From NCBI RefSeq assembly GCF_031769215.1, contig NW_026782576.1, positions 682,001 to 746,000 on the forward strand: 64,000 bases of DNA, given 5' to 3'. The translations under genes and the position numbers were made by a program. Source of the DNA: Ylistrum balloti (Eukaryota). Shown in pieces: positions 1-64,000 of the stretch; the stretch's first letter is position 1, and the number at the start of each line of letters is the position of its first letter. The notes below the pieces were generated by a model. The model was not told where the DNA came from and made no database searches. It worked only from the letters and a program-made list of their open reading frames with translations.

Positions 1-47
1 TTGCAAATTGCATGGAGCGTCGTCAATGTTTTGTGTCTTTATTTCAG

Positions 48-2281
48 GAGATGTACAAAGATGAAGTTCGGAAAAGTCGAATGGAGACCAAGTCCTACCT
101 AAACGACATCAATGAAGTTAACGCCCGAATAGTGTCGCGGTTTAACAGCCTCCTGAAATATGGTCGGCAAGGTATAGCTTTATACTGTTTGAATATTTCA
201 TAGACATCATTTTTCTTGAGCAGAGATACTGTTTTTTCTCAGTGTTTTATGCGCTAAACCTATCTATGCATGTTGAAGGTAATTATTTGAATGTTGACAT
301 GATTGAACAAACTTTGAGCAATACACACTACATATTCAAACTCAAGGGTAATGTTGCCCTCCCCTCCCCCCACCCCAACCCCCATTTCCAGCTCTCGATA
401 ACACTACAGAACGTGGTGCTAGACTTCGAGTAACCCCTTTGCCCCACCTCCGTGGATTTCTTTCAGGTCATCGCAACATTCGCTATTTAAAATTCGTTCA
501 TATGCTTGTTGTTTTTTTACCAGGTTTAGGAGATACGGAAAAGGAGTGTCTCCGAGACACCATCAAATGCATAGAAATAGACGCTGAACTCCGCAAGGAG
601 ACTGAACAGGTTGGTATCTACTACCCAATCACCCTGGCCAGGTTCTAAGTGGGCATTCTTCTGTGTTGTCTGGTGAGAAAGCAAGGAAAGCCAAAACAGT
701 GCCTCTTCTTTATCCTAATTACATTGAGATCTTAATACTTTCATTAACTTCTAGCAGCCGTAAGCTCTTTCTTTATGGCAGCGCTTACAAAGACACTCGG
801 TTTTTTTGTTTTTTTGTTTTTGTTTTTTGTTTTTGTTTTTGTTTTAGTTTTTGTTTTGTTTTATATATTCGTGTCACTTTAATGTAAATGGCAGAGTACA
901 ATGACACCGGGTACATGTCAGTTAAGTATCAGAGTACTTTATGTGGCGTTTCATTAGTGGTCCTCGCATTTTATTGCCACCGCCTTTATGCAACTCAACG
1001 AAAAGAAATTAGTTCTCATCATCTTGAAGACCCTAACCAAACAAATTGATTGTTGATTTAAGATTGGTTGTGATCAGTAACACGATAATCTATGTTAGTG
1101 TTTAGATACAAAGCTGTTTAGTTCGGACATTGAAGAGGAAATCGACCACCTGTTAAGACAAAGGGAACAAATGTGGGAACAGAACTCTGCTCTGATGGAG
1201 GAAATATGTGCCCTTCAGTCTCAGGACCAGGGGGAGACAATCATACCCTTAAAATCTTCGGGAAAGCACATCGATTTACCTACCAGAGACTTGACCTACC
1301 AGAGTCTTTCAGGCGACGCACAAGATACCGAAGACCAGGTTGAGGAAGCGGAACACATCGGAGGAGGAATTTCACTTCATAAGTGTGTTGGTCTATGCAT
1401 GTTTGTTTGCCATTGTGTGTGATATTTCCCACTTTTAAATACAATTATCATTAAAGTACCTGCCGTGCATTTTATATATATGTATCACCAGAAGTTGCAC
1501 GATGGAAGAACATTCCATTTGACTTTACCTTCAATTTAACTTTTTAAATTGTGATTCAAATATTTCTGTTACTCTTGGCGCTTCTTGCTTTTGCGGGATG
1601 TTAAATTTCTTTACTTAAATGTTCTTGAAGGTGTGTCAAGTTAACCGATCTATCTCGCCTGTTCCACGGGCCAGAGAAAGTGCAGGCGGCCATGGAAAAG
1701 GTCTTTACAGCCCAGGACGCTCAGCTGGACGCCGGGAATGACCAGCTAGATATGGATTCGGCAGCCGGGGGACATGACAAACCCCCTCCGCCTCCTGAGG
1801 AAGATTCTGAGGATGAAGATGAACCGGAACCGGAACCAGACGAAGGACCCGAACCGTCGCAACAGACACACGTCGCTCGCCGACATCACCACCACATGGA
1901 AAATACACGTAAGTATTGCCTAAACACGATTTTATTTTAGTAACGACAGAAGAAAAATAATAGGACATAACAATGTATACGTTTACATCTTTCAGTAAAT
2001 GGTAGTCTTTTGATCGCGATTTGATTTCTTTGCCAAAGAACAATTTATTTCCATGCAAGCCGAAATCCAGAATAACTTTGAAACTACATGTGCCATTGTT
2101 TCTAGGAATGTCCGACCTCATGGTGTCAAAGATCCGAAGGAGAATGCCAGGACCAAATGTCCAGGCAACCCACAAAGACGCCGAGACGGTGAGTGGACAG
2201 CCCAACCTGTCCACTACTCGCAGACCTTCTGCGTTTTCCTTCACGCCATTGCAATCACGGGGCGGTCGCCCTAAACGTTAG
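48..2281 (+). CDS. 3' portion of a multi-exon gene for an uncharacterised coiled-coil/acidic protein; 5' end lies outside the window
   Basis: AG/GT-bounded open exons at about 48-171 (EMYKDEVRKSRMETK...), 524-609 (GDTEKECLRDTIKCIEIDAELRKETEQ), 1122-1338 (SDIEEEIDHLLRQREQMWEQNSALMEEI...), ~1677-1908 (acidic PPPPEEDSEDEDEPEPE) and terminal exon 2106-2281, which is phase-compatible (ENT-R-MSDL...PKR*). Phases between 609 and 1122 do not join, so at least one small exon is unresolved. Confidence 0.65.
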
Positions 2282-2669
2282 TGCATGTCGCACGCTACAA
2301 ATGTTGTTTCCATTCTACAGAGGAGAATCAAGATCGAGAAATAGTGATTTAATTATTTCCAGTGGTAAAGACACATTTAAGAAATCATCGTGTCATGTGT
2401 AAACACACGTGTTATTAAAATGTATGTAACGCATCGGAAGAGCTGCATCGACATTTTAATGATTATCTGTTAGTAACATAGATGTCTCTTTTGGATGAAA
2501 TTTATGTTTCTACTTCAACTACAACAAAAGATCCCAGAGGCAATTCTTTGATTTTTATTTGTTCTTTAAATGTTGGACCATTTCCCTTCTTTTCTTTCCT
2601 CTGTTTTGCACTTGATCATATAAAATGTGAAAATTCCCTTAAGAAATATCAATTATTTTTGGAACTATA

Positions 2670-3710
2670 AAATTCAAGCCGGTCGCCTGTCTGCCATTTA
2701 GTTTTTCTGATTAATCCCGAATGAAAGGGGCACATACAGAGAGTCACGGTAAACAAACTACGTATGAAATTTTAGAGCGATCCATCGCGTATTTCTAACG
2801 CAAAATAGCGACAAAAAAATTCTGTCAAAACCCAAAATGGCCTGTCCCCAAGTTGTTTTCTGATCAGTCCCAAAGTCAAATGGACCAGCTTGGGACCGAA
2901 GGAAACCTACACAATACATTTGAATAACATCTCTCCAGTGCTTCTCAAGAAATGGCGATAACAAACTTTCACTGTAAAAATTTAATATGACCGCCTGTCA
3001 GCAATTTTTGTTTAAAAATGAGCCACAAATAACGACCAAGTGAACCTACATAATATAATTGAATGATATCCAACCAATACTTCTCAATTTAATATGACCG
3101 CCTGTCAGCAATTTTTGTTTAAAAATGAGCCACAAATAACGACCAAGTGAACCTACATAATATAATTGAATGATATCCAACCAATACTTCTCAAGAAAAA
3201 GCGATTACAAACTTTCATCATGGTGTCCCCCTGTCAGCCATTTTCGTCTCCGAAAATTGGCAATGCAAAATACAATTAGTGGAAACTTAGAATAAAGCAT
3301 ACATTGCTTCACCAGAAATAGCGACAAATTATGACTGTCATAAACAAAGACAGTCGCCTGTCAGCCTTTTGTTTTTTAAATCAGGCCCAAAATAGACGAT
3401 GTACAACTCGGGATCAAGGCGAACTTTCACGCGTTTCTCCAGAGAAAGCGATATCAAACTATGACGATCGAAATCCAAGATGGCAATGCGTCGGCCATGA
3501 TATTTTTAAAGTCAGTCCACATGTGGACTATGTTCAACTAGGAACCACGAGAAACCTTTCAATTTGACCAGAATCCATCCAATGCTTCTCCAGAAGAATT
3601 GTTTCATGGACGGAAGGATGATGGACGGACGAACTAACGAACGAGGAAAAGCAATTTGAATAACCCAGTAACCCACTATCATCAGATCGTGGGCTATAAC
3701 GGTTCTTTTG
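2670..3710 (+). mobile_element. Degenerate non-autonomous HINE/pearl-like element with internal ~160-170 bp satellite units
   Basis: Recurrent motifs CGCCTGTC(A/G)GCCATTTT, TGATCAGTCCCAAA and CTTCTCAAGAAATAGCGATAACAAACTT, shared with 46560-47010; GGACGGAAGGATGATGGACGGACG microsatellite near 3608. The architecture matches bivalve HINE-like elements as I recall them; no database search was run. Confidence 0.6.
2980..3193. repeat. 107-bp tandem duplication inside the element
   Basis: ATTTAATATGACCGCCTGTCAGC...CCAATACTTCTCA occurs at 2980-3086 and again at 3087-3193. Confidence 0.9.
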
Positions 3711-4339
3711 GGTGAAGTGAATGTCACAACTACGAAAACATGTTGCTATATGTCACACAGACCAGAAGTTTCCTTAGAATGAAATAAGTATTTTAACGAT
3801 AACATGTATCTAATCAGGCCCAAATTTACATTGTAAAGTACCTTAAATAAATGTTACTACAATGTCACGTGCATCATATCGATATATGTATCGACACTTA
3901 GTGTTGTAATTGACCCTCTAACCTTTGTAATTCTCGTTATCCTTATACAGGGATATAACAATCTCTTTCACCCGCACAGTACTATACATGTATGACGTCA
4001 TTACGTAGTGTCATCATATCACACACTGGACTTGAATTTCGCGCATCATATAATGCCTTGGTGAAATAGAATCCACAAGAAATGTGGTCTTTATTTCGGT
4101 CTTCTCAAACTTTTGAGATTTTCTTTGACGGAATATCAATAGAATAATGATTCAAATATTGTATTTAGCAACTGAAATATGAATATATGTGAAATATTAA
4201 AAACATGCTGTTCGTCTTGTTGCTGTGGTGCAGAATATCTGAATGTTTCACGACATCGACAAACTCAATCTTTCATTATTCGTTTGACTGTAAACTTTGG
4301 AATGGATACAGGAAAGCTGTGACTATGAGTTATGACTTT

Positions 4340-6860
4340 CCATTTTGTATAAGTTTCATAGTGATTGACAAAGAGGTCCAGTCTTGTCATGTGATGTACT
4401 ATGGTAGGGTTATCGGGTTATTGAAAAAGAGGTCCCGTCTTGTCATGTGATATACTATGGTAGGGGTTATCGGGTTATTGATAAAAAGGTCCAGACCTTG
4501 TATGTGATATACTATGGTAGGGGTTATCGGGTTATTGACAAAGAGGTCCAGTCCTTGTATGTGATATACTATGGTAGGGGTTATCGGGTTATTGACAAAG
4601 AGGTCCAGTCTTGTCATGTGATACACTATGGTAGGGGTTATCGGGCTATTGATAAAGAGGTCCAGTCTTGCAATGTGATATACTATGGTAGGGGTTAATG
4701 GGTTATTGATAAAGAGGTCCAGTCTTGCAATGTGATATACTATGGTAGGGGTTATTGGGTTATTGATAAAGAGGTCCAGTCTTGTCATGTGATACACTAT
4801 GGTAGGGGTTATCAGATTATTGATAAAGAGGTCCAGTCTTGTCATGTGATATACTATGGTAGGGGTTATCGGGCTATTGATAAAGAGGTCCAGTCTTGCA
4901 ATGTGATATACTATGGTAGGGGTTAATGGGTTATTGATAAAGAGGTCCAGACCTTGTATGTGATATACTATGGTAGGGGTTATCGGGTTATTGACAAAGA
5001 GGTCCAGTCCTTGTATGTGATATACTATGGTAGGGGTTATCGGGTTATTGACAAAGAGGTCCAGTCTTGTCATGTGATACACTATGGTAGGGGTTATCGG
5101 GCTATTGATAAAGAGGTCCAGTCTTGCAATGTGATATACTATGGTAGGGGTTAATGGGTTATTGATAAAGAGGTCCAGTCTTGCAATGTGATATACTATG
5201 GTAGGGGTTATTGGGTTATTGATAAAGAGGTCCAGTCTTGTCATGTGATACACTATGGTAGGGGTTATCAGATTATTGATAAAGAGGTCCAGTCTTGTCA
5301 TGTGATATACTATGGTAGGGGTTATCGGGCTATTGATAAAGAGGTCCAGTCTTGCAATGTGATATACTATGGTAGGGGTTAATGGGTTATTGATAAAGAG
5401 GTCCAGTCTTGCAATGTGATATACTATGGTAGGGGTTATTGGGTTATTGATAAAGAGGTCCAGTCCTTGTATGTGATATACTATGGTAGGGGTTAACGGG
5501 TTATTGATAAAGAGGTCTAGTCTTGTCATGTGATATACTATGGAAGGGGTTATCAGGTTATTGATAAAGTGGTCCAGTCTTGTCATGTGATACGCTATGG
5601 TAGGGGTTATCGGGTCATTGATAAAGAGGTCCAGTCCCTGTATGTGATATACTATGGTAGGGGTTAACAGGTTATTGATAAAGATGTCCAGTCTTGTCAT
5701 GTGATATACTATGGAAGGGGCTATCAGGTTATTGACAAAGAGGTCCAGTCTTGCCATGTGATAAACTATGGTAGGGGTTATCGGGTTATTGATAAAGAGG
5801 TCCAGTCCTTGTATGTGATATACTATGGTAGGGGTTATTGGGTTATTGATAAAGAGGTTCAGTCTTGTCATGTGATATACTATGGTATGGGTTATCAGGT
5901 TATTGATAAAGAGGTCCAGTCCTTGTATGTGATATACTATGGTAGGGGTTAACGGGCTATTGATAAAGAGGTCCAGTTTTGTCATGTGATACACTATGGA
6001 AGGGGCTATCAGGTTATTGACAAAGAGGTCCAGTCTTGCCATGTGATAAACTATGGTAGGGGTTATCGGGTTATTGATAAAGAGGTCCAGTCCTTGTATG
6101 TGATATACTATGGTAGGGGTTATCAGGTTATTGATAAAGAGGTCCAGTCTTGTCATTTGATATACTATGGAAGGGGTTATCAGGTTATTGATAAAGTGGT
6201 CCAGTCTTGTCATGTGATACGCTATGGTAGGGGTTATCGGGTCATTGATAAAGAGGTCCAGTCCCTGTATGTGATATACTATGGTTGGGTTATCGGGTTA
6301 TTGATAAAGAGGTCCAGTCTTGCCATGTGATATACTATGGTAGGGGTTATTGGGTTATTGACAAAGAGGTCCAGTCTTGTCATGTGATATACTATGGTAG
6401 GGGTTATCAGGTTATTAATAAAGAGGTCCAGTCTTCGCATGTGATATACTATGGTAGGGGTTAATGGGCTATTTGTAAAGAGGTCCAGTCTTGCCATGTG
6501 ATATACTATGGTAGGGGTTATCGGGTTATTGATAAAGAGGTCTAGTCTTGTCATGTGATATACTATGGTAGGGGTTATCAGGTTATTGATAAAGAGGTCC
6601 AGTCTTGTCATGTGATATACTATGGTAGGGGTTATCGGGTTATTGATAAAGAGGTCTAGTCTTGTCATGTGATATACTATGGAAGGGGTTATCGGGTTAT
6701 TGATAAAGAGGTCCAGTCTTGCCATGTGATATACTATGGTATGGGTTATCGGGTTATTGATAAAGAGGTCTAGTCTTGTCATGTGATATATTATGGTAGG
6801 GGTTATCGGGTTATTGTTAAAGAGGTACAGTCTTGTCATGTGATGTACTATGGTAGGGAG
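4340..6860. repeat. 57-bp minisatellite, ~44 copies, with higher-order structure
   Basis: Unit TTGTCATGTGATATACTATGGTAGGGGTTATCGGGTTATTGATAAAGAGGTCCAGTC. ORFs 4732-4926 and 5188-5382 translate identically and lie 456 bp (8 units) apart. Confidence 0.97.
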
Positions 6861-9369
6861 GGAAGTGATGATATAGGTCCATCGTTCTCTTCAACAGTAC
6901 AGAAACTGTTGTCTAGATATTTTATTTCTGTGATCATGGACTTAGAATAGATGGATAGGAACCTGCCATACCAGGAACAAGTCTAGCTTAATAATACAAT
7001 AGGATTCAGTAGGGTTATCCAATCACATACATGTACAGCTATGATTAGGAATGAATGGGAACAAATTCACATTTCTCTACCCACAAATATACAACTGTAG
7101 AAGATTAATGAAAAGTAAAGAGATCTCAATATTTCTTAAAGTTATCTCACTTTATCTACAAAAGCAGCAAAAACATGTTTTACAATAAGGATATTTTTAA
7201 TTTAATCTCCAAATGTGTTAAACACAATATACCAGGTGCCAATCTCAATAATATTACCTATTGGATGTTTACTACATATAAACATGAATGGACGGATTAC
7301 ATGATTGATGGATGTTACGCTTCAATGAATTAGCACCATGCAACAATAAAACAGAAAGATTAACTCAGTGTCATATTTAAAATACCAAAATCATTCTAAT
7401 AAAAGCTGATTTTACCTGACAGGTGAAAAAAACAAAAACATATATGAGGAAGATTAAATGCGAGAAAACACCAAACTAAGAGAAACATTTGTTAACATTG
7501 TTTCGAATTTGAAGCTTATGTCAAGATCAAGTCTGACAAACCAAAAGATTATCTGATTTTGTGCTCTTGTCAATGCCTCTCCTGTCAAGTCCCAGAGTTC
7601 TTATTAGAATAAGATTAAGATCAAGAATATGATTAAGGGATGGAACGATGCAATATAGACACATAATCAAGTAATGACTGGCTAAACCTTTCAAAGATAT
7701 AAACAGATCAAGAGCAGATAACTCTTTGACAAAATAATTATCAGTTGTTGTTCCAAAATATTTAAGTATTATGTCAAAAGATCTAGATTTAACAGATGAA
7801 AGAATAGAACTGGAGACAGAATCACAGGTAGATGAGTGAGGTCTAAAATTCTCATACAGTAAACTAATGAATTGAGATGAGTTAATGTATATAACGTTGT
7901 TAATAAAAACTACATTATTCAAACAATTCAAGCATGAAGATAATGTTACATAACATATGGAGAATGTAAATAAAGGGGTTTTTGACATAAAATTTTATGG
8001 TCAAATAATGCTGGTTATATTATTCTACATTCCACTAAAACAATCTTCAACAAAGCAACTTATAAATATGGTGGTATATGAACAGATCAAATTTCTTTTT
8101 TAACTTTTGCTTCCAAACTGACCATATTGAAAGTAAAGTTTTATTGACTCAATCATATATAGTCACAATTGTTATTTGTAGCTACAGAAGCTGAAAGTTC
8201 TAGCCAGGTGAAATAGAAAATGAATGAGGCATTTCAGAATTTTGTATGAAATGGAAAGAAATCTAATATTCTATTTAACACATAACTTTGATACTTTTGA
8301 AAATTTTTCAGTTAACAGTATATTTTTTTACTACACTGACGCAAAATTTTCATTTGTGGTATTTTCACTCTGCATCTGTTTCTAAAGATGTCAAATTATG
8401 AAGCTACGAAGTTGTGATTCCATAAAGATAACCTTGGGAACCTTCAGCCAAACACAGGTCCCCTATTGTAATAACAAAAAAACATGTAATGTGTGTTACA
8501 ACACTGAAAAGATGGTAATTATATGATAAGAGCATTTATTATATGCATCATCTATACTGTAGGCCATATAGGATTATGACTGCTCATTGTAGAAAAAGCA
8601 TGTTACCATGTGGAAAACAAAATATCACTTCGTACCACCCAATATACTTAAAACAAGTAAAATGCTTAATTTAAAATCAAGTTACAAATAACTAAAAAGA
8701 GAATTAAGAAAAATAAAAACACATAGAATGACAAACACAAAAAACATGAACACCACACTAATCTGAGGAAATGTGCACCTCAGTTCCCAGGCACTGACTG
8801 TTAAATATACAACATAATGCATACATTTTCTCCCAAGTAATTACATGTATGTAAAAAAACATACTATGTTTGAAAATAGTCATTGGTGATGAAAATCGGT
8901 TCACATAGTCAATCAAGTATTGATTTTAATCAGTTTTGTGTGAAATAAAAAATAGTTTGCATTTCGTGAAAATATACTAAATTTTGACATCCATGTACCG
9001 GTATTTAAATTTTTAAGTATTTAGAAACTATAAATCAGTATCTTCTGCTTATCAACCAGTAATGATTAAAGTTTTTCTAGGCCGACAGAATTAGAATATG
9101 AAGTAAAATAATAAGTTATCTTTCCCCCCAAAAAGATAAAAAGTTTGTGCATCAAAAACATACAATGAATGTATTTGTCCAACAGGTATCATAGTCTTTT
9201 ATGTTTTCAGAACTTCTGTTGCACCAGTTAGTAAACAGAGTATAAATGTCTAGCAGATTGGATATAATCATATATCTTTTTTTACAAATAATAATATATG
9301 ATTTTGTATTGTGCATTAAAAAAAACAACAAAAAACAAAAATAGCACTGCTGCGTTAAAAGACATTGTG

Positions 9370-11223
9370 TTAATATTGCCATTTTCCATTTGATTTACGA
9401 CCCCGCCTTTGACTCTCGATAAACATTTTGTGGGTTTTACGATAATGCCTTGTTAAATCTTTCTGAAGTCCAAACAAAGCAGGACATTTTGAACACTGAA
9501 ACCTCTTGAAATGCACACGATGGATATGATCATCAACTTTCTTTGTTGTGTCTGCTTTGTAGTCACACGAAGAACATAAAAACATTGCTGTTTCTGAGCC
9601 AACAATTGGCTGTACCAAACTTACAGAAGCCAACAGGGACTGAGGGATACTAATGCCATCTCCTGGCCAATGCATATTGATATCTTGATCAGCACACATG
9701 CCTCGATTTGTGAAGTTTGTTTGCAATCCGTCTACTGAAGTTACAGCTGAGTGTGGCATTGATAAAGATGCTGGAGTAGATACACAACTACTGGGAAGTA
9801 TCTGATGTGGGTGGATTGTTATTGTTCTCGAGCTTGAACCTACTTGTCCTTCATCAAGAACTGCACCAGGATGAATATTATTCTTTTCACAACCATCATC
9901 TGGTGAATTTCCATACTGATCAGCTTCCTCTGCATCACATATCTCACTCTTGATAAACTTTGTAGCCCCAGAATAACTACTGTCCGTAATATTTGTGGAT
10001 GAATCCTGATAACTGGCCATTCTGTCACAGGTACACGACTCCTTAGATGTCTCCCCAGAACTTTCATAATCAAAAGGTTCCAGTTTGATGACAGAAACTT
10101 GACTGTCTTCTACATGTTTTTCCATACTTTCTTCTTTGCTTTGTTCTCCATGTTTTTCTGATGAGATTGAATTCCGATCTTGTACATCAGAGTTGTCCAG
10201 ACATTTGGTGGTAGTCTTTGGACTGTTGAGATTATCCCCCTCGGTAACAGTAGCAGATTCAGTGGCCTTGTTAATTACAGAATAGAATGGTTGTACAGAA
10301 GGTTTAGGTCTACCAGGTGGGTCCCTCTGGGGACGCTTATAAACTCTACATGATCTCAATGACTTGTAATGTCTCTGTAAATCTTTCTGAAGTCCAAATC
10401 CTTTGTCACAGCTCCTACACTTCCATGGCCTTAAATGCACACGTACCCTATGGTGAAGCAGATTGCGACCACATTGTGTGGTATAACTACATTCTGAACA
10501 TGTAAGTGCTTCTGTATTATCTCCCTGTACTGTATCCTTGTTAAGTCCTGCTACATCATTGTCTTCCGCAACATTGGCATTTCCACTTGCGGCAGCTGAA
10601 ATTTCATAGTCATTGTTAGGGGCATTCTGTGATCCTTGTTGCAAACCATCCTCCTCAATATCACCAACACTATCAGAAACATTCCTGTTGTCATCAGAAT
10701 CACTTTCTACCTCTGTCAGTGTGATCACCTGTACGTTTCTATAATGTACTTCTTCAGAATTATCATCTTCATGAAAACGTCTCTTTTTCGAAGGATCATA
10801 ACGGCTTAGCTCATTATCGGTTGTTATGTTAGTACTGTTAGTGTTGTCGGATGATGTATCAGGTGTAGTCTGTGACCGTAGTTCTACTCTATGTGCACTT
10901 ACTGACGTATTGTGATGCATGCGTGTTCTTTTCAACTCTTCTTGCTGTTCAGGTGGCTGGACTATTTTCCCAGGAGAGTATCCAATACCAACATCAAATT
11001 CATTCAACACTTTGTAATATAGAACCAGTCCCGAGAGCAGATCGTGAACAGTTTTCATCGTCTGCCAGTTTCCTGCTAGTTTAGGTTGACGGCCTTGAAC
11101 AAACACAGCCCCCGTCATGTTACACACCTTCTGTATAACGGTGGGAAATGGAAACGACGGTGTGCAAAGTTCTTGAAACTCTGGAGTAATGTCCGCGTAT
11201 ATATTTGTAAATATGGCAGACAT
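9370..11223 (-). CDS. C2H2 zinc-finger protein (~617 aa) with two finger pairs, AT-hook-like motifs and a possible N-terminal KH-like domain
   Basis: Long uninterrupted ORF, first ATG at 11223 (MSAIFT). Fingers CSECSYTTQCGRNLLHHRVRVH / WKCRSCDKGFGLQKDLQRHY and CSSCDYKADTTKKVDDHIHRVH / FQCSKCPALFGLQKDLTRHYRKTH; PPGRPK and RRGRK follow the two pairs. Candidate acceptor (CAG) at 11280-11282 just upstream. Confidence 0.9.
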   Translation of the reverse strand: MSAIFTNIYADITPEFQELCTPSFPFPTVIQKVCNMTGAVFVQGRQPKLAGNWQTMKTVHDLLSGLVLYYKVLNEFDVGIGYSPGKIVQPPEQQEELKRTRMHHNTSVSAHRVELRSQTTPDTSSDNTNSTNITTDNELSRYDPSKKRRFHEDDNSEEVHYRNVQVITLTEVESDSDDNRNVSDSVGDIEEDGLQQGSQNAPNNDYEISAAASGNANVAEDNDVAGLNKDTVQGDNTEALTCSECSYTTQCGRNLLHHRVRVHLRPWKCRSCDKGFGLQKDLQRHYKSLRSCRVYKRPQRDPPGRPKPSVQPFYSVINKATESATVTEGDNLNSPKTTTKCLDNSDVQDRNSISSEKHGEQSKEESMEKHVEDSQVSVIKLEPFDYESSGETSKESCTCDRMASYQDSSTNITDSSYSGATKFIKSEICDAEEADQYGNSPDDGCEKNNIHPGAVLDEGQVGSSSRTITIHPHQILPSSCVSTPASLSMPHSAVTSVDGLQTNFTNRGMCADQDINMHWPGDGISIPQSLLASVSLVQPIVGSETAMFLCSSCDYKADTTKKVDDHIHRVHFKRFQCSKCPALFGLQKDLTRHYRKTHKMFIESQRRGRKSNGKWQY

Positions 11224-11599
11224 TTCGATCTTCACATGTAGTATGTAGTTATTTAAAGTTCACCGCGAGGACCCTCTACCTGTATGTGAAGTTGTGAAAC
11301 ATTCATCACATCCATAGACATTAGCAAATTTCTGACAGACAAGACTGACAGTTCGTTTTTTTGTACCGACGACTCAACAAGATTTCCTATAAAGGGAGAA
11401 AACTCTGTGTAACTGCAAGAGAACAGGTAGCGCTCTACGAAGTCGCAACATCCGAATGTCGATGCATAATTCAATCATGTAAAATATATCGTGATTAATA
11501 TTCAGTTCGCATAATTGTTTATGACCTATATTTTGTAGGTGACTGTTGTTTTAATTTGTTATTGTGAGAAGGAAGTATCTCCCGAAGAAAAAAATAGAA

Positions 11600-11830
11600 G
11601 CAATACCGCAATATCGCTGGAAATATACAAAGCGCGGGTTACAAATGATCTTTAAGTCGGTTGTCAAAACCCCAAATCGGTATCACGTGACAGTTCAGGA
11701 GATATGACCGTATTAGGATGATGACGTTAACTCCTCTGGAATACTAAAAAAACCTCTACCATCACTGATCGTTACCTCAATCAGACGGGCATTACATGTC
11801 ATTTAGGTATACGCCTCAATTCCTTCTATA
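11600..11830. promoter_or_regulatory. Probable promoter region upstream of the zinc-finger gene, between divergent genes
   Basis: Locally CpG-richer; E-box TCACGTGA at 11683-11690 and CRE-like TGACGTTA at 11722-11729. Motif matches only. Confidence 0.3.
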
Positions 11831-12478
11831 AAATTGTTAACATATTCAATATAAAAGTCAGATCAACTCCATCCATTCATATAGAGTGAGATCATATGTA
11901 CAGGACTCAGTCTGCACACGTCAAGTCTGGCCACTGCTTCAAAAAGGTAATATTTTATATAGTATAAAAAAACTTCCAACTGTTCCAATCCAGCGTGATC
12001 ATCAACTTCATCAAGTTATTCTGCTCTCATCAATGGTGATCAAAGCAATTAATTTTCATCAAGTTTGGTCCACAATTCTATCCGCCTCCGTCAACAGTGA
12101 GCACCAGCTCAATCGGCTTCCATTGACAGTGATCAGCTTTATATCTGACCCATCATTTGTGATCACAGAGACAATTCTATCAAATTTACAACGATCTGTT
12201 CCCATCAAAATATGATTGCCCACTCAATCTGCTCCATTCAACAGTGATTATCAACACAATCTGATTCTATCATTTGTGATCACAGCCCATTTTTCCCAAT
12301 CATGTGTGATCACTGTTCTAAGTCAAATATGATCACCAACTCAATAAGATAAAGTCAAATGTGACCATCAACTCAATCTGATGAAGTCAAATATGATCAC
12401 CAACTCAACCTTTTAACAAGCATGTGTTATCTTCAAATCAATCTGTTCTCATCATAAATTTGTTCCTATATACATTAA

Positions 12479-13775
12479 GCACCAACTATATCTACTCTCC
12501 TCAAGTGTGATCACCAACTATATCTACTCTCCTCAAGTGTGATCACCAACTAGGTCTATTCTCCTCAAGTGTGATCACCAACTATATCTACTCTCCTCAA
12601 GTGTGATCACCAACTATATCTACTCTCCTCAAGTGTGATCACCAACTATATCTACTCTCCTCAAGTGTGATCACCAACTAGATCTACTCTCCTCAAGCAT
12701 GATCACCAAGTATATCTTCTCTCCTCTAGTGTGACCACCAAGTATATCTTCTCTCCTCTAGTGTGATCACTAATTAGATCTACTCTCCTCATGTGTGATC
12801 ACCAAATATATCTACTCTCCTCAAGTGTAACCACCAACTAGATCTACACTCCTCAAGTGTGATCACCAACTAGATCTACTCTCCTCAAGTGTGATCACCA
12901 ACTAGATCTACTCTCCTCAAGTGTGATCACCAACTAGATCTACTCTCCTCAAGCATGATCACCAAGTATATCTTCTCTCCTCTAGTGTGACCACCAAGTA
13001 TATCTACTCTCCTCAAGTGTGATCACCAACTATATCTACTCTCCTCAAGTGTGATCACCAACTAGATCTACTCTCCTCAAGCATGATCACCAAGTATATC
13101 TTCTCTCCTCTAGTGTGACCACCAAGTATATCTTCTCTCCTCTAGTGTGATCACCAAATATATCTACTCTCCTCAAGTGTGATCACCAAATATATCTACT
13201 CTCCTCAAGTGTGATCACCAACTAGATCTACTCTCCTCAAGTGTGATCACCAACTAGATCTACTCGCCTCAAGTGTGATCACCAACTATATCTACTCTCC
13301 TCAAGTGTGATCACCAACTAGATCTACTCTCCTCAAGCATGATCACCAAGTATATCTTCTCTCCTCTAGTGTGACCACCAAGTATATCTTCTCTCCTCAA
13401 GTGTGATCACCAACTATATCTACTCTCCTCAAGTGTGATCACCAACTAGATCTACTCTCCTCAAGTGTAACCACCAACTAGATCTACACTCCTCAAGTGT
13501 GATCACCAACTAGATCTACTCTCCTCAAGTGTGATCACCAACTAGATCTACTCTCCTCAAGTGTGATCACCAACTAGATCTACTCTCCTCAAGCATGATC
13601 ACCAAGTATATCTTCTCTCCTCTAGTGTGACCACCAAGTATATCTTCTCTCCTCAAGTGTGATCACCAACTATATCTACTCTCCTCAAGTGTGATCACCA
13701 ACTAGATCTACTCTCCTCAAGTGTGATCACCAACTAGATCTACACTCCTCAAGTGTGATCACCAACTACATCTGA
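12479..13775. repeat. 32-bp minisatellite, ~40 copies, with degenerate flanks
   Basis: Unit ACCAACTA(T/G)ATCTACTCTCCTCAAGTGTGATC. The variant block AGCATGATCACCAAGTATATCTTCTCTCCTCTAG recurs at 128/256-bp spacing. Confidence 0.97.
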
Positions 13776-14451
13776 TCTCATTATGTGTTATCACCAATTC
13801 GATTAGCTCCAATCAATAGTGATCAAGGACTGATCTATTTCCATTAACATTGACCATCAACGTTATCAGCTTCTATCAATCTGTTCTCATTACATGTGAT
13901 CATCGGCGACATAGTAAACATCGTTTTACATAATTTCTGTCCGTGAGACAAACGGCATGCTCGTCGTTCCCTTTGTGGCGATATTAGGTCTACAAACTAC
14001 ATCCGTTTCATATGCTGTGACAGGCTAATCTATGTGAAAATATAACACAGAATATGTCAGGAATTTTAAGTCATAATTAACGAGTGTCTTAAACAGGTTT
14101 AGATGTTAAAATGGGTAAAGCGAATGTCTCTCCACGGCAAAATCTTTACTGCTTTATACCGACTCTGCTCTGGAAAACTGAAAAAATAAGATTTATCTTA
14201 AGACACGTGACAAATTTATTCAAAGTCATTTTATGGAAATCTATTTTTGAGACTAATGCATATACGGAAAATTATATACGTAAAACGATTTTTTGACTCA
14301 TGTCACAGAATATATTTGCTTAAAGCTACATGACCGCACATAACAACTTTTAATACAGTTAAGGTAGCAGCATCGTTAGGAACGTAGGACATGCAGTGTG
14401 ATCCTTAACAATAAATAGTTCATAACTTTTTTGTTTCAATTTCGAGACATA

Positions 14452-17400
14452 ATGTCATTTTGTGGATTTTTACGTAAGCACAGAACATTGTGTTTATTTC
14501 TTATTCCGCCAGTATTGCTCTTACCACTGGTCATCTTAGGAAACTCGCAGGTAAGTAGGCTGTCTCATGTAATGTATAGTAAACCAGCAGATAAGTAGAC
14601 TGTCTCAGGTAATGTATAATAAACTAGCAGGTAAGTAGACTGTCTCAGGTAATGTATAATAAACTAGCAGGTAAGTAGACTGTCTAAGGTAATGTATAAT
14701 AAACTAGCAGGTAAGTAGACTGTCTCAGGTAATGTATAGTAAACTAGCAGGTAAGTAGACTGTCTCAGGTAATGTATAGTAAACTAGCAGGTAAGTAGAC
14801 TGTCTCAGGTAATGTATAGTAAACTAGCATTGAAAATTACAATAAACGCACAGGCAAGCAAATTGTTACCGATAATTGTGGTAAACTCACAGGTAAGTTA
14901 ACTGTCATTGATAATTGTAGTAAACTCACAGGTAAGTAAGCTGTCAATGATAATTGTAGTAAACTCACAGGGAAGTTAGCTGTCAATGATAATTGTAGTA
15001 AACTCACAGGTAAGTTAACTGTCAATGATAATTGTAGTTAAATCACTGGTTAGTTAACTGTCAATGATAATTGTAGTAAACACACAGGGAAGTTAGCTGT
15101 TAATGATAATTGTAGTAAACACAGGGAAGTTAACAGTCAATGATAATTGTAGTAAACACACAGGGAAGTTAGCTGTCAATGATCATTGTATTGAACTCAC
15201 AGGGAAGTTAACTGTCCATGATAATTGTAGTAAACACACAGGAAAGTTAACTGTCAATGATATTTGTAGTAAACACACAGGGAAGTTAACTGTCAATGGT
15301 AATTGTAGTAAACACACAGGTAAGCAAACTGTCAATGATATTTGTAGTAAACACACAGGGAAGTTAACTGTCAATTGTAATTGAAGTAAACACAAAGGTA
15401 AGTTAACTGACAATGATAATTGTAGTAAACTCACAGGTAAGCAAACTGTCAATGATAATTGTAGTAAACACACAGGGAGGTTAACAGTCAATGATAATTG
15501 TAGTATACTCACAGGTAAGCAAACTGTCAATGATAATTGTAGTAAACTCACAGGGAAGTTAACTGCCAATGATAATTGTAGTAAACTCACAGGGAAATTA
15601 ACTGTCAATGATATTTGTAGTAAACACACAGGTTAGGTAACAGTCAATGGTAATTGTAGTAAACACAAAGGGAAGTTAGCTGTCAATGATATTTGTAGTA
15701 AACACACAGGGAAGTTAACTGTCAATGATAATTGTAGTAAACACACAGGGAAGTTAGTTGTCAATGATAATTGTAGTAAACACAGGGAAGTTAACAGTCA
15801 ATGATAATTGTAGTAAACACACAGGGAAGTTAGCTGTCAATGATAATTGTAGTAAACTCACAGGTAAGTTAACTGTCATTGATAATTGTAGTAAACTCAC
15901 AGGGAAGTTAACTTTCAATGATAATTGTAGTAAACTCACTGGTAAGTTAGCTGTCAATGATAATTGTAGTAAACTCACAGGTAAGTTAACTGTCATTGAT
16001 AATTGTAGTAAACTCACAGGGAAGTTAACTTTCAATGATAATTGTAGTAAACTCACTGGTAAGTTAGCTGTCAATGATAATTGTAGTAAACTCACAGGTA
16101 AGTTAGCTGTCAATGATATTCGTAGTAAACTCAAAAGTAAGTTAGCTATCATTGATAATTGTAGTAATCACACAGGGAAGTTAACTGTCAATGATAAGTG
16201 TAGTAAACTCACAGGGAAGTTAACTGTCAATGATATTTGTAGTAAACACACAGGTAAGTTAACTGTCAATGATAATTGTAGTAAACACACAGGGAAGTTA
16301 GCTGTCAATGATAATTGTAGTAAACACACAGGTAAGTTAACTGTCAATGATAAGTTAGCTGTCAATGATAATTGTAGTAAACACACAGGGAAGTTAACTG
16401 TCAATGATAATTGTAGTAATCTCACAGGGAAGTTAACTGTCAATGATAACTAGGTAAACTTACAGATAAGTTAAAAGTCAATGATAATTGTAGTAAACAC
16501 ACAGGGAAGTTAACTGTCAATTGTAATTGTAGTAAACACACAGGGAAGTTAACTTTCAATGATAATTGTAGTAAACACACAGGTAAGTTAACTGTCAATG
16601 ATAATTGTAGTAAACACACAGGTAAGTTAACTGTCAATGATAATTGTAGTAAACACACAGGTAAGTTAGCTGTCAATGATAATTGTAGTAAACACACAGG
16701 TAAGTTAACTGTCAATGATAATTGTAGTAAACACACAGGTAAGTTAACTGTCAATGATAATTGTAGTAAACACACAGGTCAGTTAACTGTCAATGATAAT
16801 TGTAGTAAACACACAGGTAAGTTAACTGTCAATGATAATTGTAGTAAACACACAGGGAAGTTAACAGTCAATGGTAATTGTAGTAAACACACAGGGAAGT
16901 TAACTGTCAATTGTAATTGTAGTAAACACACAGGGAAGTTAACTGTCAATGATAATTGTAGTAAACACACAGGTAAGTTAACTGTCAATGATAATTGTAG
17001 TAAACACACAGGTAAGTTAGCTGTCAATGATAATTGTAATAAACACACAGGTAAGTTAGCTGTCAATGATAATTGTAGTAAACACACAGGTAAGTTAGCT
17101 GTCAATGATAATTGTAGTAAACACACAGGTAAGTTAACTGTCAATGATAATTGTAGTAAACTCACAGGTAAGTTAACTGTCAATGATAATTGTAGTAAAC
17201 TCACAGGTAAGTTAACTGTCATTGATAATTGTAGTAAACTCACAGGTAAGTTAACTGTCATTGATAATTGTAGTAAACTCACAAGGAAGTTAATTGTCAA
17301 TGATAATTGTAGTAAACACACAGGTAAGTTAACTGTCAATGATAATTGTAGTAAACACACAGGTAAGTTAGCTGTAAATGATAATTGCAGTAAACCCACA

Positions 17401-20400
17401 GTAATTAACTTGTCATTGATAGCTATAACAATATCACGGAAAAGTAAACCGTATTTAGTAAACGTAACTTAAGAACTGAACTTATTAAATTGGCATGTTT
17501 CCAGAAGTCAAAATGTGCCTACGGTCTTGCATTGATGGCATTCTACTGGGTGACAGAGACATTTCCGGTTGCTATTACGGCTATGCTGCCCATCGTTTTA
17601 TTTCCGGTCATGGGCGTGAGCAAAATTGAGACAATTTCCGGGAAATATTTCAATGTAAGTTAGATCCAACCAATCTTTTTTGATAGAATGTTTATCGTGA
17701 CATAGTAAGACTACAGTTTAATCACCATGAAAGAGAAAGAATGAAAAAAAAAAAACTCAACGACGAACCGAATGAGTCGATTAAGTTGAGAAACCATTAA
17801 CACATCTGATATTGACCTGTTGAAAGATTCATGTTTTGTTTCAAATAATATCACAGCTTTGTCCTCGGATCTCATTGTCCACCTCCAGCATTTTCATTAC
17901 GTTTACCCTCGTGTCAGTAACTAAGTAAGCGTGATATCTTCACAGCAAGAATGAGTTTTTTCCTTATTCATAACATTTCATTGCTTATTTCTCTTACCCT
18001 GGACAGGTAAATCCACACTTTTTACCGGTGTGAGATTAATAAAATCTTTCACCCCTTTATTCTTGCCGAAAACAGAAGTTGGTACCAGGCCAAATCTCTC
18101 AATATTATTTACTCATGTGTAGATGTAAACAGCGATAAAATGAATTGTTATAACGTATCATTATTTAGAATCAAGCTTGGTATCATCAATAATTAGATTT
18201 AGAAAAAAACGTTAGTCGTATGGACAAATAATTGAATCCCGTTAATAATGATTTAATATTCATCTACTGTAAAATACTTAACTATGCTTCTGATACACTT
18301 CTTTCCTATCTTTCGAGATGTGTATAAGAATGGACAACACAAACATGATATTTCATGTTTTGTTCAAATTAACTCAAACTTTAGTTGCTTAAGATAAATT
18401 TGTTCTTACAGCCAACCATCTTTAATTTGATTGGAGCCCTAACTGTTGCCATAGCAATAGAAAGATGGAATGTCCACAAACGGTTCGCTTTGCGTTTGCT
18501 GCTGATATTTGGAACGACACCAATGTGGTAAATATAACTAGATAAGTGACAGCATTTGTATGCACGTAAAAACCCATGTTCTTATCTATAGCCGATCATA
18601 AACACATTTGGTAAACAGATGGCTTGTGTGGAAAGAACACATGTAATTGTTTTTTTTTAGCCAAATACGATTATAAGATCTGTTACTGAAATAGATTGAC
18701 AATAAAACTTTCTTTTCCGCGCAACAGCTTCTCTGTTATGAGTGTATGATCATGAACGGATTTCATTGGATTGCTCTTCAGAGTCGAAGGTCAAAGGTCA
18801 GCATTGATTTGTGTTCTTATTGGTCATTCATGCTTTTATCTGGTTAACAGATTGTTGCATTGCGGATGGGTCGCATGAGATTGACGCCACAGGTCATTCA
18901 GACAAAGGTCACGTGATCCGTTAGTGACATAATCATTATAGTTTCTCCCCATTGTTTCTTAGAGATCAAAATCCGACTCTACTGAAAATTTGCCTACATA
19001 TTTGACAGATGGATATTAAAGGCCTACAGATGTGCAAACTATATACGACTTCTTCCAAGATGGCGCCCATAGCAACAAAACCGAGACTTTAGATTGGTTG
19101 AAATAGAACATTAACTGGCATTAGTAATTATATTTACTATGCAAATTACTATGAATTAAGCTGTTCGAGATTTGATGTCATAACAAAGAGATAAACGGAA
19201 AAAATGATATAAAGCCCTAACTGAACGTCTTTAAAATCCAGAATGTATGCTTCTACATACACACATATATATCATATCATAACATTATGATGTCGACATC
19301 GTCATGTGCTCATAATAACATATTGTCAACTTAGTTTATGGTTCTAATCCTCAATACTTTTCTACTATATCATAGTGTCGATTTCGCCGATTCCTCCATG
19401 TTCCACATGTTATTAACATACGTTCGAGTTCTTCCAAACCTGAAACCGATTTATCGTTTCTGTATATAATTTTCAGGTCGATAGTCCTATCCTGTCTCCT
19501 ACCCTCAATGTATAAAGCTAAGTTGTTCAATTTATAACTATTTGTTTCCGAGTCTAGCCTGTCCTCTCAAGGCCTGCGTCGTCCCCTATAATGTTACGTC
19601 CTAACCTGTCCTCACAGGGTCTGGACCGAGTCAAATTCTTTAATGTATACTAACATGGTTGTATGTCCTTCCTTGTCCTTCCGAACCCTGTGTGATGAAC
19701 TATGAACTCTCCAGGTTGATGCTAGGATTTATGCTGGCTACCTTCTCTCTGTCTATGTGGTTGCTGAACATTCCAACAACCGCCATGATGGTTCCTATAG
19801 CACAAGCAGTGCTCACGCAGCTCCTGTCCAACAAAACGTCATCTGGCGATACACAACTTACAGGTCCCGAAACAGGTATATACTGCGTTATACAATGATG
19901 GTAGGTTAACACATATGGCTTAGACCAGTAAACCACCGTATTACAGATACAGGCATGACAAAACTATGATGTTCGTCTCCATGAATGAGACAGTTCCATT
20001 TTCCGAGAATTCCTATATATACTAAAAGGATAGAGAAACGCAGAAAACCAGAAATTAAGTATGATATCGGGCTTCATTTAAAACGGAATTTTATATACTT
20101 ACAGATAAATTAAAGCTTAAAAATTTCCAAAGTCTGTATTTTGCATCTGACAATTGGTTTAGAGGTACTAACGATTAAACTGAATGGACCCATAGGATTT
20201 TGAAATTGAAATCGAACTGTCGTGCCATTCTTAAAACGAATCAAATTATCAATTAATTTTAGGGAAACAGTTGGTCTGTATAAAGACTAACGAAGAGTGA
20301 CTTGTCCAAGAACCAGAGACCAGAACAACACAGTGCACGAGATTCTTGTTTTTTCCTTCCTCCATTTACCAGAGCTGCGCACTGTACCGTGACTAAATTT

Positions 20401-23400
20401 TCGATACATGACAAGGTGTAATCCTTTCAGTATATTCGAAACATTAGTATGACGTAACATTTCTAAATAATTAATGCTTTGATGGTGTCGCGTGTCGTTT
20501 TGTAATATCACCGTTTCAGGTCTTTTGAAAGATAAAGAGACGTAAAACATATTATCTCCCTTGCCCAGCGACGGTATAAAAAACGTGTATGAATCAATCT
20601 TACAGTATGAGTTAATATTTTAATGTAGATCTCCTGTGTTTGTTGTTATCTTGATCGGTTGTAAAGGAAACGAAGACTATTGCGTTACTGAAATCTCACC
20701 AATACCAAAAGGAACAATTTGGGCACTACTTTACCAAATTTTATGGAATTCAGTTTTTGAGAGGCATCCGGAAAAAGTTCGGGAACTGTAAATTTTGTAT
20801 TTCTGATGATATGTTTCTGTGGTTACAGAGAAACAGCACAGCTGAAATCTTGCCAATAGAGAAAAGCACAACTATATGACTGACCTAATATATGTATATA
20901 GTTCAGTAGAGATGAGTTGAACGGACGGTCTGAGCCCAAACCTGATTTGATATCCTTCGTACACCAGTTATACGAGAGATAACAAGCGGTTCCATGTCTA
21001 TTGCGTCTAACATTTTCATTTACAAACAAACACTGTCATAAGATCTAAGTCTACGACAATCTTGTTCTACTTCTCCTTGTACGATCCTCTATGGTCAACC
21101 TCGACACACAGTAGCTGGCGATCTAAGCACTATCTGAAACGTTTAGCAATGAAAGATTTTCATGAAAGTTCTGAAATACAAATAAAGTCCTTACTATTAA
21201 ATGGAATGTGAATTTCAACATTTTTATGGTATACACGGTGATTATGCAAGAGAGTGGATGAAATGAAAACACGCTGGGTTTGATTCACTTTCAGAGTGGA
21301 TTAAATCCTTTCTTATGTTATTGTGCCTGATGATAAGGTTTCTAATCATTTGATTCTAGTTTTCATTTTCCTGTATACAAAAATAACAAGGTTTGCTCGA
21401 TACTGGAGGAAATTTTACCGATATATTATCCAACATTTCCAACGACGAAATGCTCGCTAATCACGCTTCAGTATTACAATTATTTAGATTGCCAATTAAT
21501 GAAAAGGATACAGACCTCCCTTGTTTATATCTGATTTCTAAACTTCGCAAGAATCCATATAGCCAATGCTTTAATGCTGGCTCGTCTAGTCGTTCAACGA
21601 AACCTTAAATAAAACGTTCTTAGTACTTTCAAATCAGGGTTGTTTTTATACGAGGCTGAATTCATCAAATGTCAGCAATTGACAGAAAAAATAACAATAC
21701 ATGAATTCGCGAGACCGAGCTTGATGAAATAGGTGGAAAACTTTTAAGGTCATCACAATAATGTCATTGAGAAATATTTCTTTTTGCGACATGAAGTTGA
21801 AATTGTTTGATGTTCGTTAGCATATAACTGTTGGTTTCGTTATTCTCATCAAGAGGCGTAAATGACTTACTCGAGTTGACTGAGGTTTACATGGCGGGTG
21901 TCGTCAATGAAGCAGAAGACGCTCGCTCACCTTGTCCTGTTATCCTTTTATCCTAGCTTTTTAAAATTTGAGTTTTGATTATAATTCTGTTGACGTATTA
22001 GCATTAATCTTAATTTCCCCCCCAGCATCAAACAGGAAGAGCTCTTCGAAGCGTACAGTTCAGAAATATCAAGGGTTTGCAGTGGTCTGCTTATACTTTC
22101 ATTTTATACATTACGTTCCCGAATGCCACATTTCCATAATTCTCTTGTTTATACGAATGTAGCTGCGGATTCAATGTGATCTGTGTTCTTGTGTCTTATT
22201 CATTTTTATTTTTAAAAATATCTTGGGCTGTTCATGTACATTTTTAGGGGGACTGTGTTACAAATCTCAAGTTCTACTTTTTGTTTATATGCTTTGCCAT
22301 GTGTTTATTCGTAAATGTTTTTCAGATGTTAATAATCTGCTGTCACTACTGACTGTCTACAGTCTCAACGCAAATGACTTCACAATGGCTGAATTCAAAC
22401 AACTCTTTCTGCAGTCACAGACTGAAAAAAGTAACGGCATTTTGGTATGGTCGTGGCATATACATCATGGTTGAGATTATTATTCCTGTTCGTTTCAGAC
22501 AAAGACACAACGTGCAGAGCTAACGGAGGTGACGCTGTTATTTCTGATGTGTCAAGCGTGGAACTGAACCTAGATAAGACGACTGAAAACGATGTAGGGT
22601 ATGTAATTTCGATTGCGTTGATATGATTGCATCATATGTCTGTATATAGATATATTGTAAGCGTGTATTACATATATATATATATAAGCATTTCTTATTG
22701 TAGTTCTTGTGCTTTAAATATTACAACCAAGACAACTGAAGAGTTTGACTTTGACGCTCTAGACGAGGAATCTCAGAGCATTTGCAAGGCTACAATGCTC
22801 GCCATCTGTTATGCTGCAAACTGTGGAGGAATTGCCACATTGACAGGAACCGGAACTAACCTTGTCATGAAGGGACACGCTGATCTGTAAGGACATTATG
22901 TGTGTAAGGGGGATGGGATGGGTTGGAACGCGGTGTCTATATCTGACCATTCTATTCAGTGTTCACTTCGTCCCATGTACCATGGGGACAATCTAGGCCG
23001 TACTGTTGCCGATTGCGACATGCAAAGTAAAAATTGTTGTGGACTTCCTGATAAGGTCTCTTTAAGTTCTTAAATACCAAATGTTGTGAAAGTGCAAAAA
23101 CACGTTAACGTTCTTTTACGTAAACGTTACCCACAGCTGTATCAATGCATCATTCTTTTGCTTAATATAGCCATATCTAATCTCTGACACTACAGTAAAA
23201 ACGTTTTTTGTGTTAGCAAGTTTACTAAATCAGTTTTATTTTATTTTTAGGATATCGGATGGCGAGTCCGGAATAACGTTCGCCACGTGGTTTGTTTTTT
23301 CTTTTCCTGTTGCCCTCATCAACGTTCTGCTGGCATGGCTGTGTCTACAAGTTTTCTTCTTCGGAATACGGTATGTAACCTTATCAGCATTGCTTGATCT

Positions 23401-23693
23401 CAAGAGTGCAAAGTGCGGTAAAAAATCAATTGAAAGATTTTTACTGGATTACTCTTTGGTTATTAATCGAAACAAAACTTAGTTTATTTGGCAGATACAC
23501 AATACAAGTTAACTTAATAAAAAAAAAGTCGGACGCCATTATCTTTAATCAGGGGGACTATGTGGAAACTTCGAATTATCCAAGTGCAGTCGAGTTAATC
23601 TTATTACGTTTGGCTCGGACAGAAGAAATACTTCGAATAAAACGGGGTTTACGAATAGCTTGACTTTGATTCGACTGCACTTGATTTGCTGTT

Positions 23694-23747
<54 letters not shown>

Positions 23748-26700
23748 AGAAAGTACGTTAAACAACACTTGCTTTACTGTTTGACATTCACGTATATACA
23801 TGTACGCTCTAAAAGTGACGCTACCATTTTCTGACACTGTACGTACCTAGTCTTGAGAACTGTAAATGTTTTTGTTTTCCGAACTTGGATTAAAACAGCG
23901 AAAATTAGAAAATGATAGTGACGGAGGACACAATGGTATTTTCCATAAACAAACAATACATAGAAAATAAAAACTATGAAGGACACAGTAGTCTATTCTG
24001 TGAGCTCTGATGAAATATCTTTTCTTGCAGTATGTCATTTCAGTGAACGAGAAGCGTGAAGAAGTGAATACTCTTTTACGGTTTCTTTGATAAGAACTGT
24101 CTTCCAGTGTGTTATGATGGTGTACATGGAGCATGTAGCAGTGAATACCAGTGTACATATCCTCTATTAAGATTTAATGAAGATTGATGCCCGTCACACA
24201 TATCGAATTGGTGTTTTCCAGATCTCTATTTCGGTCCCGTAACACTGGAAATAGCGAAAGGGTTAAACGGTATATTAAGCAGCAGTATCATCAGCTCGGT
24301 AACTTAAGGTAATGCTTACAAATAATGTATTACTTTTCGAAAACGTTTCAAACATTACCCTACATCAAACAGTAGTTATCTTTCCTCTAGCTCAGTAATG
24401 TTAGGAGTCTGGAGACGAATGAGGTATATGAAAATTGACCAATATATTTACAATGTTGAAGTAAAGTTGATGAGGTGCATATGATTAAATCATCACCATT
24501 CTAATGATGCTGATTGTATGAGTTAATATTTTCTCTTGTTGAGAGTACTTGTATAAATAATATAAAGATTTTTGTTTCGTTTTTAAAAATGTATTGCTTT
24601 CTCTTGATGTCTATGTAAATTACTTACGTATGATTTATTTTGCACTTGGACAAATATTGTATACCAAAAATACATTCACAAAGAATTTTCTTCTTTCAGT
24701 TTCCCGGAGAAAGCAGTGTTGTTACACCTTGTGGCACTGGTCCTTGCATGGTTCACGATAAATCCAGAATTCTTCCAAGGCTGGGGGTTCTTATTTCGTG
24801 TCGGGTAAGGTCCTGCTGCCATTGCCGACTAGGTCACAAATTCTAGAAGAATTGTATTATTATTTTATTACAACACAAGTGTATCAACTATCGAGGCATC
24901 CATTTTTAAAACTAATGTTAACATGTGATTGCAGTACCCAGATATCTGACTAGCATCGTTAGAAAAACACAACAATTTTACAGTACATGGCAATTCAGCA
25001 GTACAATTGTCTATAGAATTGTTCTTGGATGTTTGGGATAAAAGGTTTATGCGTCAAATAGGGAAGTTAGGAAAGTGGAAATCAGTTACCTGATATGCAG
25101 AGAAACAGTCATAACCGAGTGGCAAAAATAATGAAATGGCAGTTGACTTTATTGTAAAACACACTGTATTATACACTCTCCATACCTAGATATCTGAGTG
25201 GTGCAGTACCAGCCATGTTTATCGCTATTCTACTGTTCGTCATTCCGAGCGGGATAGAGAAGAATGATGGTGAGTATCCCACAGACTTGGACATAGATTA
25301 CCTGGTAGACTGCCTGTTTCTTTATGTGTCATAATCAAGGTAACTGTATCTTAAATCACCTTTTGTGACATATTGCCCGATTTATAACAAGGAAATACTG
25401 ACGGAACTACACGGAAAGCATAAAAAAGGGTTCATTCACATTTTCGTAGTGTCTGATTTGTTTGGATGATTAACTATCGACATGGAGTGTAAGTATACAC
25501 AACATTGCCATTTTTCATTGACCCTCAAGAGACAAGTGAGTAGTATGGTGTGGTTATGTAACTCGACTGTGATTTCACATTGTTTCCTCAATTTAATTAT
25601 TTCGCTTAAGAGATAACGTTGGTACATTATTGATATACCTCTTTCGTTAGCACATCTGCTTTTATTGATTTCTGAATCCTTTACACACGTCAAGACATAA
25701 CATTCTTAGGTACTGTTTTCGTGCACCATTCAACGAAGCTTTTCGATAATGAATGTTGTTGCGATACCAATTATATAATATTTACGTCACAGATCCGTCA
25801 CGTGCGAACTTACTGGACTGGAAAACATTTAATAAAAAGTTTCCTTGGGAAGTGACGTTACTTATTGGTGGCGGGTTTGCTCTTGCGCACGCATGTAAGG
25901 TAAGTATTTCTTTATGTATAGAATATAATTTCTTATCAAAACCATTGAAACTACTCGTGTTTGGGATGAAGTGACACTTAATGCTGCATGTACAGCTTGT
26001 TTTTGTACAATCTTCTATAGTTCGTAAGGATCACTGTAATAAGATGAACAAGAGCAACGTTTTTTATTACTCTACCATCAAAACATACATGCTATCATAT
26101 CAGTGCATACTTTTCATTTAACATGTCATTAATATAATGAACCACTTCTTTAGCAATTGATTCTATTTACGTGTTACAAAATATATGTTTTTGTTGGCAG
26201 GAATCAGGACTTTCGCTGTGGCTCGCCCACCAGATGACTGCGTTAATTGGCGTTCCCACTTGGATATTGGTATTCATTGTCTGTTTGATCTGCTCCCTTT
26301 GTACAGAAGTTGCCGGTAACATCGCTATCTGCAGTATATTTATGCCTATCCTGGCCGATCTGGTAATTATATAATTATAAGATGTCTCCTTTTTAATGGT
26401 CTGCTTTGTTTTATATGTATAATGGTACGTGCCATCAGTTTTGTTGGCAATGTCATCTTACCTTATGTATTGATCATTGGAGGGTTGACAGAGTAGATCT
26501 ATAATACATTTACTCCTTTGTTTTAGTATACATGTTCTCTCCCACTCAGTTCTTCTGCTTATGTGTATATGTGTTTGACTTTGTGTTTTGATTTGAAGAT
26601 CTAGAATCCGTCTTTTGTGACTTAGGAAGACTTAAAAATCACCCCATACAGAGGGATCGGGCCATCACTTTTTCATGTTATTTAAATCTGTTATTGCTAC

Positions 26701-27906
26701 TGATGTGTCAAAAGACCAGCATGCCTACACGTTTGCCTGGCTTATTGTATATTTTTTAATTTGCTAGTTTCAAACTTACTTACAGTGTATTACAATGTTA
26801 ACACTCTTTATAATGCTATTATGTTTCCAGGGGAAAGGAGTCGGCATCAATCCGATATTCTTCATGCTTCCAGCTGCTATTTCTACGTCTTTTGCCTTCA
26901 TGTTACCGGTCTCCACCCCACCAAATACTATCGCTTTCTCCTACGGATACTTTAGGATTATAGACATGGTTTGTATACATAATCTGTCTCCACCCCAACA
27001 AATACTATCGCTTTCTCCTACGGATACTTTAGGATTATAGACATGGTGTGTATACATAATCTGTCTCAACCCCACCAAATACTATCGCTTTCTCCTACGG
27101 ATACTTTAAGATTATAGACATGGTTTGTATACATAATCTGTCTCAACCCCACAAAATACTATCGGTTTGTCCAACGAATACTTTAGGATTATACACATGG
27201 TGTGTATACATAATCTGTCTCAACCCCACCAAATACTATCGCTTTCTCCTACGGAATTTTAAGATTATAGACATGGTTTGTATACTTAATCTGTCTCAAC
27301 CCCAACAAATACTATCGGTTTGTCCTACGGATACTTTAGGATTATAGACATGGTGTGTATACATAATCTGTCTCAACCCCACAAAATACTATCGGTTTGT
27401 CCAACGAATACTTTAGAATTATTTAGGATTATAGAAACGGTTTTCATACATGTAATGTAAAACTGTTCCATGATTTATGGATTTTTAAAACGTATACGAG
27501 ACACTGAACCGTTGTCACACTGGTACTTGCCTCTATCTTTCGTCAATGCTGATCTGATGAGGTGCTGTTAATGTGAAGCATATGTTATACAGAGTTGAAA
27601 GTTTGGGGGGGATGTCGTTTAGATATTGACAGATTACATAAATACTGTAGCCTTCTTATGTACAGTGAAATATCACCTGTAGTATGTTGCATTTTCCCTT
27701 TTTTCATTTAGGTCAAGGTCGGTTGGTTTTTGAACGTGTTGTGTGTAATCGTCGTTTCTGTGGCAGTGAACACTTGGGGAATGATATACTTCCGATTTGA
27801 TGTACTTCCTGAATGGGCAACATTGTCGGATATGACATTTTTAAACTCTACCAGTTCAACATATACTAGCATTTTAAATTTTACACAGGCAGCGACTATT
27901 AAATAG
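14452..27906 (+). CDS. SLC13: SLC13 (DASS family) Na+-dependent dicarboxylate/citrate/sulfate cotransporter-like, 14 coding exons, 600 aa
   Basis: join(14452-14550,17505-17654,18412-18527,19715-19875,22499-22598,22704-22886,23251-23370,24222-24308,24700-24804,25190-25269,25793-25899,26201-26362,26831-26968,27712-27906). All introns are GT-AG, phases are consistent, total 1803 nt. Family motifs: YWVTETFPVAITA, ERWNVHKRFAL, LMLGFM..TTAMMVPI, GGIATLTGTGTN, LLDWK..FPWEV.LLIGGGFALA, ESGLS.W, FMLPVSTPPN; AATAAA at ~27946. Exact orthologue not assignable. Confidence 0.95.
14541..14829 (+). repeat. 40-bp tandem array (~7 copies) whose first unit is the SLC13 exon-1/intron-1 junction
   Basis: Real junction AAACTCGCAG|GTAAGTAGGCTGTCTCATGTAATGTATAGT, followed by copies AAACTAGCAGGTAAGTAGACTGTCTCAGGTAATGTATA(A/G)T. 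Confidence 0.95.
14866..17410 (+). repeat. 39-bp minisatellite (~65 copies) filling SLC13 intron 1
   Basis: Unit GATAATTGTAGTAAAC(A/T)CACAGG(T/G)AAGTTA(A/G)CTGTCAAT; shares the AAACT..CAGGTAAGT..CTGTC core with the 40-bp array. Confidence 0.97.
18780..19100. mobile_element. Degenerate dispersed-repeat fragment (HINE-like internal motifs) in SLC13 intron 3
   Basis: AGGTCAAAGGTCA, AAAGGTCACGTGATCC and CTTCCAAGATGGCGCCCATAGCAAC motifs, recalled as typical of bivalve non-autonomous elements. Confidence 0.3.
21390..21610 (+). mobile_element. Penelope-like element (PLE) reverse-transcriptase relic in SLC13 intron 4
   Basis: Translation DLPCLYLISKLRKNPYSQCFNAGSSSRSTKP resembles the PLE RT N-terminal motif LP.LYW.PKLHK.PY..R.IAGS..CS.K; truncated by a stop at 21608. 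Confidence 0.6.
21885..21945 (+). repeat. Short dispersed repeat; an inverted related copy lies at ~45262-45325
   Basis: ACATGGCGGGTGTCGTCAATGAAGCAGAAGACGCTC versus the reverse complement of 45262-45325, ACATGGCGGTTGTTGGCGTTAAAACAAAGGACGCTTACCCTTCCG. Confidence 0.35.
23696..23745. repeat. (CA)n microsatellite, ~25 units
   Basis: Direct inspection. Confidence 0.98.
26907..27420 (+). repeat. 77-bp tandem array (~6.6 copies) made of the 3' end of SLC13 exon 13 plus its donor and intron start
   Basis: Unit TCTC(C/A)ACCCCACCAAATACTATCGCTTTCTCCTACGGATACTTTAGGATTATAGACATG|GT(T/G)TGTATACATAATCTG. Donor-like ATG|GT at 26968, 27045, 27122, 27199, 27276 and 27353. Confidence 0.95.
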
Positions 27907-29079
27907 TATTGCTGTATACGGGCTTCAGAAATAATACAAGAATTAGAATAAAAGTATTCGTAACTCCTGTAAGCATTCACTATCATCACAAATCATTGTT
28001 GGACATGAATACCTTGTTGTTGTAGTAAGCGAGAGGTATAAGGAAAGGAAATGCACTACAGTCAGTTATGTTTGATGAAGTAACATATGATACAGATAAT
28101 TAACTGAGGTAATTTACTCACCAGCTGTTACAATGTCTCGTTTAATCAATATTCAGCTATAACTACAATAACGGGATTCCTTGTACTTCTGGATATTATG
28201 AAGTTACTCTTCACGTTGATCACCTGTCTACGGTTAGGTTGGAAATAACTGTACTATTATACCAGTCTAGACTTGTGTTGTAAGCTGACTCAATCACTAC
28301 TGCAGACTTCAAAGTAACGCCATCTTTAGCAATTCAGGCATGATAATGAATATCCTTAATTAACGTGAAAGCAGTTGGCCCAGACAGTCAATCTAAAACC
28401 AAAATTTACTGAAAAATGACTGTAGAAGTACTAGTACTAGATAAATTTGAAAACTGAAATCTGTCCTTTGACATATACTTTAGTAAATTTGTATAACCTT
28501 TTGTAAGGGACATTCAAGTAAGCTATAAAATTGTGTCGACTTTGTGTTGTAATGTGACCAGTTCTCATCATAATTTCCATAGAATTCTCCATAATGGGAT
28601 TAAAGATGAAGCTACTGACGCGGTATAACTACGGTTTTAACTTACGTCGAGACCCAACCGCCATCGAGAACTTGTTTTATTGGTTTTTTTTTATATTCAG
28701 CGATTGTGAAGCTGCTTGTAAACCGGAAGTGAGTTGCCGATTCAGTGAATACCATAAGAAGCTATCATTACATAAGCATTTCTATGTCCGTTATATAAAG
28801 TATGTATTATAGGAATATGGTTTACATTTAACTATTATCTGCGAGTCTTGTTATACTGTGATAATTATCATCATCAGAACTACATATTGTTCTGCCATAT
28901 CACGATATTATATGAGTAACATTACGCGTATCGTCTGCTATTTCTGCTTGTATTTTATATTATATTATATCTTCAATTTTCTCCATTATCCAGATAAATT
29001 TTGAATGTGAAATTAGGGAAAAGGACAAGAAGAGGGCATTATTTCATTAGTTGTAACTATAAAAATACTGGATTTGTAA

Positions 29080-29200
29080 TGTGCAAGGGAAAGGAAATTT
29101 TGTGAGAATGGATGTGAGAAGAGATTTGATTGACTGAGAATGATCATGTGATCTGGTGAAAAATGTATAAAAGGGAGCGCGAAAGACCTTCCTGTCACGT
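29080..29200 (+). promoter_or_regulatory. Candidate TATA promoter, possibly of the OTU-ApoL gene
   Basis: TATAAAAG at 29166-29173 followed by a CpG-richer stretch. The ATG at 31651 is preceded by a polypyrimidine acceptor (TTTGTGTAG|AAAATG), which implies an upstream exon. The link between the two is unproven. Confidence 0.25.
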
Positions 29201-30779
29201 CGCCAAAAGACTGACAACCAGTAGAGTTCAGCGTAAAGTAGCTGTTACAGACATGCCTATATAAGGAATTATATTCTAATTCATTGAGGATCTGTGTTGT
29301 CATTATAAGTAATTATGTCTACGCAGTTCATGATTGTCTACTACCACACTGACTTCTGACAGTATGAGTGATGTATGAGAGGGGCAGCATCACTCTACAT
29401 AATACAAAATTATTAAAACAAATTGAAATGTCTTATGGTGTTTGTGAAGTGTTTTCATAACCTGATGAGGACCGCTGAAGACCAATGCCAGACCTGTTAC
29501 AACATATAGCCGTAAGCTCCCGAATCAGACAAATGTGTCAATAATCTGTACAGAAACAAAGTAACAATCTTGTTCAAGTCAACTAAATTCATCCCACAAA
29601 TTTCATCACTATAACATGAAAGAATATGTTCACACTTGAGTTCAATCTGACAAACTATTGTCAGCCTTACAGGTCAGAGAATCTTTGATTAATTTCTTTA
29701 CATCACCAATCTATATTGGTCGTCGACTAGGTTGTTCGTCGACAACGCTGTTGTTTACCAAGTATTCTTCAAAGCGATCTTGAATTTAGAAGCAGCCTAT
29801 GAAAAATGAAAATGTGGAGGACGTAATGACATATCCACAAATACAAAATCCCTGCATAATACAGTTACCACACCAAAGTAAAAAAAACAAACAAACTAGG
29901 AGGTGATTATTCAGTTAAAGCAGGGAACCGAATTTATACCGTGTCTTTGGAGTATGCTTCCTCTTAAATAAGGTATTGGAGGGTAATTGTATTTCTTCCA
30001 GTGTGTTTTAAACCAATATATTTATCTGATTAAGTCATGAGTCAGTATATGCATCTCGTGTGCCGATAGGATTTGTACGAACACATTACACGTTTAAAGG
30101 GAGATAACGCCAATTGGTTGACGAATCAAATATGCGGAAGTGGTATGGCTGGACAATCTTGTTTATAGATTCTTGTAGAGACGTATACACGTCATATCGG
30201 ATCCAAGTTCAGCTTTATCATGTGACATCGACATTAACCGAATAATACTCTGTAATGAGGATTGGACACATGCATCGGGTAGGTGGCCACAACAATGTCT
30301 TTACATGAAGCAGATATTAACACCATGTCGTGTTGTGTGTTGACCAGTGTGGGGCGTAAACCGTTTTAAGATAGTTTTCTATAGTTAACGTGTAGCCTGT
30401 CGGTGTATGATGTATAACACGACACACTGTGTTTAGTTGGTTCTTTTACTGGCTTTAAAAACTGTAATGAATAATTACACATTGTTCACTGACCGGAGCT
30501 CATTATTATTGTACAACTAGCGCGACGGTCATTAGACAGAAACCATAACAACGTGTTAAGTTAGTGATGTATGGCGAAGGAGATTACAAGTATGTTGATA
30601 CCTATTGCACCATTAAATTGCAAATAGTATGAAACTATCTTTCGTATCACGTATTATAAATACTGATGAATTCTATGCATGCAATATGAATATATACGAG
30701 TTTCCCTTCGAGGCTTTGTACTTTCGTTTTAGCTATACTTAATGTACCGATGTATAGTAGAGTGCATTATCTGTCTGAT

Positions 30780-31560
30780 CTTATAAGTCCCCGACTGGTG
30801 GAACCGGGGGATGGTGGTGTGGTTAGGGATGGTTGGAGAACTTAAGGTTTCCTTCCGTCTGTCCGTCCCTGCGTCCTTACGTCCGCCTATGACAGTATAT
30901 TTGTATGTCAACACTTTCGCGGCTTCATTCATTGAATGATTCTCGCCAAACTTCACACACTTATGAATCATCAAAATATCTTGAACAAGTTCGAGTTTTA
31001 GGGTTATTGGATCAAAGTCAGGATCGCTGTTATCATTTTTATTATTCTTAAAATCATTGTCGCCACTCTAACGGATCATGTATTAAAGGTTTCGTCAAAC
31101 TTACTTGTTTTGGCAAATGCGAGTTTCAGAGCTGATCGGTCGATCTCGCTGTTAGAAAATCAGTGTTCAGAGGATTTAACCGTTATGGGATTTTGATCAA
31201 ACCACACTTACAATTACTCAGAATATCGTGGACAAGTTCGAGTTTCACGGTTGTTGAGTCAAGGTCACGGTCTTTTGCTTTGGAAATGCATTATCATCAT
31301 TCCAGTGCCTTCATTCCTTGAGGGATTCTCAGCAAACTTTACATGATTTGAAATACCTACATATTAATGATAATAATAATATCTTGATCTCGTACTATTG
31401 ATAGAAAATCATTATCAGCGCTCTAGCGGCTTCATTTCTCTCAGGATTTTGATAAAACCTCACCGCTTACAAATGACTTTAACTCACTGCTGGCGAAGAA
31501 ACTATTGTGAGATTTTTCATTCTTATTTGTTGCATGGTAAGCTCGAAGTTTTATTGCAAT
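30780..31560. mobile_element. HINE/pearl-like non-autonomous element, degenerate
   Basis: Hairpin TCCCCGACTGGTGGAACCGGGGA, then CCGTCTGTCCGTCC microsatellite, then spaced internal repeats AAGTTCGAGTTT...GTCAAGGTCA at ~30985, ~31115 and ~31233. Confidence 0.55.
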
Positions 31561-31650
31561 GTGTATTCCACCTTTCGTCAATATTTGCAATCGGTCGTTA
31601 ACAATATCTTTAGGTTTTTGTTTTTGTTTGTTTATTAGTTTGTGTAGAAA

Positions 31651-34600
31651 ATGGATTTGGGTGACGCCTTATTCCAGAAGTTGGAGGAGAAAGGACTTAA
31701 TGCGAATGACGTAGACGATCAGGAGGATGACTTTTACAGAATAATTTCCATTTTACTATATGGGGAGGCAAAGCGACATTCGAAATGTAGAGAACGAATA
31801 TGTACGTTTCAAACTGAACCAGAAAATATTAAATATTTTGAATTGTTTCTGAACCAATCTTCCAATACTGGTTCGCAAAAGAAAAGTTATCAAGAGGAAT
31901 TTTTGGATGATGTTAAAAAAAGAAATTATGATAGTACACCCCCCACTGCACGTGAGATATATGCTGCGTGCGAACTTATTGGACGTCCGATAGAGGCATT
32001 GGTGTGTAACTATAGCGATAAGGAGTCGATTTCGCCCACGCTGCAGTGGAGACTTTTTGTTCCGGTACTTGGGCGAGTTACTCCACAAACAAAGCAAAGT
32101 TTCAAAATGTTGATCCTGCTTAAAAGACACAAGGCAATCTTTCACGCATTCAAACCGCTATTAGGAGTGGACAATGAATCCATAAATGGGGCCGTCAATC
32201 AGAGTATGGATAACGCTTCCAATCAAAGCACAGATGCCATGGATGATCAACTTTCACATGAAATCATCTATCAGAGGACAGACGTACCCAGGCGTTGTTA
32301 TGGCAATAGGTTTTCCAACAAAATATTTTTGTCACCTATTTCCGTGGCTGACACAAGCTACCCCGATGCAAGCGAGTGGAAGCCAAATACAGAAATAGAT
32401 ACATTTTACCAGTGTTTGAGCCAGGAAATGTATGGTGTCTGTGACCATTGGAAACGAGTGAAAAATATTTTATTTGCACTGGAGGAAGAGGAAGATAGTA
32501 TCAATGTTTTTGCAGCTATTATCACAGACAAGGATTCGGAAAAAGAACAAGCTATGAAAGATCACATTTTGAAAATGAAAAAGGAAGGAAGCAAACCAAC
32601 AAAAACCGAGATGTTCGCTGCGGCAAGTCTTCTAAACGCTTATGTATATGTTCAAAGCTTCACAAACGGAGCCTACACGTGGGAAATATATCCACCTATC
32701 AGAAATAGGTTTTGCAGCGTGGAGCCAATGGATTCATTTGTTGCATTAAAATGTGCTAATATAACCGAGACGTATTCCATTGATCTGTCATTTGCTACCA
32801 ATGGTGACAATTTAAGAGAGGCAGCGCCAAAGGTTCCTGGCAACTTATTAACGATAAAGGAGCAGATAGACAGCATTACGCGAGACGTACTGGGTAAGTA
32901 TTACACCGACACCAGTCGTATGAAATATCCGTTCATGTAATTATAAATTATCAAATATATATAATAAGATTCTTGGAAATTCGCAAACGAACCTTTTTAT
33001 TGGGAGGTTTTCAATTCAACTCTTTAATTCTGCGGCGCGTACACGCCAGGAAATTTACACGCAATTACTCTATCCTTACCTGGACAATGATGATTACAAT
33101 GATTCTTACTTAATGTTTACAGCTCGTTTTGAAATATATCCACTGAGGTACGATGTATGAAATACATTTGTTTTGTTTTGATATGCTGTGTCTTCTTGTA
33201 GCCAGGAGGGTACCGTGTTGTGAAGGACATCTTCACCTATCACACAAGGACAATACCGGACGGAAGAGGCCCACAAAGGCGAGAAGGAATCCATTCACAG
33301 ATCCACCGTCTAGCGTTCGAAACGTTCTCAAACTTCTTCGGTCAGAAGGTCGAGAACTGGAGAAAATCGAAGCGTACGATTCCACATTATTTCGGTGCAT
33401 AAGCAAAGAGGTATCTGGTACGGAGGAGGAATTTGAATCCATTCGAGACAGATGTTCTGTTGGTTTGGGGGCAGATGTCAATGAAGTCGGGGATTCTCCA
33501 CGAATAAGTATGAGAGAACAGGAACAAGGACAGATTGTTCAGGCCTTAGCTGATTGGTTAAGTGTTTCTATATATATCTTCACACAGGCAGATGGTAACG
33601 ATCGGGTGCAATACCAGTGGCGCTCTTACCATCCTACGAGATCTGAACTCGAGGCCGACTTCATACACTCCCTTGGCTGTCGTTACTACATCACACTCTT
33701 CTTTGACATACGGAGCCGGAAATACGACAGGGTCATTCCAATCAGTGGTTGCAATTGCCAGCTGATGTCGCCTATCCCACTTTTCGTGGAAACATACGGT
33801 AAATATTTCCATTCTTTTTTTGTTGCGTCGTTGCGAAGTAAACAACATAACTTCATTTTAATATATATGTTTCTCGATTTCCCTTTATTAAAACCCCGCA
33901 TGGAAATGTGAGTGTCCCATACAGATTAGAGTAATAACGATGTCCCTCCGCCCATCTGTCTCTCCGTTATCACCTTCGATTCCGGAGATTATTGCAGAAT
34001 CAAGAAGGCCAAACTTTCAAAGTTTAAATGACGATAAACATTGATATGTAGATGGACAGTAGCGATTTATAGAGATATAATGTCAAAGTTACTGCTACTA
34101 ACATCACCACAGGATTTTACCATATATGATCATGGTACCGATAAATATTCGTTTATGACATGAAGCAAAGCTGACTGAAATCAAATGAGGAGTCTCTCGT
34201 CTACAGGTTAGGTTGACAAGAGTCAAATAAACATATTTTAATGGTAAATATTGTGTTATGACACCATAAAGCATCGTAAACCAGAAACGAGATCTCACTT
34301 GGCGATAGGCCAAGGTCACTAGGTATGGTGATACATGTGCATTTGTTACGACGACGATATGAAATAAAGTTGATCAGACTCTAATGTCATGTCAACTTTT
34401 TATAGGTCGGGATCGCTAGCACAGAACAGATGTCAAGGTTAAATTTTTGATATTGTACTTTATGTGATATGATAAAAACACCTTAACCAAAATCATATGA
34501 GGACGTGTCTGATTAAAGGTTGAGATGAACTGATTTGAAGCAGTCGTCACATTTTAAATATCTTACTGGAAAATACTTGCGACATTATGAACTAGAAAAA

Positions 34601-36988
34601 CAAAATGCAGCAAAAAATGTATTATCTCTCAGATATTACTATCAAAATTCTGTTTCTTAAATGAGAAATATTTTACCTACATACAATAAATGAAAAATTG
34701 AACTAAATGGAGAACCTCTATATAAGAGCTGTACATAAGAATCACAAGGTAGAGGCCGTTCTATTACACATCACACAATTATTAACTACATAATTCACTC
34801 AATTTTAATGCCTTTAAACATGCTATAATATTCTTTATCAACTCCGTTTTAGTATTGTACACATTGTGGGACCATTTCTGATATTTCAACACTACTTTCA
34901 ATCTTTCTTACACTGTCGGTTTATTTGAGTGACTTTTGTTTCAGGAGAAATACAACATCCCGGTATCGTCCAGATCTCTGAAACGAATCATCACATGACC
35001 TTAAAGCGACGTCTACCGTCACAGTTCAGTAATGAACAGTTTGTGTGTGAGACACGGAAACCATTGCTAGCACGTCAATTCTCTGAAAGTTACAGGGTCC
35101 TGCACGAACGTCAAGACATGTCGGCCCGGTTTATTGATTCCGTTTATGAGGACTCGCATTCTTTCTATAGGTGTCTCAGCAAGGAGCTGTTCGGAACGCA
35201 GGAACAATTTGGACTTATCCGTAAATGTCTTTTGAATGCAATAGAGGAATCACGTTCCGAGCTGGAATATGATTTAAAAGAACTGGCTTCATTGTTGGGA
35301 GGATCGCCGTTAACTTTGGATGAACTTAAGCAAAGAATCACTGACCTTAGAAATGCAGAAAATGAGGAAATTTATCTTGCAAGTGTTGTATTTGCAACTT
35401 CCATTTACGTACTGGGACGAGGAGATGCTAATGATCTGAACAGTTTTACTTGGAGACATTTTTCCTGGAATGTTATGAAGAAAGCCTACACCACACACAG
35501 TTGTGACAAACGCAGTCGGGAAATATGTCCATCCGGCGGGCGATATTACATTTCATTGTTCAAGAGCTCTGCTGGCCATTACGATCGAGTGGTTCCAAAG
35601 TACGAGCTATGTAATTGCGCAATGATGCTTCCCGAAGATGCGGAGACGGGTCCCCTAGATCCCAGTCAAATTAGGCTTGATGTTCCCAATCAGAGCATCG
35701 GTAGGTAAAAGCAATGGTTTCTTTGATGATTATAACTACACAAAACAAATGCATACAAATACATATATCCTCCTCGATCTCCGAAATATGTATTCAATGT
35801 AAAGGATACTCAATCAAGGATTCCGTGATAATGGGCATGGTAAATGTCAGATTGATGTAACAGTCTAGTGTTTTACAAATATTTCGTGAGGGTACATCCA
35901 TTGATTTCAATATTTCTCATATCTTTGTCAATTTATTTTGAAGGTAAACATCCAAGACATGACAGTATATCATGTCCATAGTTTAAAACTACAATTGTCT
36001 GGAAAGTAAATGTCCGTAAGATGTAAAACTCGAAAGCAAACATCTTGTTAGCACTATCTGCCCATTTTGGGAATGTTTTACAGCCATAAACGTTTTGCTG
36101 CTTTTAAAACGAAATGACATGTAAGGCAGTTTCTAGCAGGTATTTAATCATGAAATCTGGAATGATTGCATTCATAAATTTCATGAAACTATCTTTTTTT
36201 ACACAGATACAAGAGGTTTGCTCGTAACACGAAACGTTGATATGTATCTTACCAAACTACGGATATCTTTAAACACATGGCTACAGGTGAGTGAGGAGAC
36301 AGAAAAGATATGCCATCAGATTGTTGCAGAACTTGAAAATCGCCGTTTTGGCGTCAACATTGCTACCATAATAGGTGGCTCCACGGGTCTAGTCGGAACG
36401 GGGCTAGCAGTGGCTGGAGTGATTGCTGCACCATTCACTGGCGGTTTGTCCTTAGGTCTTACAATAGCAGGCGCTGCAGTCGGCGGAGTAGGTGGGGCTA
36501 CAATGGCAGGGTCAAAGATCACAGAAGTCGTTCTCGGCAGTAAGGCGACTGATGTTCTGAAAATCAAACAAACATTACTTAAAGCTAAATCTGATGAACT
36601 GCAGACAGCTATAACAGAATTTACGGAGAGCGTGAAGACAATGGAAGTTGACGTGAAAGAGCTTCTGCGCGATGACAGCCTTCAGGCTGTAGATTCTGCA
36701 ATCTTTTCAACAATCAGCACGCTTATCCGGGCCTTACACCACCTTTATGTCATCCCAATGACTGTTCTGAGGGTATCGTTCCAAGGTGTTGCTATGATTT
36801 CTGCGATACTCATTCCTCTCGCGGTCCTAGTAGACTTAGGCTCAATCGCACACGCGGGATGGAATCTGTCGAAGCAGTCAAGGACACAGGTGTCGGAGGA
36901 CTTGCGACGAATAGCGGTCGTTCTCAGATCATGTAGGCTTCAGCTGGAAACGTGGGCGTACGGAAACGAGGAAAAGGACGATTGCTGA
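31651..36988 (+). CDS. 1125-aa protein: four tandem OTU-like domains lacking the catalytic Cys plus a C-terminal apolipoprotein-L domain
   Basis: join(31651-32893,33202-33798,34945-35700,36207-36988); three GT-AG introns, all phase 1, 3378 nt open. OTU-like Cys-loop/helix segments: QEDDFYRIISILLYG..RH..CR, EIDTFYQCLSQEMYG..H, YDSTLFRCISKEVSG..IR, DSHSFYRCLSKELFG..IR; later E..AA..L and (H/K)YDRV motifs. ApoL hallmark: GLAVAGVIAAPFTGGLSLGLTIAGAAVGGVGG. Domain calls are by eye. Confidence 0.85.
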
Positions 36989-38599
36989 TGAGAAATATTC
37001 GATGAATAGAGGGATGAACGCGAAGTGAGGAGAAGAAATATAACAGCGATTGAGAGGTGGGTACAATTGAGAAGAGTAACAAAAAAATCCTTCGGTAGCG
37101 AGATCCGTGAAATGGACAACTGCAAGGACGGATGAATGTATCTGCACTAGTTTACCTAAACAATCTTGAAAACACACCAAGTTATAGGAGAATGTCTGAC
37201 GGTTTCAGTGCAATTGCATTTGTACATTATGTTCATAATTGTGCCTTAAACGATATATAGGTGATCATATAATTAGAAAATATGGACCGAATTTCGAGAT
37301 TTTTTCAAAAACAGTTTTGTTAATACTCTAAAATTTGTTTTATATTTATTTAACATATATATATATATGCTGAATCGTCAAAGTGTTTTAACATGAAGTA
37401 TTATATATTTTACAATCATTTTGGTGATAATCTTGTGTCTTTTACTAATCTTGTTCATACTATAAATTATGTTATATTTACAACACATACTATTTTAACC
37501 TGAATAGTCCTATTTTTGTAACTTCTTTTTGAAAGCAAAAAAATACTGAGCAGTTATGACCTCTAGGATATAAAGGTGAAAAGATGCTTGAAATGATTGT
37601 TGATGTAGAAAATTTAGTCTTCATACAAGGATGTGTAGCAAAGTGCGGCATGTAAAGTTCGTCGCAGAAAGTTCAACAGAGGTCAACAAAATGGTGCAAT
37701 CTTCCACATCAGGATATTAATATAACAAAGAATGTGCCGACATGTTAACAGAATCTTAAATCAAACACAAGGCAAAATATGAACAAACGGAAGATTTACA
37801 TGGAAAGTCTTGAAAAATTAAAGTAGAAGATCAGGTGTTTCATGTCATCATTGAAAGTAAAGTGCGCTATAATGTACGTAGTTTTAATAGATATGCACAT
37901 TAGATAGAATTATCAGAAAAATAATTATTTGATTGTAATTCCGTGTAAACGCCCCCATAAATACACTGTGTATCCTAATTTGCGCATGGTTTGGGATATA
38001 TTATGTTTCTATAGTTTTACTTTAGTATTTGCTCAATCACAATATCCTCGTGGAAAATGAGGCACATTAATGATACCTCCCCGAATATCAGTTACTGTTA
38101 TGTTTTACAAACTTTTTAATAATCTTTTATAAATGTTTTTATTTATCAGTGTATCTTTCCTATATACGCACTCACATTTTGTTGGTGTTGAGGTTTCTGT
38201 GATTGGTATAACATATCTCGCGTCTTAAGTGGTATACTTATTTTAACTTCCTGTCGCTAATCGTAGCTAGTTAGCTGCACTTCATTGTCGCGGACTACTA
38301 TATCATAATATAGTGTAATTGATGTTTAATATGTATGTGTCAAGTGTTTCAATCGCACATGTTTAACACAAGCGGAAGAAATTTTAGTTACGATACCTCT
38401 GTGTGTTATACTGATGCAAATTGCCTAATACACGACATAGTAAACTCTATATTGATGTTAGATAGTATACATTACTGTCATTCCATTCTCAGTTTTCATT
38501 CCAACGTTATAGCTTAATCACCATGATATGCCATTGTTGTATTTTCTTGAATGACCGTTTGATTTGACTGTATTTGTCTTGCCTTTTATTGTTTCCCTA

Positions 38600-39662
38600 A
38601 TGTTGATCTTTTCCGACGATAATCTCTCTCTTTTTTCAATTGATTTCTATCAAACTTGGTAGGGTTAAATACCAGGACACGAAGTTTTGTTTAATTCAAC
38701 AGTTTTGAGGGGAAGTTTTTTTGTCCATTTTTTTAGTATTTTGGGTTTGAGTGGATATCTCCTTCCTAATTTTTTCACCAATTTACCTGAAACATGGTTG
38801 ACTTTTAATCATGACATGAAATGGCATTTTCTTTACATTGTGATATTACAATTTTGAAGAGTTTTTGCCGTTGTTTGTTTCATGTTTTAAAACATTTTTA
38901 TCGTTATATTGTACTGTTTTCCTCTTGCCATTTGACGTATTTTCGCCATTTCCTTATTTGTATACTTTTCGATACAACAACTCCTACACATTCATTGGTC
39001 TGGGATAGTCGTGTATTGAACTGCTCAGCGGTACTCTTGCTTGTATAAAATGTAAAAGTACTTGCTTTGCTACGCAAAATCTTTAACTCGGCAACATTCT
39101 CTCTCCTGTTGACATTTTAAGATTTTGCCGATTTTATCATGACATCACATTAGAGTCAAAAATCGTTTTATGATAGAAATTAATTAAGCACCGAGGTAGT
39201 GCATGAGTTTTCGTTAAGTACGAAAACAGCTTCTTTCCCCAACGGAGACCAAGCAAAATAATGGAGGTCTGTGTATACTGTGACCAGTGGAATGTAACGT
39301 TGCCATTTGAAGGTTCAAGAAAAAATTGATGTGGTTGTTTTATGATATACCAAATGCAGTTTTCTTTAAATCACGCTTGCTGGCTTTGAAACAAGTTTTT
39401 GAACTTGTTAAAACTACTTCTTCGTAACCAAAAAACCTAGAGTCATGATATGTTGGAGTTAATAGGGTTAGATTGATCGTTTAGAAATTGATTCCATCAT
39501 TTGTCGTAAATACATTATATTAACACTTGTTTGTTTTAAGCATGCTAGTTTTAGTATTGACTCGCAGCTTACTTTGTAGATCAGTGTGGAGAAATTTTGA
39601 TATTCTGGTGATAAAACGTTAAATACCAGGTGAGCGACGCAGGCCTATAGGGCCTCTTGTTA
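38600..39662 (-). mobile_element. HINE-like element; the end at 39662 is clear, the left extent is uncertain
   Basis: Reverse complement of 39627-39662 reads AACAAGAGGCCCTATAGGCCTGCGTCGCTCACCTGG (AGGCC..GGCCT hairpin), the same terminal type as at 52578. CAAACTTGGTAGG at ~38650. Confidence 0.45.
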
Positions 39663-40539
39663 GTAGACAAGTTTGTTGTTTTGCATTCTTAAAGATTAGT
39701 TGATGATTTGACATAATAAATTTGATGTCTCCATTTGTTAACTTTATTGGCATTCTGTTCTAGCTAAGACTATGCCTACACTTCTGGAGTAAGTCACGAC
39801 AAAATCGAAAGCAGATAAATAACTGTTAATGCATTAAATTGGAGTGGAGTTTACCATAAGCTTATATAGGGTCTGGTTTACCATCATAATGACTAGTAGT
39901 TTATCTCGTCTTCACTTACTGCAATCACAAACCAGTCACCACGGTTCATTATCAAGATGATACCAGGTGCGTATGAAGCTTTCGATTTTGGCAAAGCCTA
40001 CTAGAAGGGTGTAGAGAAGCTGACATATTAATGCCGCAATTCTTGGTTTTTGTAGATTTTAAATGATTGATTAATTGGTAATATTTTTTTTCAGTTTGCA
40101 TTAAAAGTTTTGATAAACGTTTGTCAAATGTTGTTCCTTGTTTGTTCTTTCAACATCATATGGTCTCCGAAGTATTCATGTTTCATATATGTATTTATGT
40201 ATTAGATTGCCATTGGAAGCAGCGGTCAGTAAAGATACAGTACATTGCTTGTTGAGGTTTCGTATCTTGAGTCAATATAAGTAAACGTTTTCTTTCTATA
40301 AAAGTATTTAAGAGAATGATAAAAAATCATCAAGTATATTCTCACCCATACAGAGGATGATTTAACACGTCTATGGCTTGTTATTTTCACAACACATGAA
40401 CAGTTATAGCATTATAAGGCAGTTACTAGTATTAGGTACAGATAATTTCTAGTTTTCGGTGTTACCATTCCGTTTATCTTCAATAACCGACAAATCCTCT
40501 TTTTATTCTACTCTATCTAATGCGGGCATATAAAATGTA

Positions 40540-41313
40540 CAACATGCTTACTTTTACCTGTTGTGGGTAAATGCAATGTACAACATACTTTTACCTATTG
40601 TGGGTAAATGCAATGTACGACATACCTACTTTTACCTGTTATGGGTAAATGCAATGTACAACATACTTACTTTTACCTGTTGTGGGTAAATGCAATGTAC
40701 AAAATACTTACTTTTACCTGTTGTGGGTAAATGCAATGTACGGCATACTTACTTTACCTGTTATGGATAAATACAATGTAAAACATACTTACTTTTACCT
40801 GTTGTTGGTAAATGCAATGTACAACATACTTACTTTTACCTGTTGTGGGTAAATGCAATGTACAACATACTTACTTTTACCTGTTGTTGGTAAATGCAAT
40901 GTACGACATACTTACTTTTACCTGTTGTGGGTAAATGCAATGTACAACATACTTACTTTTACCTGTTGTGGGTAAATTCAATGTACAACATACTTACTTT
41001 TACCTGTTGTGGGTAAATGCAATGTACAACATACTTACTTTTACCTGTTGTGGGTAAATGCAATGTACGGCATACTCACTTTTACCTGTTGTGGGTAAAT
41101 GCAATGTACAACATACTTACTTTTACCTGTTGTGGGTAAATGCAATGTACGGCATACTTACTTTTACCTGTTGTGGGTAAATGCAATGTACAACATACTT
41201 ACTTTTACCTAATGTGGGTAAATGCAATGTACAACATACTTACTTTTACCTGTTGTGGGTAAATGCAATGTACAACATACTTACTTTTACCTGTTGTGGG
41301 TAAATGCAATGTA
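40540..41313. repeat. 41-bp minisatellite, ~19 copies
   Basis: Unit TTACTTTTACCTGTTGTGGGTAAATGCAATGTACAACATAC. Confidence 0.97.
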
Positions 41314-41810
41314 CTAACATATAGTTAGTGTTCTCCTGTTCCTATTGTGAGCATATGAACTATACCTACATAATAATTGTAATCTGTTGTAGCTATTGTT
41401 GCTATATAAAATATTGTTAAATATTGTTTCTACATGGTTACGACAGTAAACAGTAAATAACAACATCTGCTAATCTAATTAGTAAACCATATCCGATTTC
41501 AAGAATAGGAAATCAATAGGTAAGTTGCAACCAGCGAAAGGAACGCATTAACATGAGTTTCATCCTATATTGAAGTGTTTTACATTACCATTAAAACAAC
41601 AGACAGAAAATGGTTTATATAAAAAAAAATAAATAATTTTATTATCACTTTACAAAATATCAGATATTTTACACTGGTTCCAAATGACACCATTCCACGT
41701 CCTGAATATATATACGAAAAGTCAAACAGTATTCCGTGTGTTTCATGTCAATGAGTTCATTGTAACTCTCCAAATACGTCACACGTCGGTTGAGTGACGT
41801 CATCCTTTCA

Positions 41811-44755
41811 TTAACAGCATATACAGCAGCAGCACACCCCGCAACCAATCAACAACCCGATGATGATTAACGCCACCAGGATCGGAACCCATCTGTTAAC
41901 ACAAACAATGAACATATCTAAATATGAACACTTAATATCCATGTACTGTTTTGCCTGTATATTTCAGCTTGATAATAAGTCATGCATAGAAATGTTTCTA
42001 TAGAGTAATATTTCAGGTACATTCATAACAATGTTCACGAAGTTTCGCCTCCAGCCATCTGTCATGTAAGTGATTAATTTCAAACCCTGTCATAGTGTAA
42101 TATTGATTAAAATGTTTTTGGTGAATCAGAGATGTTATGACATGAAAGTTATGTGTAACATTGTCACATATTAACTTTACTCCATATAAGTACCATATCG
42201 ATTTCTGTCGAATTCTCAAATCGCACTCGGACGAATTCACTTTATAAAACGCGCCATTTTGCGATCTCAGGATATCACGTGCACACTGTCGATGAAGTGT
42301 TTGTTTTACTTAATTGTGTCGCTACACTGAAATACCTCACAATATTATTTGTTTTTATAACTGAAAAAACGACAGAAGGAAAAAATATTTTGATGACGAA
42401 ATTTTGTTTTGTTTTTCTTGAAAACGGGTTAAAACTTACATGTGACGAGTAAACCAGTTGACACAGAACGTAGATCTGTCTCGAGCCGGTGCGCGGAAGA
42501 ACCAATTGTTGCAGCAACTGTAAATGTTACCTTGGAAACAACAATAATTCTCACACCACCGCTCATTCATTACATTGCCCATGACGTCATAATGCGACCT
42601 GCAGCATTCACCACTTTCGGCCACCTTCACTGACAAAGTAAATAAACACCAACCATTAGATTCAAACATCCTGAATGAGCTACATGAACTGTCACATTGT
42701 ACATAGATCGTATTTTGTTTGCAGGTCAATGTCGTTATAATGAATAAAAAGAGGAAACATTTTTCAGTCTGAGATACGGCTACGAAATGGTAAATTAATA
42801 TATATTCATTGCAGGGGTAATCATTATTATTTCAGCATTCATGCGGACGTAGTCACGTGATATTTGGACACATTCCGTGAATCGGCTGGCATGATCTCAT
42901 GAATGCATTGATTTTTATCAAAATCATTTGAACAAGTTACACCATGTGCATTTTTTAACAATTTTAAGTCCAGGAACCGTGGGAAAGTGTTGGAATTCTT
43001 AGCATGGTTGTAGTAATCGCTAAATCAACGTCGCTAATAAAACAATGAAATAAATTGAATTGTAGTATTTACTTTATATGAAACGTTACTTACGTTTGAC
43101 ATGTAAAAATAATTAAAACAGTCTATAAAATTCAGTTCATTTATACATTAAAAAAAACACGACAGGGAAAAACATTTTAACTTCATGAAAGTAAGGGCAT
43201 AGATTGAAAACGATAGTTTACAAAAATACTTATATTAAAGATATTGCAACAACTTGTTAGTAACAAGAATTGCTTTCTTTTTTTTGTGTGTGTGTGTCCC
43301 TGCATCTAAGTGTGTTTACCTTGGGGAAACAACTTAATTGTTTTTTTTTTCAAATTCGTAATAATATATCATGTTACATGCAAAAATACTTTACTTGTCT
43401 CTGAACATTTAAATCGTTTGTTTCTATAAAATCAGATAGACAGCAAATACCACTCCTTTACAATAGGTATAAGTAATGACGAAACTGTATAAAACAATAT
43501 TTCCTTCTTCATTTGACTCATATCTCTAGCTATCGGCAACATTGAAAATGTTTATTTTGTAATCTATTTGCGATCATGACGATAAATTTTGATGTGTAGT
43601 TAAGTCAAATGTATATTTTCATTTCTTGGCAATCATTAACTTCGTCAAACTGAGGCGTCAGAAAGCTTTCGCTTGTTAACTAAACATCTGTATGGTGCAG
43701 TTTAATTTCATATTTCGTCTCTGCTGCATATCATTCCAAATTTGAGTGGCATTTGTTATTTACCTATCTTTTGTATAATCCTTTGAGAATGCAGGTGGTT
43801 AGACACTGCTGTTGGACTTAAGTCCTGAGGTTTGTATGCCACATTTAAATTCATTTGACACAATTCATAATAAACTTAATTTCCTGGTGCTCTTGTGAAA
43901 TATTGCTAAGTAGAGCACTGTTCTGTGTGCTTTATTGGCATGTTTCGACCAATTTTGTTTTTCGTCAGATGCCTCTCCTGTACTCAAATTTGTATTAAAA
44001 AGTTGCCAGTCACTTGTGTGAATTTTGTACAATCTTTGTATTGAAAGCAGTCAATAGTTGTGGTAGTCGGGGAAAGTAAAACATACATTTTTCAGGTGAA
44101 GACATTTTCTTTTTAAAATATATCCTTTTTATCATTAATTCATGAGAACCTTTTAAGCCATATGTTTTTTAAAGTCTTGCAGAGACCAAAGTTAGAAACC
44201 GGTAGAACTGCTTTGGTTGATGAGAAATAGAAAAGTACTTATGCTATATTTAAAACACTTTGGTCACTTATTGTGTTACAGCTGTAAAGTGCTGTGATAA
44301 CAGAAAATAAAAATATTACAGTGTGCAATGTCTGTGTTACTGCATTTAACTGGGCGCACTAATTGCTTTGATGTGGATGGGAGAGATAGTAATTCTTATG
44401 TGCTTTACTTATTCTGATCTTAAATATTACTGTTATTTCTACTCTGAAGCTCGGTCAAATGGTTAAAATGTCCCGATATACCATTATCATGATATAACGT
44501 GTTTTGGAAAAGTAGGCTTTTGGCGGTGCTAGATACGTATATCACAGGTACAACATAGGCGCTATTCAATTTTGTTGAGATCTCAATCATCTCAATTACA
44601 AAAGATAGCATCGATACCTTTGACATAATTAGTACTGGACGTTCCCTGAAAACAAACTGATTTTATAGAAACATATACATTATGTTATTCGTGGACTTAC
44701 CTAAAACACAGAGGAAACTCAAAACCCAGACGAAAGAAAACTTTCCTCCGACCAT
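41811..44755 (-). CDS. Small Cys-rich single-pass membrane protein (Shisa/CYYR1/VOPP1-like architecture), paralog A, 108 aa
   Basis: complement join(44701-44755,42440-42629,41811-41892), GT-AG, phases 1 and 2. Signal-like MVGGKFSFVWVLSFLCVLV; ectodomain ESGECC..RWCENYCC..YSCC..RAP..FCVNWF; TM WVPILVALIIIGLLIG; then CGVCCCCICC*. Confidence 0.8.
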
Positions 44756-46440
44756 AATGTACTGTCCATGCACACTCTACAAAAGTCTTTGTGGTCAAGT
44801 CATGCTGGGTGTGTTGCATGTAAGGTGAGAGGTTATGTCTACGTCCATCCCTCTTCTCAATGGCTCTATTTGATGTGCTGCCCTGCTGACCCCCTGCGGG
44901 GAGGTACTGTATACATACGTAGTAAGGACGAGAGCATGTAGAGCGGACAGTAACCAGGGGGTGCGATGTTATTACACTTGACAGGTGTAATACACCTACA
45001 CTCCTCGTACACAACGTGATGATGAATCATAATCAGTTGTTTTTCTGCATTTTCACAGTAATTTGTTGGAAAACAGAAAATTTTCATATTTTATTGTCAT
45101 TTGGGCTATCGTTTGGCTCATTTATAGTTTTTTTTTTTTTTTTAATTTTTTTACGCTAAACTAGAACTGCAAAGTACAGATATATCTGGTGTGCAATAAA
45201 CCGACAAGAGAACATAATTATAATCCAAACTTCAATTAAGTGAAACTAGGGCAAAATTTTCAAAAAGGTGTTTCGGAAGGGTAAGCGTCCTTTGTTTTAA
45301 CGCCAACAACCGCCATGTTAAGCAATGTGATGTTCCCGAGTGAGAACAAGGGAATCATCAACAGAACTACAAGTCACACCAAAGTATCCTGAAAAGTCTG
45401 ATAAAGCAATATCTTTAAAATTATGATTCTAATTATATATCATAAATTTATCTAAAACAATTGTCACTGTACTCGCCAAACGTTAGAAGTATTACTCAAA
45501 GACTTTAAAATAGCTACATCCATATTCTATCTAACTAATATAACTGTTTTTATCCCTTTCGGTTTTAAAGCCAAATCCGATGTTGTGCGGTCTCAAATGA
45601 CACCCAAATGAAGTGAGCCCATTCAACAGCATAGAAATAAATATTTGTAACCTGTATATATCATGATATTAGTTAACTAAACGTTGTAGTAAAATGAAGT
45701 TTACGGGCACCTACAGCTTTCTTGTGATCAAATGCACTTTTCTATCCTCAAGCCGAAAAGAATCGAAGTGATTTGCCATTAAATATTTATGTATTAATCC
45801 TAATTATCTTCTATTTAGTTAAAACATTGTTATCAAGAGATGTTTCCAATTTAATTTTTATGGAGATTTCGATACAGAGGTATGTGGTTGTGATAAATAT
45901 GTTATCTTTCCTTAGTAACTAGTAGGCACAAGCACGGACTTGGTTATTTCAGTTCGTGACATGAGTTTGATATCCGATTTTCGCAAAATAATATTTTGTT
46001 TTCTAGTAATACTTTAAGGGTATTTTGTTAAGATTTTTCGTGAATATTTGATATTTTGTTAGCTAGTCAATATTCCAGTGAGATTTTAATATATATAAAT
46101 ATGTATTCCCAGCGTCTGACAGTGTCATTCTCTTGTGTATTTTGGTCGGGTTGGTGTAATGCCCTGTTGAATCCTTGATATAATGTTGATAATCTGATGT
46201 TCTAGGACTTACTGTAGATGACTGAATTGTGCATTGTGTCCATGTCTCTTCCTCATCACCTACTTATTGCTGTGTAGATACATGTACACCTACACCTTAT
46301 CTGCAGTGTACTAATTAATCATATCATACAGCTTCGGTTGCTCTGGTAATCCCACAAGTGTGGAAGAAATACGGAAATCATTGGCCCAATCAGTTAGTTG
46401 GAATGTTTATCTGTTATTTTTTTAAATTTGGATTCGATTT

Positions 46441-47050
46441 ACAGATCCCAGAGGGGTCTTGGCGCCCACCATTGTTTGTTCTTTATTTGCTCTTTGAACA
46501 CACTTATGAAATCTGACAGATCCATTCAGTATGTTTTATGAAAGAGGTATAAGAATCTTTAATAGGTGAAATCCAAGATGACTGATTGTCGGCCATTTTG
46601 TTTTTCTGATCAGTCCCAAACTCAAACAACACAACTAGGGACCAAGAGGAACATATACATGAAATCTGAGAAAGATCTATGCAATTTTTTTCTCAAGAAA
46701 TAGCGATAACAAACTTTCAAAGTCAAAATCCAAGATAGCTGCCTGTCGGCGATTTTGTTTTTCTGATCAGTCCCAAAATCAGATGGGCACAATTAGAGAT
46801 CAAGGGGTACCTGCGTATGAAATCTGCGAGAAGTCTATCCTGTAATTTCCAAGAATTAGCGATAACAAATTTCATTGAAAAATTACAAGATGGCTAAATG
46901 TCAACCTTTTTGTTATTCTGATACGTCTTAAAAACAAACAGGCACAACTAGAGACCAAAGAGAACCTACATATGAAATTTGAGAAAGGGCCACCCAGTAC
47001 TTCTCAAGAAACAGCAATAATTGTTTATGGACGGACAGACGGACGTAGGG
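46441..47050 (+). mobile_element. HINE-like element with ~3 internal ~165-bp satellite monomers
   Basis: Terminal ACAGATCCCAGAGGGGTCTTGGCGCCCACC; monomers containing AATCCAAGAT(G/A)..TGTCGGC.ATTTTG..CTGATCAGTCCCAAA..CAAGAAATAGCGATAACAAA; ends with GGACGGACAGACGGACG. Confidence 0.65.
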
Positions 47051-49445
47051 CAATTTGAAAATTATCCATAACAACATAAAGTAAGATGATGACACGCTCA
47101 ACTTCTATCTCACACCACAGGTAAACATTGACGAATATTAAACTGTCACCTGTTTTAGGAAGTTGCATTGGTCAGGATGTGAAACTAAGAGACAGATATA
47201 CTAGAGTTAGTCATCAAGTACTTTGTTAGGACATGTTGAAAATAAGTCAATAAGCGTTTGATTTGTGTGTTTGTCTTTTTTCCTGTTGTGGTCATTCATA
47301 TGAATGTATTCCTGTCTTTGACTTGCTCTGTTAAATCAATACATATGCACATATGTCTGAATGATTTAGTTTCCAGATTTGTCACTTATCTGTCCAGTTA
47401 TAGTGAGTAATGATACTTGTCCTTTTCAATTTAGTAACTAATATAGCTAAAAGTAGCACACCTTTCCTCAGTGATATCATAACTGGTCTTTTACGAATAG
47501 CTTCTATCCCATTAGAGATATAGTTTTCAGATAAGTGCTGAATCATAGGAAACATGAAATAAATAAAAAAAAAAAAAAAAAAATAGGAGTAAAAAAAAAA
47601 AAAAATCAAAGACTGAACTAGTCAACACTACTTTATTAGTAAATATACATAATCAAAGTGAACAAAACATCAAAAAATATGTGCAAAATCACTTTGCGTG
47701 CTAAAAAAAAAAAATCAATTCATAAATGCTACATCTTTAAAAAAGTGTGTTAAAATCAAAATGAGACTCCAGGAACATATTTATTGAAGTGTAAACGTTC
47801 CGTACATTAGAGGAAAGGGATTAATAGTATAATCTATGTGAAACAGAAAATATTATCAACTCCTTTCAGCCCACCAAACCCAAAAGCTCAAATGTGTGTC
47901 AATGTAGATTTTTGAGGCCTGTATCTTAATTACGGACATTTCTCCACTCCATAAAATAAGTTGCTAAGCATGTTGTTGTTTGTTGTGAACCTTAATTGGG
48001 ATAAAATGTATACACTGAAGTTAAGACCTTTTACGATATGTAGACAAATATTGCATTCAAAATATGTCACTGCACAACATTGAGTGATTAGTTTCAATTA
48101 TACTCCAACAGATTGGCAATTTTGTGGCATGGTCTACTAAATTTCTAGTTTTGCTAATTATGGGATCTGAAAGTTAATGGTAATATTGTATCAATGAATT
48201 ACTATCATCATTTTCTCAATTAAATTTCTTTGGTGTAACACATGACAAATGAAACATAGCTGGAAAAAAATTTAACAACCCTTTTTGTTATTTCTTACAA
48301 TGAACAACATATACAAAAAAAAGCGGTGCAGAAATAATTGTTCACAAAACAATATAATTACAGTACTTAATGATCATATAAACAAGGGAGATGAAGGCTG
48401 TCGGACAGCCAACATCTTGTGTATTTGTTCTTTTCTCTTCTTTTTCTCTTTTCTGCAATTCATGGATTGAAAATAATGTCCATACTTATTTTTGTGGTAA
48501 CAAGTGAATCAAGTCATATAAAGAATAAATTACACACAAATGTAGAGTAAGGTCACACTATGATCGTAGAGAAGGATCTTTTCTCTAGGCCTATGGTTTA
48601 CTGTATAAATATTTGTTTTCAGATCTAGTTATCAATGAATCCTCCCTTACTCTGAAGGATGTTACAAAGCTGCCAAAGGAGGTGGTTACAACTAGCTCAC
48701 AAACAGTATCAACATCAAACAACAGAATCATTCTAACCTCTAATTACACATATAGATACATACTCATAAAGCCATATATTGAAAACTTGTCAATAATTCT
48801 ACGAATCAAAATCTGTTGATTGAAAACAAAATCTACGTTCTATGAAAGATAAATCTTAATATCTTCCTACACTAGAAGAAATAGCACTAATTCATTAAAT
48901 ACAATTACCAAACTAACAGTCCTAACCACTTAACCAAACTACATGCAAGTATCATCTTCCAACAAAGATGAAAATCTAAAAAAACTTGTTTCACTTATGA
49001 CTTTGAGATTAAGAGCATATCAAATAAACAGATTAGTCATTTAATGAATAATAATTAAACATGATCAAGAAAGGTGGAATCCTGTTTCTGATAAGTACGA
49101 AACAAAACAGTCATCAAGGACGCATATTACATAAACATGCCCCTTACTCGACATTATTAATCTGTACTTGGTCTTTTTTCCCAATTTTTCTTGTAATGTA
49201 AAATAAAACTTGAACTGTTGTCTTATCCAAGATGTCATTGAATTTCATGGTGATATCTATCAATATGAAATCAAGGAAAATGAGTGATATCTTTTCTGAA
49301 TTCTTCCATAAGACAACTTCATGTTTACATGAATTCTTAAGTCCCAGGGTGTCGAGTCATGTTAAGGAAAACGTCATATTATGCAACATTGCCAAGATCA
49401 AAGTTATCATTTGATCCATGATGTCCATGTCAAAGGGAGTTAGAG

Positions 49446-49695
49446 AAGACTTTGTATGAACTCTGATCTCCTGATCCAGGAAGAGAAATCAGGGTTTGGA
49501 AAGACTTCATATGAACTCTGATCTCCTGACCCAGGAAGAGAAATCAGGGTTTGGTAAGATTTCATATCAATTCTGATCTCCTGACCCAGGAAGAGAAATC
49601 AGGGTTTGGTAAGATTTCATATCAATTCTGATCTCCTGACTCAAGATGACAGATCAAGGTTTGGTAAGAGTTCATATCAACTCTCTTCACCTGAT
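49446..49695. repeat. 55-bp tandem repeat, ~4.5 copies
   Basis: Unit CTGATCTCCTGACCCAGGAAGAGAAATCAGGGTTTGGTAAGATTTCATATCAATT; period 55, measured between 49518 and 49573. Confidence 0.9.
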
Positions 49696-50509
49696 CGCGG
49701 TTTTTTAATTGTGTGTTTGGGAATAGGTCTAATCACTTTGGTAATTGACATTTTTTTGACGCACAGTGTCAAGTCAAGGTGTTAGTGGAAGTAAATTATC
49801 GATTTATCTTTTTCGGTGTTATAGGACATAGAGGATATTAAAATTATGGTGACATCTTAGATTTAAATCATTTTGATCTTTGGTGAACAAAAAACAAAAT
49901 GGAAGCAGTGTATACTGTACTTATTACATACTTTGTTTAACAATGATCTGAAATGAATGAAGAAGTCGACAACCTGAATCCCAATAAAATGTACTACATT
50001 GTTAAACTATGAAATGAGAGTAAGCAGGTACTCAATAGAAACTTAGTGTTTATATACAAAAATCAAATGGCTGTAGTGAGATATATCGTCAAACATATAT
50101 TAAACTGGTTAAAAACATCAGAATCCTCTTCAAATTATTCTTGTATATTGCAGATCTGAACTTCCTATCCCGTTTTCAGTTATGTATTGTAGAACTTTTC
50201 ATTATCAAATGTTCAATATATATATAAACACCTTCTAATTTTGAGAATTTATAAATAAAAAACCACTTTTCAATAGGATGGTCACCCCACACTATGATTT
50301 AAATCATATCAGAGCTTGTACTGTTCTTACTGTTATTTTTTTGAGTTCTATTTTTCCAAAATGGAACAAATGCAAGTAAGGGTGACAACCATAGTTTGTT
50401 GCGAATATCCAATTTGCTTCAAGCTTATGGCAAATTTTGAAAATTTGAACAACCAAAATACAACTTTTGCAGTAGATGATGGAAATTTGGAGCTGTGAGC
50501 TCCTCGTCT

Positions 50510-52089
50510 TTACTGGTCATAGCCCACATTGTATTGGTTTGTATTACTGCTGGACTGGTCATTTACTTGTGGCTGCTGCTGGGTCACAATCAGCATACCT
50601 AGGATGATAAAAAACAAGCTCATTTATGTCTCAAAGTTACTGCATGATAATTCACTGACAATTACATACATGTATTGGGACTAACTGAACTGAGAAACTT
50701 TCATCCTTGGCTAAAATAATGAATTTTCTGAACCTGTTTAATATTTACCCTTAGTATTGGTAAGGTTACGATGGGACATTTACCTGCTAGGTACTTATAC
50801 AATACATACAGCATATGGTGAAGGATACAATTATGGGCCAACCCCTATCATTATTGGTTTCACCAAGGAATAAGTGACTACAAAGAATATCCCAATCATG
50901 ATTCATTACGAGTTATCTACATTTCGGTACCTGGCAAATTTGAATATTGCTGATTCACTAAATTTCAATATCAAAATGTCAACAGGTTATGGCTACTGTT
51001 TTCAGACAATACCATGGATAATTTGTAATAGTTATAAAGTTATAACAAATAATAACAAGTTGGAGATGCAATGGATATCAAATACTTACTGCTTTGTGGA
51101 GGTGGTACCATGATGGCTCCGTTGCTTCTGTTACGACAGCACACACAGCACACACAGCATATGATTCCACCAACAACAGCCAGGACAATCAATACTGGAA
51201 TATACCTGTTGTAACAATATAGTCTATTATCCTATATAGTCTGAATGTTAGCAATAGTGATATTGGTATTCAAGCAAGTTTTAGTATAATGCAAATAGAA
51301 GTTTCCAAGTCGACCTGCATAAATTTTATTCATATGACACGAGGAAATGTAAGATCCTCTACACACTGCTGATAGTACGATTTTAGGCTGGGTTTAAAGT
51401 AATATGCCAAATATTTCATTATATTGGCACCCATCAGTTATTTGTGAGCTAAATAATTCCGATATTAACTCAAATAATTTTAAAACTAAATACAGAGAAA
51501 TGATGCTTATATACATGGCTTACCAATACGCCTGGAACCAGGCCACACACATTGGCATCCTCATGTCCTCAGGTGCCCGTTGATTGTAGTCGTCACAACA
51601 GTCATACTTGTACACCATGAAGCAACAGTAGTCATCACACCATTTCTGGTCACTTGATGCCTGTGTTTTAATGATGTTGTAGCTAGCCCTACAACACTCT
51701 CCACTTTCTCCGATTCGAACTAAAAACAGAACAAAGCCTCTTAAATACAATGTTTAAATAAAAACTCACTTTTTAAAGGAACTCAACGTGGATAATAAAT
51801 CAATCTGGCAAACAGTTTTGAATATAATGAATATATGAAAATATCCTTCATATCCTTCAACACACCAATTTCAATTTCAGAACAAAAATCTGTCTTGAAT
51901 GTAAGACATGATCTTAAGGATGCTGCTACCAAATCAAATGGAAACTCGATTTCTTTCATCTTAATATATATTTATAAGTGGGGAACTGGAGACTGAAGCT
52001 GCTGCAGTGATAATGATAAAGTTTCAGCTAAGGATCTTACCTGTATAAATACCCAAAGGAACACTAACTAGGGCAACAGGTGAAAACAT
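50510..52089 (-). CDS. Small Cys-rich single-pass membrane protein (Shisa/CYYR1/VOPP1-like architecture), paralog B, 149 aa
   Basis: complement join(52041-52089,51524-51719,51090-51205,50510-50598), GT-AG, phases 1/2/1. Ectodomain ESGECC..KWCDDYCC..YDCC..RAP..MCVAWF; TM YIPVLIVLAVVGGII; then CCVCCVCC and tail RNRSNGAIMVPPPQS..YNVGYDQ*. The first exon is the least certain. Confidence 0.8.
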
Positions 52090-52577
52090 GAAACAAACCA
52101 AAATCACTTTATAATCACAATGTACAACTGTGTACAACTGCAATCAAAATTCTATACATGAACTAGACTCACTCTTTCATTAATCCTTTCAACCAGGTTT
52201 TGGCTCAAAGATCATATTTCTGTGAGCCAAATTCAAGGGGCCTCACTAACTCTGTAGGGTATATTGCTTGCCGAGATATTCTCAAGTGAAGATCCGAGGC
52301 ACATGGTTTGATGCTCCTACCCATGGCAGTTTGTGTTTCTCAGGCAGCAAAGAAACTGACCATGGTTGTGTCTTCAGATAAGACATTTTAACTTAACTGC
52401 ACTGAACAGCATGTAATGGACCTTCCTTATGTTGTTTAGTCATGCAGTCAACCAACTACTACAAGGAAAGCTGCCACAAAATGACCCTGTCTGTTGATGG
52501 GGTGATAAACCCACCAAACAGATAAAAGAACCGCAACAAAAAAGCTTTCACTTCAGTAAAAATAAAAAATATGTCTA

Positions 52578-64000: not shown

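Follow-up and report, generated by a model that had tools for sequence, protein, structure and literature searches.

What would a protein do that carries four copies of a ubiquitin-protease fold, each devoid of its catalytic cysteine, ahead of an apolipoprotein-L (ApoL) domain? The question is raised by a gene of the scallop Ylistrum balloti, which lies on the forward strand, as do all features described below, of the 64-kb stretch of DNA analysed as a whole (the window). Its four exons (31651-32893, 33202-33798, 34945-35700 and 36207-36988) show canonical AG/GT borders, and 3/3 introns are in phase 1. Once joined, they amount to 3378 nt, corresponding to 1125 codons and a stop, with 0 internal stops. 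The original prediction of four in-frame exons forming a single 1125-aa open reading frame stands after this splice check, and RefSeq XP_060080896.1 (P0001), an uncharacterised protein of the same species (LOC132560250), has exactly the sequence of the spliced product. No further copy of any part of the gene was found elsewhere in the window.

Whether the OTU repeats and the ApoL domain belong together has to be settled first, since an annotation artefact could join exon 4, as a separate ApoL gene, to its neighbours through a coincidental phase-compatible splice. An internal promoter is possible there, and support for the fusion rests on orthologues, gene models and one contig. These nevertheless all point the same way. 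The Mizuhopecten and Argopecten orthologues have the same four exons with the same phases, including a matching exon 1, and synteny of the locus is conserved alongside this four-exon structure. Full-length gene models are found in Saccostrea, Pinctada, Crassostrea and Pecten, with independent models in about 10 bivalve species. Moreover, an intronless, transcript-like contig of 4193 nt (L004) carries the repeats and ApoL together on one molecule. That the two parts form one gene is thus supported by exon structure, synteny, the models of some 10 bivalve species and this contig, and the artefact is extremely improbable. Exon 4 had indeed been proposed as part of the same gene, and the suggested search for mollusc proteins combining OTU and ApoL found them in these bivalves. 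The scallop gene is real, and oysters and pearl oysters share its architecture.

The nature of the repeats is less immediately apparent, as the Pfam OTU profile gave no direct match in the window protein, neither with the four exon products nor with the full-length sequence. Exon 1 (31651-32893) encodes aa 1-414 and the first base of codon 415, and comprises the start codon, repeat 1 (R1, aa 1-172, 31651-32166), a disordered linker and repeat 2 (R2, aa 236-400, 32356-32850). The family profiles of R1 and R2 match canonical mollusc OTUs by hhalign (probability 98.7%, E 1.5e-16, and 99.5%, E 2.4e-23, respectively). The neighbours of R1 in a protein language model are OTUs, and its residues 10-194 align with an OTU protein of the AlphaFold database (AFDB). 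Exon 2 (33202-33798) corresponds to repeat 3 (R3, aa 415-613, core 455-606) and exon 3 (34945-35700) to repeat 4 (R4, aa 614-865, core 665-845). R3 matches R4 in BLASTP (E 9e-15), R4 scores 0.95 to OTU clusters in the language model, and a combined R3+R4 profile, searched against 1.8 billion proteins, recovers Pfam-positive mollusc OTUs with E values of 1e-13 to 1e-5. Two paralogues, P0007 and P0002, themselves pass the Pfam OTU profile.

Fold modelling, proposed earlier as a check, returned the OTU fold. AlphaFold2 models of moderate confidence (pLDDT 66-70) align with solved OTU structures at Z 10.4-13.7 overall for R2, R3 and R4: R2 (235-384) with OTUD3 (VIA Z 13.7, 130/141 residues), R3 (447-595) with OTUD5 (VIA Z 10.9) and R4 (657-831) with OTUD1 (VIA Z 12.8, 144/150 residues). 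The best 25 PDB matches obtained with Foldseek are all OTUs. The alignment behind the full-length model included as one row P0084, a non-member; this Ig-repeat protein, a weak match, was rejected from the family. When R3, R4 and the ApoL domain were compared with PDB sequences by phmmer, only chance matches came back. Exon 3 and exon 4, each used alone in a word-indexed search for homologues, found nothing, most likely because of the length window of that method, since the family did emerge from the exhaustive profile search. Taken together, profile and model comparisons support the initial view of four OTU-like repeats, all of them OTU-derived and predicted to adopt the OTU fold despite failing the direct Pfam test.

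None of these repeats retains the catalytic cysteine. In its position, Asp27 (31729-31731) is found in R1 (QEDDFYRI), Thr251 (32401-32403) in R2 (EIDTFYQC), Thr476 (33384-33386) in R3 (YDSTLFRC) and Ser686 (35160-35162) in R4 (DSHSFYRC). The position of the catalytic histidine is occupied by Ile163 in R1, with His165 at +2, by Thr374 in R2 and by Lys588 (33720-33722) in R3, where Asp590 is kept; R4 retains both His825 (35577-35579) and Asp827 within a GHYDRV motif. The original reading of a D, T, T, S series in place of the cysteine, with the histidine of the HY motif left in repeat 4 alone, is therefore correct. Across 14 family members, the cysteine is present in 0/51 repeats, its column being filled by Asp, Ser, Thr or Ala, and the histidine is found only in R4, in 5/13 copies. 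The Cys loop has lost its Gly-Asn as well, and the tail-binding groove may be remodelled as a result. Structural columns near the active-site helix and the His loop are conserved, namely S255, W336, the aromatic residue after the His position and R368.

The composition of R4 raises the question of a residual enzyme, in which Ser686, His825 and Asp827 would form a serine-type triad on an OTU scaffold and hydrolyse ubiquitin, a ubiquitin-like modifier (UBL) or an ester. Serine does fill the Cys column in 12/13 R4 copies, and P0094 and the clade of scallop orthologues retain both His and Asp. However, the Argopecten orthologue carries Ala in this column, the histidine is missing in 8/13 copies, other residues stand in for the Cys-loop Gly-Asn, and we know of no natural OTU with a serine nucleophile. 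A conserved Ser-His-Asp hydrolase was rejected on the first two of these grounds, and an R4 that is still an enzyme appears very improbable.

The C-terminal part is encoded by exon 4 (36207-36988), which provides aa 866-1125, made up of a linker helix and the ApoL domain, and ends with the stop codon; this assignment relies on Pfam PF05461, an all-helical model and dN/dS. The exon 4 product matches the Pfam ApoL profile with E 3.7e-9 and 36.9 bits, compared with a gathering score of 25.9, which the full protein (32.0 bits) and the orthologues likewise pass. The predicted helices span residues 865-939, 946-1019, 1022-1066, 1071-1087 and 1093-1117. A Gly-rich hydrophobic helical hairpin (aa 917-966, 36359-36508; Kyte-Doolittle windows 1.4-1.8) lies within the Pfam match and includes AAPFTGGLSLGL, and a second hydrophobic segment (aa 1045-1084, 36743-36862) reaches the Kyte-Doolittle maximum of 2.21. 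Such an ApoL-like region with a Gly-rich hydrophobic hairpin had been anticipated, and both the Pfam score and the all-helical model bear it out. The N-terminus of the protein is hydrophilic, and the product is predicted to be cytosolic, without signal peptide.

Vertebrate APOLs (APOL1, APOL3, APOL6 and mouse APOL7C/9) share with the scallop protein the Pfam ApoL domain, an all-helical structure and the Gly-rich hydrophobic hairpin, and the intracellular ones also lack a signal peptide. They act on membranes in immunity (PMC10937811, PMC13177371). They are essentially single-domain proteins of about 250-400 aa, whereas the scallop protein adds an 865-aa N-terminal array of four pseudo-OTUs. 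Unlike that of vertebrate APOLs, the action of the bivalve domain on membranes is putative, and its Pfam match covers only positions 78-289 of the 298 in the model. The ApoL region also aligns structurally with bacterial alpha-pore-forming toxins (XaxAB/YaxAB/Smh/Ahl), which are long helical bundles with a hydrophobic hairpin as well (Z 11.7-13.3; Foldseek ranks 26 and 30), but there is no sequence similarity and these Z values fall within the range of unrelated helical bundles, so that the resemblance is one of shape only.

Where does the array come from? Its nearest sequence relatives are active mollusc OTUs with a CxC tail, from Pomacea (PVD27018.1), Haliotis (XP_046339917.1), Biomphalaria (XP_013094684.2), Mercenaria (XP_045207354.2) and Liolophura (XP_064617771.1), all ordinary mollusc gene models. 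They share with the scallop repeats the ...SK..YG helix, the EIYAAA..L...IYVL block, the Trp strand, YDRI and the CNC..P tail, the CNC being found at 598-600 in R3 and 836-838 in R4; R2 of Ylistrum balloti has lost its CxC tail. In the repeats generally, the conserved CxC is accompanied by two more Cys. In contrast with the scallop protein, each has one OTU, matching Pfam OTU with E 1e-9 to 1e-14, with intact GDGNC and NHYD, and no ApoL. The array descends from this mollusc lineage of active OTU deubiquitinases. Foldseek also aligns 2-3 scallop repeats at once with tandem-OTU proteins of the AlphaFold database (rust fungi, rotifers and others; ranks 3-9 and 12), which have no ApoL domain and, at 10-15% identity, no close sequence relationship to the scallop repeats.

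In the tree, the copies at each repeat position group together as a clade, whatever the species or paralogue (SH-aLRT 92-97), and the four-repeat array is therefore older than the oyster-scallop split, by our estimate several hundred million years ago. The repeats all have dN/dS of 0.10-0.24, and ApoL of 0.04-0.08, these values being rough since dS is saturated (about 1-2.5). By these ratios, the intact bivalve gene is under purifying selection.

OTU folds bind the ubiquitin tail. Ubiquitin, or a conjugate of the ubiquitin-like kind, would be the most likely ligand of the array, with several weak sites engaging it together. The original interpretation had likewise proposed that polyubiquitin, bound by avidity, or a decoy role might license lysis by ApoL. 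The pseudo-OTUs may form a non-catalytic binding and regulatory module setting when and where ApoL acts on a membrane, and the protein would then combine sensor and effector in one chain, serving cell-autonomous defence or regulated cell death. An intact array of dead OTUs that controls ApoL by reading ubiquitin or a UBL is the preferred, if tentative, interpretation. A more specific version, in which the array would be a multivalent reader of the ubiquitin or UBL coats of bacteria, damaged vacuoles or viral factories and would directly license ApoL to disrupt that very membrane, is unlikely. A report listed in PMC10919355 (Morrow 2018) describes how active-site Ala mutants of deubiquitinases (DUBs) become high-affinity ubiquitin binders. 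Of note, an Ala occurs naturally at the nucleophile site in R4 of Argopecten, as in such mutants.

Caution about a ubiquitin sensor comes from OTULINL/FAM105A, the sole characterised pseudo-OTU, which shows no cleavage or binding of ubiquitin and has a suggested role in contacts between proteins at the endoplasmic reticulum (PMC7862380). Like the scallop protein, it has an OTU fold with a disrupted triad (Asp139/His350/His352; PMC7862380), and it is membrane-associated; as in scallop R1, Asp stands in the Cys position with a His at +2. It has, however, only one domain, and its membrane motif is N-terminal, in place of a C-terminal ApoL domain. Neither is it the nearest relative of the scallop repeats: in fold, these come closest to OTUD1, OTUD3, OTUD5 and viral OTUs, and the best 50 PDB matches of either AlphaFold2 model include neither OTULIN nor OTULINL. 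An array unrelated to ubiquitin, acting as a scaffold, an oligomerisation platform, an autoinhibitory cap for ApoL or another protein or lipid binder, would be in line with OTULINL and with pseudo-DUBs in general, which often work as scaffolds or allosteric partners (PMC10919355). The loss of the Cys-loop Gly-Asn and of the His also favours it, as does the pTM of 0.66 of the full-length model, which suggests a defined inter-domain packing. On the other hand, the best-conserved columns are not evenly spread but clustered (former active-site helix, Trp strand, His loop), which fits a retained cleft; such an array is possible, though somewhat unlikely.

Dead OTUs might otherwise be decoys or guards that mimic the host's own OTU deubiquitinases, an OTU-targeting pathogen factor engaging them and thereby releasing the ApoL effector. 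The closeness of the repeats to a mollusc-wide family of active OTUs is in keeping with this, and fusions of a sensor to an executioner are common in invertebrate immunity. The dN/dS of 0.1-0.24 and the stable one-to-one orthology among scallops are unlike an arms-race decoy, and there is no known pathogen partner, which makes this alternative improbable.

Searches of the literature on an OTU-ApoL fusion, on ApoL3 of bivalves and on K1PI23 of C. gigas turned up no description, in agreement with the earlier statement that no such fusion had been described; the proteins are already deposited in RefSeq and UniProt, as 'uncharacterized' or under the automatic name 'Apolipoprotein L3'. One oyster paper merely lists 'apolipoprotein-L' among salt-stress terms. 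Two well-studied modules, a ubiquitin-protease fold and the membrane-active ApoL, thus occur in a combination not found described, which has kept each of its repeats from a time before oysters and scallops separated. For the study of pseudoenzymes, it offers a natural case of a protease fold without nucleophile yet under purifying selection. Even if ubiquitin binding is lacking, no larger conserved pseudo-OTU array is known to us. Were the multivalent-reader interpretation true, it would be the first pseudo-OTU shown to be a ubiquitin receptor, and the protein would do within one invertebrate polypeptide what mammals do through a pathway leading from a ubiquitin coat to a recruited membranolytic effector. 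Its experimental value is that of a testable candidate for an ApoL-type effector aimed by a built-in sensor, and for farmed bivalves, which are hit by Vibrio and herpesvirus disease, the gene is a candidate in immunity.

An ORF scan of the window returned four long ORFs on the + strand (31651-32940, 33153-33911, 34929-35708 and 36218-36988), which join into one gene through exon borders at 32893/33202, 33798/34945 and 35700/36207. Each of the three introns starts with GT, ends with AG preceded by a pyrimidine tract, and is in phase 1 (3/3). The spliced coding sequence of 3378 nt comprises 1125 codons plus a stop and no internal stop, and the conceptual protein is identical at every residue to XP_060080896.1 (P0001 in our set of database proteins), labelled "uncharacterized protein LOC132560250" from the scallop Ylistrum balloti. 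The in-frame, four-exon, phase-1 model of 1125 aa put forward in the original prediction was thus borne out, and all the motifs it quoted were found in the spliced product. When the protein was searched against the window by tblastn, only the four exons were matched, together with weak cross-matches between the third and fourth repeats (R3, exon 2, and R4, exon 3; R1 and R2 both lie in exon 1), and no further copies of the OTU-ApoL parts were found.

The assignment of exon 4 to the same gene is supported, indirectly, by several independent observations, and a mis-joined gene model looks highly improbable. Intron phases and exon structure are conserved across three genera, with an identical four-exon layout in the Mizuhopecten and Argopecten orthologues, and full-length fusion models have been produced in several families by different annotation pipelines. 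In addition, L004, a Logan contig of 4193 nt (SRR27896758), contains an uninterrupted 3033-nt ORF running from R1-R4 into ApoL with the three introns absent, and reads like a transcript. In this contig, from a distant family member, the reading frame is lost at a run of A near 3170-3197, after which the ApoL C-terminal motif (…WNLSKGSKT…) is found in another frame (L004:3170-3530); a sequencing error or a genuine truncation could account for the break.

Direct scanning of the exon products gave no Pfam OTU match, and no PDB sequence matched the repeats at the sequence level. Their predicted OTU-like nature was nevertheless upheld by profile search, hhalign and fold matches. By protein language model, R1, R2 and R4 have OTU clusters as neighbours (scores 0.91-0.95). 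R3 and R4 are clearly homologous to each other by BLASTP (E 9e-15, 32% identity), and an R3+R4 profile searched against 1.84 billion representative proteins returned 86 of them, namely family members plus many proteins with intact GDGNCFFRA...NHYDRI, and the latter pass Pfam OTU with E-values of 1e-9 to 1e-14. For R1 and R2, hhalign of the family alignments against a canonical OTU alignment gave 98.7% (E 1.5e-16, 142 columns) and 99.5% (E 2.4e-23, 138 columns), respectively. OTU folds were also recovered in AF2 models of the full-length protein (pLDDT 66.5, pTM 0.66) and of residues 1-414 (pLDDT 69.7, pTM 0.74), the best matches being an AFDB OTU protein for R1 (aa 10-194, TM by hit 0.59), OTUD3 for R2 (aa 235-384, Z 13.7, 130/141 residues), OTUD5 for R3 (aa 447-595, Z 10.9) and OTUD1 for R4 (aa 657-831, Z 12.8, 144/150 residues); the best 25 Foldseek matches in the PDB were OTUs without exception. 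Language model, profile, hhalign and modelled folds agree that the four repeats are OTU-derived.

Alignment to canonical relatives placed at the catalytic Cys, His and acidic (+2) positions Asp27, Ile163 and His165 in R1, Thr251, Thr374 and Ser376 in R2, Thr476, Lys588 and Asp590 in R3, and Ser686, His825 and Asp827 in R4, which confirmed the reported loss of the catalytic Cys (D, T, T, S) and the retention of His in repeat 4 only. Among 14 family members, Cys occupies the catalytic column in none of 51 repeats: the residue is mostly Asp in R1, Thr/Ser/Asp in R2, Thr/Ser in R3, and Ser (12) or Ala (1) in R4; the Cys loop has lost its Gly-Asn as well. One Mizuhopecten paralogue has in R2 an 'NC' two residues upstream of this column, without the His. 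Residual Ser-His-Asp catalysis by R4 is improbable, since Ala replaces the nucleophile in the Argopecten orthologue, which argues against a conserved enzyme of this kind, and only 5 of 13 R4 copies retain the His. In the R4 His loop (aa 824-829), oyster, pearl-oyster and some scallop paralogues carry the His two residues later (G-x-Y-H-R-I), at the canonical Asp position; scallop R1 (I-F-H) and human OTULINL (His352) are arranged alike. Judged from its sequence, the protein descends from the OTU superfamily and lacks the catalytic features that define OTU enzymes.

Structural columns are largely kept, including both the Ser and the Lys in the ...SK..YG helix, the E-I-x-A block, the Trp strand, the aromatic residue that follows the His position, Arg368 and the CNC..P tail. 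A Cys-x-Cys(x4)Pro motif closes OTU units family-wide (in Ylistrum, aa 598-600, 33750-33758, and aa 836-838, 35610-35618), is present too in active mollusc OTU relatives, and is gone from Ylistrum R2. Each repeat conserves two other Cys, one in RC[IL]S and one preceding RYY; together with the motif, these might bind a metal or form disulfides.

The OTU+ApoL architecture recurs in several bivalve genera: the parts follow the same order in proteins of 1000-1130 aa from Mizuhopecten, Argopecten, Pecten, Saccostrea, Pinctada and Crassostrea virginica, and C. gigas has the same architecture as judged from accession K1PI23. Orthologue identity is 70% in Mizuhopecten (which has at least two paralogues in addition), 68% in Argopecten and 74% in Pecten; most family proteins passed Pfam ApoL, and two passed Pfam OTU. 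In a tree of 51 repeats and 13 canonical OTUs (database proteins P0011, P0009 and P0084 left out), the repeats group by position into four clades, R1, R2, R3 and R4 (SH-aLRT 97, 92, 94 and 95, respectively), with R1 sister to R2. One clade per position implies that the four-repeat array is older than the family's diversification and the oyster-scallop split. Pairwise Nei-Gojobori dN/dS ratios between three scallops, rough because dS is saturated (~1-2.5), were 0.12-0.24 for R1, about 0.10-0.12 for R2, 0.11-0.17 for the R3 core, 0.14-0.17 for the R4 core, 0.04-0.08 for ApoL and 0.33-0.49 for the disordered R1-R2 linker. Saturation notwithstanding, dN is far under dS in all repeats; the gene is intact and constrained. 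Chiton, abalone, Biomphalaria, Pomacea and hard clam carry its nearest active relatives as ordinary gene models, and the repeats would most simply derive from a host OTU lineage already bearing the CxC tail.

The genes around the locus are conserved among the scallops. Upstream, an SLC13-type (Na_sulph_symp) transporter gene is represented by its 3' exons (24695-27891, +), which are collinear with the upstream neighbour of the Argopecten orthologue; the gene ends ~3.8 kb before the OTU-ApoL start. A single-exon 621-aa ORF with C2H2-type zinc-finger motifs (9370-11235, -) matches the 633-aa upstream neighbour of the Mizuhopecten orthologue at up to 94% in tblastx segments (9.4-11.3 kb); in Mizuhopecten no SLC13 gene lies between the two, which points to either a local rearrangement or a difference between assemblies. 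Downstream, exons at 42417-42663 and 44690-45005 (-) match, at 83% and ~76% (tblastx), a small 108-aa gene downstream of both other scallops' orthologues. Elsewhere, very long ORFs of 604 and 186 aa (4399-6839, -) consist of ~19-aa units (…RLDLFINNPITPTIVYH…) and correspond to a 57-bp-period minisatellite open in one frame; GC skew is strong at 4-8 kb. A 599-aa ORF (59825-61624, +) resembles a LINE reverse transcriptase.

Exon 4 (36207-36988, aa 866-1125) scores 36.9 bits (E 3.7e-9) against Pfam ApoL (PF05461), whose gathering score is 25.9; the match spans positions 78-289 of the 298 in the model, and by the Pfam criterion the protein is an ApoL family member. In the AF2 model this part is helical throughout, with a Gly-rich hydrophobic stretch (aa 917-966) and a second hydrophobic segment (aa 1045-1084), so that the proposed ApoL-like C-terminal region with its hydrophobic hairpin also stood. 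With an acidic, hydrophilic N-terminus, the protein has no signal peptide and is expected in the cytosol. The alpha-pore-forming toxins XaxB, YaxA and SmhB align structurally with the ApoL region at Z 11.7-13.3, a range that is not decisive for long helical bundles, and the similarity would be one of shape only. In the XaxB/YaxA alignments with residues 396-1125 of the full-length model (m27af921771c7), helix 398-414 at the end of exon 1 joins the ApoL helices, a hint of packing between the array and the ApoL bundle.

OTU clefts bind ubiquitin or ubiquitin-like modifiers (UBL). The pseudo-OTU array may act as a non-catalytic binding or regulatory module over the ApoL domain, with ubiquitin or a UBL as preferred ligand, a tentative reading that falls slightly short of an even chance. 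The best-conserved columns cluster near the helix of the former active site and the His loop, which was counted for such a ligand, and four tandem sites would provide avidity for ubiquitin chains or coats. Nucleophile removal can make DUBs tight ubiquitin binders, according to Morrow et al. 2018, as cited in PMC10919355. Two reports count against assuming a ubiquitin ligand: OTULINL, in which Asp likewise takes the place of the Cys, shows no ubiquitin binding (PMC7862380), and pseudo-DUBs frequently act as scaffolds (PMC10919355). Both would fit an array working as a non-ubiquitin scaffold or autoinhibitor, a less likely reading; OTULIN and OTULINL are not close to the scallop repeats. That the dead OTUs serve as a decoy is unlikely, and the ligand-binding or regulatory module is preferred.

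Tandem OTU arrays also exist in rust fungi and rotifers, but ApoL is absent from those. Public databases name the family proteins 'uncharacterized' or, automatically, 'Apolipoprotein L3'. Our literature searches found no paper describing an OTU-ApoL architecture, in agreement with the initial statement that no such fusion was known, and two recent reviews of APOLs make no mention of invertebrate forms. The function of the OTU-ApoL protein is conjecture; its anatomy is solid, and unusual.
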